Source of the DNA: Sedimentisphaerales bacterium | GTDB lineage: Bacteria > Planctomycetota > Phycisphaerae > Sedimentisphaerales > UBA12454 | DNA: 64,000 bases | Direction: 5' to 3' | NCBI GenBank assembly: GCA_049518795.1 | Contig: JBEKRK010000001.1 | Coordinates: 654,477 to 718,476, forward strand | In this document: positions 1 to 64,000 of the stretch, piece by piece | Numbering within the stretch: position 1 is the stretch's first letter | How the letters are laid out: every line of letters starts with the position of its first letter | Notes under the pieces: generated by a model | The model's database searches: none | The model's input: the letters and a program-made list of their open reading frames with translations, nothing else | What the model was told of the DNA's origin: nothing | Position numbers and translations under genes: made by a program

Positions 1-1
1 T

Positions 2-418
2 ATGAGAACATCATCATCGCACGAAGAAGGCTGTGAAAGAATCTGGGGCGTCAAAACGACAAAACTTTCAGGCGCCGAGACCAGCGTAAGCGAACTTCGA
101 GGCTGCCAGGTCGAATGGATAAAAACGCCGAGAGGCTGGAATATCAAAGAGATAGCCGGCACGGAGTTTTCAATAAAGACAGACCTTGTGGTTCTAGCTA
201 TGGGCTTTCTGCACGTCCAACAGGAAGGCCTCGTAAAAAGTCTGCAGCTTAAATTAGATGAAAACGGCAATATCGCTGTAAAGGATTTCCAGACCAGCGA
301 CCCTGCCGTTTTTGCCGCGGGCGATTCGGTGCTCGGCGCTTCGCTGGTGGTAAAGGCAATCGACACCGGAAGAAGAGCGGCCGAACAAATTAACAAATGG
401 ATTATGGACAAAGAATAA
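2..418 (+). CDS. C-terminal fragment of a glutamate synthase small-subunit-like NAD(P)/FAD oxidoreductase (5' end outside window)
   Basis: ORF enters from the window edge. The C-terminal DLVVLAMGF ... FAAGDSVLGASLVVKAIDTGRRAA pattern is typical of GltD-type pyridine-nucleotide oxidoreductases. Confidence 0.6.
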   Translation: MRTSSSHEEGCERIWGVKTTKLSGAETSVSELRGCQVEWIKTPRGWNIKEIAGTEFSIKTDLVVLAMGFLHVQQEGLVKSLQLKLDENGNIAVKDFQTSDPAVFAAGDSVLGASLVVKAIDTGRRAAEQINKWIMDKE

Positions 419-454
419 ATAATCTGTAAAATAGGCTCTAAAACGGAAAATAAA

Positions 455-2092
455 ATGAGCTTAAGAACAGGTCTTGCACAAATAAACACAACCGTCGGGG
501 ACATTACCGCAAATTTGAATAAAATTCGGCAGATGTCCACCCGCGCGCAGCGGGAAGGAGTCGAACTGCTCGTTTTTCCGGAGTTAACTGTCTGCGGCTA
601 TCCACCGGAGGATTTGCTGCTCAAAAAGCACTTTCTCGCGGAAAATAAAAAGGCAGTTCAGAAAATTGCCGAAAGCTGTCCGGATATGACTATGATGGTC
701 GGCTTTGCCGAAGCCGATAACGGAACTTGTTTCAACTCTCTTGCCGTAATTGGCGGCGGTAAAATCATAAAAATTTACCGCAAAGCTCTGCTGCCGAACT
801 ACGGGGTATTCGATGAGAAAAGATATTTCAGCAGCGGCACTGAACCGGCATTAATAAAAATAAAAGACCTGTCCGTAGCCTGCACAATATGTGAAGACAT
901 CTGGGAACTGAAATGGCTGAAAAAATTCCTGTCTCCGGTAGCTGAAAAAAGCCTTATCGTAAATATATCCGCTTCGCCGTTCCACGCGGGAAAAATTAAC
1001 CAAAAACTCGAAATGCTTGAGGATTGCGCCAAGACATTGGGATGCTGTGTCGCATACTGCAATACCATCGGCGGACAGGACGAGCTGGTCTTCGACGGCA
1101 GAAGTATGTTTGTTGATTCGAGCGGCAAACTCGTTACCGGCGCAAAGGCATTCGAAGAAGACCTGCTTATCGCCGATATTGATAAAAACGGACAGATAAA
1201 GGCGGAATCGAAACAGTTAAAGACCGACTATATAGAAGAAATTTATCAGGCTCTTGTGCTTGGAACAAGAGATTACATCAAAAAGAACGGCTTTAAAAAA
1301 GTAATTATCGGTTTAAGCGGCGGAATAGATTCATCGCTTACAGCCTGTTTGGCCGTCGATGCGCTCGGGAAAGAAAACGTCATCGGCGTAACGATGCCGA
1401 CAAGATTTAACGCGGCAGAAACCATAAGCGACGCTGAAAAAACCGCGAAAAACCTCGGTATAGAATTTCACAATATACCCATAGAAAAAATACTGCAAAG
1501 TTTCAATCAGGAAATAGGAAAAATTCCCGGCTGGAATGAAAAAGGTCTTGCTTATGAAAATTTACAGGCAAGAATCAGAGGCACTATCCTGATGTCGATG
1601 AGCAACCAGTTCGGATACCTTGTTTTGACAACAGGCAATAAAAGCGAGACCGCGGTCGGCTATTCAACGCTTTACGGCGATACTGCCGGCGGTTTTGCCG
1701 TAATAAAAGATGTGCCGAAAACGGTTGTTTATCAGTTAAGCGAATACGTAAATAAGATTCAGGGCAAAGAAATCATTCCGCAAAGCGTAATCAAAAGAAT
1801 TCCCACTGCAGAACTCCGCTTCGGACAGAAAGACAGCGATTCGCTGCCGGAATACGATATTCTCGACGGCATATTAAAAGCCTATATCGAAGAAGAAAAA
1901 TCGTTGGCTGAAATTGTCGAAAGCGGTTTCGACGCCCAAACAGCAGCAAAAGTTATAGGAATGGTTGACCGGAACGAATATAAACGGCGTCAATGTCCGC
2001 CGGGGGTCAAGATTACGCCAAAAGCATTCGGAAGGGACAGAAGGATGCCGATTACAAATCACTATCGGCAATCTCCTGATAAAAATAATTAG
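455..2092 (+). CDS. nadE: glutamine-dependent NAD+ synthetase (N-terminal nitrilase/CN-hydrolase domain plus C-terminal NAD synthetase domain)
   Basis: 545 aa. The CN-hydrolase part has the ELTVCGYPPEDL motif; the ATP-pyrophosphatase part has the SGGIDSS P-loop. Confidence 0.9.
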   Translation: MSLRTGLAQINTTVGDITANLNKIRQMSTRAQREGVELLVFPELTVCGYPPEDLLLKKHFLAENKKAVQKIAESCPDMTMMVGFAEADNGTCFNSLAVIGGGKIIKIYRKALLPNYGVFDEKRYFSSGTEPALIKIKDLSVACTICEDIWELKWLKKFLSPVAEKSLIVNISASPFHAGKINQKLEMLEDCAKTLGCCVAYCNTIGGQDELVFDGRSMFVDSSGKLVTGAKAFEEDLLIADIDKNGQIKAESKQLKTDYIEEIYQALVLGTRDYIKKNGFKKVIIGLSGGIDSSLTACLAVDALGKENVIGVTMPTRFNAAETISDAEKTAKNLGIEFHNIPIEKILQSFNQEIGKIPGWNEKGLAYENLQARIRGTILMSMSNQFGYLVLTTGNKSETAVGYSTLYGDTAGGFAVIKDVPKTVVYQLSEYVNKIQGKEIIPQSVIKRIPTAELRFGQKDSDSLPEYDILDGILKAYIEEEKSLAEIVESGFDAQTAAKVIGMVDRNEYKRRQCPPGVKITPKAFGRDRRMPITNHYRQSPDKNN

Positions 2093-2113
2093 ACTACAAC
2101 ACGGATTAAAAAA

Positions 2114-5100
2114 ATGCCCAAAAGAACAGATATCCACAAAATAATGATAATAGGCTCCGGTCCTATAGTAATAGGCCAGGCTTGTGAATTTGACTATTCC
2201 GGCGCCCAGGCCTGCAAGGCCCTGAAAAAAGAAGGTTTCGAGGTCGTGCTGGTCAACAGCAATCCTGCAACTATTATGACCGACCCGGAACTGGCCGACC
2301 GCACCTATATCGAGCCGATTACTCCGGAAATGGTTGAAAAAATCATTAAAAAAGAAAAGCCGGACTGCCTCCTGCCGACACTCGGCGGACAAACCGGACT
2401 TAATACCGCTGTCGCACTTGCGGAAAGCGGCGTCCTGAAAAAATATAATGTCAAACTTATCGGCGCTGATTTGGCCACGATAAAAAAGGCTGAGGAACGC
2501 GACAGATTCAAGAAAATCATTCTCGATATCGGCCTGAAAGTGCCGAAAAGCGGCTACGCCCACAACTGGGAAGAAGCTCAAAAAATTGTCGAGCAGGTCG
2601 GTTTTCCCGCGATTATCCGCCCTTCTTATACATTAGGCGGAACAGGCGGAAACGTCGCTTATAACGCTGAAGAATACAAGGAATTCATATGTTGGGGATT
2701 GAATCTGAGTCCAAAAAGACAGGTGTTGGTTGAAGAATCGGTCCTTGGCTGGAAAGAATATGAACTGGAAGTGATGCGCGACAAAAAAGACAACGTTGTG
2801 ATTGTCTGCTCGATAGAAAATCTTGACCCGATGGGAATCCATACCGGCGACAGCATAACAGTGGCACCTGCTCAGACGCTCACCGACAAGGAATACCAGA
2901 CGATGCGCGATGCGGCGCTGAAAATTATGAGGGCCATCGGCGTCGAAACAGGCGGCTCGAATATCCAGTTTGCCGTTAATCCCGAAACCGGCAAAATGTG
3001 TGTAATCGAAATGAATCCGCGAGTTTCGAGAAGCTCGGCACTTGCCTCAAAGGCTACCGGTTTCCCGATTGCAAAAATCGCCTCGCTGCTGGCCGTAGGT
3101 TTCTCCCTCGATGAAATACCAAACGACATAACCAAAAGGACGCCTGCCTGCTTTGAGCCTACAATCGACTACTGTGTAGTTAAATGGCCAAGATTCACCT
3201 TCGAAAAATTTCCGGCAACAAAACCGGAACTGACTATCCAGATGAAAAGCGTCGGCGAAGCAATGGCAATCGGAAGAACATTTAAGGAGGCATTCCAGAA
3301 GGCAATCCGCTCGCTTGAAATAAACAGATATTCGCTTGATAGAAAACATATCGACTCAACAATCGACAACGACCGGCTCAAACAATTGCTGCGGACCAAC
3401 CGCTGGGACAAAATCTGGTATGTCGCCGAGGCTCTCAGAAGAAAACTGCCGGTGAGTGAAATTTATGAGCTTACAAAAATCGACCCCTGGTTTTTGAACA
3501 ACATAGACCAGATTGTCCAGTTCGAGGACAAAATAAGCATTAAAAATCTCAAACAAGCCAAAAAATTAGGCTTCAGCGATAAATATATAGCGTCAAAATT
3601 GAATATTACCGAGCCGCAGCTTAGAAAACAGCGGGTTACAGATAGAATTTCCGCCGTTTATAAGATTGTCGATACCTGCGGCGCAGAATTTGAGGCAAAT
3701 ACGCCTTATTTGTATTCGACTTATGAAGACCAGTGCGAGGCAAACCCGACAAAGAGAAAAAAAGTCATAATTCTCGGCGGCGGGCCAAACCGAATCGGGC
3801 AGGGAATCGAATTCGACTACTGCTGCTGCCATGCGGCATTTGCACTGAAAGAAATCGGTATCGAATCCATAATGGTCAACTGCAACCCCGAAACGGTAAG
3901 CACGGATTACGACACATCAGACAGACTTTATTTTGAGCCTTTGACTTATGAAGACGTGATGAACATTGTCGAAAAAGAAAAGCCCGACGGCATTATCGTT
4001 CAGTTCGGAGGCCAAACGCCGCTGAAACTTTCAAACGCCCTTTCAAAAGCCGGCGTGAAAATCATCGGCACAAGTCCCGACAGCATCGACGCCGCCGAGG
4101 ACAGAAAACGGTTTAACAAAATAGTCGAAAAATTAAAGCTCAATCAGCCGCCGAGCGGAACAGCTATGAATTATGAGCAGACAGTCAAAATCGCAAAGAA
4201 ATTAGGCTATCCTCTGCTTATACGGCCATCGTTCGTATTGGGCGGAAGAGCGATGCAAATAGTTTATGACGAAACAGAATTGAAAAGCTGCGTCGAAAAC
4301 GCAATAGCCGTTTCGGAGCAGCATCCGATACTCATCGACAAATTCCTCGACGACGCAATGGAACTTGACGTTGACGCAATAAGCGACGGCAAAATTGTCG
4401 TTATCGGCGGAGTTATGGAACATATCGAGGAGGCGGGTATCCATTCGGGCGACAGCGCCTGCTCTCTGCCGCCGTTTTCGTTAAGCCCCGCCTTAATCAA
4501 GGAAATAAAACGGCAGACTAAAATGCTCGCACTGGAACTGAATGTGATAGGCTTGATGAATGTCCAGTTCGCTGTAAAAGACGGCCAGATTTATATACTC
4601 GAAGTCAATCCGCGAGCTTCAAGAACAGTGCCGTTTGTCAGCAAGGCAATCGGCGTGCCGCTGGCCAAGCTGGCCGCGAAGGTTATGGCAGGAAAAACAC
4701 TTAAAGAACTCGGATTCACAGAAGAGGTGCATCGCAGTTACTTTTCCGTTAAGGAAGCGGTATTTCCATTCCTGAAATTCCCCGGCTGCGATACGCTGCT
4801 TGGGCCTGAAATGCTATCGACCGGCGAAGTAATGGGACTGTCAGATGATTTCGGTATCGCTTACGCGAAATCACAAATTGCCGCGGGCAATTCTCTGCCG
4901 ACAAACGGAAATGTTTTTATCAGCGTTAAAGACGCTGATAAGCCAAAGGCTGTTCAAATAGCCAAAAAACTTCACCAGATGGGATTTAAACTCCTCGCTA
5001 CAAAGGGAACCTGTATCGAGTTAATTAAGAACAACGTGCCTTCTGAATTCGTATTGAAAATGGCCGAAGGCAGACCGCACATAGTAGATTTAATTATAAA

Positions 5101-5299
5101 TAATCAGATTGCATTGATTATAAATACTACAATCGGCAAACAAACTATTAAAGATTCGTTTGCGATAAGAAGAACCGCTCTTGACCGCAACATGCCTTAT
5201 ACCACGACAATCAGGGGCGCAGCGGCGGTTACAAAAGCAATCGAATCGCTGAAACAGAAAAAAACTGAAGTTAAGCCAATACAATTGTATTACGGATAA
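2114..5299 (+). CDS. carB: carbamoyl-phosphate synthase large subunit
   Basis: 1061 aa with duplicated ATP-grasp halves ([21 protein letters not shown] and [21 protein letters not shown]) and a C-terminal MGS-like domain. Confidence 0.97.
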
Positions 5300-5309
5300 G
5301 GAAATATGA

Positions 5310-5420
5310 ATCCCGCACCTTCTAAATATTCAATTCGGAGGTATGGGATGGTCCTTAAGAATTTAAAGATTTACATAAAAACACATAAAAATTAAAAATG
5401 AATTAAAGAAGGTGCGGGAT
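5310..5420. repeat. inverted-repeat cassette A (111 nt, 14 bp perfect arms) between carB and carA
   Basis: 5310-5323 atcccgcaccttct is the exact reverse complement of 5407-5420 agaaggtgcgggat. Confidence 0.9.
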
Positions 5421-6549
5421 GAAAGGCATATTACTACTCGAAGATGGAACCTGTTTTAAAGGCTGCGGATTCGGAGCCGAAGGCAAAAAGTGCGGCGAAG
5501 TCGTCTTTAATACCGCTATGACCGGCTATCAGGAAATCCTTACAGACCCTTCCTATCACGAACAGATTGTAACTATGACCTATCCTTTAATAGGAAACTA
5601 CGGCACAAATCTGCTCGATGTTGAATCCAATAAACCTTTCCTGAGCGGTTTTGTTGTAAAGGAAAACTGCAATTTTCCAAGCAACTGGAGAAACGACTTA
5701 TCGCTTGATGAATATCTTAAAAAATATAATATCCCCGCTATTGAGGACATCGACACCAGAAAATTGGTTATGCTCCTGCGTCAAACCGGTGCGATGAGAG
5801 GGATTATCTGCACAGATGGAACAAGTATCAAAGAGCTGAAAGGCGAACTTGATAAATACCCCGGCCTTGTTGACAGAGACATTGTGAAAAACGTCTGCAC
5901 AAAAAAGAGCTATATTTGGGACAAACCCGTCGAAAATGAATTCGGCCAGGCTGTCCGACCACAGGCTAAATATAACGTTATAGCCTTTGATTACGGCATA
6001 AAGCAGAATATACTGCGGCTTTTAGTTTCGCACGGCTGTAAAGTTACAGTTGTTCCGCCGCAGACGACCGCTGAGGAAATACTTAAGCAAAAACCCGACG
6101 GCGTATTTTTGAGCAACGGCCCCGGCGACCCCGGTCCTATAAGTTATGCAATCGAAACGATACACAGACTGCTCGGCAAAGTGCCGATATTCGGGATTTG
6201 CCTGGGACATCAGCTTTTGGGTCTTGCAATCGGCGGCAAAAGTTTCAAACTAAAATTCGGCCATCACGGCGCAAACCATCCAGTCAAGAATCTTATTACC
6301 GAGAAAATCGAAATTACCAGTCAGAACCACGGCTTTTGCATCGACCCGGATTCGATTTTAGATAAAGACGTGCAGATTACACATATAAATCTCAATGACA
6401 ACACACTGGAAGGTTTCCGCTGCAAAAATGCCCCTGCTTTTGCCGTTCAATATCACCCCGAAGCATCGCCCGGCCCGCACGATTCTAACTACCTGTTCGA
6501 CGAATTTATCGAACTGATGAATCCCGTTAGAAATCACCTATTGAGATAA
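5419..6549 (+). CDS. carA: carbamoyl-phosphate synthase small (glutaminase) subunit
   Basis: 376 aa. Class-I glutamine amidotransferase motif GICLGHQLL, plus HGANHPV and YHPEASPGPHD. Confidence 0.95.
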   Translation: MKGILLLEDGTCFKGCGFGAEGKKCGEVVFNTAMTGYQEILTDPSYHEQIVTMTYPLIGNYGTNLLDVESNKPFLSGFVVKENCNFPSNWRNDLSLDEYLKKYNIPAIEDIDTRKLVMLLRQTGAMRGIICTDGTSIKELKGELDKYPGLVDRDIVKNVCTKKSYIWDKPVENEFGQAVRPQAKYNVIAFDYGIKQNILRLLVSHGCKVTVVPPQTTAEEILKQKPDGVFLSNGPGDPGPISYAIETIHRLLGKVPIFGICLGHQLLGLAIGGKSFKLKFGHHGANHPVKNLITEKIEITSQNHGFCIDPDSILDKDVQITHINLNDNTLEGFRCKNAPAFAVQYHPEASPGPHDSNYLFDEFIELMNPVRNHLLR

Positions 6550-6620
6550 AATTTAAGGGATAGCTTCTTTTCGAAATATTGTTGCAAAAGGGTTATAATT
6601 GGAAAGATTTCTAACGGGAT
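6521..6620. repeat. inverted-repeat cassette B (100 nt, 15 bp perfect arms) spanning the carA 3' end
   Basis: 6521-6535 atcccgttagaaatc is the exact reverse complement of 6606-6620 gatttctaacgggat. Confidence 0.9.
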
Positions 6621-6702
6621 GAACAAAGAATCGAGAAAATAACAGGATTCTGCGTTCAGGAGATTTGTTGCAATCAATATCTAAAACGATTACTATGAGG
6701 GA

Positions 6703-7416
6703 ATGGGCGAACAGATAAAGCAACAAAAAAGAAGACTGCCAAAAGCAGGAACTATCGAGGTCGCGCCATCAGTTCTAAGCGCGGATTTCGCAAATCTTGC
6801 CGCTGAAATCGCGGATATCGAAAAGGCAGGCGTGAAAATAGTCCACCTCGACGTGATGGACGGCCATTTCGTGCCGAACATAACCTTTGGCCCCCCTGTT
6901 ATTGAAAAGCTGCGAAAATACTCGAACCTCGTTTTCGACGCCCATTTAATGATAAGCGAGCCGGAAAGATACGCCGATGATTTTATAAAGGCAGGCGTTG
7001 ACCATATCACCTTCCATATAGAAGTAGTGCCAAACCCAACAGACTTTATCAAAAAACTCCACGGTTCCGGCATTACGGCAGGATTGTGTCTTAATCCAGA
7101 AACGCCGGTATCGAAAATCGAAAAATACGCTTCACTGGCGGATATGATTCTTGTAATGACGGTCCATCCGGGGTTTGGAGGTCAGCATTTCATTCAGGAC
7201 GCTGCTGAGAAAATAAAGCCTATTCGTCAAATAGTCGGACCGAATATCCGCATTGAGGTTGACGGCGGAATCGACCCGGATACCACTCCTATTGTTACCT
7301 CTCTTGGAGCAGATACGCTCGTAGCAGGCAATGCAATATTCTCAAAGCCCAATCGCGCTGCGGCTATTGAAGCAATCCGAAAAGCTTGTAAACCCCCACA
7401 CCTATTTATATTATGA
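6703..7416 (+). CDS. rpe: ribulose-phosphate 3-epimerase
   Basis: PSVLSADFANL, HLDVMDGHFVPN and VDGGI motifs. SD gaggga lies upstream of the ATG. The last 8 codons lie inside inverted-repeat cassette D. Confidence 0.93.
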   Translation: MGEQIKQQKRRLPKAGTIEVAPSVLSADFANLAAEIADIEKAGVKIVHLDVMDGHFVPNITFGPPVIEKLRKYSNLVFDAHLMISEPERYADDFIKAGVDHITFHIEVVPNPTDFIKKLHGSGITAGLCLNPETPVSKIEKYASLADMILVMTVHPGFGGQHFIQDAAEKIKPIRQIVGPNIRIEVDGGIDPDTTPIVTSLGADTLVAGNAIFSKPNRAAAIEAIRKACKPPHLFIL

Positions 7417-7496
7417 CGTCAAAATGGAAGAAATACCCAAAATTACTTTGGCCGGCTTTAAAAAAAACACAACCAAAGGATAAATAGGTGTGGGGG
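7393..7496. repeat. inverted-repeat cassette D (104 nt, 17 bp perfect arms) spanning the rpe 3' end
   Basis: 7393-7409 cccccacacctatttat is the exact reverse complement of 7480-7496 ataaataggtgtggggg. Confidence 0.9.
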
Positions 7497-7526
7497 TAAA
7501 TAACACTCGATTTTTACAAACAATTC

Positions 7527-7535
7527 TGATATAAT
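7527..7535 (+). promoter_or_regulatory. extended -10 promoter element (TGaTATAAT) upstream of accD
   Basis: TG at 7527-7528 and TATAAT at 7530-7535. No good -35. Confidence 0.4.
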
Positions 7536-7551
7536 CTCCCCTGCTTTAACA

Positions 7552-8424
7552 ATGAGTATGATTAAAACTATGGCTAAAAAACCAAAAGCAAGCTGGGACG
7601 GCTTTAGTCTAAAGCCAAGAAAAGAGATGCCGGAAGGCCTGTGGCTCAAATGCCCCGGATGCGGGAAAACTCTCTTCAAAAAGTCTGTTACAGAAAATAT
7701 GGATGTCTGTCCAGAATGTAACTATCATTTTCGTATTGGAGCAGGCAAAAGGCTCAAATACCTCGTTGACGAAGGCTCCTTTGAAGAGATGCTGGCTGAT
7801 ATGGTTACGGCTGACCCGCTGGATTTCCAATTTCGCGGGACTTCATATAAAGAACGTGCAAAGGAGGCTGAAAAGGCTGCGGCAGGCAAAGAGGCAATGC
7901 TTATCGGCAAGGCATTTATAAAGGGAAGGCCGTTGATGCTCGCTGTAATGGATTTCGACTACTTAGGCGGTTCAATGGGTGCTGTTGTGGGCGAAAAATT
8001 GAGCGTCGCTATTGAAAAGGCAATAGAAGATTCACTGCCTCTTGTTGTAGTAAGCTCGACAGGCGGGGCAAGAATGCACGAAGGCGTTGTTTCGCTTGGT
8101 CAAATGGCAAAGACCAGCGCGGCACTGGCCAAATTAGACGATAGCGGTGGTCTTTTTATATCGGTTTTGACAGACCCGACTACTGGCGGAGTTACGGCAA
8201 GCTATGCGATGTTAGGAGATGTTATTATCGCTGAACCCGGCGCGTTAATAGGTTTTGCCGGGCCGCGAACAATATATGAGACAATTAAGGTCGCATTGCC
8301 TAAAGGTTTTCAAAGGGCTGAATTCCTGCTCGAACACGGCTTTGTCGATTCGATTGTCCACCGCAAAGACTTAAGAAGCGAGATAGCCCGCCTGATAGAC
8401 TACTGCGGTAAAAATCCAACGTAA
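7552..8424 (+). CDS. accD: acetyl-CoA carboxylase carboxyltransferase beta subunit
   Basis: N-terminal Zn ribbon CPGCGKTL...CPECNYH followed by a carboxyltransferase domain (GGSMG, GGARMHEG). Confidence 0.93.
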   Translation: MSMIKTMAKKPKASWDGFSLKPRKEMPEGLWLKCPGCGKTLFKKSVTENMDVCPECNYHFRIGAGKRLKYLVDEGSFEEMLADMVTADPLDFQFRGTSYKERAKEAEKAAAGKEAMLIGKAFIKGRPLMLAVMDFDYLGGSMGAVVGEKLSVAIEKAIEDSLPLVVVSSTGGARMHEGVVSLGQMAKTSAALAKLDDSGGLFISVLTDPTTGGVTASYAMLGDVIIAEPGALIGFAGPRTIYETIKVALPKGFQRAEFLLEHGFVDSIVHRKDLRSEIARLIDYCGKNPT

Positions 8425-8434
8425 AAATCATACT

Positions 8435-8462
8435 TTGCAATCCACATTTTTCTGCGTATAAT
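8435..8462 (+). promoter_or_regulatory. sigma70-type promoter TTGCAA-N16-TATAAT directly upstream of hisC (near-leaderless)
   Basis: -35 at 8435-8440 and -10 at 8457-8462. The hisC ATG is at 8473 with no SD in between. Confidence 0.55.
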
Positions 8463-8472
8463 CCAAACCATT

Positions 8473-9531
8473 ATGGGTTATTTCCGTGAAAATATCGAAA
8501 AAATGGCAGGCTATGAGCCGGGATTTCAGCCAAAAGAAGCCGATGTAGTCAAGCTCAATACCAATGAAAATCCATACCCGCCAAGTCCAAAAGCAATCGA
8601 AACAATAAGGAATATAAACCCAGACCAGCTAAGAAGATACCCTCAGTCAATGGCCGATACCTTCAGAGAGGCTGTTGCTGAAATTTTAGACGTTGAATGC
8701 GAAAATATTATCTGCACCAACGGCGGCGATGAATTATTAAATATGACAATCAGGGCTTGTTGCGATGAAAACCGGCCGCTTGCGTATCCGACGCCGAGCT
8801 ATACGCTTTATCCAGTGCTGGCTCAAATCGCAAATGCCCCTGTAATTGAAATTCCATTCGACAGCGAATTTAATCTGCCTGCGAAACTCGCTTCAAGCGG
8901 CGCGGCATTGACAATCGTCTGCAATCCAAACGCACCAAGCGGAACATTCACACCAAAAGAAGAACTGGCGCAGCTTGCCGAGGAATTAAAAGGACTGCTT
9001 CTGATTGATGAGGCTTATGTAGATTTCGCAGAGGACAACTGCCTTGAGCTTGTCCAAAAATTCGACAATGTGATTATCCTCCGCTCGATGAGCAAGGGCT
9101 ATTCGCTGGCAGGACTTCGATTCGGGTTCGGCATAGCAAACGAAAAAATAATTAAAGGTCTTGAAAAGGTAAAAGATTCTTATAATGCAGATGCTGTTTC
9201 AATAGCGGCAGCCACAGCGGCAATACAAGACCAGCAGTATTTTAAAAATAATGTTCAGAAAATAAAAATTGAAAGAAAATTCCTGACTGAAAAATTAACG
9301 GAATTAGGTTTTGAGGTGCCTGCCAGCCAGGCAAATTTCGTATTCGCAAAGCCTGCGAAAATCAGGGCTATCGATGTCTATGGGAAACTTAAGGACAGAA
9401 ATATATATGTCCGATACTGGGCTTATCCGGATATAAACGATAAGCTCAGAATTACAGTCGGAACAGGTGAGCAAAATGAAAAACTCATAGGCGCATTAAA
9501 AGAAATCGTAACCGCGGATTTCACAGATTAA
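8473..9531 (+). CDS. hisC: histidinol-phosphate aminotransferase
   Basis: 352 aa class-II aminotransferase: LNTNENPYPPSP, and SMSKGYSLAGLRFG with the PLP lysine. Confidence 0.9.
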   Translation: MGYFRENIEKMAGYEPGFQPKEADVVKLNTNENPYPPSPKAIETIRNINPDQLRRYPQSMADTFREAVAEILDVECENIICTNGGDELLNMTIRACCDENRPLAYPTPSYTLYPVLAQIANAPVIEIPFDSEFNLPAKLASSGAALTIVCNPNAPSGTFTPKEELAQLAEELKGLLLIDEAYVDFAEDNCLELVQKFDNVIILRSMSKGYSLAGLRFGFGIANEKIIKGLEKVKDSYNADAVSIAAATAAIQDQQYFKNNVQKIKIERKFLTEKLTELGFEVPASQANFVFAKPAKIRAIDVYGKLKDRNIYVRYWAYPDINDKLRITVGTGEQNEKLIGALKEIVTADFTD

Positions 9532-9716
9532 CGCGGATTAAATTTGTCTATGTTTTGTGTCTTGCCTGCCCCAGCAAGTTTTTGGCAGGGGTTTCTTACG
9601 AAAAATGTTCTTAGCAACCACCAATCTATGAGTTTTTCGGCTATCTTGGACACCAACTTTGGAATATTTTAAAAAAATTCAATACGGATTCTCGCCATCT
9701 CGCCACGAAAAAATTG

Positions 9717-9745
9717 TTGACTCCTTCATTATTCAATAATATAAT
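9717..9745 (+). promoter_or_regulatory. consensus sigma70 promoter TTGACT-N17-TATAAT for the hisC/hisB insert
   Basis: -35 at 9717-9722 and -10 at 9740-9745, about 50 nt upstream of the ATG at 9795. Confidence 0.65.
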
Positions 9746-9794
9746 ACTTATTCAAAGCCGGAAGAAGGAATTTTGTATCGTAAGGGAAATAAGT

Positions 9795-10265
9795 ATGGCG
9801 TCTCCTGAATTCCAGAAAGACCGTAATATGTCGAGGAACTTATCAGCAAGTCGATCAGACGCAATACAAATCATTGTTTTTACGTTTATCTTGGTGGTCA
9901 TTGCATTTTTTGTTCACTTGAAGTACGGTCCTTTCTTTGTGCAAGTCATATGGGTCGATCGGATTCTTTTTGTCTGCTTTGGGGTTCTACTGGGAGAGAA
10001 TTCCTCACGTTTTGAGTGGCTCCATAGAAAGAAAAGGCAGGGTGTTCTACCGTCGGAGACAATGAGTCTCATGCAGAATCTTGAGGTTAAATTAGTTGCC
10101 TACTGTATTAGTGGCTATATACTCTATAAGGTGCTTGGTTTGACAATTGGTCAAGGCAAAGCGCTCTTAGTTGGGCTTATTCTGACGTTTGGATTAGTTC
10201 GGTGGGAGCTTAAGCGAATTTTCAGCACCATACCGAACTCCAAAAATATGGGGAAAAAGGAGTGA
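9795..10265 (+). CDS. hypothetical polytopic membrane protein (about 4 TM), first gene of the hisC/hisB insert
   Basis: Long ORF with hydrophobic segments. I chose the ATG at 9795 (SD-like aaggga upstream) because a consensus promoter lies inside the longer 9714 ORF call. Confidence 0.5.
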   Translation: MASPEFQKDRNMSRNLSASRSDAIQIIVFTFILVVIAFFVHLKYGPFFVQVIWVDRILFVCFGVLLGENSSRFEWLHRKKRQGVLPSETMSLMQNLEVKLVAYCISGYILYKVLGLTIGQGKALLVGLILTFGLVRWELKRIFSTIPNSKNMGKKE

Positions 10266-10694
10266 ATGAATGTGGAGAACCGAGTGATTTTAATTGCCGC
10301 AGCTCTCAGTGCATTATATTTCGGCGTGCAGTTTTTACGCATTTTGCCGATTTCTCTGCGTCTTGTTCAGGCATTGTGGATAGGTAAGGTTCGTTGGCCA
10401 GGGTCTCCGACTCACGATCCAGATTCCAGAATAAGACTGGCAGAACAGTGGCTATGTAGTCCGCCACAATACCTCTTTCCATCCTTTTTCAAGCATGCAT
10501 TGGGCGTCTTGGCTGCCTTTGTACTATCCACCATAATCACTTTGAATTATTTCTTCTTCTGGCTTGTTCCCTTACCCGGAAGGGACTGGATTGTATTTGG
10601 ACTTCTGCTATTTGCTGTCGTTATTGGTGGGTGTTTATATCTCAAGCGAGCCCTATACTATTTGCAGATCATTAAAACAATGTTATCAGAGTAA
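10266..10694 (+). CDS. hypothetical membrane protein (about 3 TM)
   Basis: Its ATG directly abuts the stop of the previous gene (tgaATG). Three hydrophobic helices; no recognisable motif. Confidence 0.5.
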   Translation: MNVENRVILIAAALSALYFGVQFLRILPISLRLVQALWIGKVRWPGSPTHDPDSRIRLAEQWLCSPPQYLFPSFFKHALGVLAAFVLSTIITLNYFFFWLVPLPGRDWIVFGLLLFAVVIGGCLYLKRALYYLQIIKTMLSE

Positions 10695-10709
10695 TAGGAG
10701 AATAAAAGA

Positions 10710-11420
10710 ATGGATAATGCAATTGATTCTAAGATTCTCGAAAAAGTTATGGAATCGCCACTAGTTGTTGACGACTTATGGCAAGCAAAACATGGTACTC
10801 CACAAGACCCGCACGGATTGAATGCATGCCTTCGTTTAGACAAACTTCTAGGTGGCACGGGAAAACCAGACAGTGATATTGCCATCGAATTAAGCTATAA
10901 TGCTGGTAATTATATAGATTTTCTTATGACGCCTGATGAATATCCTGAACATTTGAAAATGAAGGCCGACCGCGAATTCCAACCATTTGGAAAAGAACCG
11001 GAGTGGATAATTCCACAGGGCTTTCATAAGGATGGATGGTTTTGGGCTTCTTTCGATAAGTTAGTCAATAAGCAAATACAAGCTAAACTTAGGAGCCGAT
11101 TTTCTATGGCTTTAATAGCTATTGATAAACCAGCTCGAACCAGATATATATATCCTTGGCAACAGGCCGTCAGCGCCAATCATACATTAGCGGTTTGGAA
11201 CCCTTCGACTTTAGAGCCGATATTTATGAGAATTTCTTCATGTTATATTAAGATTAGGCACACAAAAGCTTACCAAGTACATTATAGCCAGCAAGGCCGT
11301 GAATGTATTAAAGTCCCGATTTTAATTAAACCTGGTTTTGAACAGATGTTTACGTTTCAGACAATTCTCTCAGGTGAAGAAAAAACTGTGTTTGACGCTT
11401 TTATATCAAATCTGGCATGA
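10710..11420 (+). CDS. hypothetical soluble protein, 236 aa, no recognisable domain
   Basis: Intact ORF 15 nt after the previous gene. Codon choices (cca, ggt, cta) look different from the flanking his genes. Confidence 0.55.
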   Translation: MDNAIDSKILEKVMESPLVVDDLWQAKHGTPQDPHGLNACLRLDKLLGGTGKPDSDIAIELSYNAGNYIDFLMTPDEYPEHLKMKADREFQPFGKEPEWIIPQGFHKDGWFWASFDKLVNKQIQAKLRSRFSMALIAIDKPARTRYIYPWQQAVSANHTLAVWNPSTLEPIFMRISSCYIKIRHTKAYQVHYSQQGRECIKVPILIKPGFEQMFTFQTILSGEEKTVFDAFISNLA

Positions 11421-11643
11421 ATTGCCGCAGATATGATATTTGGTTACCTTATGAAGAAGTGTCCTATAACCATAAGCTGACTGAAGCATAAGAAAACCTT
11501 ATCCCGTAATAATCAAACCGAATGTCCCATATTTTTAATTCGTCGCTTGTGTTGTGAATCTTGCGCCTTTTTGCGCTGAAAAAAATTCGTGCAATCCGCG
11601 AAATCTGCGGTTAAAATAAGCAAAACTTGATAAGGATACCTTT

Positions 11644-12228
11644 ATGAAAGAAAGAATCGCAAAAATAACGAGAAAAACAAAAGAAACGGACATCAGCGTT
11701 CAAATCAACCTCGACGGCGAAGGCAAATATGAAATAGATAGCGGCATAGGCTTTTTAGACCATATGCTCTGCCATCTGAGCAAACACAGCAAGATAGATT
11801 TGGTCCTTAAAGCAAAAGGCGACCTTGAAGTTGACCAGCATCACACGGTCGAAGATGTAGCGATATGCTTAGGAGAGGTGATTATCGAGGCGCTCGGCGA
11901 TAAAAAAGGCATCGCCCGCTATGGCAACAGCTCTGTGCCGATGGAAGATGCACTTGCGAATGTCGCTGTTGACCTTTCAGGCAGACCTTTCTGCGTTTAC
12001 AACGTGCAGTATAGAACGGAAAAGGTCGGCGATTTCGATGTCGAGTGCGTTGAGGAGCTACTGAGAAGTTTCTCAAATCACGGAAAGTTCAACCTGCATA
12101 TAACCGTGCCGCACGGCACAAACAGTCATCATATCGCTGAGGCAGTATTCAAGGCATTGGGACAGGCATTAGGACAGGCTGTTAAAATCAGCGGCAAGGA
12201 TATTCCAAGCACAAAGGGTTCGCTGTGA
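11644..12228 (+). CDS. hisB: imidazoleglycerol-phosphate dehydratase
   Basis: RKTKETDI, GFLDHML, DQHHTVED and NSHHIAEA motifs. Confidence 0.93.
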   Translation: MKERIAKITRKTKETDISVQINLDGEGKYEIDSGIGFLDHMLCHLSKHSKIDLVLKAKGDLEVDQHHTVEDVAICLGEVIIEALGDKKGIARYGNSSVPMEDALANVAVDLSGRPFCVYNVQYRTEKVGDFDVECVEELLRSFSNHGKFNLHITVPHGTNSHHIAEAVFKALGQALGQAVKISGKDIPSTKGSL

Positions 12229-12737
12229 ACGGCGATATAAACTACGAATATAGAACGGGTATCGGAACTGATATTCACCGCCTTGTTGAAGGCAGAGAGC
12301 TGAAACTTGGCGGCATAGCTGTTCCCTTTGAAAAAGGATTGCTCGCCCATAGCGACGGCGATGTCGCGCTGCACGCTTTGATAGATGCAATCCTCGGAGC
12401 AGCAGGGCTTGGCGATATAGGAACAATTTTCCCCGATAGCGACCCGCAGTTTAAAGATATAGACAGCAAGGAACTCGTCCTGAAAATCAAAGACTATATA
12501 GCCTCAAAAAACTGGGAAGTTGTAAACGCAGATATAACGATTACCGCTGAAGAACCAAACCTTGGGCCGTATAAAGCGCAAATGAAAAGATGTATTGCCA
12601 GCCTTTTGGGAATCGATTTTCTAAACGTAAATGTAAAAGCGAAAACAAACGAGGGTTTAGGTGATATAGGAACAGGGTTAGCAATATCAGCGATAGCTAC
12701 AGTATTATTAAGAAGAAGAATAAAAAGAACATTATAA
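12225..12737 (+). CDS. ispF: 2-C-methyl-D-erythritol 2,4-cyclodiphosphate synthase
   Basis: GTDIHRL, HSDGDVALHAL and GDIG motifs. Overlaps the hisB stop by 4 nt. Confidence 0.92.
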   Translation: MNGDINYEYRTGIGTDIHRLVEGRELKLGGIAVPFEKGLLAHSDGDVALHALIDAILGAAGLGDIGTIFPDSDPQFKDIDSKELVLKIKDYIASKNWEVVNADITITAEEPNLGPYKAQMKRCIASLLGIDFLNVNVKAKTNEGLGDIGTGLAISAIATVLLRRRIKRTL

Positions 12738-14167
12738 TGCCTCTGAAATTATATAACACGCTTACACGCAAAATCGAAGAATTTGTCCCGATGCAGCAAG
12801 GCAAAGTCGGGATGTATAGCTGCGGGCCGACGGTATATTCGCATCCGCATATAGGAAATTTCAGGAGTTTTCTCGTAGCTGATTTATTGAAGCGGTTCCT
12901 GGAATTCAAAGGCTTCAAAGTTACTCATATAATGAATATAACCGATGTCGGACACCTGGTTGACGACGCGGATGAAGGAGCCGACAAGCTTGAAGAAACT
13001 GCCAGAAAGCAAAAAAAAGACCCTTTAGAAATCGCAAAAGTCTATACTGACTCATTTATGGAGGCAAGCAGACTTCTTAATATAAAGCCTCCCAACAAAT
13101 TCCCGAAAGCAACAGAGCATATCAGCGAAATGATAGATATGATTAAAACCCTTATTGAAAAAGGGTACGCTTATGTTGTCGGGCATAATGTTTATTATGA
13201 TGTAACCAAGTTTCCCAATTACGGACAGCTTTCCGGTAATACCTTAGACGAATTAAACGCAGGCGCCAGGATTGAAGTTAATCCGGAAAAGAAAAATCCT
13301 CAAGACTTTGCTCTCTGGAAGCACGACCCGAAACATCTTCAGCAGTGGGACAGTCCGTGGGGCAGAGGATTTCCCGGCTGGCATATAGAATGTTCGGCAA
13401 TGAGCTCAAAATATCTGGGGGCGGAATTTGACATTCATACCGGCGGCGAAGACAACATTTTCCCGCACCACGAATGCGAAATCGCTCAATCAGAAGCGGC
13501 AAGCGGCAAAAAGTTTGTCCATTACTGGCTACATACACGATTTCTGGTTTTCAACGGCGAAAAAATGTCCAAATCAAAAGGCAACCTATACACAATTCAG
13601 GAACTTGTCGAGAAGGGTTTTAAGAAAAACGCCATACGGTATGCTCTTATCTCCTCGCATTATAAACAAAATTACAATTTTACTTTCGACGGTCTAAAAG
13701 CAGCCGAGCAGGCGATAGACAAAATACAGCAATGCGTTTTACATCTTGAAGATTTTCGCAAAAATAAAAAAGATGGTAAAATCAGAGAGCAGATACAAGA
13801 CCTGGTATCTGTCTGCCTGGCGGATTTCGATGAGGCTCTTTGTGACGATTTGAATATTTCAAAAGCCCTGGCTGTATGTTTTGATTTCCTTCGGGAAGTC
13901 AATAAGGTCAATGATATGAATTCGACCGAGGCCGGTGTCCTGCTCGATACCATTAACAAAATTGATTCGGTGCTCGGCGTTCTGGAAACCACAGGCCCGG
14001 AAGTGCCGAGTAAGATAATAGAGCTTGCTGAGAAGCGAAAGGCCGCTAAATTAAGCAAGGACTGGAAAACGGCCGATGCCGTGCGGTCAGAAATTTTGGC
14101 CGAGGGCTGGATAGTTGAAGATACTCCCGGCGGAGGCTACAGAATAAAACGCAGGGAGGAAGCTTAA
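12737..14167 (+). CDS. cysS: cysteine--tRNA ligase
   Basis: Class-I aaRS with HIGN and KMSKSKGN signatures. Opens [12 protein letters not shown] as is typical for CysRS. Confidence 0.95.
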
Positions 14168-14676
14168 TGAAGATTCTCGGCATAGACCCCGGCTTGCAGG
14201 TTTGCGGATATGCCGTGATTGAAGCCGACAGAAACCAATTTAAACTTCTTGAAGCAGGCGTTTGCAGGACAAACTCGAAATTACCGATTGAGAAAAGATT
14301 ATTGCAGATAGTACAGGATATAAATTCGCTGATTGAAAAATTTAGGCCGGCCTGCGTCGCGGTTGAGGATTTGTATTCTCATTATGCCCATCCGAAAACA
14401 GCGATATTGATGGGGCACGCAAGAGGCGTTATACTTGCACAGGCCTGCAAAGACGGAACAGACGTCAAGAGTTTCGCCGCGACAAGAATTAAAAAATCGC
14501 TGACTGGCAACGGCAGAGCATCTAAATTGCAGATGCAAAGGAGTATAAAAAGTCTCCTCGGTCTTGCAAAGATGCCTGAACCGGCAGATGTCGCCGATGC
14601 GATTGCGACGGCGATTTGCTGTGCCAACTCACTTGATAACAAGGGTATCTATCGCCTGATGAAAGGGCTGCTATGA
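14167..14676 (+). CDS. ruvC: crossover junction endodeoxyribonuclease RuvC
   Basis: Opens ILGIDPGL, followed by an RNase-H-like fold pattern. 169 aa. Confidence 0.9.
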   Translation: MKILGIDPGLQVCGYAVIEADRNQFKLLEAGVCRTNSKLPIEKRLLQIVQDINSLIEKFRPACVAVEDLYSHYAHPKTAILMGHARGVILAQACKDGTDVKSFAATRIKKSLTGNGRASKLQMQRSIKSLLGLAKMPEPADVADAIATAICCANSLDNKGIYRLMKGLL

Positions 14677-15854
14677 AAAAACAAGTTAAAAAGGCAGGTT
14701 TCTCCACTACGGCTGTGCATGCCGGCGAAATACGCTACAATGAATACGGCTCAATAACCACACCTATTGTCCAGACATCCACGTTTATTTTCAAAAACAT
14801 CGATGAGATAAAAAAACTTGCCCAAGGCGCGATCGACAGATTCGAATACGGCCGATACGGCCATCCGACACAGGTCGCTGCCGAGCGAAAACTTGCCGCT
14901 CTCGAAAATGCTGAGGATGCCGTGCTGTTTTCTTCGGGAATGAGTGCTATAACAACCACCCTTTTCGCGCTGCTAAAGGCAGGCGACCATATCATAATAA
15001 CAGACGATGCCTATAAACGGACACTCGATTTCTGCTTGAGCTGTCTCGACAGATTTGATATCGAATGTATGGTTGTGAAAATGGGCGATTATGAAGCGAT
15101 AGAAAAGGCGATAAAACCAAATACGAAGCTTTTCTTTTCCGAATCGCCGACAAATCCATATCTAAATATAATGGATATGGAACGGCTGATGGGCATTTTC
15201 AAGGGAAAAGGCATACTTGTCATATCGGACAGCACTTTCGCAACGCCTTACAATCAAAGACCGCTGGAATACGGGATCGACTTGGTCATACACAGCGGTA
15301 CCAAATATCTCGGCGGGCACAACGACCTTCTCAGCGGCGTTGTGCTGGGAAGAAAAGAATTGACCAACGTCGTTCGTGAATATCTCAAGATAACGGGCGG
15401 CTGCATCGACCCGCATTCTTCTTATCTTCTAATCCGCGGCCTGAAAACATTCGAACTCCGTATGCAGCGTCATAACGAGAGCGGCCAAAAGGTCGCTGAA
15501 TATCTTGAGAGCCATCCAAAAGTCAAACGCGTATATTATCCGGGCCTTAAAAGCCATCCGCATTATGAAATTGCGAAAAAACAAATGAAAGGCTTCGGCG
15601 GTGTGGTTACATTCGAAGTGGAAGATAATGTTTCGTATGCCCTGGAGTTTTTAAGCCGGCTGAAAATCATAAACATCGGACCAAGCCTCGGTGGTGTGGA
15701 ATCGCTCGTAACGCACCCCGCTACGATAAGCTACTACGGCATAACCAGAGAAGAACGCCTGGCATTAGGCATCAAAGACGGACTTATCAGGCTTGCGGTC
15801 GGGGTAGAAAATGTGGAAGATATTATAGAAGATATAAAACAGGCATTATTGTGA
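14673..15854 (+). CDS. PLP-dependent Cys/Met metabolism enzyme (cystathionine gamma-synthase / beta-lyase / gamma-lyase family)
   Basis: YGRYGHPT, and SGTKYLGGH with the PLP lysine. 393 aa. Confidence 0.85.
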   Translation: MKKQVKKAGFSTTAVHAGEIRYNEYGSITTPIVQTSTFIFKNIDEIKKLAQGAIDRFEYGRYGHPTQVAAERKLAALENAEDAVLFSSGMSAITTTLFALLKAGDHIIITDDAYKRTLDFCLSCLDRFDIECMVVKMGDYEAIEKAIKPNTKLFFSESPTNPYLNIMDMERLMGIFKGKGILVISDSTFATPYNQRPLEYGIDLVIHSGTKYLGGHNDLLSGVVLGRKELTNVVREYLKITGGCIDPHSSYLLIRGLKTFELRMQRHNESGQKVAEYLESHPKVKRVYYPGLKSHPHYEIAKKQMKGFGGVVTFEVEDNVSYALEFLSRLKIINIGPSLGGVESLVTHPATISYYGITREERLALGIKDGLIRLAVGVENVEDIIEDIKQALL

Positions 15855-15863
15855 TAGCTGATT

Positions 15864-16493
15864 ATGATTGCACGGATAGAAGGAAAACTTGTTAATCTCG
15901 CCAGCGATACGGCACTTGTGCAAATCGGACAGATTTGCTATGAGATACTTTTGCCGGGCTATCTTGCGAGTTTTCTTTCCAGTAAAATCGGACAGGATAT
16001 CACGCTTTGCATTATGGAATATTACGAAGGCAATATGGCAGGCGGAAATCTTGTGCCGCAAATGGTTGGTTTTTTAACGCCTGGCGAAAAGGATTTTTTC
16101 AAACGCTACACATCTGTCAGCGGTATTGGAATTAAAAAAGGTCTGAAATCCCTGGCTTTGCCGATTGCAACAATAGCCTCGGCAGTGGAAAACAGCGATG
16201 AAAAAACGCTTATCGCCCTGCCGGGAATCGGTAATAGACTTGCTCAGCATATAATAGCCGAATTAAAAGGAAAATTAGCGAATTTTGCTGTGGGTGAATC
16301 CGCGAAAGGTCTTCAGGAGCCTGCATTTAAAGCTTATCAGATTGAAGCGCTTGAGATTTTGATTGCCTGGGGCGAAAAACGGATTGAGGCAACCGAGCTT
16401 ATCAATTTGGCGTGCAAGAAGCATCCACAAATTAAAACCGCAGAAGAACTTGTGCCGCTGGTGTATAGAATAAAGCAAGGGATTGAGGTGTAA
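15864..16493 (+). CDS. ruvA: Holliday junction DNA helicase subunit RuvA
   Basis: Opens MIARIEGKL; helix-hairpin-helix region LIALPGIGNRLAQHII. Confidence 0.88.
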   Translation: MIARIEGKLVNLASDTALVQIGQICYEILLPGYLASFLSSKIGQDITLCIMEYYEGNMAGGNLVPQMVGFLTPGEKDFFKRYTSVSGIGIKKGLKSLALPIATIASAVENSDEKTLIALPGIGNRLAQHIIAELKGKLANFAVGESAKGLQEPAFKAYQIEALEILIAWGEKRIEATELINLACKKHPQIKTAEELVPLVYRIKQGIEV

Positions 16494-16496
16494 AAA

Positions 16497-17531
16497 ATGG
16501 CGATAGACAGGGTATTGAACTCTGATTCGATGAACGAGCAGGAAGAGAATTTTAACGCTTCGCTGCGGCCGACAAAATTTGTCGAATGTGTAGGCCAGGA
16601 GAACGTCAAAGAAAAACTGGCTATCGCTATCGCTGCCGCTAAAAAGCGAGGCGAACCTTTAGACCATATTCTCTTTTACGGCCCGCCGGGGCTTGGCAAA
16701 ACCACTCTTGCTCACGTTATCGCAAATGAAATGAACGCAAAAATAAAGACCACTTCCGGCCCGGCACTTGTAAAACAAGGCGATGTGATGGGTCTTTTGA
16801 GTAATATAAACACAGGCGACATTCTCTTTATCGATGAAATACATCGATTAAGCACGCCGGTTGAGGAATTTATATATCCCGCGATGGAGGAATTCAGGAT
16901 CGATTTTACGGTTGACAGCGGGCTTCACGCAAAGACGATAAATTTCCCATTGAAGCGATTTACCCTCATCGGCGCGACAACACGGGCAGGTCTTTTGAGC
17001 GCGCCGCTCAGGGGCAGGTTCGGGATGTTGTATCATCTTGAATTTTACAGTGCCGATGAGCTGGCGAAGATTCTTATCCGCTCGGCAAAATTGCTTAACT
17101 TATCCTGCCAAGATGGCACACTTGAGCTAATCGCATCGCGCAGCCGCGGCACGCCGAGAATTGCAAACCGGCTTTTAAAAAGGGTCCGTGACTACGCACA
17201 GGTCAAAGGAAAAGGCAAACTCACAGATGATATTGTCGGAAATGCTTTGCAGATGGAGCAAATCGACGAACTCGGTCTTGATGAGTTAGACAGGTCGTTT
17301 TTGAGAGCGATTGCAAATGTCTATAACGGCGGGCCGGCTGGTATTGAGGCATTGGCTGCAACACTTGGCGAAGAAAAAGATACGCTTGAAGACGTTGTAG
17401 AGCCGTATTTATTACAGATTGGATTTGTCCGCAGAACAAAAAGGGGCAGGGAAATAACCGATTCGGCTTGCAAACATTTGGGGATTAAGCTAAAAGAAAA
17501 AACTCAGCAGGAAACAAGCGAATTATTTTAG
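16497..17531 (+). CDS. ruvB: Holliday junction DNA helicase RuvB
   Basis: LRP..F.E.VGQE, Walker A GPPGLGKTT, Walker B ILFIDEIHRL, and RGTPRIANRLL. Confidence 0.96.
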   Translation: MAIDRVLNSDSMNEQEENFNASLRPTKFVECVGQENVKEKLAIAIAAAKKRGEPLDHILFYGPPGLGKTTLAHVIANEMNAKIKTTSGPALVKQGDVMGLLSNINTGDILFIDEIHRLSTPVEEFIYPAMEEFRIDFTVDSGLHAKTINFPLKRFTLIGATTRAGLLSAPLRGRFGMLYHLEFYSADELAKILIRSAKLLNLSCQDGTLELIASRSRGTPRIANRLLKRVRDYAQVKGKGKLTDDIVGNALQMEQIDELGLDELDRSFLRAIANVYNGGPAGIEALAATLGEEKDTLEDVVEPYLLQIGFVRRTKRGREITDSACKHLGIKLKEKTQQETSELF

Positions 17532-17553
17532 AAATAAAAACAATCTAAAGGGA

Positions 17554-18519
17554 ATGAAAATGAGAAAAACTGCTTCACTGATTTTATCGTCTGTTTTTGT
17601 GATATTCGCGGCGGCAGGCTGCCAGCAGTCCGCAAAACAAGCGGCAGGCAAGCCGGCTCTTGCCGGCGAACAATTAGTCAATGTTTATTATCTTGCAGGC
17701 AGACTCGGAATGACACTGTCTCTAACGAGCAAGGAAAAAGTAATATTTAACGACGGCGTAAATACCGTAACAATTCTTACAAATCAGGACCAGGTTTTCG
17801 TCAACAGCGATTCCATCGGCCAGCTCGGCAAAACAAAAATTATTGATGATTTGCTTAATGTCAGAAGTTCTCTTGAAGATGAAATAAAAAGCAAACTTAC
17901 AAAATCCATAATTGAAAAACCGGCGCCTATTGTTCCGAAACTCCAAAAACAGGTTGAGAAACCTGTTACAAATTTTTCTAATAAAACTATCGTAATTGAC
18001 CCAGGCCACGGCGGAAAAGACCCCGGCGCTACAAGCACCTACGGTTATGAGGAAAAAACCGTCAATCTCGATGTCGCTTTACAGATAGCACAGATGTTAC
18101 GCGACAAGGGATTAAAAGTTATAATGACCCGTAATAATGATGAGTTTATCGAACTCGAAGAACGGGCTAACATCGCCAATCGAAACTGGGCCGATGTTTT
18201 TGTAAGCATTCACTCGGATTCTTCCGAAAAGAGCAATAAAAATGGCTTTACTGTTTATATTAGAAGGAGTGGTTCATCGGAATCTTCAAGACTTGCAAGG
18301 GCTATTAATCATCGTATGGCTCAAACTGATATAAGCAGCAATGGCGTTAATAGCGCCGATTACAGGGTTCTGACACATACGAGCTGCCCTGCCGTTTTGG
18401 TTGAGCTGGGGTATTTATCAAACTACTGGGAAGCAAAACAGCTTAAAAATACCGGAAAACAAAGACAACTTGCACAGGCAATCTCCGACGGCATAATTGA
18501 TTTTATATCCAAAGAATAG
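17554..18519 (+). CDS. N-acetylmuramoyl-L-alanine amidase (Amidase_3), probable lipoprotein
   Basis: Signal peptide with a lipobox-like AAGC. Catalytic-domain motifs IVIDPGHGGKDPGA and SIHSDS. Confidence 0.85.
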   Translation: MKMRKTASLILSSVFVIFAAAGCQQSAKQAAGKPALAGEQLVNVYYLAGRLGMTLSLTSKEKVIFNDGVNTVTILTNQDQVFVNSDSIGQLGKTKIIDDLLNVRSSLEDEIKSKLTKSIIEKPAPIVPKLQKQVEKPVTNFSNKTIVIDPGHGGKDPGATSTYGYEEKTVNLDVALQIAQMLRDKGLKVIMTRNNDEFIELEERANIANRNWADVFVSIHSDSSEKSNKNGFTVYIRRSGSSESSRLARAINHRMAQTDISSNGVNSADYRVLTHTSCPAVLVELGYLSNYWEAKQLKNTGKQRQLAQAISDGIIDFISKE

Positions 18520-18528
18520 CGGACAATT

Positions 18529-19341
18529 ATGATATTACATAATGTTCCAGCGGCATTCGGCCTGACACTGCTTGCAGGGCTTTCGACCGGCATCGGAAGC
18601 GCAACGGCCTTCTTTGCCAAAAGGACCAGCACCAGATTTCTCTCGACATCGCTGGGCTTTTCGGCAGGTGTTATGATTTATGTCTCCCTGGTTGATATAT
18701 TTGCACAGGTAAAAACCGATCTGATTGCCGAACTGGGACCGGCAAAAGGCTACTGGGCAACAGTCGGAGCATTCTTTGCCGGTGTTTTTATAATGTCAGT
18801 TATTGATAAACTAATACCGGCAGTGGATAACCCCCACGAATTACGAAGCACCGAAATGAGCGATTATCCCGGAACAGCATCGCTAGACCGCGGTCTGTAT
18901 CGCACCGGATTATTTACTGCTATTGCAGTTGCGATACATAACTTTCCTGAAGGCCTTGCGACTTTTGCTTCATCTCTTATAAACCTGCGGCTTGGCATAC
19001 CAATTGCCATTGCCATAGCTATTCACAATATACCAGAAGGGATTGCGGTCTCAGTGCCGCTGTTCTACGCAACAGGCAATAGAAAAAAAGCGTTCTGGTT
19101 TTCTTTTCTTTCCGGTCTTGCCGAACCTGCCGGCGCGGTGATAGGATATTTCATCCTCCTTAAAACTCAAAGCAATGTTATGTGCAATGCCATATTTGCC
19201 GCTACAGGCGGCATAATGGTATTTATCTCCATCGATGAGCTTTTGCCGGCTGCGGAAAAATACGGTAAACATCATTATGCTGTTTATGGTTTTGTCGCAG
19301 GTATGATTGTAATGGCGATAAGTCTGTTATTATTTGTGTAA
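18529..19341 (+). CDS. zupT: ZIP-family zinc transporter ZupT
   Basis: Polytopic, with a repeated HNFPEG / HNIPEG metal-binding signature. Confidence 0.88.
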   Translation: MILHNVPAAFGLTLLAGLSTGIGSATAFFAKRTSTRFLSTSLGFSAGVMIYVSLVDIFAQVKTDLIAELGPAKGYWATVGAFFAGVFIMSVIDKLIPAVDNPHELRSTEMSDYPGTASLDRGLYRTGLFTAIAVAIHNFPEGLATFASSLINLRLGIPIAIAIAIHNIPEGIAVSVPLFYATGNRKKAFWFSFLSGLAEPAGAVIGYFILLKTQSNVMCNAIFAATGGIMVFISIDELLPAAEKYGKHHYAVYGFVAGMIVMAISLLLFV

Positions 19342-19345
19342 ATAA

Positions 19346-20290
19346 ATGAATCCTTATCCCCTGAAATTCAGACCGATTTACAAAGAGCTTATCTGGGGCG
19401 GCGATAAGCTGAAAAAATTCTTCGGCAAAGATATTCCTGCAGGTAAAAAAATCGGCGAAAGCTGGGAACTTGCCGATTTGCCAAATGGCAAATCTATTAT
19501 CACAAACGGCGAATTTGCCGGCAAAACAATCACAGAAATTTTACAAAAATTTCCCCAGCAGCTTACGGGACAAAAAGAATATAAGCCCCTTTTCGGACTG
19601 CTTATAAAATTTATCGACGCTTGTGATGTTTTGAGCGTTCAGGTCCACCCCGATAAAGAAGCGGTAAAAAAACTCAAAACAGGAACGCCCAAAACCGAGT
19701 GCTGGTATATAATTGATAGCGAACCTAATGCCTGTATTTACAAAGGATTAAAGACAGGCACAACAAAAGAGCGGTTTGCCGCGTCGATAAAAAACGGCAC
19801 CTGTGTAGAACTTCTCAATAAAGTGCCTGTAAAACCGGGGCAGTGTCATTCTCTGCCTGCCGGCACTGTTCATGCAATAGGCGCAGGCATTCTAATTGCT
19901 GAAATTCAAACGCCTTCGGACACGACATTCCGCGTATTTGACTGGAACAGGCTTCAAAACAGCAAACCCCGGCAGCTTCATATAGCAGAGGCTCTTGAAA
20001 GTATCAATTTCAACCAGAAACCGGACGACCTGCCTATAACTACCAGCGGCAGACTTGTCGATACTGAATTTTTCAAGGTTGATAAAATCACGATACAGGC
20101 AGGCTCAAAAAGACAAATTCCCGAGGGGATAATGAAAGTCATTATCGTTATAAAAGGAGGCGGAAAAATAGAATCAAAAGATTCACAGGCTGTTGAATTT
20201 TCAAAAGGTCAGACAATCCTTCTGCCAGCTGCCTTTTCCGGCAATTTTCATTTCAACGATTATACCGAATATCTAACAACAATTCTGTAA
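19346..20290 (+). CDS. manA: class I mannose-6-phosphate isomerase
   Basis: 314 aa cupin with SWELADLPNG and LSVQVHPDK motifs. Confidence 0.8.
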   Translation: MNPYPLKFRPIYKELIWGGDKLKKFFGKDIPAGKKIGESWELADLPNGKSIITNGEFAGKTITEILQKFPQQLTGQKEYKPLFGLLIKFIDACDVLSVQVHPDKEAVKKLKTGTPKTECWYIIDSEPNACIYKGLKTGTTKERFAASIKNGTCVELLNKVPVKPGQCHSLPAGTVHAIGAGILIAEIQTPSDTTFRVFDWNRLQNSKPRQLHIAEALESINFNQKPDDLPITTSGRLVDTEFFKVDKITIQAGSKRQIPEGIMKVIIVIKGGGKIESKDSQAVEFSKGQTILLPAAFSGNFHFNDYTEYLTTIL

Positions 20291-20306
20291 TTCAAGATTG
20301 ATTTTA

Positions 20307-20335
20307 TTGACAGTTATATCAATAACATATACAAT
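20307..20335 (+). promoter_or_regulatory. sigma70 promoter TTGACA-N17-TACAAT upstream of the NusG paralog (predicts a leaderless transcript)
   Basis: -35 at 20307-20312 and -10 at 20330-20335. The ATG at 20342 is 7 nt after the -10. Confidence 0.55.
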
Positions 20336-20341
20336 GTTTTT

Positions 20342-20896
20342 ATGCTAAAGCCTGAAGAAAATCCGCCAATGATATGGCCTGCCGGTTCGAGTTTAAAAGA
20401 CTTCCAGGGAACCTGGTGGGTTGCACATACTAAAAGCAGAAACGAAAAGGCCCTTGCCTGGCAGATGCAAAAGAAAAATATTAGTTATTTTTTGCCTCTG
20501 ACAGAAAAAGTTTACAGGAAAAGCCGAAGAGTGTTTCGTTCAATGCTGCCGCTGTTTGGCGGATATGTTTTTTTCTGCGGAAATGAAAATAACAGGTTAG
20601 ATGTGCTAAAGACAAACCGTGTTGCCGGGCTTTTGGAGGTAAAAAATCAGCAGCATTTGATTACGGAGCTTTTGCCGATTGAAAAGGCCCTTACAAGCGG
20701 CATAAACCTTGCGCCATACACCTATATCAAGGCGGGCCAGCGATGCAAGGTTATTGCAGGCCCTCTTATGGGAACGGAAGGTCTGGTTAGCAGCGACCAG
20801 AACAAGACAAGACTCATTCTCCAGGTCGATATACTCGGCAAGGCTACGTGTCTTGAAATAGATTCCGCTTTGCTCGAAGTGATTGGGGAAAACTGA
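20342..20896 (+). CDS. NusG paralog (RfaH/UpxY/LoaP-like transcription antiterminator)
   Basis: NGN-like start WWVAHTKSRNEKALAWQM and a C-terminal KOW-like GQRCKVIAGPLMGTEGLV. Sits at the head of the glycan cluster. Confidence 0.75.
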   Translation: MLKPEENPPMIWPAGSSLKDFQGTWWVAHTKSRNEKALAWQMQKKNISYFLPLTEKVYRKSRRVFRSMLPLFGGYVFFCGNENNRLDVLKTNRVAGLLEVKNQQHLITELLPIEKALTSGINLAPYTYIKAGQRCKVIAGPLMGTEGLVSSDQNKTRLILQVDILGKATCLEIDSALLEVIGEN

Positions 20897-20930
20897 TTTT
20901 TAAATGATATTTTTAACATGGAGGTGATTT

Positions 20931-21293
20931 ATGATTTTATTGCTGAAAATCATTGCAATTCTCATCATTCTCGATGGCATAGTGCTTCTATTTAGACCGG
21001 ATTTTTTGAAAAAATATATTGAGATATTCACCGGCGGAAAAAGAATTTACCTCGCTGCTGTTCTCAAGGCGGCAATTGGAGCGATTTTTCTCATTGGCGC
21101 TTCAGGATGCAAAATGCCCGCGGTGATAATTCTATTTGGAATTCTGGCGCTTGGCGGCGCAGTTTTTATCGTAATCAGCCCTCAAAAAGCCAGGGCTATG
21201 GCCGAATGGTTCGCGGCAAAAAATAATACGACTCTGCGGGTCTTGTCGATAATCTATATGCTTATCGGCGCCCTTTTGGTATCGTGCGTATAG
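20931..21293 (+). CDS. small membrane protein (about 4 TM; the N-terminus resembles DUF2065/YjeT)
   Basis: Strong SD ggaggtg upstream; hydrophobic throughout. Confidence 0.45.
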   Translation: MILLLKIIAILIILDGIVLLFRPDFLKKYIEIFTGGKRIYLAAVLKAAIGAIFLIGASGCKMPAVIILFGILALGGAVFIVISPQKARAMAEWFAAKNNTTLRVLSIIYMLIGALLVSCV

Positions 21294-21358
21294 TTATAAC
21301 TCCATTAAAATAAAATACTTATACGCATAAAATGGTTATATCTTTGTTGTAAATAATT

Positions 21359-21367
21359 TGATATAAT
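21359..21367 (+). promoter_or_regulatory. extended -10 element (TGaTATAAT) upstream of the GtrB-like GT2 gene
   Basis: TG at 21359-21360 and TATAAT at 21362-21367. Confidence 0.4.
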
Positions 21368-21394
21368 TCAACTTTTGGTAAGAAACTCATAATA

Positions 21395-22369
21395 ATGCAA
21401 AAAAATTTAGATATCTCGGTAATAGTTCCTGTCTATAACGAGCAGGAAAATCTGGAGAACATATATCAGCAGATTGTTGATGCCCTTGGGCTTAAATATT
21501 CATTCGAGATAATATTTGTCGATGATGGCAGCAAAGACGACAGCCAAAAAATTCTTGAAAAGATACATCAAAGAGATTCAAGGGTCAGGATAATTATATT
21601 CCGCAGAAATTTCGGCCAAACTGCAGCAATGAGCGCAGGTTTCAATCACGCAAAAGCCGAGATAATAGTTCCCCTCGACGCGGACGGTCAAAACGACCCT
21701 GCGGATATTCCGGCTCTGGTAGAAAAATTAAAAGAAGGCTACGACATAGTAAGCGGCTGGCGAAAAGACAGGAAAGACAAAACTATCAGCAGAAAAATCC
21801 CATCAATGACCGCAAACTGGATAATCGGGAAAATGACCGGCGTTAAGCTGCATGATTACGGCTGCAGTCTGAAAGCATACAGACGAGAAATACTCGATAC
21901 GATTAATTTATATGGCGAAATGCACAGATTTATCCCTGCTATTGCAAGCTGGTATGGGGCAAGAATTACGGAAATGGCAGTGAACCATCGGCCGAGAGTA
22001 ACAGGTGTCGCAAAATACGGCCTTGAAAGAACGGTTAAAGTCTTTCTTGACCTGATGACAATCAAATTTTTAGGTTCTTATGCCACTAAGCCCATATATA
22101 TCTTCGGCGGTATGGGGATTTTCAGCGGCATTGCCTCTGTCTTAATCGGGCTTTGCGTTCTATATAAGAAATATATAAGCTCCGAGCAATTGCCGATGAA
22201 CCGCAACCCGCTTCTGCTGCTTGCCGCACTGCTTATGATTACGACCGTTCAGCTTGTTCTTATGGGTCTGCTTGCGGAGATGATTGTCCGCACCTACCAC
22301 GAATCGCAAAAACGGCCGATATATGTGATTCGTAAAATCCTCGAATCATCCACGGGAGACGGTAAATGA
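21395..22369 (+). CDS. family 2 glycosyltransferase, polyprenyl-phosphate sugar synthase type (GtrB/ArnC/DPM1-like)
   Basis: ISVIVPVYNE, FVDDGSKD and LDADGQNDP motifs, plus two C-terminal TM helices. Confidence 0.88.
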   Translation: MQKNLDISVIVPVYNEQENLENIYQQIVDALGLKYSFEIIFVDDGSKDDSQKILEKIHQRDSRVRIIIFRRNFGQTAAMSAGFNHAKAEIIVPLDADGQNDPADIPALVEKLKEGYDIVSGWRKDRKDKTISRKIPSMTANWIIGKMTGVKLHDYGCSLKAYRREILDTINLYGEMHRFIPAIASWYGARITEMAVNHRPRVTGVAKYGLERTVKVFLDLMTIKFLGSYATKPIYIFGGMGIFSGIASVLIGLCVLYKKYISSEQLPMNRNPLLLLAALLMITTVQLVLMGLLAEMIVRTYHESQKRPIYVIRKILESSTGDGK

Positions 22370-24264
22370 CGAAGCTTCCTGCAAAAAGCAGGCAGCCGGA
22401 CAGGCCGGTGCATAAAAATAAAAAACCGGCCGCGACAACAGACAAAACCGGCTCGGAACTAACCGCTATTCTAATCGTTCTAATTTTTGCAGGAATCCCA
22501 TTTGCACTGGGACGATATTTTGAATTCAACTATCCGGACCCTTTCGACAGCGCCGCAAATGTTTATTCCGCTCAACATATTCTCAATGGAGCAAAAATCG
22601 GGATAGATGAAATACCAAGCGAAGCATTGGGAACATTGCTGGTTAATATTTTAGGTGTGAAGCTGTTTGGTTTTAGCGAATTCGGGCCGAAGCTGATTCA
22701 AACAATTATGCAGGCCGGCGCATTGATAATAATGTATATCGTCGTCAAAAAAATAATGGGCAAATTACCGGCGGCCGTCAGCGTAATTGTCGCTTCAATT
22801 TATCTTTCAGCTCCTTTTTTAGCAAAGTTCGGCAACGTCAAAGAACAGTTTATGATAGCCTGTATGGTAACGGCAGTAAGCCTATTTATACTCAGGCAAT
22901 CAGGCGGAGGCTGGTGGAACAGCTTGCTTACAGGAGTGTTTTTAAGCTGGGCACCTCTTTTTAAGGCAACGGGTATCTCCGCGATAGGGGCAATCGGATT
23001 ATTCGTTATATTGCAGCCGATATTTAAGAACAGGACATGGAAACAAACTGGAATTGACATCGTTTTACTGTTTGCAGGTTTTCTGGCGGCAATGGCGCCA
23101 CTATATATCTGGACAATATATATATGGATAATAGGATGGAAAGTTGAATGGGTGGTGCCGTATTACTTCGTATGGGAAAACATCAGGGGATTTCTGCCGG
23201 CACATCAGGCAGCACAGGCAGCGGCGCCGCAGGCAGAATCTTTTGTCTCTTCTTTAAGAGCGGTAATGCCTTTTTCCGAGCAGTGGCCGAGAGTGCTGCG
23301 ATTTTATCTCGCACTTAGTGTCCCAGTCTTTTTGGCTATCATTTCAATTTTGGCAAGATTATTTGGTAAGCCTATTGCAAAATTGTTACATACTTCTTTT
23401 CCAAACAATTACGACAAATTTGTTTTGCTGTTAGGGCTTTGGTGGGTCTTCGATATGGGGCTTGTTTGGGTAAGCGCAGCTTCTTATGAACAATATTACC
23501 TGCCTCTGACCGCTTCAGGCGCTATGACAGGCAGTTATCTAATAGCTGTTTGGCGAGATACACTCGCTAAAGCGGTAATTAAAACAAAATGGGTTTTTGC
23601 CGGAATAGCTGGCGTAGTCTTGATGATAATTATGTCCTGGCATATATTTTTCGGTCTTCCGAGAAGTCCATATTCAGGTGTAATATATCATGAAAAACGG
23701 AATGGCTATGCTCAGCGATGGAACGAAATTGAGCAGCGCAAAAGCAGAGGCTGGAAAGGTTCGTGGGAAACAACGGGCGAATACATACGGACAAATACTC
23801 AGCCGAACGACAAAATTTATGTATGGGGCTGGGTGCCGGGTATATATTTGTCGGCACAGAGATTCTGCCCCGCTCCTGTCGCATTTGAAAGTGAAATGCA
23901 TACCAAATCCCCACAGCAGCTTGAACAGATGATTGACGAGCTTCTTAGTTATTTCAAAAAAGATATGCCCAAATATATTGTTGATGCCAGAAAGCAGCAT
24001 TTGCCGCTGAATCGTTTTAAATTCGAGCTTTGGCCAATTATAGGCTATTCGAGTCAGGGACAGCCGCAATTTTTGCCGCCAGACCCGCAAATGGTGGAAA
24101 AATTTGAACAACAATGGGAGCAGATAACCCGTGAAAGATTCGGAGACGATGAGGCCAAAAGATTTGAGATTATGGGCAAATTCAGGAAGTTTATAAGAGA
24201 TAATTATGATATAGTTCAAATGTTCGGCGATTGTGTTGTATTTAAGCTCAAGAACAGTAAATGA
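22366..24264 (+). CDS. large polytopic GT-C-like glycosyltransferase (ArnT/PMT-like) with a C-terminal soluble domain
   Basis: 632 aa with more than 10 predicted TM helices. Translationally coupled to the GtrB-like gene, the classic GtrB plus GT-C pairing. Confidence 0.6.
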   Translation: MTKLPAKSRQPDRPVHKNKKPAATTDKTGSELTAILIVLIFAGIPFALGRYFEFNYPDPFDSAANVYSAQHILNGAKIGIDEIPSEALGTLLVNILGVKLFGFSEFGPKLIQTIMQAGALIIMYIVVKKIMGKLPAAVSVIVASIYLSAPFLAKFGNVKEQFMIACMVTAVSLFILRQSGGGWWNSLLTGVFLSWAPLFKATGISAIGAIGLFVILQPIFKNRTWKQTGIDIVLLFAGFLAAMAPLYIWTIYIWIIGWKVEWVVPYYFVWENIRGFLPAHQAAQAAAPQAESFVSSLRAVMPFSEQWPRVLRFYLALSVPVFLAIISILARLFGKPIAKLLHTSFPNNYDKFVLLLGLWWVFDMGLVWVSAASYEQYYLPLTASGAMTGSYLIAVWRDTLAKAVIKTKWVFAGIAGVVLMIIMSWHIFFGLPRSPYSGVIYHEKRNGYAQRWNEIEQRKSRGWKGSWETTGEYIRTNTQPNDKIYVWGWVPGIYLSAQRFCPAPVAFESEMHTKSPQQLEQMIDELLSYFKKDMPKYIVDARKQHLPLNRFKFELWPIIGYSSQGQPQFLPPDPQMVEKFEQQWEQITRERFGDDEAKRFEIMGKFRKFIRDNYDIVQMFGDCVVFKLKNSK

Positions 24265-25397
24265 ATATTTTAATGTTAAATTATGAATTTCCTCCAATCG
24301 GGGGCGGTGCAGGCAAGGTGCATTTGAATATACTTAGGGAATATTCAAAGCAAAATGACCTCAATATCGATGTGCTTACTTCGGCGCCGCAGCCGCCAAA
24401 CCAGATTATCAAACTCTACGATAATATAAACATTCATAAAGTCGGAGTTCATAAAAAAAATCTGCATTTCTGGAGAAAAATTGAAATTCTTGAGTGGCTT
24501 GTCAAGGCCGGCGTTTATTATAAAAAACTAATTAAGAGTAAAAAATATGATATTGTTCATTCGTTTTTCGGTTTCCCAACAGGCTGGTTCTGCTATAAAA
24601 GCAGAAAAAAAATACCATATATAATCTCGCTAAGGGGTTCGGATGTTCCCGGAAAAAATTTAAGATTTGCATTCGAATACAAACTGCTGGGACTTGCATT
24701 TAAAGCTATCTGGAAAAACGCATCCTGTTTGGTAGCGTGCAGCGAGGGTCTGAAACAGCGGGCATTAAGATTCTACCCACAAGTAAAAATAGAGGTTATA
24801 CCCAATGGCGTTGACATCGAGAAATTTTACCCTATATCTGAAAACAGAACAAAAAAATCCGATTTAATCAGACTTATCACAGTCGGCAGACTCAGCATTA
24901 CCAAAAGGGTCAATATTCTAACAGATGCAGTAAAAATTCTTGTCGGACAGGGAAAAAACGTCAAGCTGCTTGTTGTCGGCGGAGGCTCGCTTAAAGATTC
25001 CCTTGAAAAAACCGCCGCCCGGAAAAATCTTTCCAATTATATTGAATTCAGGGGCATTGTGGACTCGGAACAAATGCCTCAATTTTATCAAAACAGCGAT
25101 TTGTATGTCAGCGCAACAATGCAGGAAGGAATGAGCAATGCTATGCTTGAAGCAATGGCCTGCGGCCTGCCGATTATAACAACTCCCTGCGAGGGCGTTG
25201 ACGAACTAATTAAAGGAAATGGCGTAATAGTCAAGAAAGAAACGGCGGGCGGAATCGCAAAGGCAATATCAGAGCTGGTTATGAACACCGAAAAACTGGA
25301 GTCGATGTCCAAGGCAGCGAGAAAACACGCTGAAAATTTCACCTGGAAATCTATTTCGCAGACTTATCTGAATTTTTATCAGAAGATTTTATCATGA
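24261..25397 (+). CDS. family 4 (GT-B) glycosyltransferase
   Basis: The N-terminus reads EFPPIGGGAG; the C-terminus reads SATMQEGMSNAMLEAMACGLPIITT (EX7E region). Confidence 0.85.
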   Translation: MNILMLNYEFPPIGGGAGKVHLNILREYSKQNDLNIDVLTSAPQPPNQIIKLYDNINIHKVGVHKKNLHFWRKIEILEWLVKAGVYYKKLIKSKKYDIVHSFFGFPTGWFCYKSRKKIPYIISLRGSDVPGKNLRFAFEYKLLGLAFKAIWKNASCLVACSEGLKQRALRFYPQVKIEVIPNGVDIEKFYPISENRTKKSDLIRLITVGRLSITKRVNILTDAVKILVGQGKNVKLLVVGGGSLKDSLEKTAARKNLSNYIEFRGIVDSEQMPQFYQNSDLYVSATMQEGMSNAMLEAMACGLPIITTPCEGVDELIKGNGVIVKKETAGGIAKAISELVMNTEKLESMSKAARKHAENFTWKSISQTYLNFYQKILS

Positions 25398-26314
25398 AAA
25401 CATATTGTATAACCATTGATACCGAACCAGACTGTGATATTCACTGGAAAAGGTCGCAGCCACTGACTTTTGAATCTGTTTTGTTCGGTATTCCGAATAT
25501 TTTAAGGCCTATCTGGGACTTATATGACATCAGGCCGGTATATTTTGTTTCGCCGGAAGTAATCAATAATGTCCAATGCTGTCAGGTGCTAAAAAATGAG
25601 ATTAAGTCCGGAGCAGAAATAGGCACACATTTACATTCAGAATATATAGAACCACAAATGAAATTTACACAAGCCGATGGAACCGCAAGCAATGAATTCC
25701 CCTGTATCGCGTATAGTGATGATGTCGAATTTGAAAAAATAAAAAATCTTACAGATTTGATAAAGCAAAAATTGAATATCCAGCCAGTCTCTTACAGGGC
25801 AGCAAGATATGGAGCGGATTTGGCAACAATAAAGTCCCTCGAAAAGCTGGGTTATAAAGTTGACAGTTCTGTTACGCCAAATACCAATTGGTCCTATGCA
25901 GGAGGTCCAAATCATTCAACTGCACCAAAACAGCCGTATTTTATCAGCGACGATAATATGTATAAGTCCGGCAGTATGAAAATCCTTGAAGTGCCGATTA
26001 CTGTTTCCAAAAAACGATTCCCTTTCCTGCCTGATAAATGGTTGTTTACTCGCTGGCTAAGGCCGACACATATGACCGTTTTCGAGATGAAAATGGTTGT
26101 AAACGAATTTCTTGCAAATTTTGAAAATCCTGTTTTAAATATGATGTTTCACTCGATGGAAATAATACCCGGCAAGACGCCATTTGTCCGGACAAAGTTC
26201 GGACAAAAACTTTTTATTCGCAGGCTTGAAAAAATCATACAATACATAATGAAAAAAGGTTTTAAAAACAAGACTTTGGCTTCTGTTTATGCGGAGCAAA
26301 TATGTGCGGGATAG
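25394..26314 (+). CDS. polysaccharide deacetylase-like protein (WalW-like)
   Basis: ITIDTEPD and GTHLHSE motifs resemble NodB-type metal sites. Assignment is tentative. Confidence 0.5.
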   Translation: MKTYCITIDTEPDCDIHWKRSQPLTFESVLFGIPNILRPIWDLYDIRPVYFVSPEVINNVQCCQVLKNEIKSGAEIGTHLHSEYIEPQMKFTQADGTASNEFPCIAYSDDVEFEKIKNLTDLIKQKLNIQPVSYRAARYGADLATIKSLEKLGYKVDSSVTPNTNWSYAGGPNHSTAPKQPYFISDDNMYKSGSMKILEVPITVSKKRFPFLPDKWLFTRWLRPTHMTVFEMKMVVNEFLANFENPVLNMMFHSMEIIPGKTPFVRTKFGQKLFIRRLEKIIQYIMKKGFKNKTLASVYAEQICAG

Positions 26315-28125
26315 CCGGCTTTAACTGGTCAAGTCAGGAAGCAGCCGAAAAGATGACTGTTACTCTGCGCCACAGAGGGCCGGACGATAATGGTATTTTT
26401 ACGGATACAAATGTTTCGCTGGGACATACAAGATTATCCATCCTCGACCTTTCACCAAAAGGCCATCAGCCTATGGAATCACAAGACCTTGTCCTTGTAT
26501 ATAATGGGGAAATATATAATTTCAAAGAGCTGAAAAATCAGCTCGAATTAAAAGGTTATCAGTTTAACTCCGGAACGGATACGGAAGTTTTATTATACAG
26601 TTATCACTGCTGGGGGCCGTCCTGCGCTGAAAAATTCGATGGTATGTGGGCGTTTTGTATATACGACAAAAAGAAAAACATTCTTTTTCTTTCGAGGGAC
26701 AGGTTCGGAATAAAACCTCTTTATTACTACTTCGACGGCAGCAGGTTTATCTTTGCTTCAGAAATAAAGGCAATAAAAACTCATAACATAAATCTCAAAA
26801 TAGACACTCGTGCCGTCAATTTCTTCTTTTACCAGAAATATATCGGAAATAATCTGACGATATTTAAAAATTGCTTTAAACTCAGGCCTTCTGAGAATTT
26901 ATTTTTTGATTTAAACCGCAAAGAAATCCGTCTGGAAAAATATTATAATCTTCTTGAAGATATAGCCCACCATCAGGCAATACCGCTTGAACAAAGGCTC
27001 GAATCGATTGAAAGCACGTTGACCCAAGCGGTTGAGGAAAGACTCGTGGCGGATGTGCCGGTGGGGAGCTTCCTGTCCGGCGGAATAGACTCTTCGCTGA
27101 TTTCCGCTATTATCAGCCAAAGACACAAAGCTTTTGATACTTTTTCCATTGGCTTTAAAGACGAATCGTATGACGAGCTAAAATACTCGATATTCGTTTC
27201 GGATTATATTCATACTAAACATCATTATGAGTATATGGAAGTCGATGAAAATGTTCTTAAATTTGTTCTGGAAAATATGGATGAACCGTTCGGGGATTCT
27301 TCCTTATTGCCGACATATTTACTTTCTAAAATAACCCGTCAAAAAGTAACTGTTGCCCTGTCAGGTGATGCCGGCGATGAGGTTTTCGGCGGTTATGATA
27401 CCTATAAAGGTTATAAATACGCTAAATATTTCCCAACTGCTCTGCTGAAATCGGCAAGATATTGTGCTGATTTAATTGCCCCTTCTGAAAAAAAAGTAAC
27501 ATTTGCTTTTAAGACAAAGAGATTCCTGCGGGATTTCGAAGCAGAGGTCAATAGAAGGCATTTAGACTGGATGGCAACTTTTAACGATTTACAGAGGCAG
27601 AAACTACTTAATCAGAATTTCGTCCCTGCTGAATCCTTGATTGATTGCGACTATGGGACAGACCTTCTATCTATTCAGCTTAACGATATACACAACTATC
27701 TTGCGGAAGATATTCTTAAAAAGGTCGATATTGCCTCTATGCTGAATTCTCTTGAGGCGCGGGTGCCTTTTCTCGACCATCAATTGCTTCCGCTTGTTTT
27801 AAGCCTGCCGGAGAAATACAAAATTAGTCTATTCGAAACAAAACGGATTTTGAAAAAAATCGCTGCAAAATATCTGCCTGAAAATATAATCCATCGACCA
27901 AAAAGAGGGTTTACAGTTCCGATTTCCAAATGGATAAGGCAAAGTGAGTTAATTGGCAATTTTTTAACCAACGCTGATTTTTATAAACATAATTTTCTGA
28001 ATTATGATTATGTTCAAACTCTCTTTAAATCCCATACAGACAAAAGTCAGGATAACGCCAGAGAATTATGGCTTGTGTTTATTTTTAATTACTGGATGAA
28101 TAAAAATTCCAAATATATAAGATAA
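26302..28125 (+). CDS. asnB: asparagine synthase (glutamine-hydrolysing) family amidotransferase
   Basis: N-terminal MCGIAGF Ntn nucleophile and the SGGIDSS PP-loop. 607 aa. Confidence 0.9.
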   Translation: MCGIAGFNWSSQEAAEKMTVTLRHRGPDDNGIFTDTNVSLGHTRLSILDLSPKGHQPMESQDLVLVYNGEIYNFKELKNQLELKGYQFNSGTDTEVLLYSYHCWGPSCAEKFDGMWAFCIYDKKKNILFLSRDRFGIKPLYYYFDGSRFIFASEIKAIKTHNINLKIDTRAVNFFFYQKYIGNNLTIFKNCFKLRPSENLFFDLNRKEIRLEKYYNLLEDIAHHQAIPLEQRLESIESTLTQAVEERLVADVPVGSFLSGGIDSSLISAIISQRHKAFDTFSIGFKDESYDELKYSIFVSDYIHTKHHYEYMEVDENVLKFVLENMDEPFGDSSLLPTYLLSKITRQKVTVALSGDAGDEVFGGYDTYKGYKYAKYFPTALLKSARYCADLIAPSEKKVTFAFKTKRFLRDFEAEVNRRHLDWMATFNDLQRQKLLNQNFVPAESLIDCDYGTDLLSIQLNDIHNYLAEDILKKVDIASMLNSLEARVPFLDHQLLPLVLSLPEKYKISLFETKRILKKIAAKYLPENIIHRPKRGFTVPISKWIRQSELIGNFLTNADFYKHNFLNYDYVQTLFKSHTDKSQDNARELWLVFIFNYWMNKNSKYIR

Positions 28126-28691
28126 TGGAAAATTACGAAAGATATAAAAATATAACTGCTGACTCCTACGAGAAAAAAAGGATTATGTATTATCTTTGCC
28201 AGATTCCCTCAGATAAAAAAATTCTCGATGTCGGCTGCGGCAGCGGTCTCTATACAAAATTTTTAATTAAAAAAAACAAAGTCGTCGGCATTGACCAGAA
28301 TCCTCATCTTTGCAGACTGTCTATCCCCTTGCACAAAGGCGACGCGACACAACTTTCAAAGATTATCGGTGATGAAAAATTCGATATGGTGTTCTCAACT
28401 TGGATGACAAAATACCTGAATCCTGAGCAATTAAGCGCCTTTTTAAGTGAGGCCGAAAAAGTTTTAAACAAACAGGGAATTTTTATAAGCACATTTATTT
28501 CAAATTATTGCCTTGGATGTGCATACATAAAATTTGCAAAACAATTGAAAAATGTCGATAAACACCGCTATAGCAAAAAACAGATATCGGAACTTATCGA
28601 CCGGGTAGGTTTCAGAAATATTGAAATCATCAATATAAACTCCCGGTTGAATATTCCATGGGCATATCTGGCAACCGCGGAGAAAATTTGA
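28125..28691 (+). CDS. class I SAM-dependent methyltransferase
   Basis: Motif I ILDVGCGSGLYT. Confidence 0.8.
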   Translation: MENYERYKNITADSYEKKRIMYYLCQIPSDKKILDVGCGSGLYTKFLIKKNKVVGIDQNPHLCRLSIPLHKGDATQLSKIIGDEKFDMVFSTWMTKYLNPEQLSAFLSEAEKVLNKQGIFISTFISNYCLGCAYIKFAKQLKNVDKHRYSKKQISELIDRVGFRNIEIININSRLNIPWAYLATAEKI

Positions 28692-28705
28692 AGCAGAGAA
28701 ACAAT

Positions 28706-29476
28706 ATGGAACGAGGAATCTCAACAGAACAAAGGGCACACGAACAACTTCAATCCTTTCTGTCCGATTGTAATATTGAAAACCCCCAAGGCAAAAAAAC
28801 ACTGGAAATCGGTTTCAAGAATGGCCTATTTCTCGATGAATGCCGCAAAGCTGGCTTAATAGCAACCGGATTGGAGATAAACAAAGAATACCTTGAAAAA
28901 GTTAAAAAAGAATTTCCTCATCTCGATTTGCGATGGTATGATGGCGGCAAATTCCCCATCCCTGACAATTATTTCGACTTTGTCGTTTCTTTCCAGGTTC
29001 TGGAACATGTCAATTCGACAGAACATATTATTAAAGAATGTTTAAGAGTCCTAAAAGACGGCGGCATTATGTACCATATTTGTCCCAATTACCATTCTTT
29101 CTACGAGGGTCATTATCAGGTTTTCTGGCTCCCATTTTTAAATAAGAAAACAGCTCGTATATACCTGAAACTGCTCGGCCATTACACGTCTTACTTTGAA
29201 GGGCTTAACATTATTAAACCGAAGCATATAATAAAAGTCTTCAAAAAATATCAAAATGAGCTGGAAATGATTTCATTGGGAAAAAAGGAATTTATTAGGA
29301 AATTCAACCCTGAACAAATAGAGAAAGTAAATCAGCGTTTCCTGAAGAAATGCCTGAAAGTATTGAACGCTATCCCTGCAATTAAAAAATGTTTCCTTTG
29401 GACAGCTTGTGCAACCGGATTTTATTATCCGATTACCGTGATTTCCAGGAAAAAAACCTCATTTCAGGAAAAATGA
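28706..29476 (+). CDS. class I SAM-dependent methyltransferase
   Basis: LEIGFKNG, and FDFVVSFQVLEHV. I chose the internal ATG at 28706 to avoid overlap with the upstream gene; the 28658 start is not excluded. Confidence 0.7.
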   Translation: MERGISTEQRAHEQLQSFLSDCNIENPQGKKTLEIGFKNGLFLDECRKAGLIATGLEINKEYLEKVKKEFPHLDLRWYDGGKFPIPDNYFDFVVSFQVLEHVNSTEHIIKECLRVLKDGGIMYHICPNYHSFYEGHYQVFWLPFLNKKTARIYLKLLGHYTSYFEGLNIIKPKHIIKVFKKYQNELEMISLGKKEFIRKFNPEQIEKVNQRFLKKCLKVLNAIPAIKKCFLWTACATGFYYPITVISRKKTSFQEK

Positions 29477-29477
29477 A

Positions 29478-30581
29478 GTGATAAATAATGCTAAAATTCG
29501 CGTTTGTTTTATCGCCCCTAAGGGGTATCCCATATTTAATCCCAATGTGGGGACTTATTTTGGGGGGGCGGAGGTTGACCTCTATTATCTGGCAACTGAA
29601 CTGGCTAAAGACAATGCGTTTGAAGTCAGCTTCATTGTTGCCGATTACGGGCAACCTAATGAGGAATTTATCGAAAATGTAAGAGTGATAAAAACGATAG
29701 ATTTCAAAAAACCTGTTAAGGGTATTTTTAAGGTCTGGAATGGTCTGAAATCGGCTAATGCCGATATTTACTTCCTCAAGTGCGCTTCACCTGGTGTGCC
29801 GCTGGTTGCGTGGTTTTGCAAATTGTATAAGCGGATATTTGTTTACCGGCTCGCCAGTCTGCTTGAGAGTAACGGCACTTATGTCAGACAGCATCCCATT
29901 TGGGGAAAATTGTTTGCCTGGTCATTGAAACGGGCAGACTTAGTCTTTGCCCAGAATGCAATTGACGTTGAAAATCTGACCAGAACTATGAATATTTCTT
30001 CACAAGTCATCCCCAACGGCCATCCCCTGCCGCCAATGCAGCAACAACCCCGCGATACGATTCTGTGGGTCGGCCGTGATGACCCAATCAAAAAACCCGA
30101 ACGGTTTCTCGACTTGGCCAAGGCCGTTCCAAATGAACATTTCACTATTGTGTGCCAGACGTTCAACGACGACCAGAACTATGCGAATCTTGTTACACGG
30201 GCCGGTAAAATCCCCAATCTGACATTTATTCGACATGTCCCCTTCAATAAAATTGACGCTTACTTTCAGCGTGCCAAAATATTCGTCAATACCAGCGACG
30301 CGGAGGGCTTCCCAAATACATTCATCCAGGCCTGCAAATCCAGCACAGCGATACTGTCTTTCAAGGTAAATCCTAACGGTTTTCTGGACACCCACGCTTG
30401 TGGTTTGTGTTGCAATGGCGACTTCAGTCGGCTAATATATAACCTGCGGTTTATGCTGGAAAACAATCGCTATGTCGAGTATAATTCCAATGCCCGCAGA
30501 TATGTCGAGCAGTATCATGACATAGTGAAAATTGCTGCCGAGTATAAGTTCATCTTTACACGGTTGGCCAAAAATCGATAA
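29478..30581 (+). CDS. family 4 glycosyltransferase
   Basis: GTG start 1 nt after the previous stop. N-terminal FGGAEVDLYYLA; C-terminal NTSDAEGFPNTFIQA. Confidence 0.75.
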   Translation: MINNAKIRVCFIAPKGYPIFNPNVGTYFGGAEVDLYYLATELAKDNAFEVSFIVADYGQPNEEFIENVRVIKTIDFKKPVKGIFKVWNGLKSANADIYFLKCASPGVPLVAWFCKLYKRIFVYRLASLLESNGTYVRQHPIWGKLFAWSLKRADLVFAQNAIDVENLTRTMNISSQVIPNGHPLPPMQQQPRDTILWVGRDDPIKKPERFLDLAKAVPNEHFTIVCQTFNDDQNYANLVTRAGKIPNLTFIRHVPFNKIDAYFQRAKIFVNTSDAEGFPNTFIQACKSSTAILSFKVNPNGFLDTHACGLCCNGDFSRLIYNLRFMLENNRYVEYNSNARRYVEQYHDIVKIAAEYKFIFTRLAKNR

Positions 30582-30677
30582 CCAGCACAGCTGTCCGATG
30601 TCCCCGGCAGCGTCTGAAAAAGCTATCAAAAAGTAATATGGATATACAAAAGGAAAAAGTTTGGATGGTGTCGGGAT

Positions 30678-31775
30678 ATGATTAGAAACCAAGATTTTAA
30701 GTTCAAATTACGGTTAGAAGAAATTCTTGTATGCCCCATTTGCAACGGAGATTTAGCGTTTGACGTAGTAAAACAAGATAATTTAGGAATCGAGGAAGGA
30801 ATAATTACTTGTCTTTCCTGTAAACAGACATATTTAATTAATGAGGGTATATTTGATTTTTGGGTTGGCGAAAAAGAAAGAGAAGGAAATAAAGGCGATT
30901 TTTGGTCCCAGAATGAATTTGAGAAGCTGTATCAAAGAACGGGCTACTATGAGAATGACTACGAATGGCGGGATAAACAGGGTGTCCCAAGGCAAGTTAC
31001 TGATTATGATTACCCGCTAATTGAAGGAAGGCTCTTAGAGTGGCTTAAGCCCCACGAGGGGGACATCATTTTAGATGTAGGTTGTGGGGTGGGGGACAAA
31101 GAGTTTGCTATTTTGGATGGATACTCTCTTGATTTGTTTTTCATAGGTGTGGAAATTTCCAGAAATCGCTTAAAATCATTGATAAAGAGGGCACAAAAAG
31201 AAAAATACCCGATTGTGCCCATATTAGCTGATGCCGAGAAACTGCCAATAAGAACTCAAAAGATGGACCTGGTTTTGTGCACTGAAGTATTAGAGCACAT
31301 ATTTGATAAAAAGAGGGCGCTGCGGGAGATGAGCCGAGTTCTAAAAAACAGAGGAAGATTATTACTGTCCACTCCGTCAAGATTTGCAGAATCATTTTGG
31401 TCTAATATGTATGGAATTATTTTAAACTTACTACATTTTTGGAAGATTCCGAAGAAGATTTTGGGCCGTTTGTTTCCCGCTAATGCAGCTTATTCGGAGA
31501 TTGCAAAAAAGAAACGTGAAAGAGCATACGATAATCCTTTATTCAGTTGGGAATTACGGAAACTTTTACGCTCCAATAATTTTAACATTCTGAATTATGA
31601 GCTCAATGTTATAATACCTGAAAGGAATGTTTTCAGGGTATTGCCTCATTCGTGGAGTGTGATTTTGCTAAGGATTTGTTCATTTGTAGAAAACAACTTG
31701 AAATTTATATTTAAGTTTATGGCTCTCCATATAGTTACAAATAGTGAGAAGATAAATCCGCGAGAACAGGAATGA
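30678..31775 (+). CDS. Trm112-like zinc ribbon fused to a class I SAM methyltransferase
   Basis: CPICNGDL...CLSCKQTY ribbon, then ILDVGCGVGD and VLCTEVLEHI. Confidence 0.75.
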   Translation: MIRNQDFKFKLRLEEILVCPICNGDLAFDVVKQDNLGIEEGIITCLSCKQTYLINEGIFDFWVGEKEREGNKGDFWSQNEFEKLYQRTGYYENDYEWRDKQGVPRQVTDYDYPLIEGRLLEWLKPHEGDIILDVGCGVGDKEFAILDGYSLDLFFIGVEISRNRLKSLIKRAQKEKYPIVPILADAEKLPIRTQKMDLVLCTEVLEHIFDKKRALREMSRVLKNRGRLLLSTPSRFAESFWSNMYGIILNLLHFWKIPKKILGRLFPANAAYSEIAKKKRERAYDNPLFSWELRKLLRSNNFNILNYELNVIIPERNVFRVLPHSWSVILLRICSFVENNLKFIFKFMALHIVTNSEKINPREQE

Positions 31776-32896
31776 TACCAGTATTTAGACCTAAAATGAT
31801 AAAAGAGGAAATCCTCCGGGAGCTGGAAAAGATATTTGACTCCGGCTGGATCGGACTTGGTCCAAAAACGGAGGAGTTTGAACAAAAGTTTGCGGAGTAT
31901 ATAGGTGTCAAGTATGCGGTCGGCGTAAATTCTGCCACGGCTGCGCTGCATCTGGCAAATCTGGCCTTAGGGATAGGCCCAGAGGATGAGGTTATAGTCC
32001 CCTCTATGACTTTTGTCTCAACGGCGCTGGCTCCTTTATATTGCGGAGGCACCCCTGTTTTTGCTGATATAGAGGAAGATACGCTTTGTATTGACCCGGC
32101 CGATGTTGAGAAAAAAGTGACATCAAAAACAAAAGCGGTAATCCCTGTTCATTACGGAGGCCATGCCTGCAGGATGGATGAAATAATGGAAATAGCACGT
32201 AAACACAATCTTTATGTCGTAGAAGACGCGGCTCATGGCTGTGGTAGTAAATATAAGAACTGCATGCTGGGTTCTGTTGGTGTTATGGGATGTTTTAGTT
32301 TTCATGCCGTAAAGAACTTGCCCACGGGTGATGGCGGAATGATAACCACTAACGATGAGAAAATATATAACGACCTCAAGAAATTAAGGTGGGTGGGGAT
32401 CGACAAAGGCACTTGGGATAGATCCACAAAAAAAGGCTACTCCTGGCAATACGCCGTAAATAAATTGGGCTTTAAGTACCATATGAATGATATAACGGCA
32501 GTTATTGGGTTAGCACAACTTAAGGCACTTGATGAACATAACTTAATTCGTCGAGAGTCCGCTCGAAAATATGATGAAGCATTTAAAGATGTGGCCTGGA
32601 TTAAGACTCCGGTGGAAAAAGATTATACTTATAGTTGTCGTCACAATTATGTTGTGAAGGTCCCGTTCAGAAATGAGTTGAATGAGTATCTTGGCACGAA
32701 GGGCATTTCTACGGGTGTCCATTATGAGCCAATTCATCACTTCAAGATTTTTGGTGATGCGAAGACTGATTTACCAATTACCGAAATGGTATGGCCACGG
32801 CTGCTTACGCTTCCACTTTATCCAGATATGACAAAAGGCGAACTTGATAAAGTCGTAACTGAAGTCATTATGTTCGGCAGGCAAAAAAGGCTGTAG
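31772..32896 (+). CDS. DegT/DnrJ/EryC1/StrS-family sugar aminotransferase
   Basis: WIGLGPKTEEFE, and SFHAVKNL with the PLP lysine. Confidence 0.9.
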   Translation: MIPVFRPKMIKEEILRELEKIFDSGWIGLGPKTEEFEQKFAEYIGVKYAVGVNSATAALHLANLALGIGPEDEVIVPSMTFVSTALAPLYCGGTPVFADIEEDTLCIDPADVEKKVTSKTKAVIPVHYGGHACRMDEIMEIARKHNLYVVEDAAHGCGSKYKNCMLGSVGVMGCFSFHAVKNLPTGDGGMITTNDEKIYNDLKKLRWVGIDKGTWDRSTKKGYSWQYAVNKLGFKYHMNDITAVIGLAQLKALDEHNLIRRESARKYDEAFKDVAWIKTPVEKDYTYSCRHNYVVKVPFRNELNEYLGTKGISTGVHYEPIHHFKIFGDAKTDLPITEMVWPRLLTLPLYPDMTKGELDKVVTEVIMFGRQKRL

Positions 32897-32905
32897 GATA
32901 TTTGT

Positions 32906-34066
32906 ATGAAGGTATTGTTTCTAACATACGGGCCGCCGGTGGTAGCAAGCAGCAGAACACGTGTATTTCAATACCTGCCTTTTTTTCAAAAAGAAGGTAT
33001 AAGATACAAAGTAATCACTAATAGTACCGGATTAACTTATTGGCCATCTGCATTCCCTTTCAGCAAAGCCACACAGAAGGTTACCGGCAAAAGTAAGCGT
33101 TTTGAAAAAGTTTCTTATTACTTAACCAAGTTTTTTTGTTCCGACACCCTTGTTATAAGAATGACAAAAGTATCTGCAGCCAAGATGGTACAAATGTTCG
33201 ATGCACTTTTTTCATTTTTTCAAATTGGAAGATTTATTTTTTTGGCGATGTTTTACGATGTGCTTTTCATTCAAAAGGTTTTTATTCCAACTTTTGTTTT
33301 TAAATTGTATTCAGGCATTTTCAAGAAGAAATTTGCTTTCGATTTTGATGATGCTATTTATGCAAATCCCAAAGACTTTAATAAAAGGAGACTCGACCAA
33401 CAATTGCCCTTGTGCAATCTTTTAGTGCTTGAAAACACATTCACGGAAGAATACGCCCGCCAATTTACAGATAATAATATACTGGTCATTTTAGGCCCTA
33501 TAGACTGTAATCGCTATTATCCCAAAAATCAGATTAGAAGAGATGCCGTCGTTGTTGGGTGGATCGGCAGTCCTGCCACACAAGCTTATCTTGATATGCT
33601 CGAAGATGTATTCAAAAGATTGAACGAAACCCATACAAATTTAATTTTCGAATTTATTGGCACTCGAAGCACGAAATTTATGAGAGAGCCCTTCAGGCAA
33701 AAAATGTGGAATTTAGATACTGAGGTTGCAGACTTGCAGAACTTCGACATAGGGATTATGCCGCTGCCTGATGATGAATGGACAAGAGGCAAGGGTGGTT
33801 ACAAACTTTTGCAATATATGGCGGTGGGTATTCCCTGCATTGCTTCACCGGTAGGAATAAATATGGAACTGATTAAGGACGGGGAAAATGGATTTTTAGC
33901 TGCCACAGAAGACGAATGGTACGAAAAAATTTCACTTCTTATTCGGGACCCGGAACTAAGAAAAAACATAGGGATGAGAGGGAGGAATTTTGTGGTTAAA
34001 AATTACTCATTTGAAGTTGCAGCTCCAAAGCTAATCTCGGTTTTAGAGCAACTGAATTGCCGGTAA
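32906..34066 (+). CDS. GT-B glycosyltransferase (GT4-like C-terminal domain)
   Basis: C-terminal GKGGYKLLQYMAVGIPCIASPVG...GENGFL. Confidence 0.7.
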   Translation: MKVLFLTYGPPVVASSRTRVFQYLPFFQKEGIRYKVITNSTGLTYWPSAFPFSKATQKVTGKSKRFEKVSYYLTKFFCSDTLVIRMTKVSAAKMVQMFDALFSFFQIGRFIFLAMFYDVLFIQKVFIPTFVFKLYSGIFKKKFAFDFDDAIYANPKDFNKRRLDQQLPLCNLLVLENTFTEEYARQFTDNNILVILGPIDCNRYYPKNQIRRDAVVVGWIGSPATQAYLDMLEDVFKRLNETHTNLIFEFIGTRSTKFMREPFRQKMWNLDTEVADLQNFDIGIMPLPDDEWTRGKGGYKLLQYMAVGIPCIASPVGINMELIKDGENGFLAATEDEWYEKISLLIRDPELRKNIGMRGRNFVVKNYSFEVAAPKLISVLEQLNCR

Positions 34067-34167
34067 GCGGTCATATATTGTCTGATGCGAAATCCTGCTG
34101 CCGGTGTTTTAACGCCGCCTGTAAGTATTGCTATTTTAATCTGGTCAACCATATCAATTATCTATTA

Positions 34168-35448
34168 TCAATTTGATAAATGCAGGCCTGGTTTAATTTT
34201 TGTTCTGAAATATGTTTCATATATCACTACACGGGCCGCATAGCTGATTACCGTCGCAACCGCCGTCCCTTTGATTCCCATAATCGGCACAAGGACAATA
34301 TTCAAAATCAGGTTCAGTAAAACATGCAACACATTGACAGTCTGAGTTACCTTATATTTTTTCAAGGAGTTGAAAACCACTTCATAAAAAATATTGTAAA
34401 GGGCCAGCGCTGCAGCTATAAGCAAAATTCTGAGAACTGCTGCCGAACCTTCATATACGTTCTGATAGACAATTCTAAAGGCGAAAGGCGCAAAAATAAA
34501 AATCAGCGAGATAACCGCAAGCCCAACAAAGAATATACGCGGTCTTTTGCGCCACAGATATTCATGAATCTTTGTCCTGTCCTGAATATGCTGACTGACG
34601 AATGGCAGAAAATAAATGTATATGAGAAATATCAACATCAGAATACTTCTATAAATATCACAGCCGAGGTTGTATGTGCCTATATTGCTCGTCGAAGTAT
34701 TAAATCTCAGGACGATATTGTCGTTGCCCCATGAGATAAAATATGAGGCGGTGGCACCGATGAAAACCCACTTCGCAAAAGCAATAGTGTCCCTGAATTG
34801 CTGCCTGTCAAACAAAAAAGGCGTCAACAGCCTGAAATCAACTCCTTTAATAAACACAATAAGAACCAGCAGGCCTGCAACAAAATAAACGCTAAATACG
34901 GTTTTCAGATTAACCGAACCAGTCAGACAAAGTGTAATAATGCATATAAGAATAACGCTGCCAAACACAAATTCAGCAAGAGCATTTTTCATCCTCTGGC
35001 CAAGCGCCAGAAAAAGGTCGCAGATGAATGTCTTCATCGCAATTCCGGCAAATGCCGCGATTACGATAAATATGTCAGCGGGGGGAATTTTTGCGAAATC
35101 GGTAATTTTTTTTGAACCAGAAACAATTAAAAGTAAAAATACTGTCAGACTAAAAGCATAAAATGCACACAGCACCGAAAAAGATTTGTTTATTTTGCCT
35201 GATTTTTCCTTTTCCTGATTCGCAAAAACAACAAAAGGAGTCTGCATATAATACAAAAGCTGCGTTGTGAAAAAGAACACTGCCGTTTTTGTCAGATAGT
35301 AGTTACCCATTAATGCAGGTGTCAGGAACTTTGCAATAATCAGTGGTGTTAACATCCCAAGCCCCTGTCCAAAAGCAGCAAGAATACCGAACTGTAAAAA
35401 AACTCTGCCTTCTGCCAGCTCGCCTTTGATTTTACTTAGGACTTGCAT
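34168..35448 (-). CDS. wzx: MOP-superfamily polysaccharide flippase (Wzx-like)
   Basis: 426 aa, about 12 TM, with the composition typical of O-unit flippases. Confidence 0.75.
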   Translation of the reverse strand: MQVLSKIKGELAEGRVFLQFGILAAFGQGLGMLTPLIIAKFLTPALMGNYYLTKTAVFFFTTQLLYYMQTPFVVFANQEKEKSGKINKSFSVLCAFYAFSLTVFLLLIVSGSKKITDFAKIPPADIFIVIAAFAGIAMKTFICDLFLALGQRMKNALAEFVFGSVILICIITLCLTGSVNLKTVFSVYFVAGLLVLIVFIKGVDFRLLTPFLFDRQQFRDTIAFAKWVFIGATASYFISWGNDNIVLRFNTSTSNIGTYNLGCDIYRSILMLIFLIYIYFLPFVSQHIQDRTKIHEYLWRKRPRIFFVGLAVISLIFIFAPFAFRIVYQNVYEGSAAVLRILLIAAALALYNIFYEVVFNSLKKYKVTQTVNVLHVLLNLILNIVLVPIMGIKGTAVATVISYAARVVIYETYFRTKIKPGLHLSN

Positions 35449-36059
35449 ATAATGAAATCTTCTTTTGTAAATGTTACCCCTACTGCCCTGCAGGGCAGCA
35501 TATAACAGAGATTTTCTTCGTAAAACTCCTGAATTAACGAGTTCAGATTAAATATAATCTGAAGCAGACGTTTAAAAATTTTTCCTAACAGAAACGGCGA
35601 ATCAAAGAGAATTTTCTGCGAAAGAATTCTGATTTTAAAAGGAAAATAGTAATCAGGGACTTTGCGCCTGAGCTGATGCTTTGATTCAACAAAATAGTAG
35701 AAACTATACAATCCGAAGAACCTTCTGTGCGTCGGGTCGGAATAATAGTAAGGATTTGAAAAATGAGGCACCTCGACAACAACTTTTCCACCTTTCTTCA
35801 GAACCCTTATCATTTCACTCATCAGCTTTTCAAAATTAGATATATGCTCCAGACAACTAAGACAATATATCGTATCAATTGAATTATCCGGTATGAATTC
35901 AAGTCCATCTTCGATATCCGCAACGATATCCACCTGGGGTAAATCCGCCCTGTCAATACCAATTGCCCCGGTTTTTTTCTGTTTGCCGCAGCCAATATCC
36001 AACACAACCGGCTTGCAGCTTAAAACCCGCTCCAAATCTATTTTTATCTGAGGCTTCAT
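35436..36059 (-). CDS. class I SAM-dependent methyltransferase
   Basis: VLDIGCGKQKK, CLSCLEHI, and LKKGGKVVVEVP. Confidence 0.75.
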   Translation of the reverse strand: MKPQIKIDLERVLSCKPVVLDIGCGKQKKTGAIGIDRADLPQVDIVADIEDGLEFIPDNSIDTIYCLSCLEHISNFEKLMSEMIRVLKKGGKVVVEVPHFSNPYYYSDPTHRRFFGLYSFYYFVESKHQLRRKVPDYYFPFKIRILSQKILFDSPFLLGKIFKRLLQIIFNLNSLIQEFYEENLCYMLPCRAVGVTFTKEDFIICKS

Positions 36060-36071
36060 ATAAATCCCTTA

Positions 36072-37832
36072 TCAATATTCAAGTCGGAATACGTTGATAA
36101 ACCTTTCGCCACTTCTGATTTGCGTTACAAATTTATAAGGCCCTTCATCCCGGGGATTAACCAGAAAAGGAACTGTTTTGTGCATATTCAGCACCCGGTC
36201 GCCATAAGGGTCTTTGCTAAAGCCTTCCCTGCTTGCCCAGCAGACATAAGTAACATTTTGCTTCCGGAATTTCTCAACAAGCTCTTCTGGAGTTTCGGCA
36301 TAAGAAAAGCTAATAATACTCTCTTTGGATTGAGGCACAAATATTCCCACTGTCTCGCACATATACACTACCATTTTCTCATTTAATTTGGCATTTTCAG
36401 CATACCAGTCCGCCAGATATTTAAACTCAATGTCCTGTTTGCCGTCTCCCAACAGAGGTGAAAGAGAAAACTGATTAGATACAACGATAAAAATCATTAT
36501 TGCTGCAACTGCCGCATCAGATAATAAATATCTGAATTTATACAAAAAGATTCTCAATAGAACTATCAAAACAACCGCGAAAATTACGACAAAAGGCAAA
36601 AACCTGACCGCGGAACAAAACGCCGCAAGCTGGCTTAAATAAGGCACAAGAGGTGTTATCAAAAATAATATAATAACCAATATGGCGGCCTGAAAAATCT
36701 TAATTATAACATTAGGCACAGGTGTTTTGCTGTTTATAATGTCCCAAACCTGTTTAATGCCATATATACTTATCAGCAAAACTATCCAAAAGGTTGTCGA
36801 ATAATACCTAGGTATCGGATAAGGATAAAAAGCGTGAATAAGAAAATAAGGAATTAAAAAAATCAGCAGGGGAAGTATCAGCCAGTTTTTCTTAATAAGA
36901 CCATAAATTGTTCCAAATGCAAAAATTGCTAACGTCATAAACTTATTCAGAAACCATAATGTTCCAAACGCTTCCTGACTCGACTTAGGGTCTATCATAA
37001 ATAAAGGCCTGAAACCCGCATTCCATATTAAACCCAAATGCATTATTATTCCAGTCCGATCCTTAATAATATAATATTGGTCATGTTTTTTCCCTTGAAT
37101 AAAAGTCGTTAGATAGTGTTCTCCGGCTGCCATGCTTGCACTATGTAAAAATGTGCCTACGAGCCATAACATTAAAGGAACAGAAGCCAGTGCGGAATAG
37201 ACAAATGCAATAATCCGCTCCTTTTTTGTTTTCTTATATATCATATCCATTATAAATGCAGCCAGAATTAACGCCGCTCCTTCGTATCGCACCATCGTTG
37301 TGACAGACGCTGTCAGATACGCCCAGCTCGAATTTCTGAAGATAAGACACACCGTCAGTAAAACGAAAAACAGCAGCGGTATGTCCGCAAGAGGTTCTCT
37401 GAGCAGATATACCGTCCAGGGATTTATCGCAACAATTATTGCAAGCCATATTGCGGTTTTGCCTATCATCCTTTTGCCGATTAACCACGTAAGAACAAGA
37501 ATCAACGGATAAAGGACGGCATTCAGAAACCAGCCTCCCCTTAAATCGGGAAATCTTCCGCCGGCAATTTTACCGAAAAGAACCTGCAAAACACCTGTTA
37601 CGGGCCCTCTCTTGAAATCTGTGGGGCACTTAAACGACAAAATCTCATGGCCGGTTCGCACAAAAGCCGGAAAATCAGATATCGGTACAACTTTATGGCC
37701 GAAAAGAATGATACTTTGATAAACGCCGATAGCTATTAAAATGCAGACTGCAAAATATTCAAAAAACCTGTCCTGTTTGTCTGTATTTGGTTTCAGCTCA
37801 ACCGGTTTTATTTTTTGTTTTTTCGCTTTCAT
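36072..37832 (-). CDS. large polytopic membrane protein, GT-C / polymerase-like
   Basis: More than 12 TM segments plus a C-terminal soluble domain. Start placed at the MKAKKQK ATG (37832) to remove a 53 nt overlap; 37898 is possible. Confidence 0.5.
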   Translation of the reverse strand: MKAKKQKIKPVELKPNTDKQDRFFEYFAVCILIAIGVYQSIILFGHKVVPISDFPAFVRTGHEILSFKCPTDFKRGPVTGVLQVLFGKIAGGRFPDLRGGWFLNAVLYPLILVLTWLIGKRMIGKTAIWLAIIVAINPWTVYLLREPLADIPLLFFVLLTVCLIFRNSSWAYLTASVTTMVRYEGAALILAAFIMDMIYKKTKKERIIAFVYSALASVPLMLWLVGTFLHSASMAAGEHYLTTFIQGKKHDQYYIIKDRTGIIMHLGLIWNAGFRPLFMIDPKSSQEAFGTLWFLNKFMTLAIFAFGTIYGLIKKNWLILPLLIFLIPYFLIHAFYPYPIPRYYSTTFWIVLLISIYGIKQVWDIINSKTPVPNVIIKIFQAAILVIILFLITPLVPYLSQLAAFCSAVRFLPFVVIFAVVLIVLLRIFLYKFRYLLSDAAVAAIMIFIVVSNQFSLSPLLGDGKQDIEFKYLADWYAENAKLNEKMVVYMCETVGIFVPQSKESIISFSYAETPEELVEKFRKQNVTYVCWASREGFSKDPYGDRVLNMHKTVPFLVNPRDEGPYKFVTQIRSGERFINVFRLEY

Positions 37833-37845
37833 AATTTTAACCCAG

Positions 37846-40005
37846 TCAATTATTTTGTCCGATACCCAATACAGTCCGCAAGGTTGGCTTATATACAAAT
37901 TCTATACGATGCTCTCCTTTTTCGACAGCAACCGATTTAAATGTGCCGAAAAGTAGTTCTATTTTCTTCCCTTTGCCGTCAACAAACACTTTCCAGCTGC
38001 TGTCCCAGTTATCAATAAAACTAACATACCCGTTTGCAGGAGCATCCATTCTCCAATCCAATTTATCGCCCGTGTATAACCACGGATAACCTGAATTTCC
38101 ATACCGTAAAGCGTCGTTTAAAAAATCTCTTACGGTATTATAGGCTATGGATTCGGAAAAGAATACTTTCCGTCCGCCGAATACGCCAAGTAGAATTCGT
38201 TGTGCCTCTAAATCATCGGATTTCCCCTCGAAAAATTTTATATAACGCTCAAAATACCAGTTTGGCAATATACCGACGCTAAAGACAGGTTGAAGTGAGA
38301 TTGAAAACCTGCGATGGTCGTCGCCTTCTATTCTTACATAATTAAATGATGCCTGATTTATCTTGGCAACATCCATATTAATTCTAAAATCCAGCGGTCG
38401 GCCCTTAATCGTCCAAGTATGTGTTCCAACCGGCCACATCTCAAGAACAGAGGTAGCTGCCAATAAAACGGAAATTATAATCAAAGCTTTATTGTTCCCG
38501 AATGCATATTTTTTAGCTACTATCAATATTAACAGGATAACCGCAAAAGCCGCGATTCCCAGATATACGAACCATATCCCATCAGATTGAGAATATCCCA
38601 GATACTCTCCCCAATAGAAGTCATATACTTTATTCTTAACAAGATAAAGCTGGGCACCCAGAATTACAGCATAAACCAAAATTAGCGTTGTAATTGTCTG
38701 ATTTTTCTTCCAGAAACCTTTTTGTTCCACTGAAATAGAAACAGAGATTATACTTTCAAAATAGTTAAGGGCTAACGTTAGCAGCCACGCCAATATAGGC
38801 AGAAGAATAATATTCATTCTGCCCCAGATACGAAGGCTGGAAAAGCCCGGCATATATTTCCATAAAAATATGAAAAGATATGAATTCTTGCCGTAACTTA
38901 TGTAACTTATGATTGCAATCCAAAGAACAAAAAATATTTTTACAATTCCTTCCGAAGACGAAGAACCTGCGGGCGATTTTTCAGCAGATTTTGCTAATAA
39001 ATATAAAAGAATTATCAACAAAGCTGTTATGCTGAAGAAATACCAGCCCTCCGCCCGCGACGCAGGAGGGTAAACTAACGACCCAATCGTATCAACTAAA
39101 TTAAATGGGTTGTCTGTTGAATAACCAAAGTCATGACCTGCACGGTCAGTTACCTGGGCCATCAGATTTTTAATAGCCAGCAGGTAAGGCATACAAATCA
39201 AACTGCTTAAAACGCCGGAGACTGTCAAAGTAATAATGACAGGCTTCCATTCTATTGTATCCATACCAAGCAGATACCGGCGTAATGGCCTGACAAGAAA
39301 GATGAGAATATACGGCAAAAATAAGAACTGGGAATAATAAACATAGTATGGGTATCCTCCTGTGCACATACATATTATAAAGAAAACAAATATCAAACCC
39401 GAAAATATTCTGCTTGTCAGAGACCTGCTTATAAACATTTTTGTTATCGCGTAAAGAACCCACGGATACCACGCAGCGGTATGCACTGCATTGGGAAATC
39501 TCAATAACTCCGTCATTTTAAAACTTACGGAAATAATAATGGTGCTCAGTATCACGGCTCTTATATTTTTGTTGATTAATCGAAGCCATTTGTATAATCC
39601 CAGCGCGAATATTGAAATGCCGATTATTGTGAAAACCTGGTGGTCTAACGGATTATATCCGCCGCTTATTTTATACCATATAGTCAAAGGTATATTTAAT
39701 GGATAAAACGCCTGGGCAAATGGGTTTGTAAAGAATGGAAATCCAGCAGATTCTGAAGGCGACCAGAGAGGAAATTTAAATTTGGCAAGGCACGCAAGTA
39801 AATAAATCTTATACCTATAATACAATACCATAAAATCATTGGAAGCCGCTACATATTGTCCATTTATGGGAATAATATGATTAAATAAATATATCATCGG
39901 CCAGAAAAACACAAAAAAACCCGCCAGCCAGCCGAATCTGGTTTTGGTTCCGCCGTTCAAGGATACTTCCTTCTTTAAATCAGATCGGTTATTTTTTGCT
40001 ATCAT
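37846..40005 (-). CDS. large polytopic membrane protein, YfhO-like glycosyltransferase candidate
   Basis: 719 aa with many TM helices and a C-terminal beta-rich domain. Size and architecture resemble YfhO family proteins. Confidence 0.5.
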   Translation of the reverse strand: MIAKNNRSDLKKEVSLNGGTKTRFGWLAGFFVFFWPMIYLFNHIIPINGQYVAASNDFMVLYYRYKIYLLACLAKFKFPLWSPSESAGFPFFTNPFAQAFYPLNIPLTIWYKISGGYNPLDHQVFTIIGISIFALGLYKWLRLINKNIRAVILSTIIISVSFKMTELLRFPNAVHTAAWYPWVLYAITKMFISRSLTSRIFSGLIFVFFIICMCTGGYPYYVYYSQFLFLPYILIFLVRPLRRYLLGMDTIEWKPVIITLTVSGVLSSLICMPYLLAIKNLMAQVTDRAGHDFGYSTDNPFNLVDTIGSLVYPPASRAEGWYFFSITALLIILLYLLAKSAEKSPAGSSSSEGIVKIFFVLWIAIISYISYGKNSYLFIFLWKYMPGFSSLRIWGRMNIILLPILAWLLTLALNYFESIISVSISVEQKGFWKKNQTITTLILVYAVILGAQLYLVKNKVYDFYWGEYLGYSQSDGIWFVYLGIAAFAVILLILIVAKKYAFGNNKALIIISVLLAATSVLEMWPVGTHTWTIKGRPLDFRINMDVAKINQASFNYVRIEGDDHRRFSISLQPVFSVGILPNWYFERYIKFFEGKSDDLEAQRILLGVFGGRKVFFSESIAYNTVRDFLNDALRYGNSGYPWLYTGDKLDWRMDAPANGYVSFIDNWDSSWKVFVDGKGKKIELLFGTFKSVAVEKGEHRIEFVYKPTLRTVLGIGQNN

Positions 40006-41558
40006 ATAGTTTCTTTACTTTTTTCTTCTATTTCCTGTATTTTTTTGTCCTTGGCCTTATGTGCATCGTCAAGCAGGTGTTCTAATGTCGGCAAAGGTTT
40101 TGCCATAACCGCAATCTGATAGGAAAACAGGGCTTTGGAAATCAAAATCAAAATTTTATTGACCCAAAGTAAAAAATCAGCCATTTTGCCCCGGCCTACA
40201 GCAAGCGGAAACGGAGCCGGGATGCCTTGTTTTTTTACGACTTCATATCCGGCATTTTCCAGCGTTCTTATTAACGAATAAAAACTGAACAAACGTGTAT
40301 GGCTTAAATCAAGAATACCCCTTTTGCCGTAATTAAAACTACCCCAAAGCAGGCTCAATCTCATAGGCAAAAAAGCGATATTTCCGGTTGTGATGATTAT
40401 AGCAGGATTATCTTTGGAAAATCTTTGCCGCAACGTAAGCAGAAATTGCTCCGGCGATTTGAGATGCTCGATAATATCAAGAGCCAGCACACAATCTACT
40501 TTGCCGAAATCATCGTTAAAATCATACTTTTCAACATCAGCTTCGACATATTTCCAGGAATTTTCTTTTACCTGCGGCTGAATCTGCAAATCAATCGAAA
40601 CGGTTTGGACGCCCTTCTCTTTAAGTTTTTCTGCTATAAATCCCGGACCGCAGCCAATATCAATAACAGTCGCACCCAGCTTGACATTATCCAGTGCAAA
40701 TTGCTGCGAGCTTGCGTATCCGAATTTACTTTCATAATGAGCATTTGAACCCCGGCCATAATCAAATTTGGGATGATAATACAAACCAATTTTGTTCAGA
40801 CGCGATCGTATGCAGGACCCGATAATCCGAATCGCATACCTGATACCGTTGACTCTGCAGATTTCATCGCCGTAGAAGGTGGGAATAGGGATTTCCTTGA
40901 TTCTTTTTCCTGTATCCACAAGCTGAATTATTATATCCGTATCAAAATCAAAATAATTTGAATTAAACTCGAAAGGTATTTCAGAAAGAGTTTTTATACT
41001 GTAAGCCCGATAGCCGCTGTGGAACTCCGAAAGCCGCGATTTTATGATTTTGTTCTGAATAGAAGTCAATATCTGATTGCCAATCCATTTATAAAAAGGC
41101 ATTCGGCCTTTAAGAGCGCTAATACGGTTAATCATCCGGGAGCCGAAAACCACATCAGCTTCGTTTTCAATAATCGGCTTTATCATCTGGTCAAGATATT
41201 CGGGAGCATATTGGCCGTCGCCGTGAAGCAAAACAACGGCATCGAAACCCTGCTTGATGGCATAGCAATAGCCTATTTTCTGATTGCCTCCGTAACCCTG
41301 ATTCCTCGGATTATACAGCACCGTAATATGACGTTCAGGATGAAGCCGGCAATAATTATGTGCCCTGTCAAAAGTCTTGTCGAAAGACTGGTCGTCTATA
41401 ATCAGCACCTCGCTGTTATAGTATTCATTATTCCATATTGTTTGCGGAATACGGTCAAGCACGGCTTCAATTGTGCTTTCCGCGTTATAGCAGACAATAA
41501 AAATTAAAACTTTCTTCTTGTCGGTATATAAATTTTCCGCAGTTTTATCATCCATCAT
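40002..41558 (-). CDS. bifunctional GT2 glycosyltransferase (N-terminal) / SAM methyltransferase (C-terminal)
   Basis: VLIFIVCYNAE, IIDDQSFD and LLHGDGQY, followed by VIDIGCGPGFIAEKL and ALDIIEHL. Confidence 0.8.
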   Translation of the reverse strand: MMDDKTAENLYTDKKKVLIFIVCYNAESTIEAVLDRIPQTIWNNEYYNSEVLIIDDQSFDKTFDRAHNYCRLHPERHITVLYNPRNQGYGGNQKIGYCYAIKQGFDAVVLLHGDGQYAPEYLDQMIKPIIENEADVVFGSRMINRISALKGRMPFYKWIGNQILTSIQNKIIKSRLSEFHSGYRAYSIKTLSEIPFEFNSNYFDFDTDIIIQLVDTGKRIKEIPIPTFYGDEICRVNGIRYAIRIIGSCIRSRLNKIGLYYHPKFDYGRGSNAHYESKFGYASSQQFALDNVKLGATVIDIGCGPGFIAEKLKEKGVQTVSIDLQIQPQVKENSWKYVEADVEKYDFNDDFGKVDCVLALDIIEHLKSPEQFLLTLRQRFSKDNPAIIITTGNIAFLPMRLSLLWGSFNYGKRGILDLSHTRLFSFYSLIRTLENAGYEVVKKQGIPAPFPLAVGRGKMADFLLWVNKILILISKALFSYQIAVMAKPLPTLEHLLDDAHKAKDKKIQEIEEKSKETI

Positions 41559-42328
41559 TGCTTTTCCAAAACAATTGTTTCAAACATCCCAATCCATTTG
41601 TTAAACGGACTTAGACAAATTTCCAAAAATTTCACAAAACCATACATAAATGAAGGAACAAATTGCCTGTAGGTTAATCCTCCACTTAATATATATTTGA
41701 AAGGGGTATGAAAATTAATACTCTTGACTCTTAAGCTTTTGAATTCCGATTCAAAAATTTCCCTGTCCCTTTGAAATATTATCCAGGCTAATGCCCCATT
41801 GGCATCAGATAACCGTCCCGTCTTGTTCATCTCCCATTCTGCCAATGTGTCAAATACTTCATGGTGAAAATTTTTAATTATTAACCGGTACCATACCGTA
41901 TTCGCAGGTTCAATCATAATCATTTTGCCGCCGCTTTTGAGGCACCTTTGCGCTTCAGCCAGAAAAACTTTTGGCTTCTTTATATGATGAAGCACATCTA
42001 TCATAAAAAACGCGTCAACACTGTTATTTTCGAAAGGCATCTGCTCTGCTGAAAATACCATGTCTATATTTGGCACATTCATAATATCAGAGGTAATCGC
42101 ATTAGGAATAACTTCCTTGATAAAGCCGCCCCCACTGCCCAACTCAATCATTTTGCAGGAATCTGGAGCAATTGACTTCCTGAAAATTTTATAAAAATCA
42201 GTATATAAATTTTTCAGAAAGACTTTTTCTTTTATAATCTGTGAGTGCAGAACCGTAGCCTGCGGGTCGTCAAGATTTCCAATTTTTTTCGACTGGGGTT
42301 GTCTTAAATATTCAAGTAAATTCAGCAT
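41555..42328 (-). CDS. class I SAM-dependent methyltransferase
   Basis: MIELGSGGGF, FFMIDVLHHI, and LKSGGKMIMIEP. Confidence 0.8.
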   Translation of the reverse strand: MLNLLEYLRQPQSKKIGNLDDPQATVLHSQIIKEKVFLKNLYTDFYKIFRKSIAPDSCKMIELGSGGGFIKEVIPNAITSDIMNVPNIDMVFSAEQMPFENNSVDAFFMIDVLHHIKKPKVFLAEAQRCLKSGGKMIMIEPANTVWYRLIIKNFHHEVFDTLAEWEMNKTGRLSDANGALAWIIFQRDREIFESEFKSLRVKSINFHTPFKYILSGGLTYRQFVPSFMYGFVKFLEICLSPFNKWIGMFETIVLEKQ

Positions 42329-42329
42329 T

Positions 42330-43736
42330 TTAACCTCTGCCCAGCCATTTAATTTTCTTAAAGGCTATCCAGCTCATCTTCAGCAGAAGCCAGCCGTGTT
42401 GAAATCTGCTTATATTTGTTGTGCCGTAAGTCCTGGCCTTGTAATTGACCGGCAGCTCGACTACTTTAAAATTTTGTTTTACGGCGCCGAAAATCAGGTC
42501 GAAATCTCCAAATGGGTCGAACTCTCCGAAATATGAGCGATTGGCGGCAATAAGTTCATAATTCTTTTTGCTTATCATTTTTGTGCCGCAAAGGGTATCT
42601 TTGAATCTCTGGCCTAAAATCCACGTAAACAAGGCGCTGAAAAATTTATTTCCAAGCAGATTAAGAAATCTCATCGCCTCTTTTTCCATAGGATAGACTA
42701 ATCTTGAGCCGTTGATAAATTCGCCTTTGCCCCGGCACAATGCCTGAAAAAATTTTAACTGGTCTTCAGGCGGCGCAGTTAAATCGGCATCCTGTATTGT
42801 CAGCACATCCCCGCTGGCCGCGGCAAAGCCTTTTCGCACCGCATCTCCTTTGCCTTTCCCCTCGACCTGATGAATCAGCTTAATGTCTCTGTCCGGATGA
42901 AGTTCTATTTGTTTTTCTATTTCTTCCACCGTCCCGTCAGTGCTGTTGCCGTCAACAAAAATAATTTCCGTCTTTCGTCCCATTTCAGGTATTCGCTTAA
43001 CTGCATCTTCGATATTGCCTTTTTCATTTCTGCAAGGCACTATCACCGAAATGGAAAGTTCATTTTCAGGAATCTGCCCAGTCACCGGCCTTGCGATTAT
43101 AAGATTTATAAGATTTAGATGCTTTAGTCCCGGCAGCAGAGATAGAAAATAATTGCAAATAGAAGTTATCGGCCAGATTCCCTTCGGAAGCAAAACATAC
43201 GAATCCTGCCTGATTACATCAAAATCTGCAAGGTTCAGCAGATTTATTATATCGCTTTGAGCAAGCCAGTTCTGATGTTTGTAAGGTCTTCTTAATCTTA
43301 TAAGAGAACCCAGCCGAAGCACAAACTCCCAAAGGTAATTATAATACGTTACTATAATTCGCGTTTCGGCAGTTGCAGCCGAACGCATATTTTCAAAAAT
43401 CTTTTGTATGTCTCGCCATTGACCAAGCGAATTGCAGATGATGATATAATCGAATTTTTCATCCGTTTTAAAACTATGAGGGTCGCCGATTTGAAAAACA
43501 AGGTTTGAAAATCTTTTTTTCGCAAGTTCTATATTCTCACCACTGGCGGCTATCCCGACCCCATAAGAAGGATTAAGGCTTGCCAGCAAATCTCCTGTTT
43601 CGCAGCCGATATGCAGAATCCTGCTGTTTGGCCTAACTATAAATTTATGAATCTTCTCTATCCAGCCGTAATAATAGGAATTTTTTTCCCTCCACTTCAA
43701 AACATTATTTACGTCAATATTATTTTCGTTCATCAA
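42330..43736 (-). CDS. bifunctional SAM methyltransferase (N-terminal) / GT2 glycosyltransferase (C-terminal)
   Basis: ILHIGCETGD, followed by ISVIVPCRNE, FVDGNSTDGT and IQDADL. Confidence 0.8.
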   Translation of the reverse strand: MMNENNIDVNNVLKWREKNSYYYGWIEKIHKFIVRPNSRILHIGCETGDLLASLNPSYGVGIAASGENIELAKKRFSNLVFQIGDPHSFKTDEKFDYIIICNSLGQWRDIQKIFENMRSAATAETRIIVTYYNYLWEFVLRLGSLIRLRRPYKHQNWLAQSDIINLLNLADFDVIRQDSYVLLPKGIWPITSICNYFLSLLPGLKHLNLINLIIARPVTGQIPENELSISVIVPCRNEKGNIEDAVKRIPEMGRKTEIIFVDGNSTDGTVEEIEKQIELHPDRDIKLIHQVEGKGKGDAVRKGFAAASGDVLTIQDADLTAPPEDQLKFFQALCRGKGEFINGSRLVYPMEKEAMRFLNLLGNKFFSALFTWILGQRFKDTLCGTKMISKKNYELIAANRSYFGEFDPFGDFDLIFGAVKQNFKVVELPVNYKARTYGTTNISRFQHGWLLLKMSWIAFKKIKWLGRG

Positions 43737-43747
43737 TGAACCTGACC

Positions 43748-45841
43748 CTACCTGTTGAAAAAGACCCTTATAATATCGTTATACGTGATTAACACAAACA
43801 ATGCTCCCAGCAGAGCAATGCCTGCATAAGTGAGCCACTCCTGAATTTTTATACTCACAGGCGAACCTTTGATTTTTTCAATTATCAGCATTACAACAAG
43901 TCCGCCGTCAAGTATCGGCAGCGGCAGAAAATTCATAACTGCAAGGCAGGCGCTTATTATTCCCATAAAGTGCAGATATTGAATAAATTCCTTTTCCGCT
44001 ATGATTCGTGAGCTTGCGGCTATCATTCCAACCGGCCCCATTAGGCTTTTCGGGCTTACGCTGCCGATGATTAGCCCCTTGAGTGTCATATAGCTCAGCG
44101 CAATGAACTCGACAGTTTTTGCGTAGCCCATTTTTATCGCGTCAATCGGCCCGGCCGCCCTGTAAAGCTTTTTTAACGGTTTGAAAGGCAGTTCCTGTGA
44201 AAGCGTAGCTTTGGCCTTAACAAAATTCGACTTGACTGAGCTCGCCGAAGCCTGGCCGGCAGGAACGGCAAAATCAAATTTTTTATCATCCAGGCCTTTG
44301 CTATATTCTATCTTTACAGTCTTGCCGCTGTCTTTTTCTAATATTGCCGCGATATCGAAATAATTTTTCACTTCTTTTCCGTCGATAGAAACTATCTTTG
44401 CTCCGCCTGCCAAATCCTGCGGCCAGGGAAACATATTCATATCTGTCCCAGCCGCAACAACAGGGTTACCGACATCCAGCCCGACGCCGATACCGATAAA
44501 TGCCCCGCCATCCGGCGATTTTCTCGGTGTTACTGTTACATTAACAAGTCTGTCGTCTCGCAAAATTCCTAAAGCCAGTTCCTTTTCCGCATAAGCGGTT
44601 GCAGCCTGCCGGAGTTGTTTAAATGTAGGATTGGCAACATTCGCTGTTTGAACGATGACATCATCCGCCCGCAGAACTTCGTTTACTTCCCACCGTTCAA
44701 TGGAGATAATTTTAAGCCTTGGTATCAAACCGTATATATAGGAATGAACAAAGTCATTCTGGCCTTTATATGCCAGAACAGGTTCAAAATTGAGTTTAGC
44801 CTCTTTGACTATCGGCTCAACCTGTCCTTCTCTTTGAAAAGTCAGTGTAACATTCGGCTCGAAAACATCCGCAAGTTTTGTGCTTACCTGCCAGTAGTAT
44901 TCGACCCTTTCATCATCGATACCAATCAGGGTATCGCCGGCCTTGAGGCCTGTTTGCTTATACAACTTTTCCGGTTCTTCGACCTTTGCGATTTCAAGCG
45001 ATAACGCGGGTAAAACGCCGAATCCTCTATAACCTGCTCCCGGCACTTTTTCTGCCACAATAGCAAGATTACTAATGCTTCCGTCTGTTCGTTTTACTTT
45101 CAGATTCACAGGCTCATTTATATCTGATAGAGCGCCTGCAAGGTCTATACCGCTGAAATATATGTTTGTTTTGCCGTCAATTTCAAGCACTTCATCGCCC
45201 GGCGCCAGTCCTGCCTTTTCAGCGGGAAAACCCGGCACAACATCTCCTATAATTGCAGGCGGTATTCTGATGCCAGCCGTGAAAACCACAATAAAAATCA
45301 CCAGTGCAAGGACTACATTCAGAAACACGCCGGCGCTGGCCACCACAATTCTTTTCCAGACAGGCTTGTTAAGAAATGAACGTGGGTCATCGCTGGGCTT
45401 ATCGGCTCCAATATCTTCCTGCCCGAGAAGTTTTACGAACCCGCCTATTGGAAAAATCCTCAACTGGTATTCCGTCTCGCCGGCTCTGCAGTTTAGCGGA
45501 ATTTTGAAACACAAAAGACCCTCATCATCCTGCTCATCATTTTTGACAAGAATTGTCGGCAGAATTCGCAGCCGCAAAAAATTCTCAAATTTCTTAACGC
45601 CTAAAACAATCGGCCCGAATCCGAGTGCAAATGCTTCGACATTTATATCAGTTAATTTTCCCGCGAGAAAATGTCCGAATTCATGCACAAATATCATCAC
45701 GCCAAGTCCGACAAGCGCGAATGTTACACTTGCTGCCCGTCCTGGATTTGTGCTGACCCAGTAAACAAAAATCCCTATTATCGCAACTAAAATTAGTGCG
45801 TTTGTAAGATTCCGCGATGCTATACTTTTCTTTTCAGACAT
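43748..45841 (-). CDS. rseP: RseP-type site-2 metalloprotease (M50) with an expanded PDZ region
   Basis: HEFGHFL zinc motif near the N-terminus, several PDZ-like GD.....DG repeats, and a C-terminal NFLPLPILDGG motif. Confidence 0.85.
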   Translation of the reverse strand: MSEKKSIASRNLTNALILVAIIGIFVYWVSTNPGRAASVTFALVGLGVMIFVHEFGHFLAGKLTDINVEAFALGFGPIVLGVKKFENFLRLRILPTILVKNDEQDDEGLLCFKIPLNCRAGETEYQLRIFPIGGFVKLLGQEDIGADKPSDDPRSFLNKPVWKRIVVASAGVFLNVVLALVIFIVVFTAGIRIPPAIIGDVVPGFPAEKAGLAPGDEVLEIDGKTNIYFSGIDLAGALSDINEPVNLKVKRTDGSISNLAIVAEKVPGAGYRGFGVLPALSLEIAKVEEPEKLYKQTGLKAGDTLIGIDDERVEYYWQVSTKLADVFEPNVTLTFQREGQVEPIVKEAKLNFEPVLAYKGQNDFVHSYIYGLIPRLKIISIERWEVNEVLRADDVIVQTANVANPTFKQLRQAATAYAEKELALGILRDDRLVNVTVTPRKSPDGGAFIGIGVGLDVGNPVVAAGTDMNMFPWPQDLAGGAKIVSIDGKEVKNYFDIAAILEKDSGKTVKIEYSKGLDDKKFDFAVPAGQASASSVKSNFVKAKATLSQELPFKPLKKLYRAAGPIDAIKMGYAKTVEFIALSYMTLKGLIIGSVSPKSLMGPVGMIAASSRIIAEKEFIQYLHFMGIISACLAVMNFLPLPILDGGLVVMLIIEKIKGSPVSIKIQEWLTYAGIALLGALFVLITYNDIIRVFFNR

Positions 45842-46980
45842 TCTTTGACCTCATTTCTCGCCCATTGGTCGGCTGAAAGCAATTCTTCCAGCGTCGCATT
45901 TGTTTTAACCTTATGTCTATCAAGACAATACTTAATAAGTTCGACTATCTTAACAAATTTTATTTTACCTTCCAGAAATTCTTTAACAGCTGTCTCATTT
46001 GACGCATTAAAGACCGCAGCAGCCGTGCCGCCGATTTTTGCCACCTCGTAACCGATTTTTAAGGCATTAAAGACCTCCATATTCGGCTTTTCAAAGGTTA
46101 GCCGGCCAATTTCTTCAAGCCGCAAATGTTTTGTCCTACTTTTTACTCGTTTCGGAAATGTCAGGGCATACTGTATCGGCAAACACATATCCGGCTCGGA
46201 CATTTGTGCAATAATTGAGCCATCGATGAATTCCACCATCGAATGAATAATGGATTCCGGATGAACAAGAACCTCAATTTTTTCTGCCGGCACGTCAAAA
46301 AGCCACTTTGCTTCGATTACTTCTAATGCTTTGTTCATCATTGTTGCAGAATCTATAGTGATTTTTTTGCCCATATTCCACGTCGGATGAGCTAATGCCT
46401 GCTCAATCGTTACATTCCTCATCTGCTCAGCGGTAATTCCTCTTAGCGGGCCCCCGCTTGCCGTCAGGATAATCCTGTTTATTTCTTTGGGATTTCCCGC
46501 CTGCAAAGCCTGAAAAATAGCCGAATGTTCGCTGTCAACCGGTAATATTTTTGCGTTATTTTCCTTCGCAATTTTCGTCAGCAGTTCGCCGGCAATAACT
46601 AACGGCTCTTTATTCGCAATGGCAAGGGTCTTTCCAGCCTTTGCCGCCGACAAAATTGCTTCGAGTCCTGCGGCGCCGACAATCGCCGCTATGACTATAT
46701 CCACATTTTCATTTGAAGCTGCTGCTGCAAGTTCTTTTTCGCCGCAAAGTATCTCGGTTTCGCTGCCTCTCACCAAAGTCTTAAATTCATCATACTTTTG
46801 TGGATTTGTAACTACCGCTATTTTCGGCTTAAATCTTTTAACCTGTTCCGCAAGCAATTTGACGTTATTATGAGCGCTAAGAACGGCCACCTCGAAATCC
46901 GCGCCGAGCGCTTCTATAACTCGAAGGGCATTTGTGCCTATCGAGCCTGTCGAACCAAGTATCGCTATTTTTTTCATCAT
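45820..46980 (-). CDS. dxr: 1-deoxy-D-xylulose 5-phosphate reductoisomerase
   Basis: ILGSTGSIG, LANKE, and PVDSEHSAIFQ motifs. Confidence 0.95.
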   Translation of the reverse strand: MMKKIAILGSTGSIGTNALRVIEALGADFEVAVLSAHNNVKLLAEQVKRFKPKIAVVTNPQKYDEFKTLVRGSETEILCGEKELAAAASNENVDIVIAAIVGAAGLEAILSAAKAGKTLAIANKEPLVIAGELLTKIAKENNAKILPVDSEHSAIFQALQAGNPKEINRIILTASGGPLRGITAEQMRNVTIEQALAHPTWNMGKKITIDSATMMNKALEVIEAKWLFDVPAEKIEVLVHPESIIHSMVEFIDGSIIAQMSEPDMCLPIQYALTFPKRVKSRTKHLRLEEIGRLTFEKPNMEVFNALKIGYEVAKIGGTAAAVFNASNETAVKEFLEGKIKFVKIVELIKYCLDRHKVKTNATLEELLSADQWARNEVKECLKRKV

Positions 46981-47020
46981 ATACTAATTATTAATACTTT
47001 GTGTCTTCGTGCCTTCGTGG

Positions 47021-48307
47021 CTACCGTCGTCTATTCATTTCCCGAAATTGTCTCGGCGGCACGCCGACTAATTCCTTAAACGTCCGTGTAAAATAACTCT
47101 GGTTATTATAGCCGGATTCGAAGCAGATTTCAGTGCAGTTTTTATTTGTGGAAATTAAAAGCGCCTTTGCGTGTTCAACGCGAACATTCGTCAGGTAATC
47201 TATTATTGTAAGTTCCGTCTGCTCCTTGAAAATATGACTGAGCCTTGAAACGCTCAAATGGGCAGCCCTGGCAATCTCTTCAAGAGAAAGCTGCTCTTTA
47301 TAATGCTGCTGAATATAGTCCGTCGCGGGTTTTATTTGTGAGACTCTTTTCTTGTCCTGTGCGGAATAAACAAGCTCAATAAAGTCGTTTAAAGCGTTTC
47401 CTATCCAGATGCACAAATCCTGCTGGTTGTCAATCTGCATCGCTTTATTGATATATTCGAGGTTTTTTTTGAGAAGGAAGTCAGCATCAGCTCCGCCTTC
47501 TACCGCGCTTCTACTGAGGATGCTCAAAAGTTCAAGCATCCTTGCTCTCAGCACTGCCAAATCTCCAGGGTCTTTAAGCATAATACTCGCAAGAATCATA
47601 TTGAGGATTTCTCTTGCTCCGATTCGGTCGCCGATTTTGACCTTGCCCATCAGTTGCTTTTCAGCCTCAATCGGGTATTGGCCTGCTCCGCTTTCTTCTT
47701 TATGTTCTCTAATGAATTCGCCGATTTCTGACTGCTGCTGACTTATTTGTCCGCGCCGCTGTATAACATTATGGTCGAGACCTGTCTTTTTATAAACGGT
47801 TGCAAACAGAAATTCGGCTGCATCGTGAACTTTTCTCCCCGGCACAATCGGCAGTTTTTTTATGGCCCGCAGCAGTTTTGCATTGTCTATATTTAACGAT
47901 TGTAATCGTTTATTTATGTCTTCAATTAGTATCGCATCCGGCTCATCCGGCCTGCCTCGACTTGCCGGCAAGGCGGGCAGGCATTTGCCGAAAAATATTC
48001 CGCCCAAAGGTTTGTCTTTGTCCATCACAGGTATACAGGCAAGCACAATTCCTGCGTGACAAATTGTTATATAAGGCTGGCCTGTTTCAAAAGCCATTTT
48101 GAGGCTTTTCAGTCTCTCCTGCCGGCAGCGTTTCAAACCTGTGGAATTTTTGCGGACAATTTTACAAAACTCAGGATGGCAGTCCCTGCTGCATACTTGA
48201 GTAATCTCTTTACCATAAGCATCAGTCGCCTCAAGAGCCATTTTGAAGCTGTCGCGAAAGCCGTCTTCTATTTCCGTAAGAGTCTTTTTTGTAAATAACG
48301 TTGGCAT
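47021..48307 (-). CDS. AraC-family transcriptional regulator with a Cys-rich PocR-like N-terminal sensor domain
   Basis: C-terminal HTH_AraC region (LSLEEIARAAHLSVSRLSHIFKE ... GYNNQSYFTRTFKE). The N-terminus carries C..HPEFC ... C motifs as in PocR domains. Confidence 0.8.
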   Translation of the reverse strand: MPTLFTKKTLTEIEDGFRDSFKMALEATDAYGKEITQVCSRDCHPEFCKIVRKNSTGLKRCRQERLKSLKMAFETGQPYITICHAGIVLACIPVMDKDKPLGGIFFGKCLPALPASRGRPDEPDAILIEDINKRLQSLNIDNAKLLRAIKKLPIVPGRKVHDAAEFLFATVYKKTGLDHNVIQRRGQISQQQSEIGEFIREHKEESGAGQYPIEAEKQLMGKVKIGDRIGAREILNMILASIMLKDPGDLAVLRARMLELLSILSRSAVEGGADADFLLKKNLEYINKAMQIDNQQDLCIWIGNALNDFIELVYSAQDKKRVSQIKPATDYIQQHYKEQLSLEEIARAAHLSVSRLSHIFKEQTELTIIDYLTNVRVEHAKALLISTNKNCTEICFESGYNNQSYFTRTFKELVGVPPRQFREMNRRR

Positions 48308-48330
48308 ATTGTATTGTCGGTTAATTATAC

Positions 48331-48365
48331 GCTAAAAAATAATTTTTAGCACTATTTTGCTAAAA
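48331..48365. promoter_or_regulatory. operator-like palindrome GCTAAAAA-taa-TTTTTAGC plus a third GCTAAAA half-site, in the AraC / Pta-N-like divergent region
   Basis: 48331-48350 is a perfect 8+8 palindrome. 48344-48350 tttagca pairs with 48358-48364 tgctaaa. Confidence 0.5.
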
Positions 48366-48409
48366 TTTTTATAACTACTTTAAAATTAGGAACTTACGTA
48401 ATATAAGTT

Positions 48410-48434
48410 GGTTTAGCCGTTGCCCGGTTTAGCC
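48410..48434 (+). promoter_or_regulatory. direct repeat GGTTTAGCC x2 (16 nt register)
   Basis: 48410-48418 and 48426-48434 are identical 9-mers containing the same TTTAGC core as the upstream palindrome. Confidence 0.45.
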
Positions 48435-48461
48435 ATCTCAAAGGGAGGCACGGTTGCGTTT

Positions 48462-48506
48462 CCTTACTTCCTTACTTCCTTACTTCTTTACTTCTTTACT
48501 TCTTTT
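48462..48506 (+). repeat. tandem 8-mer array (CCTTACTT x3, CTTTACTT x2, partial unit)
   Basis: Direct reading of the sequence. Pyrimidine-rich on the plus strand. Confidence 0.9.
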
Positions 48507-48540
48507 ATTAAACTGATAACTGATAACCGAGTAAATATGA

Positions 48541-48644
48541 ATCCCGTTAGACCTCTTTGATGTTTATGTTTTATAATGGTGAGAAAGTTATGCATTATTA
48601 TACAGATTTTCAAATTAATAGATTGCAGTGAGGTCTAACGGGAT
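48541..48644. repeat. inverted-repeat cassette C (104 nt, 15 bp perfect arms) on the start of the Pta-N-like gene
   Basis: 48541-48555 atcccgttagacctc is the exact reverse complement of 48630-48644 gaggtctaacgggat. Confidence 0.9.
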
Positions 48645-49743
48645 GAAACCACTTTATATTAGCGCAACCGTTCAGGATAGCGGCAAGACCGCCGTAATAT
48701 GCGGCCTGATTCAGCATTTGCGAAAACAAGGCTATAATCCCGGCTATATCAAGCCTGTCGGCCAGCGTTATGTCCAGTATGAAGGCCACAACATTGACGA
48801 AGATGCTGTGCTTGTGCATCAGGCCTTTGACTACGAGGACCACCCTTCCGATATGAGCCCAATCGCTGTTGAAGAAGGCTTCACTTCAAAATTCATTCAA
48901 AATCCCGATGTCTCCTCTCTTGAGCAGCGGATAATGAACAGTTTCAACAAACTGACACAAAAACATTCTATGATTATCGTCGAAGGCACGGGGCACGCCG
49001 GCGTTGGAAGCTGTTTTGGTCTGTCGAACGCCCGTGTCGCGCAGATGCTCGATGCAAGAGTCGTCATAGTCTCCTCCGGCGGCATCGGCAGGCCGATAGA
49101 TGAAGTATCTATGTCGCTTGCTTTATTTAAGCAATATAAGGTGGACGTTATCGGTGTCCTTTTGAATAAAATCTACCCGCAAAAATACGAAAAAATAAAC
49201 AAAATTGCGCCGAAGGGATTGGAGCTTATCGGCACAAAGCTCATCGGCCATATTCCTTACGATTCATCGCTTTCATTTTTCAGTATTGGCCAGGTAGCTG
49301 AGGAGCTTGAGTATGATGTCCTTTGCGGCCAGGAATCGCTTTCCAACAAAATCGGCCATACGGTTGTTGCAGCTATGGAGCCGCAGAACGTGCTTCGCTA
49401 CATCGAAAAAAACACCCTGATAATCACGCCCGGCGACCGTATTGACAATATATTACTCACTTTGGCATTGTCCGAATCAGTCGATTTCCACGATAAATTA
49501 TGCTCCTGTGGCCTGATTCTTACCGGCGGCTTAAAACCGGATTCGACTATTCTTTCGCTCCTTTTAAGGAGCACCCTTCCGGTGCTTCTTACTGATGAGG
49601 ACACATTTACGGTAACGGCAAAGATGAAGGATTTGCATTTTAAGATTCGTTCTAAAGACACCGACAAAATCGCCCGCACTTACGAACTCTTGCGCAACAA
49701 CGTCGATATCGATACAATTCTTAAAAGTTTGTCTGTTGATTAG
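48643..49743 (+). CDS. phosphotransacetylase N-terminal-like protein (BioD-like P-loop domain plus DRTGG domain), no Pta catalytic domain
   Basis: LYISATVQDSGKT P-loop and a later DRTGG-type region (ITPGDRID). I preferred the ATG at 48643, which has SD gaggt 8 nt upstream, over the GTG at 48628. Confidence 0.75.
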   Translation: MKPLYISATVQDSGKTAVICGLIQHLRKQGYNPGYIKPVGQRYVQYEGHNIDEDAVLVHQAFDYEDHPSDMSPIAVEEGFTSKFIQNPDVSSLEQRIMNSFNKLTQKHSMIIVEGTGHAGVGSCFGLSNARVAQMLDARVVIVSSGGIGRPIDEVSMSLALFKQYKVDVIGVLLNKIYPQKYEKINKIAPKGLELIGTKLIGHIPYDSSLSFFSIGQVAEELEYDVLCGQESLSNKIGHTVVAAMEPQNVLRYIEKNTLIITPGDRIDNILLTLALSESVDFHDKLCSCGLILTGGLKPDSTILSLLLRSTLPVLLTDEDTFTVTAKMKDLHFKIRSKDTDKIARTYELLRNNVDIDTILKSLSVD

Positions 49744-49766
49744 CCCCCACTTTCAGTGGGGGTTTT
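49744..49766 (+). terminator. rho-independent terminator of the Pta-N-like gene
   Basis: 8 bp stem cccccact/agtggggg with loop ttc, followed by tttt, immediately after the stop codon. Confidence 0.7.
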
Positions 49767-49860
49767 CCTTCGTGGTTAGCCCCGATCCCTGCGGTCGGGG
49801 GTTCTTCTCTTCGGCGTCATTGCGAGGCCGCTTCGGCTATCTCATCAGGGTCTGCCTTTT

Positions 49861-49916
49861 ATCCCCGCGATTACCTCCTCTCTTGCTTTCGCCAGAAAGC
49901 GCGGAGGTGCGGGGAT
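49861..49916. repeat. compound palindromic hairpin E1 (base ATCCCCGC/GCGGGGAT)
   Basis: Nested stems: atccccgc/gcggggat, acctcc/ggaggt, gctttc/gaaagc. Confidence 0.85.
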
Positions 49917-49926
49917 CACTATTTAC

Positions 49927-49964
49927 ATCCCCGCGCTTAGTTTCTGCAAGGAAACTGCGGGGAT
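49927..49964. repeat. palindromic hairpin E2 (same ATCCCCGC/GCGGGGAT base, different interior)
   Basis: Stems atccccgc/gcggggat and agtttc/gaaact. Overlaps the stop codon of the RF-1 domain gene. Confidence 0.85.
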
Positions 49965-50299
49965 CTCCGCCTTCTTCTGTCTTTCTGCTTCCTGATTTTT
50001 GCTATTTTTTTTGCTGCTGGGCTTTCTTTGCCTAATAATTTATTCTCCAGCAGTTCACACATTTGCTTTCTCGCATAATAACGGTTTAGTCCCTGGCTCC
50101 GGCTCTTTTGGACCTTGACTGCCAGCCCGCTGGGAATATGTTTTAAATGGACACAGGTGGAACTTTTATTGACTTTCTGCCCTCCTGCTCCGCTGCTTCG
50201 AACGAATGTTTCCTCGATATCATTCTCGAGCAGATTGCAGTTATGCATACGTTGCTCAAGCTCTTGTCTCTTCCGCTCTGTAATTCCAAAGTTAATCAT
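49937..50299 (-). CDS. RF-1 domain protein (ArfB/peptidyl-tRNA hydrolase-like, GGQ motif)
   Basis: SSGAGGQKVNKSST GGQ loop and a basic C-terminal tail. 120 aa. The last 8 codons and the stop lie inside palindromic hairpin E2. Confidence 0.75.
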   Translation of the reverse strand: MINFGITERKRQELEQRMHNCNLLENDIEETFVRSSGAGGQKVNKSSTCVHLKHIPSGLAVKVQKSRSQGLNRYYARKQMCELLENKLLGKESPAAKKIAKIRKQKDRRRRRSPQFPCRN

Positions 50300-50440
50300 A
50301 TATCTTCCCTATTCAGATTCTACTCCAACATAAATTACCGCCCTTTACTTATTTTATATTTTAAGAGCTTGTCCTGAGCGGCCTGTGGTGAGCATAGTCG
50401 AACAAAGTCGAAGGAGCTGACCCTACTTGATCCTATTTCT

Positions 50441-51481
50441 TCAATAGCCATATCTGTTTTTAATATATGATAGCCAGTCTTTCCACTTGCCGTTGGAGTC
50501 ATTCTCTCTAACCCAGCTTACAAACTGTTGGTGCGAGAAGCTTGCGAACCCAACCTTGCCTTCAAAAATGCTACCCCATCCGATTCTGAAATCATCTATT
50601 CCGGAAGATTTTAAGCAGCTTATAAGGGTTTGGTTGTCTTGGTCATACGCTACACACGATATAACAAATTCATACTTGCCTGACTGAGCAATGCCCTCTG
50701 CCAATGCCTGTTGCCGGAAAAGCTGGTAACCATTCGTAGCAGCCGGACATGTTTTGAGTGTTCGCTTTCCATTCTCAGAGACCTTAATAAAGTCCCAATA
50801 TTTCCTGTTGGTATGATTTCCAGCTTCCCATTTATTCATATAGCATGTGTCTTCTGTATTACCCAAGACCTTTTCAATATCCAGACACCTCTTAATATCC
50901 GGATTGCCATAATCGCTCTTCCGCCCCGAGCAAGGGTAGAATGAATGCTCAGTATATTTATTCTCCGTCAAGACGAGTCCTTTGCCTCCATTAACGACAA
51001 ATGCAACATCAGGCGAGGTCTGGTTTGCCCCTCTTGTCCCCTGTGGCTCCCCAAGGAGTTCAGATGGTTTCAATTTCCCGTCTTCAGCGTATTCCAACTC
51101 GATCCTATCTACAGTTTTGATTTTATTGTTTACAAATTTATTTAGAAATCCAGCCAGCATGTCCTTGTCATCTCGAAAAGAGAAATACAGATTTGCACAG
51201 AGCATCCACGAACTCTTGAGATTATGACAGCCTTTATGTCGCTGGACTCCTTCCTTGTTGAGATATTCAGGAAGAGAATCTTTTATTTCCTCCCACAACC
51301 CGTCCTTCCAGAGATTTTCGGGCAATATCCATGGCCTTTCCACACCGTTTTGTTTACCATGCTCTTGATTACCAATATGCTTTAAACGCCAATCAACCTG
51401 TCGCCTTTGAACATCTGCATCAAAATCTAACATCTTACTCTCCTGATTTTTTGGCCAGCCGGTGTGGGTATTGTTACTCAA
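50441..51481 (-). CDS. hypothetical protein with a PD-(D/E)xK nuclease-like motif
   Basis: SPDVAFVV-x9-LVLTENKYTE fits the PD...(D/E)xK beta-strand pattern. 346 aa and Cys-rich. No other recognisable domain. Confidence 0.45.
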   Translation of the reverse strand: MSNNTHTGWPKNQESKMLDFDADVQRRQVDWRLKHIGNQEHGKQNGVERPWILPENLWKDGLWEEIKDSLPEYLNKEGVQRHKGCHNLKSSWMLCANLYFSFRDDKDMLAGFLNKFVNNKIKTVDRIELEYAEDGKLKPSELLGEPQGTRGANQTSPDVAFVVNGGKGLVLTENKYTEHSFYPCSGRKSDYGNPDIKRCLDIEKVLGNTEDTCYMNKWEAGNHTNRKYWDFIKVSENGKRTLKTCPAATNGYQLFRQQALAEGIAQSGKYEFVISCVAYDQDNQTLISCLKSSGIDDFRIGWGSIFEGKVGFASFSHQQFVSWVRENDSNGKWKDWLSYIKNRYGY

Positions 51482-51496
51482 TATGGTGTCCCCAGA

Positions 51497-51973
51497 TTAT
51501 ACCCGTCTTATTAGATCCTTCATTTCTCTTCTTATCTTATTCAATTTATCTTGAAGTTCGTGATGCTTTTCAAACTTGCCTCTTGTGCCATTACCCTTTG
51601 GTCCGGCTATCCTCAAGATAACAGTTTCTATATCTTTGCTATATCGGTGCTTATCTATTACAAAAAAACTAACCTTATCCCAACGATTTTTGTGCTTATC
51701 CTTTGTATGCCAATCAACTCTACCTAATAAGTTCTGGGCAATACCAACATAATACAATTTTTTGCCTTTGTATAAAGCATAAATTCCGGAGCTATCCCCT
51801 ATTACTTCTTTATATCGTGGTAAAAGGAGCTCAAAACCTTTCCTGTCTTTTTTCTCAAGATACCCTTTTACCAAGGCGCCTTTACAACTCTGCTTGAATA
51901 TTTTTCGCTTTGTTTTCTTTCTTTTAAAACCGCTCATTTTACGCATAATGTTTTTCCTATATTTGCCTAACAT
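51497..51973 (-). CDS. GIY-YIG nuclease family protein with a basic N-terminal extension
   Basis: GIYALYKGKKLYYVGIAQNLLGRV gives GIY-x9-YVG plus the conserved Arg; downstream Glu in DIETVIL. Its stop is 15 nt upstream of the next gene's start. Confidence 0.7.
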   Translation of the reverse strand: MLGKYRKNIMRKMSGFKRKKTKRKIFKQSCKGALVKGYLEKKDRKGFELLLPRYKEVIGDSSGIYALYKGKKLYYVGIAQNLLGRVDWHTKDKHKNRWDKVSFFVIDKHRYSKDIETVILRIAGPKGNGTRGKFEKHHELQDKLNKIRREMKDLIRRV

Positions 51974-52082
51974 TGTTTATATTGATCCGCATAACATCCC
52001 AAATATCATTGCGCCACCTTAATATGGTAAATCAGGGTTTAAATCAATAAATCTGTACTAAAAACTTATCATCCCATGCTGT

Positions 52083-52190
52083 TTATGCGGAGAAACCTTC
52101 TTTCTTCATTCTCTTCGCAAGCCGTTTCTCTTTTAACGTTCTTTGTGCTTTCTTTTTTACATCTCTTTTAGCATCACGACCTTTAGACAT
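52083..52190 (-). CDS. 35-aa highly basic small protein (MSKGRDAKRDVKKKAQRTLKEKRLAKRMKKEGFSA)
   Basis: Not in the ORF track because it is under 60 aa. ATG is preceded by aggaaagga at good SD spacing, and a TTGAGT-N17-TAGAAT promoter lies upstream. Confidence 0.4.
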   Translation of the reverse strand: MSKGRDAKRDVKKKAQRTLKEKRLAKRMKKEGFSA

Positions 52191-52237
52191 ATATTATCCT
52201 TTCCTGTCTACTGAATTCTGTATTCTTTTATATCAAA

Positions 52238-52266
52238 ATTCTATCTCTTTTTCTTTTCAAACTCAA
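52238..52266 (-). promoter_or_regulatory. sigma70 promoter TTGAGT-N17-TAGAAT for the small basic protein / nuclease islet
   Basis: On the minus strand, -35 is at 52261-52266 and -10 at 52238-52243. It shares a 17-nt identical block with the promoter at 56944-56972. Confidence 0.55.
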
Positions 52267-52355
52267 CGATAAAATTTATATTTAGCCGCCGCCATTCAGG
52301 GCGGCGTTACTTCCTTCCTTTTTACTTTCTATATATTGAACGACCAAGGAATTCT

Positions 52356-52475
52356 TTTGCTTTAAGGCGTAATTGCGCAGCGGTAAAAAATTCAATTACA
52401 GACCCGTTGAAGTTTGACTTCAAAAAGGGGCTGTTTGAATTTTACAGTGTTCGCAGAACACCGCCTTAAAGCAAA
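52356..52475. repeat. inverted-repeat cassette F (120 nt, 14 bp perfect arms), intergenic upstream of fhs
   Basis: 52356-52369 tttgctttaaggcg is the exact reverse complement of 52462-52475 cgccttaaagcaaa. It also has internal sub-hairpins taattg/caatta and gaagt/acttc. Confidence 0.85.
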
Positions 52476-52646
52476 TCTTCGTGTTTCTTCGTGGTAAACC
52501 ATAAAACCGTGTAAATCTGTGTTAATCTGTGTCCAAAATAATCTCTCTGTGTTCTCCAGAACTCTGTGGCTAAAAAAAGACCGTGAAAACTTGTCCTCGC
52601 GAAGGCGGGGATCTGCGAGATCTGCGGTTAATCCTCGTTTTTACAT

Positions 52647-52671
52647 CCTTACTTCCTTACCTCCTTTACTT
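52647..52671 (+). repeat. tandem 8-mer array (CCTTACTT CCTTACCT CCTTTACTT)
   Basis: The first 16 nt are identical to 60702-60717. Confidence 0.85.
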
Positions 52672-52691
52672 GTGCCTTGTGCTCTTATTCC

Positions 52692-52719
52692 TATACCCTA
52701 AACCCTATCCCCTATACCC
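52692..52719 (+). repeat. tandem 7-mer array (TATACCC TAAACCC TATCCCC TATACCC)
   Basis: Direct reading of the sequence. Confidence 0.85.
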
Positions 52720-52830
52720 TGCTTTTTAGCACAATAGTTCAAAAAAATGCCTTTTCGTTATAGCTTTTTGGCCGTTTTTGAATGAGAATATGCAACTTAC
52801 CCTATGTTACTGATAATAAGGATTATATAG

Positions 52831-54594
52831 ATGAATCTTGACCCTACAAAACTTAAAGACTGGCAGATTGCCGAAGCTGCCGAGGCGAATGCGATACCCA
52901 TTGTCAAAGTTGCCGCCCAGCTTGGCATCAGGGAAGATGAAGTCATACCTATGGGCAAGCTCTTTGCGAAGATTGACTACAAAAAGGTTCTCGACCGCAT
53001 CGGCTCAAAACAAAAGGCAAAATACATTGATATTACCGCCATAACTCCGACGCCATTAGGCGAAGGAAAAACGACAACCACTATCGGTTTAATTCAGGGT
53101 TTAGCCAAGCTCGGCAAAAAGGTTTCCGGCGCAATACGCCAGCCGAGCGGTGGCCCGACGTTCAACATTAAAGGTTCAGCCGCCGGCGGAGGCCTGGCTC
53201 AGTGTATTCCGTTGGCTCCGCTTTCGATAAGGTTCACAGGCGATATTGATTCGATTACCAACGCCAACAATCTTGCTATGGTTGCCTTGACCAGCAGGCT
53301 TCAGCACGAGAACAATTACGATGATGCCCGGCTTGCAAAAAGCGGATTAAAAAGACTCGACATTGACCCAAAAAGAGTGCAGATGAAATGGGTGATGGAT
53401 TTCTGTGCGCAAAGTTTGCGGAATATAATTATCGGCAAAGGTGACAAGATGGACGGTTTTGAGATGGAATCAGGATTCGCGATATCCGTTTCCAGCGAGG
53501 TAATGGCAATTCTGGCTGTCGCTAAAGATTTAGCCGATTTACGCAAACGGATGTCCAAAATTGTCGTCGCCTACAGTAAAACCGGAAAAGAAATTACCAC
53601 CGCCGACCTCGAAGTCGATGGTGCGATGTCTGCCTGGATGCTCGATGCGCTGAATCCGAATTTGATACAGACTATTGAAGGGCAAGCGGTTTTTGTTCAC
53701 GCCGGGCCGTTTGCGAATATAGCTATCGGCCAAAGCTCAATCATAGCCGATATGCTCGGAACAAGACTTTCTGACTATCATATAACAGAAAGCGGGTTCG
53801 GAGCAGACGTCGGTTTTGAGAAATTCTGGAATTTAAAATGTCGATTGTCGGGAATTATGCCCGCAACAGTTGTAATTGTTGCTACGATTCGGGCATTAAA
53901 AATGCACGGCGGCGGACCTGCTGTCAAGCCCGGCGCGGCACTGAGCGAAGAATATACAAAAGAAAACCTCGGACTGGTCGAAAAAGGATGTGAAAACCTG
54001 CTCGCCCATATCGACATTGTCAAAAAAAGCGGCGTTCGTCCGGTCGTCTGCATAAACAGCTTCTACACCGATTCCAAAGCTGAAATCGAACTTGTAAAAA
54101 AAACAGCCGAGCAGGAGGAAGCTTTATGCGCTGTTTCGCAGCATTGGCTAAAAGGCGGCGACGGAGCAATCGAACTTGCAGAAGCAGTAATATCAGCCTC
54201 AAAAGAAAAACATAATTTCAAATTCCTATACGAACTCGAAACGCCATTAAGAGAGCGAATAGAACTGATAGCTAAAGAAGTTTATGGCGCTGACGGCGTG
54301 GAATATACGCCCGAAGCCCTGGAAAAAGCAAAAACACTCGAAAAAGACAGCGAGGCACAGAAACTGGGAACCTGTATGGTAAAGACCCATCTTTCGCTAT
54401 CACACGACCCGAATATCAAAGGCAGACCAAAAGGCTGGACACTGCCCGTCAGAGATATTATGATTTTCAAGGGCGCCGGCTTCATCGTGCCGGTGGCGGG
54501 CGATATAAAACTTATGCCGGGCACGGCTTCGAACCCGGCGTTTAGAAAAATCGACGTTGACGTTGAAACAGGAAAAGTAAAAGGCTTGTTCTAA
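52831..54594 (+). CDS. fhs: formate--tetrahydrofolate ligase
   Basis: 587 aa with PTPLGEGKTTTTIGL and other FTHFS signatures. Confidence 0.96.
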   Translation: MNLDPTKLKDWQIAEAAEANAIPIVKVAAQLGIREDEVIPMGKLFAKIDYKKVLDRIGSKQKAKYIDITAITPTPLGEGKTTTTIGLIQGLAKLGKKVSGAIRQPSGGPTFNIKGSAAGGGLAQCIPLAPLSIRFTGDIDSITNANNLAMVALTSRLQHENNYDDARLAKSGLKRLDIDPKRVQMKWVMDFCAQSLRNIIIGKGDKMDGFEMESGFAISVSSEVMAILAVAKDLADLRKRMSKIVVAYSKTGKEITTADLEVDGAMSAWMLDALNPNLIQTIEGQAVFVHAGPFANIAIGQSSIIADMLGTRLSDYHITESGFGADVGFEKFWNLKCRLSGIMPATVVIVATIRALKMHGGGPAVKPGAALSEEYTKENLGLVEKGCENLLAHIDIVKKSGVRPVVCINSFYTDSKAEIELVKKTAEQEEALCAVSQHWLKGGDGAIELAEAVISASKEKHNFKFLYELETPLRERIELIAKEVYGADGVEYTPEALEKAKTLEKDSEAQKLGTCMVKTHLSLSHDPNIKGRPKGWTLPVRDIMIFKGAGFIVPVAGDIKLMPGTASNPAFRKIDVDVETGKVKGLF

Positions 54595-54660
54595 CAACAC
54601 TGACTAACACAGACTAAAACACTGACTGACACAGACAGAATAGATTAAATGGAGTATTAA

Positions 54661-55545
54661 ATGGCAGCGAAAATTATTGACGGCAAACAAATCGCGGCGG
54701 ACATCAGGGCTGAATTAAAGGCTGAAGTTGAAAAACTTAAAGCCAAAGGCATAACCCCCGGACTTGGCGTAATCCTTGTCGGAGCAGATGCGGCGAGCAT
54801 CTCTTACGTTACCGCAAAGGAAAAGGCCTGCGCGGAAATTGGCATTTATTCAGATGATAACCGTCTGCCCGCCGAGACGAGCGAAAAGGATTTGCTCGCA
54901 CTTGTCAATACAATGAACAAAGACCAGAAGATTAACGGTATTCTCGTTCAATTGCCTTTGCCTAAACATATCGATGAGCAGAAAGTCCTGCTGGCAATCG
55001 ACCCGGCAAAGGACGTTGACGGCTTTCATCCGGTAAGCGTCGGCAAAATGTGCGTCGGGCAAAAAGCGTTTCTGCCCTGCACGCCGAATGGCGTTGTCCA
55101 ATTATTGCTCCGCAGCGGCGTGAAATTAGACGGCGCGGAAGTCGTGATTGTCGGCAGGAGCAATATCGTCGGTAAGCCGCTTGCGAATATGCTGATTCAA
55201 AAGTCCCCTACCGGCAACGCGACCGTTACTGTATGTCATACGAGAACAAAAGATGTGGCCGCTCATACGAGAAGGGCTGATATAGTTATCGCCGCGGCAG
55301 GCAAGGTAAATACTATAACGGCTGATATGGTCAAGGACGGCGTCGTCGTTATTGATGTCGGCGTGAACAGAGTTGAGGATTCGACAAAGAAAAATGGCTT
55401 TAGATTAGTCGGCGATGTGGATTTTGAAAACGTCAGCAAGAAGGCAAGTTTAATTACCCCCGTCCCCGGCGGCGTCGGGCCAATGACAATTACAATGCTA
55501 CTGTATAACACCGTTGAAAGTGCCAAGGCTGCTAACGACGTTTAA
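54661..55545 (+). CDS. folD: bifunctional methylenetetrahydrofolate dehydrogenase / methenyl-THF cyclohydrolase
   Basis: [30 protein letters not shown], and [10 protein letters not shown] motifs. Confidence 0.95.
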
Positions 55546-55738
55546 CGTTCACCACAGAGACACAGAGGAAAATATAGTTTTTTATTTTTGGCCGCGAAAA
55601 ACACTTGCTTTTCTTTCCAGTTTAACCTAACCGTAAAAAACTCCGCCACGATAAACTAGCGAAAAAAATCCAACATCTCTTTTTTATTCCCTTCTTAATA
55701 TCACTGAACTAAATATCGTCATCGTGGCATAACTTATT

Positions 55739-56482
55739 TCATAAATCTGCTTCATTGTCCGGTAAAGTATGGAGCCATTCAATGTGTTTGCAAATACCGC
55801 CTATGTCTGGGAACATTGTAGCTTCATTGATACCACAGCGATCAAGCTGATAACATATATCATTAAAGGCTGTGGCCAAAATAATCAATTTTGTTAATCG
55901 GTTGCAATACGGCAAATGCTTCTCCATTGTAATGAATCCTTCATCCTCATTATATCCATGCAAAGTAAATATTCCTCGCTGAGCTGTAATCTGAGGAGTA
56001 ACGTGGTTTGGTCTTTGAACATAAACTCCACTCTCGGGAAAGGCTGAACCATCTGGACGCCTAGACGGCCATTTATCTTCTGGAAAGTAAATCCAAACTA
56101 CACCGTCAAGCAATTTATCTTTATCACTTTTGGCAGGGGCTTTTCTAACTGCAAACCATAATGCAGCAAGAGGATTCAGTGACCAGTCAAGAAGCCGGGT
56201 AGCCATACCATTGTGTTGGGCAAAAGCAAGTGCTTCAACGCAAATTTCTTCCCCTTCTTTATGGAATTGAACATGCCCCACATAAGGATGACCAATCCGC
56301 TGCAAATCTACAATCATGTTCCTTTCAGTAGGCCTTAGACGCTGTTTCAGTTTTAATCGGGCAATTTTTGGCAACAAAGGCCAATCTTGTTGCTGTCCCC
56401 TGAACAGAACATTTTCTCCTTTACAATTTTTTTCAATAAACGAAATAAACTCCGTCAAAGTTTCTATTTTTTGTTCTATCAT
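55739..56482 (-). CDS. FRG-domain protein
   Basis: The eponymous LFRGQ motif sits near the N-terminus (ENVLFRGQQQDWPLLPK). 247 aa. Confidence 0.7.
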   Translation of the reverse strand: MIEQKIETLTEFISFIEKNCKGENVLFRGQQQDWPLLPKIARLKLKQRLRPTERNMIVDLQRIGHPYVGHVQFHKEGEEICVEALAFAQHNGMATRLLDWSLNPLAALWFAVRKAPAKSDKDKLLDGVVWIYFPEDKWPSRRPDGSAFPESGVYVQRPNHVTPQITAQRGIFTLHGYNEDEGFITMEKHLPYCNRLTKLIILATAFNDICYQLDRCGINEATMFPDIGGICKHIEWLHTLPDNEADL

Positions 56483-56581
56483 AACTTCCTTTGTCCTACA
56501 TATTATTTTATTGGGTAGATACTATAATTCCATATTTCTTTAGATTTTATAAGTTCATAGCCCTAATTTTTGTTTCAGCAA

Positions 56582-56890
56582 TTATCTTAACCCTCTTCGC
56601 TTTGCTTCATCAAAAAAGCATTGATTACGTTGTTCTTCAGTCATTTTCATATAACAATCAAGATGGTAAAAAAGAAATATTTTCTGAAATTTTAAATCTG
56701 ACATAAACCCAAGCCGGTCTGGTTTGCTACGTTTTTTTTCGACACAAAAAGATGCACTGCGGCAAACGTAACCTCCATTTTCAGGGTAAACTAGTTCTCT
56801 ACAGAAAGGACAAAATTGAGCCTCTTTAAATAACCATTCTTTGTTCCACTCCATCATGCCTCCATTCATATAATCAATAATAGGGGACAT
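56582..56890 (-). CDS. hypothetical small Cys-rich (zinc-ribbon-like) protein
   Basis: CPFC-x13-C-x5-C pattern. A consensus promoter TTGAGT-N17-TATAAT lies upstream. Confidence 0.4.
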   Translation of the reverse strand: MSPIIDYMNGGMMEWNKEWLFKEAQFCPFCRELVYPENGGYVCRSASFCVEKKRSKPDRLGFMSDLKFQKIFLFYHLDCYMKMTEEQRNQCFFDEAKRRGLR

Positions 56891-56943
56891 TTCCTATTTT
56901 TTTATTACAGTCCCATTGTTGCAAATCCTCGCTGCTTTGCGGA

Positions 56944-56972
56944 ATTATATCATTGTTTCTTTTCAAACTCAA
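56944..56972 (-). promoter_or_regulatory. sigma70 promoter TTGAGT-N17-TATAAT for the Zn-ribbon / FRG genes
   Basis: On the minus strand, -35 is at 56967-56972 and -10 at 56944-56949. Confidence 0.6.
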
Positions 56973-57025
56973 CCGAAAATTTGGGAACGGACCCCACCAT
57001 ACGGGGATGGCGGGGCTAACCACTT

Positions 57026-57607
57026 TTAATTGAAATTTAATTTTGCATATTCGCCGAAGAGGTCTTTGGCGGCATCATCGTAGGCCTTTGCGGCGTCGAT
57101 TTCATTTTCAAAAGAGCCAAGGCGAATAACATATCCTCTATATGAAATCATCGCACGATACCTTCCATTTCTCTTTTCACGGTGAACACCTTTATATATC
57201 GAGGAAGTTCCCGACCTTTTACTCATATTATAAGTATTTTGCGCGATTGTAACAATCCGCAGGTTGTCTCTTGTATTATTGAGGCCATCGCCGTCTTTAT
57301 GGTCAACAACGAAACCGGAAGGCGGATTCATAATTACCCGGTGCATCCTGAAATGCTTTTCAGCGCCATTAATGCGCTCAATTCGAATGGCATAAAAAAG
57401 GTCTTCGGTGGAATTTTTCTTCGCACGCCATTTATATTGATTAACATTTTCAAAATCCCGCTGGCTGACTTTGGCAACCATTCCATTTGTCAGATATATT
57501 TTGCGATATGCTGAGCCAGAACATATTTTTCTATATAAAAGCAGCGGAGCAACAAATAAATAATCCAAAAATGCGGGCACAGGAACTGGAAGATAATAGA
57601 TTTTCAT
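57026..57607 (-). CDS. HNH endonuclease fused to an AP2 DNA-binding domain (homing-endonuclease-like)
   Basis: HNH_3 pattern VDHKDGDGLNNTRDNLRIVTIAQN. AP2 pattern YKGVHREKRNGRYRAMISYRGYVIRLGSFENEIDAAKAYDDAA. Confidence 0.8.
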   Translation of the reverse strand: MKIYYLPVPVPAFLDYLFVAPLLLYRKICSGSAYRKIYLTNGMVAKVSQRDFENVNQYKWRAKKNSTEDLFYAIRIERINGAEKHFRMHRVIMNPPSGFVVDHKDGDGLNNTRDNLRIVTIAQNTYNMSKRSGTSSIYKGVHREKRNGRYRAMISYRGYVIRLGSFENEIDAAKAYDDAAKDLFGEYAKLNFN

Positions 57608-57920
57608 AAAAATCTCCTCCTATAAAAAAAGTGATAAATTCAGGATATAGGAATGCTTGTTTTGTGGTTTTGCAGTGGACTGTTTACCGTTCACAGTAAA
57701 TTTAGAAAAAATATCAGTTGTAACATGTTTACAGTAAAGTTTTTATGGCAATTATTGCCAAAAGTTAGCTAATTGTCAAATAACACTGGTATTTTACCAT
57801 ATTGCTTAACAAAAGTCAAGGAAAAAATAGCCACGAAGACACTAAGACACCAAGAAAGAGAAGGTAGAATATAGAATAATGCAGAAGGGAGGAAAGGCAT
57901 CAGGAACCTTTATGGGGGTG

Positions 57921-57957
57921 AAAAAAAACCGCCGAGGGGTAATCCATCGGCGGCTTT
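57921..57957 (-). terminator. rho-independent terminator of the PepSY-like gene
   Basis: On the minus strand: 7 bp stem ccgccga/tcggcgg, 11 nt loop, then a run of 8 T. Confidence 0.65.
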
Positions 57958-57975
57958 TATCAAGGAAGCTAAACA

Positions 57976-58500
57976 CTATTTTTCATCTTTATCGTCATTG
58001 TGTTTTTCTTTTTTCTCTTTCTTCTCTTCCTCTTCTTTCAGGATTTTGCCGTCATCGGCGATTTTCAATTCTATAGTCTTGCCCTTTTTCTCGACCTTGA
58101 CTTCATATTTTGTTACTGGGGCATCGAGCTTGACCAATTTGTATTTCGCGTGGACAATCTTTTTTTCGGCCTGGACGATTTTACCTTTAGAAGCGGCGGC
58201 CTTTTCAACAGCGGCAGGCAGAGCATCCGGCTTTTCCTTTGTCTCAACCGTGACAACAGTCCCCTCTTCATCCAGCATTATTTCCTTCTCTACGCCGTTA
58301 TCGTCAAGTTTGACTTCATAAAGCTCCAGGCATTTCTTCTTCATCTCGGATTTCTCAACCTTACCGGCAGGATACAGTGCCTTTATCGCGGCTCGGACAG
58401 CCTTGGGAAGCTCAATTTTGCCATCGTGTTTTTTCGCGTAAACAGCGGCACAAACAATGGCAATGACCATCACTATTACAATCATATTTTTCTTTGTCAT
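57976..58500 (-). CDS. secreted PepSY-like repeat protein with a Lys/Glu-rich tail
   Basis: N-terminal signal/anchor, then two LPxAV...YEVK...DGK modules, then a KEEEEKKEKKEK tail. Confidence 0.55.
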   Translation of the reverse strand: MTKKNMIVIVMVIAIVCAAVYAKKHDGKIELPKAVRAAIKALYPAGKVEKSEMKKKCLELYEVKLDDNGVEKEIMLDEEGTVVTVETKEKPDALPAAVEKAAASKGKIVQAEKKIVHAKYKLVKLDAPVTKYEVKVEKKGKTIELKIADDGKILKEEEEKKEKKEKHNDDKDEK

Positions 58501-58700
58501 TTTTAATCTCCTTATAATCTAACAGATATACCGGCACAACCGGTTTGAACGCTTATTTTGATGTTTTTGCGATGCACTTTCAGCCTTTTAATTTCTTCGG
58601 CATTTCACCGGGGTTTTCATTAAAACTGGTTCTGGCATTTTCAACGCGGATATGTATAATAAAAGGGCTGTTTTTTCTGAATAAGGATATTAAGATAAAA

Positions 58701-60686
58701 ATGAGCGAATATATTCCACTTACGAAAAAGCAAATCAAGCAGCTTCAAAAGCAAAACTGCTCATCCGGCAACTGGAAAGATGTGGCTGTTTCGCCTGATT
58801 TTAAGCCTGACAATATAAAAAATGCGATATTTTCAGGCAAAGTTAAATTAGGCAAATTTGATAAAATGATTAACTTTTACGGCGGAGTAAGCAAACCAGC
58901 CGGCATTTATAATGCCTATATTCATAACTGCACTGTGGGCGATAATGTGTATATTTCCAACGTATCGAATCATATAGCGAACTACATAATAGAAGACGAC
59001 TGCATAATCGACCATATAGACCTGCTTGCAGTTGAAGGCCAAACAACATTCGGCAACGAGACGAAAGCGGTGGTTATAAACGAAGCCGGCGGCAGAGAAG
59101 TTATAATATTCGATAATCTTTCCGCTCAGATTGCTTATATTTTAGCCCTGCACAGACATAGGACGATTGTTCGAGAAAAGATTGAAAAGCTGATAGCACA
59201 ATATGCCCAAAGCGTCAAATCCGACATCGGCACAGTAGGCAAAGGCGCTCATTTATCAAACTGCGGCACAATCAAAAATGTCCAAATCGGCGATGCGGCG
59301 ATTATCGGCAACGTAAAACGGCTTGAAAACGGCACAATAAAAAGCTGCTCACAAGACCCAACAGAGATCGGCGCAAGCGTTGTCGCAAAGGATTTTATAA
59401 TCGCCGAAGGCGTTAAAATAAGCGAGGGCTCAATAATTTTCAATTGCTTCATCGGCCAGGCAACAAAAATAAACAGGCAGTTTTCCGCGGAGAATTCAGT
59501 CTGTTTCGCCAACTGCGGCTTTCATCACGGCGAGATATGCTCGATTTTCGCCGGCCCTTATACTGTCAGTCATCACAAGTCCACACTTCTCATAGCCGGA
59601 CTGTTCAGTTTCTTCAACGCCGGCAGCGGAACAAACCAAAGCAATCATTTGTATAAAACCGGTGCAGTGCATCAGGGTATTTTCGAACGCGGCACAAAAA
59701 TGACCAGCGACGGCTACGTTATGTATCCTGTCTGGATTGGAGCGTTTTCGGTAGTTCTGGGCAGACATTACGCACATCCGCAGACTGCTGATTTGCCTTT
59801 TTCATATCTCTTCGAGGAACAGGGCAAAACTTTCGTCGTGCCGGGCATAAACCTGCGGACCGTAGGCACAGTCCGCGACGGCGAAAAATGGCCGAAACGC
59901 GACGAAAGAAAATCGCCGGACAAAACAGACTTGATTATCTTCGACGTTCTAAGCCCTTACACCGTCCAGAAAATCATAAGAGGACTCGATATCCTGCTGG
60001 GCCTCAAATCCGCTCAAACAGACTCTTCAAATACAGTCGCCTGCGGAAACCAGTATTTCAAGGTTCCGGCTCTCCTCAAAGGAATAGAATACTATACAAT
60101 CGCAATCAATAAATTCCTCGGCGACTGCCTGATTGAAAAATTACAGTCCTGCCGGCCGGGAACGGCTGCGGATATTGTAAAGCTTGTCAATGATGCGGAT
60201 TTGGAAGGCTGCGGCAAATGGCTCGATATCGCGGGACTACTTGTGCCGGAAAAATCTTTAAATTCCCTGCTCGGCAATATTGAAAATGAAAAATTAAATA
60301 CGCTCGATTCAATTTCGGAAAGATTCAAACGCCTTTATGAAAGATACGGCGAATATAAGTGGTCGTGGGCGGCTGAAAAAATCCGTAATATTATGAATAA
60401 CCAAAAAAACATACCCGAACCTGAAAAAATAATAAAGATTATTCAAGACTGGGCCGGCGCCTGCGAAAAATTAACTGCTCTCATTATCGAAGATGCGGGC
60501 AAGGAGTTTGCAGAGGAGCAGAGGCTCAGTTTCGGAATCGACGGCGGCAAAGAGACAAGGGACGCCGATTTTGATGCGGTCAGAGGCACCTTCCAGGGCA
60601 ATAGTTTCATTCGTCAGCTTAAAGGGCAAATCGAAACTACAAAAAAAACCGCCGAAGAAATGATAAGGAAAATCAAAGCACGATGA
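58701..60686 (+). CDS. DUF4954-like protein (predicted left-handed beta-helix N-terminal half)
   Basis: MSEYIPLTKKQIKQLQKQNCSSGNWKDV resembles the DUF4954 N-terminus as I recall it. Start set at the ATG 58701 rather than the hydrophobic, SD-less 58545 extension. Confidence 0.55.
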   Translation: MSEYIPLTKKQIKQLQKQNCSSGNWKDVAVSPDFKPDNIKNAIFSGKVKLGKFDKMINFYGGVSKPAGIYNAYIHNCTVGDNVYISNVSNHIANYIIEDDCIIDHIDLLAVEGQTTFGNETKAVVINEAGGREVIIFDNLSAQIAYILALHRHRTIVREKIEKLIAQYAQSVKSDIGTVGKGAHLSNCGTIKNVQIGDAAIIGNVKRLENGTIKSCSQDPTEIGASVVAKDFIIAEGVKISEGSIIFNCFIGQATKINRQFSAENSVCFANCGFHHGEICSIFAGPYTVSHHKSTLLIAGLFSFFNAGSGTNQSNHLYKTGAVHQGIFERGTKMTSDGYVMYPVWIGAFSVVLGRHYAHPQTADLPFSYLFEEQGKTFVVPGINLRTVGTVRDGEKWPKRDERKSPDKTDLIIFDVLSPYTVQKIIRGLDILLGLKSAQTDSSNTVACGNQYFKVPALLKGIEYYTIAINKFLGDCLIEKLQSCRPGTAADIVKLVNDADLEGCGKWLDIAGLLVPEKSLNSLLGNIENEKLNTLDSISERFKRLYERYGEYKWSWAAEKIRNIMNNQKNIPEPEKIIKIIQDWAGACEKLTALIIEDAGKEFAEEQRLSFGIDGGKETRDADFDAVRGTFQGNSFIRQLKGQIETTKKTAEEMIRKIKAR

Positions 60687-60701
60687 CAGGGTCTTCGTTT
60701 T

Positions 60702-60735
60702 CCTTACTTCCTTACCTTCTTACTTCCTTATTTCC
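60702..60735 (+). repeat. tandem 8-mer array (CCTTACTT CCTTACCT TCTTACTT CCTTATTT CC), abutting the pilT promoter -35
   Basis: Direct reading. Ends 3 nt before TTGACA at 60739. Confidence 0.85.
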
Positions 60736-60738
60736 ATA

Positions 60739-60768
60739 TTGACAAGGTCTTACGTTTTATAGTAGAAT
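60739..60768 (+). promoter_or_regulatory. sigma70 promoter TTGACA-N18-TAGAAT upstream of the pilT-like gene
   Basis: -35 at 60739-60744 and -10 at 60763-60768. Confidence 0.55.
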
Positions 60769-60871
60769 AAAATATTCTGATTTTAGCCTGAGCCTGGCGC
60801 GGCGGGCCGTAGCCGCAAATTATAGTCATCGTAACCTTCTTTTTAACAATAGGTTACAATTCGGAGCAAAA

Positions 60872-61999
60872 ATGGCCGAAAAGAAGCAGCCAATTGATAC
60901 ACATGTGCGTTTGGAGGTAGAGCCGGAGATAAACAGGTATTTTAAAGCCGCGATTAAGGCAAACGCCAGCGACCTGCATCTTAAAGTCGGACATCCGCTG
61001 AAGTTACGAGTCAACGAAGATATTAGAGATACAACGACGGAGCCGCTGACTGAAGAGGTAATTGAAAGGCTTATTTTTGAGATTATTAGTGAGCAGCAAA
61101 AACAATTTTTCCTCGAAAACGGCACTCTCGACTTCGCTCACGAAGTCGGCCAATCGGACAGATTCAGGGTAAACATTTTCAGACAAAGGTCTAAAATCAG
61201 TTTATCAGCAAGAAGAATGATTTCGAAAATTCCTCCCCTTGACTCACTTCATCTGCCCGCTGCGGTTAAAACTCTCGCTGACAAATCCTATGAAGGCCTG
61301 ATTCTCGTAACAGGACCATCACGATGCGGCAAAAGCACTACAATCGCATCAATGATAGACTACATAAATCAAACCCGCTCCTGCCATATAATTACTATAG
61401 AAGACCCGCTTGAATTTACCTTCGTCGATAAAAAAGCAATTGTCTCTCAAAGAGAAGTCGGCATCGATGTTAAGGATTACACAGGAGCGCTGGACTCGCT
61501 GACAAAACAGGACCCCGATGTGGTCCAGCTCGGCGAAATGCGGAATAAAGACACGCTGCTTGCGGCGATAAAAGCAGTGGAAACAGGCCGATTGGTCTTC
61601 GGCACCCTGCTTTCCACAAACGCCCTGCAAACCATACAGCGAATCGTTGACCTGTTCCCGCAGGAAGAAAGATATCTGGCAAGACAAAGATTCGCCAATG
61701 CCCTCAAGGCTATTGTATGCCAGTCAATTATTCCCGGAGCGAAAAAAGATATGCCAAGAGTGCCAGCTGTTGAAATACTCATCGCAAATCCAATCGTTAA
61801 AAACCTCATAGCAGAAGGACGGGAAAACGACATTAACGGAATTATAAGAACAAGCCCAAGCGAAGGAATGCAGAGCTTCACCGAAAGTCTCAGGGCGCTG
61901 GTTGAAAATGAATCGATTGACCTGAAGATAGCCCTGCAGTATGCTCCAAGCGCAGAAGAATTGAAAATGGCTCTTAAAGGAATTATGGCCAGAGCTTAG
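60872..61999 (+). CDS. pilT: PilT-like type IV pilus retraction ATPase with a degenerate His box
   Basis: ASDLHLKVG, Walker A GPSRCGKSTT, Asp box IITIEDPLEF, and Walker B DPDVVQLGEMRN. The His box reads TGRLVFGTLLSTN where TGHLVFGTLHT is expected. Confidence 0.8.
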   Translation: MAEKKQPIDTHVRLEVEPEINRYFKAAIKANASDLHLKVGHPLKLRVNEDIRDTTTEPLTEEVIERLIFEIISEQQKQFFLENGTLDFAHEVGQSDRFRVNIFRQRSKISLSARRMISKIPPLDSLHLPAAVKTLADKSYEGLILVTGPSRCGKSTTIASMIDYINQTRSCHIITIEDPLEFTFVDKKAIVSQREVGIDVKDYTGALDSLTKQDPDVVQLGEMRNKDTLLAAIKAVETGRLVFGTLLSTNALQTIQRIVDLFPQEERYLARQRFANALKAIVCQSIIPGAKKDMPRVPAVEILIANPIVKNLIAEGRENDINGIIRTSPSEGMQSFTESLRALVENESIDLKIALQYAPSAEELKMALKGIMARA

Positions 62000-62034
62000 G
62001 ACAATATTATACAAGGAAAATACCGGAGAACTTA

Positions 62035-63705
62035 ATGCCGACAGTTATAGCAGCAATACAATTAGGAGCTTATATTTCAATCATCAAGCTGGTTGTCTTT
62101 ATAATCGGATTTTTTGTCTGGTTTCCATTGCTTATCTGGGTCAATAATGACGCAAAAAATGTGCGCACCAACTCGTTCAAGTGGACTTTGACAGTTTTGA
62201 TAGCCGGCGCTGCAGGTATTCTTATTTGGCTGCTGATACCGCTTTTTATCATCGGACTTCCGATATATATAATAACGTTAGGCACAACCTCGATAGTCTA
62301 TGTTATGCACCGCAATAGTCTGGTTGGTGAATTTCAAAAAGTTTTGACAGTCGGCCATATAAAAGGGCTTTTTACCAATGAACAAAAGCAGATAGAAAAA
62401 ATCAACAAAGGCCTTCTATTTATAACGGCAAACAAAAACAAAGTTCCGCCCCCTCGACCGAAAACGCCGGAGTTTTTCGGCTTTAAAGTCGCACAGGATT
62501 TTTTCAATGACGCAATCTGGAAACGGACAAGCGATATAGTCCTGACACCTGCCGCCCAGCAATATCAGATACACTTTGCCATTGACGGCGTAATTGAAAA
62601 GCAGGAGCCCCGCCAAAGAGAAGAATGCGAATTTTTCATAAGGTATCTCAAAAATCTTGCAGACCTCGATGTCGAAGAAAAACGCAAACCCCAGACCGGC
62701 CGATTTACTGTTCAAAAAGACGAGCAGCCATTCGAATGGGAGGTTACCACAGCCGGCACAACAGCAGGAGAGCAGGTTAAATTAAGATTATTCGCAGCAC
62801 ATAATATTCTTAAACTGACTAATTTGGGACTTGCGCCCGAACAGCTTGAACAGTTTCAAAACCTTCGGGACGCCAAAGGCGTTTTTATCATATCCGGCCC
62901 CAAAAAGAGCGGCGTAACTTCAACTTTCTATGCCCTTATACGCAATCATGACCCATTTATGAACAATATAAACATACTCGAAAAAAGACCTATCGGCGAC
63001 CTGCCTAATGTTACACAGATTGTTTATTCACTAAGCGACACAGGAACAGTATCTTATGCCAAAAGATTCCAGGCAATACTCAGGACCGGGCCTGACATTG
63101 TCGGCGCTGAACACTGCGATGATGATAAAGGAATAGCCAAATTAGCCTGCGCATCGGCAAAAGACGGCAAGATGACCTATATAACTATGGAAGCGTCAGG
63201 CGTTATCGAAGCCATAGGCAAATGGATAAATTATGTAGGCGACAAGGATGCTGCAATCGACTATTTAGTGGGAATAAGCAATCAGCGGCTTATAAGAATA
63301 CTATGTGAAAAGTGCAGAGAACCTTATGAGCCAAACAGGGATATGCTGAGAAAATTGAATATTCCAGCCGACAAAATAAAGCAGTTTTACCGTCCCGGCC
63401 AACCTCAGGCCAAACGCGGCAGGCCGATTGTTTGCGAGCGATGCCAGGGCACCGGCTTTTATGGAAGAGAGGCTGTATTTGAAATTATTTTCCCGAACGA
63501 TGAAATCAAAAAACTCCTGAAACAGGCCAAAACGAAAGCTGATATCCAAAACATTTTCAGGCACGCAAGAATGTTATACCTGCAGGAACAGGCCATCAGG
63601 AAGGTGGCTACAGGTTTGACATCAATAAATGAAGCGATTCGCGTTCTGTCAGGCTCACAGGATGCGCAAGACAGCGGGAAAAAGAAAACCGAAACAACAG
63701 AATGA
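62035..63705 (+). CDS. membrane-anchored GspE/PilB-like protein with degenerate ATPase motifs
   Basis: Three N-terminal TM helices, then a GspE N2/CTD-like region (SDIVLTP, IDG) and a retained tetra-Cys cluster (CEKC...CERCQGTG). Walker A reads GPKKSGVTS, with no Lys. Confidence 0.65.
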   Translation: MPTVIAAIQLGAYISIIKLVVFIIGFFVWFPLLIWVNNDAKNVRTNSFKWTLTVLIAGAAGILIWLLIPLFIIGLPIYIITLGTTSIVYVMHRNSLVGEFQKVLTVGHIKGLFTNEQKQIEKINKGLLFITANKNKVPPPRPKTPEFFGFKVAQDFFNDAIWKRTSDIVLTPAAQQYQIHFAIDGVIEKQEPRQREECEFFIRYLKNLADLDVEEKRKPQTGRFTVQKDEQPFEWEVTTAGTTAGEQVKLRLFAAHNILKLTNLGLAPEQLEQFQNLRDAKGVFIISGPKKSGVTSTFYALIRNHDPFMNNINILEKRPIGDLPNVTQIVYSLSDTGTVSYAKRFQAILRTGPDIVGAEHCDDDKGIAKLACASAKDGKMTYITMEASGVIEAIGKWINYVGDKDAAIDYLVGISNQRLIRILCEKCREPYEPNRDMLRKLNIPADKIKQFYRPGQPQAKRGRPIVCERCQGTGFYGREAVFEIIFPNDEIKKLLKQAKTKADIQNIFRHARMLYLQEQAIRKVATGLTSINEAIRVLSGSQDAQDSGKKKTETTE

Positions 63706-63717
63706 AAGTGAAGAAAA

Positions 63718-64000
63718 ATGCTGGCTGAACTGGCAGTAATTTTGATTATACTTATGACGGTCGCCTTTACATATCTTAAAGGCTCAATTATCAAGGCGTT
63801 TTTGCTTCTGATAAGTACATTTATCGCTGCGACTATCGCATTTGCATACTTTGAAACACTGGGACAGCTGGTAATAGGCTATAAATTAATGCCGCAATGG
63901 GCATTCGGCGCCACTTTATTAATTATCTTCGCTTTTACATTGGCTATTTTAAATGCAATCGGCGGTAAACTGATAAAAACTGACATATACTTTGGCGATG
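63718..64000 (+). CDS. CvpA-like membrane protein, N-terminal fragment (runs off the window)
   Basis: ATG at 63718, open to the window end. Hydrophobic MLAELAVILIILMTVAFTYLKG... resembles CvpA-family N-termini. Confidence 0.35.
   Translation, partial: MLAELAVILIILMTVAFTYLKGSIIKAFLLLISTFIAATIAFAYFETLGQLVIGYKLMPQWAFGATLLIIFAFTLAILNAIGGKLIKTDIYFGD

What the first reader, a model, noticed from the sequence alone, without database searches (positions are those of the whole stretch)
50441..51973. Two-nuclease operon (GIY-YIG protein followed by a PD-(D/E)xK-like protein) with no methyltransferase partner
On the minus strand a 158-aa GIY-YIG protein (GIY-x9-YVG, conserved Arg and Glu, Lys/Arg-rich N-terminal extension) is followed after 15 nt by a 346-aa protein. 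The second protein's SPDVAFVV...LVLTENKYTE segment fits the PD-(D/E)xK catalytic signature, and it has several Cys residues. Both folds are used by restriction enzymes; Eco29kI-type enzymes are GIY-YIG, and most type II enzymes are PD-(D/E)xK. No DNA methyltransferase, helicase or ATPase gene is adjacent. The pair lies in a repeat-rich variable region between an RF-1 domain gene and fhs, downstream of a tiny basic-protein gene with its own promoter. Possibilities are a modification-dependent (type IV-like) restriction pair, a new two-nuclease defence module, or a degraded mobile element.
Basis: partly seen in the sequence, partly recalled or inferred. Interest (0 to 1): 0.6.

Follow-up and report, generated by a model that had tools for sequence, protein, structure and literature searches.

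The report
Two separate mobile nuclease genes, stacked
Two intact DNA-cutting enzyme genes do sit side by side without a protective methylase, but each belongs to its own widespread, independently mobile family and they are almost never neighbours elsewhere, so this is a small imported islet of stand-alone nuclease genes and probably not a dedicated two-nuclease system.

Summary
The GIY-YIG gene is 51946-51497 (149 aa). The PD-(D/E)xK gene is 51433-50441 (330 aa), and 63 nt separate them.

The second protein is a full-length member of Pfam PF22558 REase-ARP (192 bits). D142, E157 and K159 are conserved, and so are four cysteines. The first has a true GIY-YIG fold with every catalytic residue invariant.

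The pair is not conserved. A homolog of this GIY-YIG family lies upstream of REase-ARP in 1 of 119 other loci. REase-ARP lies beside none of six GIY-YIG homolog contexts.

A contig from a different lineage carries the same 55-nt leader, spacer and REase-ARP gene at 93-98% DNA identity. It has an unrelated 220-aa gene exactly where the GIY-YIG gene sits here. Near-identical REase-ARP genes occur in unrelated flanks in four further groups.

REase-ARP neighbours are mostly type I R-M subunits, other nucleases and defence genes. None is the ARG/phosphatase system that gave the family its name.

Best reading: a roughly 1.6-kb imported islet of two autonomous, methylase-free nuclease cassettes. A partner-dependent two-nuclease mechanism is a minority alternative. 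Earlier notes of this scan describe other REase-ARP members in other genomes. Nothing here has been tested experimentally.

The parts
51964..52018 (-). 55-nt leader upstream of gene 1, shared with contig L084 at 93% identity. It marks the left edge of the imported module.
   Evidence: blastn and alignment, window 52018-51964 = L084 4194-4248. It is unique in the window's own genome.
51497..51946 (-). Gene 1: small GIY-YIG nuclease, 149 aa from ATG 51946 (an alternative upstream ATG at 51973 gives 158 aa). It has a K/R-rich N-terminus, a catalytic core at about 51787-51590, and a C-terminal helix.
   Evidence: DNA homology to other family members is confined to the ORF and ends at the stop codon. 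dN is 0.06-0.13 with saturated dS.
51434..51496 (-). 63-nt spacer with a GGAG Shine-Dalgarno 7 nt before the gene-2 ATG. It belongs to the REase-ARP cassette and is conserved at 95% in L083 and L084.
   Evidence: No terminator-like site on this strand.
50441..51433 (-). Gene 2: REase-ARP family PD-(D/E)xK nuclease, 330 aa. D142 is at 51010-51008, E157 at 50965-50963 and K159 at 50959-50957. The insert with four invariant Cys (C168, C183, C197, C229) spans 50932-50747.
   Evidence: Pfam PF22558, 192 bits. Alignments A1 and A2. AF2 model pLDDT 93.5. More than 1000 homologs.
50406..50440 (-). 35-nt 3' tail of the REase-ARP cassette, conserved in L083 and L084. It marks the right edge of the imported module. 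Lineage-typical intergenic repeats start just beyond it (50414-50367).

Best explanation
Window 52018-50406 is a roughly 1.6-kb horizontally acquired islet holding two independent, stand-alone nuclease genes that are probably co-transcribed.

Gene 2 is a member of the computationally defined, experimentally untested REase-ARP family (Pfam PF22558). It is a PD-(D/E)xK Mg-dependent DNA endonuclease with a four-Cys metal-binding insert. It travels between genomes as a self-contained cassette of about 1.1 kb (ORF plus short flanks) and settles mostly in R-M and defence islands, often just after type I hsdS or after another nuclease gene.

Gene 1 is a very strongly conserved 140-150-aa GIY-YIG nuclease. 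Its relatives carry RAMA or HARE-HTH DNA-reader domains. It likewise lodges in type I R-M loci and next to recombinases.

Inferred mechanism, not shown: each enzyme acts on its own as a methylase-independent restriction-type nuclease against incoming DNA. Host DNA would be spared either because the target is a modification or structure absent from the host (type IV-like) or because activity is otherwise gated. Their adjacency here results from cassette exchange in a variable slot, not from an obligate partnership.
For: Family and fold:
- REase-ARP hit is full length, with catalytic D/E/K and four Cys invariant and a confident model.
- GIY-YIG fold and catalytic residues are confirmed.

Non-conservation of the pair:
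- A homolog of this GIY family is upstream in 1 of 119 REase-ARP loci.
- REase-ARP is absent from 6 GIY contexts.
- There are no GIY fusions among 150 family representatives.

Cassette behaviour:
- L083 and L084 share only window 51498-50406 (98%) plus the 55-nt leader. An unrelated 220-aa ORF occupies the GIY slot.
- L084's housekeeping genes are only 71-80% identical to the window's genome, so the transfer is recent and between lineages.
- Four more groups of 91-99%-identical REase-ARP genes have homology limited to about 1.04-1.2 kb.
- REase-ARP was not found in 40 related genomes.

Context:
- Upstream and downstream partners are HsdS x7, HsdM, HsdR, Dcm x2, GmrSD x2, Mrr_cat, NucS_C/YhcG_C, HNH, PLD, AbiEii, AAA_15 and others.

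Selection:
- dN/dS is about 0.08-0.17 for REase-ARP and below 0.1 for GIY-YIG.
Against: - The shared leader plus spacer with an exact ORF-for-ORF swap of gene 1 suggests the unit of transfer is a two-gene scaffold. That fits a functional 'partner slot' as well as it fits coincidence.
- About a quarter of the identified upstream partners are nucleases. These include two other GIY-type proteins in the same order and orientation (L011; L133 with a 4-nt overlap).
- Distant REase-ARP members appear fused to second nuclease-like modules (read from motifs only).
- No biochemical or phage-challenge data exist for either family.
- No modified-base reader domain was found in either window protein.
- How host DNA is spared is unknown.
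Confidence: 0.6

Rival explanations
1. Modular two-component nuclease system. REase-ARP is a constant subunit that works with an exchangeable upstream partner (here the GIY-YIG; elsewhere X248, HNH, PLD, Mrr/NucS-type, GmrSD or HsdS-linked proteins). For example, each partner might cut one strand, or the partner might supply target recognition or activation.
For: - Leader and spacer are conserved while gene 1 is swapped exactly ORF for ORF.
- Most upstream neighbours are on the same strand with short gaps or overlaps.
- About 12 of 46 identified upstream partners carry nuclease domains. These include GIY-YIG+RAMA in L011 and GIY-like+DUF4357 in L133.
- Fusion proteins among distant relatives have an extra D...ExK-like or RNase-H-like module (motif-level inference).
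- Earlier scan notes describe paired or fused REase-ARP nucleases in other genomes (unchecked leads).
Against: - The partners share no fold, so a common physical interface is unlikely.
- Several upstream neighbours are housekeeping genes (Rnf, SDR, glycosyltransferase, RsmH context).
- In many loci the upstream gene is on the opposite strand or absent.
- The cassette that moves at near-identity is usually the REase-ARP ORF alone.
- GIY-YIG and X248 homologs live without REase-ARP in all 9 contexts examined.
Confidence: 0.22
2. Selfish or homing-type nuclease genes, or remnants of a mobile element, with no benefit to the host. The nucleases would promote their own spread by cutting DNA and being copied or inserted during repair.
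For: - Single-ORF cassettes occur at near-identity in unrelated flanks, with no recombinase.
- GIY-YIG is a classical homing-endonuclease fold, and I-TevI and T4 EndoII are weak hits.
- GIY homologs sit beside integrases and resolvases in L047 and L051.
Against: - Insertion sites share no homology, so classical homing is excluded.
- The GIY protein lacks the DNA-binding domains of I-TevI-type enzymes.
- Both genes are intact and under strong purifying selection across phyla.
- No terminal repeats, tRNA or transposase were seen at the islet.
Confidence: 0.1
3. An ordinary type II restriction enzyme (one or both) protected by a cognate methyltransferase encoded elsewhere in the genome.
For: - The genome encodes at least 10 DNA methyltransferase genes on other contigs or positions.
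- Weak fold hits include EcoO109I, SgrAI and R.Eco29kI.
Against: - The cassette moves between genomes without any methylase. A sequence-specific REase would be lethal on arrival.
- Methylases are adjacent in only a minority of loci, and those are mostly type I hsdM/hsdS with their own hsdR.
- REase-ARP is 55-60% identical across phyla, which is unlike fast-diverging type II REases.
Confidence: 0.05

Closest known systems
Pfam PF22558 REase-ARP. I infer this is the 'previously unknown rapidly evolving REase' of ARG-centred anti-ADP-ribosylation systems in Iyer, Burroughs, Anantharaman & Aravind 2022, Viruses 14:1977 (PMC9503650, section 3.8). It overlaps PF20796 PDDEXK_13.
   Same: Full-length profile match at 192 bits. 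PD-(D/E)xK core with conserved D/E/K. Stand-alone effector-type nuclease found in conflict and defence neighbourhoods.
   Different: No ARG, rhodanese-phosphatase, Nudix/WYL regulator or chaperone is adjacent, either here or in the 119 loci surveyed. The only ARG hit in this genome (one match over cut-off) is about 370 kb away. This subfamily is slowly evolving (55-60% identity across phyla, dN/dS about 0.08-0.17), not rapidly evolving. It carries four invariant Cys.
GIY-YIG nucleases: UvrC N-terminal domain, R.Eco29kI, R.Hpy188I, T4 EndoII, I-TevI, and the AtGRXS16 N-terminal domain
   Same: Same fold (Foldseek probability 1.0 to UvrC-N; 0.89 to R.Eco29kI). Catalytic Tyr/Tyr/Arg/His/Glu/Asn are conserved.
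   Different: Only 149 aa, with a basic tail and one C-terminal helix. There is no UvrC C-terminal half, no I-TevI DNA-binding domains and no cognate methylase as for Eco29kI. The Pfam score is below cut-off. It forms its own extremely conserved subfamily, whose longer relatives add RAMA or HARE-HTH domains.
Genes embedded in type I R-M operons (PrrC/RloC-type guards) and type IV enzymes of 'immigration control' islands (Mrr, GmrSD, McrBC)
   Same: Both families are repeatedly found just after hsdS, or between hsdS and hsdR, and beside GmrSD or Mrr-type genes. Both lack a methylase.
   Different: No sequence relationship to these systems. In this window there is no type I system nearby. No ATPase/GTPase and no modified-base reader domain is present. 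This is an analogy only.

Membership tests
Pfam PF22558 REase-ARP | Profile match above the curated cut-off over the whole domain | tested here: met
   E 2.1e-56, 192 bits against a cut-off of 27; residues 27-345 of the 346-aa form cover profile positions 3-270 of 270.
Pfam PF22558 REase-ARP | PD-(D/E)xK catalytic residues on the canonical beta-strands | tested here: met
   D142 and E157 invariant, K159 at 90% or more. The strands at 143-147 and 152-158 in the AF2 model carry them.
Pfam PF22558 REase-ARP | Genomic association with ARG (ADP-ribosylglycohydrolase) plus a rhodanese-phosphatase system, the source of the name | tested here: not met
   No such neighbours in the window. The genome's only ARG hit (one match over cut-off) is about 370 kb away. 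None appears among the most frequent families of the immediate upstream or downstream neighbours, nor among the upstream partners scanned individually.
Pfam PF22558 REase-ARP | Rapid sequence evolution, as described in PMC9503650 | tested here: not met
   55-60% identity across phyla, 51 invariant columns in 38 sequences, dN/dS about 0.08-0.17.
GIY-YIG nuclease superfamily | GIY and YIG motifs plus catalytic Arg, His/Tyr, Glu and Asn | tested here: met
   G54, Y56, G68, R76, H80, E107 and N119 are invariant. Y66 is invariant in A3 and at 90% or more in A8.
GIY-YIG nuclease superfamily | Profile match above the Pfam cut-off | tested here: inconclusive
   PF01541 scores 20.1 bits against a cut-off of 22.6. 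The PDB profile hit to the AtGRXS16 GIY-YIG domain has E 3.8e-4.
GIY-YIG nuclease superfamily | GIY-YIG alpha/beta fold | tested here: met
   AF2 core pLDDT is about 90. The top Foldseek hits are UvrC N-terminal GIY-YIG domains, probability 1.0, TM (target) 0.61.
Type II restriction-modification system | A cognate DNA methyltransferase linked to the endonuclease | tested here: not met
   None in the window. The cassette transfers without one.
Type IV (modification-dependent) restriction enzyme | Cleavage only of modified DNA, usually with a modified-base reader domain | not testable with these tools
   No reader domain was detected in either window protein. Relatives of the GIY protein carry RAMA or HARE-HTH. 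Activity needs a bench assay.
Known anti-phage defence systems (PADLOC-DB v2) | Match to a system-specific protein model | tested here: not met
   REase-ARP has no hit. The GIY protein gives only weak motif-level hits to PDC-S14 (E 2e-4).
   1 of 119 REase-ARP loci (L011), 0 of 6 GIY contexts, and a 98%-identical REase-ARP with a different gene 1.

The most novel reading that the evidence does not exclude
REase-ARP of this clade is the constant half of a plug-and-play nuclease module. A short conserved leader and spacer define a 'partner slot' into which unrelated genes (GIY-YIG, X248, HNH, PLD, Mrr/NucS-type nucleases, hsdS) are swapped ORF for ORF. The roughly 1.1-kb cassette spreads between phyla by a recombinase-free route that its own nuclease promotes. 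That would be a new kind of self-mobilising, partner-swapping immune gene.
Probability: 0.15. Interest if true: 0.75.

Novelty: new member of a known kind. Interest (0 to 1): 0.35.

Why it matters
It removes a false lead, because the GIY-YIG/PD-(D/E)xK pair is not a conserved system. It also documents three things worth bench work:
1. A large, slowly evolving, Cys4-bearing subfamily of the untested REase-ARP family that lives outside its name-giving ARG context and favours type I R-M loci.
2. A 145-aa GIY-YIG nuclease kept at 80-90% identity between Planctomycetota, Patescibacteria and Nanoarchaeota despite saturated synonymous divergence.
3. Clean examples of single-gene nuclease cassettes exchanged at ORF precision between lineages.

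Any of these could yield a new methylase-independent restriction activity. They could also shed light on how defence genes move without recombinases.

Tried and rejected
- **Empty-site comparison with five same-genus genomes.** Only the RF-1-domain gene is syntenic and the flanks are rearranged, so no empty site could be defined.
- **Fold and sequence searches for REase-ARP.** Nothing significant came from PDB or BFVD. There were only weak PD-(D/E)xK hits (EcoO109I, SgrAI, Cas4-like), so no closer functional analogue was found.
- **Geometry of the four cysteines.** Model coordinates are not exposed, so Cys4 geometry (Zn versus Fe-S) could not be measured.
- **Family libraries.** PADLOC, PHROGs and NCBIfam gave nothing useful for either protein. 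NCBIfam and PDB gave nothing for X248 or seven other unidentified partners.
- **Fusion (Rosetta-stone) test.** No GIY-YIG/REase-ARP fusions appear among 150 family representatives.
- **Repeats, tRNA and Rfam.** No terminal repeats, tRNA or relevant RNA family were found at the islet. The leader is not a genomic repeat.
- **Literature searches for 'REase-ARP' and PF22558.** These found nothing. The meaning of the name was recovered from PMC9503650. The link from that paper to the Pfam entry is my inference.
- **Recent transfer as the cause of GIY-YIG conservation.** Rejected, because dS is saturated.

Full report
**Observation**

Two minus-strand ORFs occupy 51973-51497 and 51481-50441.

Gene 2 matches Pfam PF22558 'REase-ARP' over its whole length (E 2e-56, 192 bits) and PF20796 PDDEXK_13. 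It has more than 1000 homologs of 326-340 aa. In alignments of 20 and 38 sequences, D142 and E157 are invariant, K159 is nearly invariant, and C168, C183, C197 and C229 are invariant. The homolog lengths, a GGAG 7 nt upstream of ATG 51433 and the ORF of the 98%-identical copy in L084 make the 330-aa form the likely product.

Gene 1 scores just under the Pfam GIY-YIG cut-off. Even so, its homologs keep G54, Y56, Y66, G68, R76, H80, E107 and N119. Its profile hits the GIY-YIG domain of AtGRXS16 in the PDB. Its AF2 model has a core pLDDT of about 90 and matches UvrC N-terminal GIY-YIG domains with probability 1.0, then R.Eco29kI, T4 EndoII and Hpy188I. Homolog lengths of 138-151 aa and an AGGA before ATG 51946 favour a 149-aa product. 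The true spacer between the genes is 63 nt.

No terminator-like site separates the genes. No methyltransferase, helicase or ATPase gene is adjacent. The genome's DNA MTase genes all lie outside the window.

**Is the pair a unit?**

I collected 39 REase-ARP loci from genomes and 80 from metagenomes. An HMM of the GIY family finds a member upstream of REase-ARP in only one of them, L011. There it is a 241-aa GIY-YIG+RAMA protein. One more locus, L133, has a remote GIY-like+DUF4357 protein overlapping the REase-ARP start by 4 nt.

Conversely, six independent contexts of close GIY homologs contain no REase-ARP:
- after hsdS, in three of them (L040, L043, L055);
- with AAA_15/UvrD-type genes (L043, L055);
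- beside an integrase and resolvase (L047);
- near a serine recombinase (L051);
- among unknown genes (L058).

REase-ARP was not found in 40 related genomes, five of them congeneric. Only distant GIY homologs of about 240 aa occur in seven of them.

**Cassette evidence**

Contig L083 and the 242-kb contig L084 carry REase-ARP at 98% DNA identity. The homology runs only from window 51498, the base after the GIY-YIG stop codon, to 50406, which is 35 nt past the REase-ARP stop. L084 also shares a 55-nt leader (window 52018-51964, 93%). Between leader and spacer it encodes an unrelated 220-aa protein ('X248') where the window has the GIY-YIG gene. This is an ORF-for-ORF replacement.

L084's housekeeping genes are only 71-80% identical to the window's genome. 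The module therefore moved recently between lineages.

X248 is itself a widespread, conserved family with no Pfam match (672 homologs). It sits in three other contexts without REase-ARP.

L080, at 92% identity, has REase-ARP between a beta-propeller gene and rsmH. Four further groups of 91-99%-identical REase-ARP genes share only about 1.04-1.2 kb, which is the ORF plus short flanks. DNA similarity among GIY genes likewise stops at the ORF ends.

At the islet's edges, lineage-typical intergenic repeats resume. The leader is unique in the genome. No terminal repeats, tRNA or recombinase are present.

**Context and selection**

Identified upstream partners of REase-ARP fall into these groups:
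- R-M subunits: HsdS (7), HsdM, Dcm (2).
- Nucleases: GmrSD (2), NucS_C/YhcG_C (3), Mrr_cat (2), HNH, PLDc_2, ResIII+RE_endonuc.
- Other defence or mobile-element genes: a ResIII helicase, AbiEii, M78 peptidase, AAA_15/AAA_27, DUF1828/1829, DUF3644, Bro-N, HTH proteins.
- A few housekeeping genes.
- About eight unknowns.

Downstream partners include HsdR, AAA_15/21 and M78+HTH. This is a defence-island signature with no constant partner.

The family name comes from ARG-centred systems predicted to counter viral ADP-ribosylation (PMC9503650, section 3.8). No ARG or phosphatase neighbours were seen here. The genome's only ARG hit lies about 370 kb away.

Both genes are constrained. REase-ARP has dN/dS of about 0.08-0.17. 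The GIY-YIG gene has dN of 0.06-0.13 with saturated dS against copies in Patescibacteria-type contigs. Its 80-90% protein identity across Patescibacteria, Nanoarchaeota and this genome therefore reflects constraint, not recent transfer.

The REase-ARP model is confident (pLDDT 93.5) but has no significant PDB or BFVD neighbour. The only weak hits are PD-(D/E)xK proteins. The profile finds 1053 clusters at 50% identity, mostly stand-alone proteins of 330-365 aa. A few are fusions whose extra parts look, by motif only, like a second D...ExK module or an RNase-H-like domain. None is GIY-YIG.

**Interpretation**

Shown:
- two intact, conserved nuclease genes;
- no linked methylase;
- independent distribution of the two families;
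- cassette-level mobility;
- defence and R-M neighbourhoods.

Inferred:
- each is an autonomous, methylase-independent restriction-type nuclease;
- they are co-transcribed here;
- the Cys4 insert binds a metal.

The minority alternative is that REase-ARP works with an exchangeable upstream partner. The conserved leader/spacer scaffold, the share of nuclease partners, and earlier scan notes on paired or fused REase-ARP proteins in other genomes (unchecked leads) keep it alive. Heterogeneous partners, housekeeping neighbours and solo cassettes weaken it.

**Verdict**

The 'two-nuclease system' reading is only partly supported. Each gene is a new member of a known kind. Interest is modest (0.35). 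It lies mainly in the cassette swap, the unusually conserved small GIY-YIG family and the uncharacterised REase-ARP clade.

Noticed in passing
L084:4258-4920 (no counterpart in the window): 'X248' is a 220-aa protein family with no Pfam, NCBIfam or PDB match. It has 672 homologs at 58-96% identity across phyla and a conserved LFLDPDNGFE motif. It is itinerant like the two nucleases and occupies the GIY-YIG slot upstream of a 98%-identical REase-ARP.
   Followed up: partly
window 51497-51946 and loci L040, L043, L047, L051, L055, L058: The small GIY-YIG protein is 80-90% identical between this genome, Patescibacteria/Parcubacteria and Nanoarchaeota records, even though synonymous sites are saturated. 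That is exceptional constraint for a 145-aa accessory nuclease. Variants add an N-terminal HARE-HTH or a C-terminal RAMA domain.
   Followed up: partly
L092/L103/L098; L104/L109/L112; L142/L143; L080: Near-identical REase-ARP genes (91-99% DNA identity) lie in unrelated flanks. Homology is limited to the ORF plus about 30-115 nt upstream and up to about 170 nt downstream (mostly under 105 nt). No recombinase or repeats were seen, and the transfer mechanism is unexplained. An attC-like structure was not tested.
   Followed up: partly
window 52083-52190 and 52220-52277: The 35-codon basic ORF and its promoter-like module lie outside the block shared with L084. The promoter module matches intergenic sequence in congeneric genomes (91-97%), so it is native sequence and not part of the imported islet.
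   Followed up: partly
window 50367-50414: A 48-nt intergenic element just beyond the cassette's 3' edge recurs (about 93% identity, a second partial copy of 30 nt) in a congeneric genome (G002 loci L073 and L077). It is a lineage-specific intergenic repeat.
   Followed up: no
P0486, P0500, P0487 (representatives): Distant REase-ARP relatives of 590-700 aa carry extra regions with a second D...(I/V)VE(C/A)K-type motif or an RNase-H/DUF429-like N-terminus. This suggests fusions to a second nuclease module.
   Followed up: no
L043:5509-8591 and L055:2882-5004: GIY-YIG homologs sit in type I R-M operons together with AAA_15/AAA_21 ATPase plus UvrD-like helicase (Gabija-like) or a small HNH-like gene. 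These are composite R-M/defence operons.
   Followed up: no

Follow-up and report, generated by a model that had tools for sequence, protein, structure and literature searches.

By the textbook account the PilB/GspE ATPases are soluble motors, which are distinguished from PilT by a tetra-cysteine zinc motif. Among other machines, the VirD4/TrwB coupling protein is a ring NTPase with N-terminal anchor helices that is paired with the soluble PilT-like VirB11 hexamer at the inner membrane, and in the cases of FlaH beside FlaI and of F1-ATPase alpha beside beta a degenerate or non-hydrolysing P-loop protein is kept by selection as the structural or regulatory partner of an active motor. Context for FlaH and FlaI is given in PMC6011876. 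For the PilT-like ATPases McCallum et al. 2017 (PMC5424180) listed six residues that are invariant or highly conserved; they describe two arginine fingers in the N2 domain, the first of which acts across the subunit interface, an Asp-box Glu that coordinates Mg, and contacts of the second arginine finger and the His-box His with the gamma-phosphate. Here we describe a locus in a 64,000-nucleotide stretch of a Sedimentisphaerales genome (henceforth the window) whose central gene combines a membrane anchor with a GspE-like domain lacking most of these residues.

This gene (62035..63705; all features given below lie on the + strand) is one unbroken ORF with an ATG start and a GGAG 6 nucleotides 5' of it, encoding a 556 aa protein of the PilB/GspE family, to which we refer as the anchored pseudo-GspE. 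Residues 153-536 score 163.3 bits with the Pfam T2SSE profile (PF00437; cutoff 24.9), of whose 370 positions the match spans 12-370, and phmmer aligns the protein with Thermus thermophilus PilF (5oiu) at E 2e-42. Its AF2 model (pLDDT 86.9, pTM 0.74) is superimposed by Foldseek on PilF (5oiu_B) with a TM of 0.89, an rmsd of 2.9 A and E 1e-34. By profile and alignment the protein belongs with PilB and GspE among the PilT-like secretion ATPases, and the model predicts the N2 and C-terminal ATPase domain fold of that clade, in agreement with the two GspE-like domains that had been recognized by eye in the preliminary description. With canonical PilB/GspE proteins such as PilF it shares this fold, the tetra-cysteine motif, the first arginine finger and the Asp-box Glu, at an identity of about 23-26%. 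The equivalog models for GspE (TIGR02533 and NF007755; 179.3 bits vs a cutoff of 617 and 178.6 vs 630) and for PilB (TIGR02538; 167.7 vs 676) are not reached.

The N-terminal region (residues 1-96; 62322 being the last position of 62035..62322) is predicted from the AF2 model, hydropathy and conservation to be a membrane domain of three helices, which the model places at residues 16-43, 47-67 and 71-96. The Kyte-Doolittle maximum in 19-residue windows is 2.7, so that the three hydrophobic helices previously noted in residues ~1-90 are borne out by both methods, and they are in frame with the ATPase domain rather than derived from a mis-called upstream ORF. The domain displays conserved positions W29, W35, D39, W50 and P69 along with a YVMHRN motif, and its helices are kept in >300 representative protein clusters. 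It is followed by a conserved linker (residues 97-150; 62323..62484) with the invariant alignment columns (A1) LT..HIK and FITAN.N.VP.P.PKT.E..G, modelled at pLDDT 71-90 with a short strand at 127-130. Where the anchored pseudo-GspE has this three-helix anchor, canonical PilB/GspE proteins have soluble N1 or MshEN-type domains, and N-terminal hydrophobic helices are absent from nine of the ten other GspE/PilB paralogues and from all four PilT-like proteins of the source genome; the tenth paralogue is the second anchored GspE described below. As a known domain for the anchor we could consider only a YwiC-like match, which was sub-threshold (E 0.065) and was set aside.

The catalytic motifs were compared using HMMER alignment to PilF and MAFFT alignment with the canonical paralogues of the source genome. 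In the N2 domain (residues 151-262; 62485..62820), delimited by the PilF alignment and by column comparison with canonical relatives, the same sources identify the first arginine finger as R217 in a retained EKRK (62677-62688), whereas the second is replaced by Glu236 (62734-62745) where canonical relatives have D[FLI]R[VL]. The Walker A motif of PilF, GPTGSGKS, corresponds to GPKKSGVTS (residues 288-296; 62896..62922) with Val294 in place of the Lys, a column which across the family contains V, L, A, I or R. The Asp box is reduced to LEKRPIG (residues 315-321; 62977..62997; ILEKRPIG aligned to IEDPVEY of PilF), of which only Glu316, invariant in alignment A2, is kept. At Walker B (residues 352-363; 63088..63123) the protein has GPDIVGAEHCDD against DPDIIMVGEIRD in PilF, with a one-residue deletion, loss of the conserved Gly-Glu pair and an H in the column of the catalytic Glu, which elsewhere in the clade is A, G, F, S or Q among others. 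Likewise, the His box DGKMTYITMEAS (residues 377-388; 63163..63198) lacks both histidines, reading DGK..TMEAS against TGH..TLHTN. By contrast, the cysteines of the putative zinc site (C424, C427, C467 and C470; 63304..63444) align with those of PilF (CEKC...CERCQGTG vs CEHC...CERCGGTG) and are invariant in 97 sequences.

Thus, four of the six residues of the McCallum et al. set are missing; unlike canonical PilB/GspE, the protein is without the Walker A Lys, the second arginine finger, the Walker B Glu and the His box. All four motifs are gone in 39 of 43 full-length anchor-bearing representatives; the Walker A Lys is retained in two members of the same order (G206 and G254). At the level of sequence, therefore, the protein is a pseudo-ATPase, as the preliminary description had proposed, and it has probably lost hydrolysis. 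Each of the four degenerate motifs and the intact zinc cluster listed there was reproduced in the phmmer alignment to PilF, proper alignment restored neither the P-loop lysine nor the catalytic Glu, and an error of alignment by eye is excluded by the HMMER and MAFFT comparisons with PilF and the canonical paralogues. The P-loop glycines, Thr295, R217 and Glu316 are still present, and hence binding of nucleotide without hydrolysis is possible.

The gene does not behave as a relic. Its dN/dS is 0.081 against the nearest relative (L042) and 0.085 against a second one (L041), and that of the PilT-like gene upstream is 0.058 and 0.106, respectively; at a dS of ~1.0-1.6 these values are approximate because dS is near saturation. 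Full-length identity is at least 53% among the best 120 homologues. A profile of the anchor (A4), which matches the anchored pseudo-GspE at E 1.8e-38, recovered exactly one copy in all 17 other genomes of the order and in all 35 from the rest of the class, making one copy each in 53 of 53 sampled Phycisphaerae genomes, the source genome included. Of 401 genomes from the phylum Planctomycetota, 109 gave a match, always to exactly one copy, the ORFs being mostly ~540-790 aa in length. The anchored pseudo-GspE itself displays the features defining this family, namely the three-helix anchor, the T2SSE domain and the single copy per genome. Judging from these substitution rates and this distribution, it is under strong purifying selection and not decaying.

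The gene immediately upstream (60872..61999), ending 35 nucleotides 5' of the anchored pseudo-GspE, encodes a 375 aa PilT-family ATPase (NCBIfam pilT_fam TIGR01420, 363 bits; cutoff 319). In trees the PilT neighbours of anchored genes from different genomes form a clade of their own (support 100/99), so that this ATPase appears to be dedicated to the module. It has the Walker A Lys, the Asp box and the Walker B Glu, but its His box (TGRLVFGTLLSTN) carries R and L in place of the two histidines; among the orthologues this box is intact except in the source genome and its nearest relative, L042. The PilT-like neighbour reported earlier is therefore where it had been placed, directly upstream, but having lost both histidines it is no ordinary motor, and for the source lineage this loss makes the pairing of an inactive scaffold with an active motor less convincing. 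A promoter-like site (TTGACA-18-TAGAAT; 60739..60768; 11 of 12 matches in a consensus scan) lies 5' of the PilT-like gene and is a possible operon promoter, though only as a pattern match, and such sites are not more numerous than in shuffled sequence.

On the other side, 12 nucleotides 3' of the anchored pseudo-GspE, starts a third gene (63718..64000) which continues past the end of the window to the equivalent of position 64800 and encodes a CvpA-family membrane protein. The full ORF of 360 aa (L012 2728-3810) scores 31.7 bits against Pfam Colicin_V (PF02674; cutoff 29.3), and the 94 aa inside the window score 21.3 bits. The AF2 model (pLDDT 76.4) has helices at 2-21, 24-54, 59-85 and 94-122 and a beta domain at ~200-326; the protein is thus predicted to consist of four TM helices and a C-terminal beta-sandwich. 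The four-helix N-terminal membrane domain is common to this protein and CvpA, the colicin V production protein, whereas the additional beta-sandwich and the company of PilT and GspE genes set it apart from CvpA of E. coli. To our knowledge no link of the latter to PilT/GspE ATPases has been described. The function of E. coli CvpA is described as largely unknown (bioRxiv 10.1101/2020.09.25.314492; PMC6705877). A search of the PDB gave no significant fold match for the beta-sandwich (best E 0.022), and a likeness to the archaellum stator proteins FlaF/FlaG was insignificant (probability 0.47) and was set aside.

The order PilT-like, anchored pseudo-GspE and CvpA-family gene is kept in 10 of 10 Phycisphaerae loci inspected. 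The neighbours named in the preliminary description are confirmed, with gaps of 35 and 12 nucleotides in the source genome, and the genetic tie between the pseudo-ATPase and the adjoining PilT-like gene is real, but the conserved unit comprises three genes rather than two. In contrast to canonical PilB/GspE genes, no pilin, platform (GspF/PilC), GspL/PilM or secretin genes adjoin the module in the loci examined, those of relatives included; the nine GspF/PilC genes of the source genome are each beside a canonical GspE/PilB and none is near this locus. The upstream DUF4954/DUF6819 gene can be excluded from the module as its adjacency is not conserved in relatives. A role in anti-phage defence was also discarded: PADLOC gave no match for the anchored pseudo-GspE or the CvpA-family protein, and for the PilT only a weak generic P-loop match to mad8 (25.8 bits). 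The conservation of the gene across the class, and of its two neighbours in the loci inspected, suggests a hitherto undescribed three-part envelope module.

A survey of membrane-fused GspE-like proteins, which the preliminary description had recommended, recovered anchored proteins with both degenerate and canonical motifs. In Planctomycetaceae, orthologues with a homologous anchor have the fully canonical motifs GPTGAGKST, VEDPVEY, DPDVVMIGEIRD and TGH..H. These proteins, among them those of Thalassoglobus neptunius, Rubinisphaera margarita and Planctomicrobium spp., are annotated only as 'GspE/PulE family protein'. They resemble the anchored pseudo-GspE in the anchor motifs W..W[VI]..D, Y[VI].[HE]RN.RV and T..H, in their single copy per genome, in the adjacency of a CvpA-family gene in two of three loci, and in being accompanied by a dedicated PilT orthologue, which each of the five Planctomycetaceae genomes checked encodes, whether linked or not. 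They differ in having an additional N-terminal signal-like extension and in that the PilT gene is often unlinked. In phylogenetic trees the anchored proteins group together, separate from the soluble paralogues of the source genome (99/97), and within this group the degenerate forms are a single clade (100/100; SH-aLRT 93 in a larger tree) that is sister to the canonical anchored clade of Planctomycetaceae. The end branches of the degenerate clade are ~3-4x longer, the Planctomycetaceae forms evolving correspondingly slower, and its monophyly could be inflated on account of these long branches. As the anchored orthologues are canonical, anchoring is older than inactivation; the membrane anchor and the degeneracy seen earlier are both real, but proteins with canonical motifs have the anchor as well.

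The source genome additionally encodes a second anchored GspE with intact catalytic motifs beside another CvpA gene, a pair also observed in two of its relatives; between the two anchors of the source genome no relationship was detectable by hhalign (probability 0.3%). This second pair, the greater age of the anchor relative to the inactivation, and the loss of the His box from a PilT that is still under purifying selection are new with respect to the preliminary description.

Based on these observations we consider it somewhat more probable than otherwise that the anchored pseudo-GspE is a catalytically inactive membrane scaffold for the PilT and the CvpA-family protein, a role which we infer. 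Its ancestor would have been a GspE-like ATPase that was active and already anchored in the membrane, like those surviving in Planctomycetaceae. Prior to the radiation of the Phycisphaerae it would have lost the Walker A Lys, the second arginine finger, the Asp-box D/E, the Walker B Glu and the His-box histidines, with the fold, the zinc site, the anchor and the juxtamembrane linker being kept through the inactivation. The protein probably forms a PilB-like ring, which three helices per subunit would hold at the cytoplasmic face of the inner membrane, and is likely to be in physical contact with both the PilT and the CvpA-family protein. It may tether or regulate the PilT, as the preliminary description had proposed. 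Such a ring could act as a non-enzymatic scaffold or adaptor coupling the dedicated PilT to the CvpA-family protein, which would stand in place of the PilC/GspF platform of ordinary type IV filament machines, with the co-encoded PilT-family ATPase as the only plausible energy source. The proposed arrangement is reminiscent of the described systems by analogy of function only. Of these, FlaH is a soluble RecA/KaiC-type protein and not a PilB paralogue, F1 alpha, unlike the anchored pseudo-GspE, has retained the Walker A Lys, and it binds nucleotide, and neither has anchoring helices of its own. VirD4 belongs to the FtsK/HerA lineage and is catalytically competent, whereas the anchored pseudo-GspE is of the PilB/GspE lineage with degenerate motifs, and no other T4SS genes are found at the module.

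A less likely but serious alternative, which overlaps with the scaffold, is that the protein is a switch or sensor that binds but does not hydrolyse nucleotide and gates the PilT or the CvpA-family protein. The ligand, ATP/ADP or another phosphate compound, would be held by the remodelled P-loop GPKKSGVT (G288, K291, G293 and T295) together with R217 and E316. Consistent with this, no variation is seen at the P-loop glycines, T295, R217 or E316, conservation of K291 within the order is at least 90%, the degenerate motifs hold a tight consensus of their own instead of drifting, and GK[T] is retained in two relatives; however, conservation of K291 does not extend to the rest of the class (PPKSGLS, PSGQGRT, PPHSGRT), and the residues that would contact the gamma-phosphate, in the second arginine finger and the His box, have all been substituted. 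It is improbable that the protein is instead an accessory regulator of an ordinary T4P/T2S machine, for instance a membrane decoy competing for the PilC/GspF platform. The source genome does have ten canonical GspE/PilB, nine GspF/PilC and three further PilT-like genes, and PilB and PilT share one platform in type IVa pili; nevertheless, no pilin, platform or secretin gene is beside the module in any locus examined, the class has the protein throughout and in a single copy, whereas canonical systems vary in number, and the protein comes with a PilT clade and a CvpA-family partner of its own.

Slightly more improbable still are mixed rings in which dead anchored subunits alternate with live soluble PilT-like ones, after the manner of alpha and beta in F1-ATPase. 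The two proteins have the N2 plus C-terminal packing unit in common, their genes show strict adjacency and parallel phylogeny, and of the two arginine fingers the one acting across the subunit interface, the first, has been kept. Against this, PilT lacks the zinc subdomain and differs at ~85% of positions (15% identity with structures of PilT), in Planctomycetaceae a long distance often separates the two genes, and we know of no description of mixed PilB/PilT rings. That the protein is an active ATPase with non-canonical residues, Lys291 serving for the Walker A Lys and Glu359 as a shifted catalytic base, is very improbable: in the source sequence alone there is indeed a Lys three residues before the usual position and a Glu one residue before the catalytic-Glu column, but neither is conserved across the clade, and the protein also has no His box, no second arginine finger and none of the Asp-box acids other than Glu316. 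Finally, that the gene is a pseudogene in decay, or that faulty annotation or assembly has fused a membrane ORF to a broken GspE, for which the degenerate motifs alone would speak, can practically be dismissed given the single stop-free frame, the same architecture in >300 representative clusters and presence in 109 genomes, the dN/dS of ~0.08 and the confident AF2 model.

Full-text searches of the literature turned up neither a PilB/GspE described as anchored or inactive nor a link between PilT and CvpA, and within the literature searched the architecture is uncharacterised, as had been suspected. We tentatively raise the possibility, with rather less confidence than would make it our expectation, that the PilT, the anchored pseudo-GspE and the CvpA-family protein constitute a self-contained, previously undescribed inner-membrane machine of Planctomycetota that operates without pilins, PilC/GspF or secretin. 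If so, the CvpA-family protein would be its membrane working part, a channel or platform, and the GspE-derived ring a fixed cytoplasmic collar, with power coming from the PilT, now or formerly; the active Planctomycetaceae form and the second GspE-CvpA pair would represent the ancestral two-part version, and the widespread CvpA family would acquire its first mechanistic context. The recurring pairing of GspE with CvpA is in any case a testable lead on the function of that family. An entire bacterial class keeps one anchored, catalytically degenerate PilB/GspE copy tied to a private PilT and a CvpA-family gene. The series of active anchored forms in Planctomycetaceae, dead anchored forms in Phycisphaerae and a dead form with an eroding PilT partner in the source lineage could, by comparison, reveal roles of secretion-ATPase rings besides the burning of ATP. 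Phycisphaerae are abundant anaerobic polymer degraders with an unusual cell biology, and for this reason an envelope module universal among them is likely to be important to the class.

The anchored pseudo-GspE is encoded by an uninterrupted frame (62035-63705, forward strand; 556 aa) with a GGAG 6 nt 5' of its ATG. It matches the Pfam T2SSE model over residues 153-536 (163 bits) and scores 168-179 bits against the NCBIfam GspE/PilB equivalog models, below their cutoffs of 617-676. Its best match among PDB sequences is Thermus PilF (phmmer, E 2e-42), and alignment to PilF reproduced the four degenerate motifs and the intact zinc cysteines that the preliminary description had read by eye: Walker A is GPKKSGVTS, with Val in place of Lys; the Asp box reads LEKRPIG; Walker B, GPDIVGAEHCDD, is shorter by one residue; the His box, DGK..TMEAS, contains no His; and the CEKC...CERC cysteines line up with those of the PilF zinc site. 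Multiple alignment to the canonical paralogues of the same genome uncovered a further loss, the second arginine finger being replaced by Glu236. Across the superfamily, full conservation is reported for the residues of Walker A and B, for the catalytic Glu, for two arginine fingers and for an Asp-box Glu, and high conservation for a His-box His (McCallum et al. 2017, PMC5424180); from the six residues of that study the protein retains just R217, the first arginine, and E316, the Glu that binds Mg. All four hydrolysis motifs are likewise absent in 39 of 43 full-length anchor-bearing representatives, the exceptions being three that retain the Walker B GE alone and one that retains the Walker A Lys alone. 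Retention of the P-loop glycines, R217 and E316 leaves room for binding of nucleotide without hydrolysis. Public sources name the relatives only 'GspE/PilB-like', 'TadA' or 'hypothetical', and our full-text literature searches turned up no account of a PilB/GspE that is anchored or inactive, nor of any link between PilT and CvpA.

An AlphaFold2 model computed from a 97-sequence alignment (pLDDT 86.9, pTM 0.74) displays three N-terminal helices (residues 16-43, 47-67 and 71-96), followed by a conserved, partly ordered linker and then the N2 and C-terminal ATPase fold. Foldseek matched this model to PilF, Geobacter PilB and Vibrio EpsE (TM 0.87-0.89, rmsd about 3 A); model and matches agree with the domain layout and hydrophobic helices proposed initially. 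Hydropathy of the anchor peaks at 2.7, and positive residues are located in the loop 36-49 and past helix 3, a distribution which fits an N-out, C-in topology that would place the ATPase domain in the cytoplasm.

As had been noted from the sequence, a PilT-like gene (60872-61999) lies upstream, its stop 35 nt from the pseudo-GspE start, and a CvpA-family gene begins 12 nt downstream, at 63718. This order recurs in all ten Phycisphaerae loci inspected (own genome, L016, L018, L035, L036, L037, L039, L040, L041 and L042), and as the flanking genes vary from locus to locus the conserved unit comprises three genes. The DUF4954 plus DUF6819 protein gene directly upstream (58545-60686; 636 and 153 bits), whose adjacency is not conserved in relatives, is probably unrelated to the module. 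A conserved minus-strand ORF of 50 aa, with the pattern MSKREIIDFICQINRSA.P.FLA.F....L..YL.HLME... and no Pfam match on record, was observed 3' of the module in four genomes (L020 9470-9622, some 190 nt beyond the CvpA-family gene and just outside the window; L016 10991-11143; L018 11517-11669; L042 3651-3803). The CvpA-family protein itself (360 aa, extending beyond the window end) combines four CvpA-type helices (PF02674, 31.7 bits) with a C-terminal beta-sandwich (residues about 200-326), for which a PDB search gave no significant match; its weak matches include the archaellum stator proteins FlaF/FlaG (probability 0.47, E 0.13-0.15, not significant). CvpA function has been described as largely unknown.

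The 2.9 Mb genome encodes 10 canonical GspE/PilB proteins, 9 GspF/PilC platform proteins and 4 PilT-like proteins (3 besides that of the module), an unusually rich complement of type IV filament motors given this size. All 9 platform genes adjoin canonical ATPase genes and none is near the module; nor were pilin, secretin or GspL/PilM genes found with the module in any locus examined.

Full-length homologues number more than 1,200, the best 120 all being at least 53% identical, with the anchor itself conserved; their source names point to Phycisphaerae, Sedimentisphaerales and Anaerohalosphaeraceae. Residues 1-162, searched against 1.84 billion representative proteins, recovered 306 clusters whose full-length members are GspE-like proteins of 500-760 aa. 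Among 401 Planctomycetota genomes (each at least 90% complete) a profile of the anchor detected precisely one copy in each of 109, among them 17 of 17 other genomes of the same order, 35 of 35 in the rest of the class and 37 of 40 in a family identified as Planctomycetaceae, with zero in several other families (e.g. 0/33 and 0/11); as the labels were coded, family names were taken from the organisms listed as sources of homologues. Compared with the two nearest relatives, pairwise dN/dS comes to 0.08 for the pseudo-GspE, 0.06-0.11 for the PilT and 0.17-0.23 for the CvpA-family protein, values that are approximate because dS is near saturation.

The anchor also retrieves Planctomycetaceae proteins (source names include Thalassoglobus, Planctomicrobium and Rubinisphaera) which, unlike the Phycisphaerae forms, possess fully canonical motifs (GPTGAGKST, VEDPVEY, DPDVVMIGEIRD and TGH..H). 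The membrane anchor stands, but it is not special to the inactivated form. Three of these orthologues (L033, L034, L038) carry an extra N-terminal extension of 60-80 aa, and the hydrophobic stretch with which it starts resembles a signal peptide, consistent with a periplasmic N-terminus. The active form is followed by a CvpA-family gene at two of three loci, and a dedicated PilT orthologue (72-74% identical) is present in the four other Planctomycetaceae genomes checked besides that of the query, sometimes hundreds of kb from the anchored gene. In a careful tree rooted on PilT proteins the anchored proteins form a single clade (99/97), separate from the soluble paralogues of the genome, within which the degenerate clade (100/100, stem 0.64) is sister to the canonical one (98/99); the PilT neighbors form a clade of their own (100/99). 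This sister relationship indicates that anchoring preceded catalytic loss. A quick tree of 77 rows still recovered the degenerate (SH-aLRT 93) and canonical (99) forms as single clades, with end branches about 3-4 times longer in the former; subject to this long-branch caveat, the catalytic residues were probably lost once. Replacements of the Walker A Lys vary (V, L, A, I, R), and two genomes of the same order (L023 and L025), nested deep in the degenerate clade, keep Gly-Lys-Thr (GTPKSGKTT, GPPKSGKTT) while having lost every other hydrolysis motif, which suggests that constraint on the Lys site relaxed once the other motifs were gone.

In the present lineage the PilT neighbor is itself altered: it shows TGRLVFGTLLSTN as against TGHLVFGT[IL]H of canonical orthologues, both His-box histidines being lost. 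Only the nearest relative (L042) has the same double loss; in the next (L041) just the first His is gone, and the remaining orthologues are canonical. Purifying selection still acts on the gene (dN/dS about 0.06), whose product also has GPSRCGKS and GEMRN. Judged by these motifs, neither module ATPase is canonical here. N-terminal hydrophobic helices are absent from the genome's remaining T2SSE proteins, with one exception, a second membrane-anchored GspE/PilB paralogue of 523 aa on contig 3 (near 236 kb; L009 1090-2661) with two such helices and all catalytic motifs intact. A CvpA-family gene (L009 2666-3289; 207 aa; PF02674, 33.3 bits) lies 5 nt downstream; the pair occupies about 236324-238500 of the contig and recurs in two relatives (L044, L045). 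As comparison detected no relationship between the anchor of this paralogue and that of the pseudo-GspE, ATPases of the GspE family are paired with CvpA-family proteins in two separate anchored lineages.

A regulator of canonical pilus machines is a less likely role for the pseudo-GspE, whose locus lacks their platform genes, and rings mixing it with PilT are likewise less likely. Phylogeny, gene order, selection, the motif losses, the anchor and the fold are documented here; we infer that the protein no longer hydrolyses ATP and that it oligomerizes, and also infer physical contacts among the products and a cargo or signal for the module. The best-supported reading is that the pseudo-GspE is a non-catalytic PilB-like ring fixed at the membrane, which would act as a scaffold or adaptor linking the CvpA-family membrane protein to the dedicated PilT, in a module that would be independent of the ordinary type IV filament machinery.
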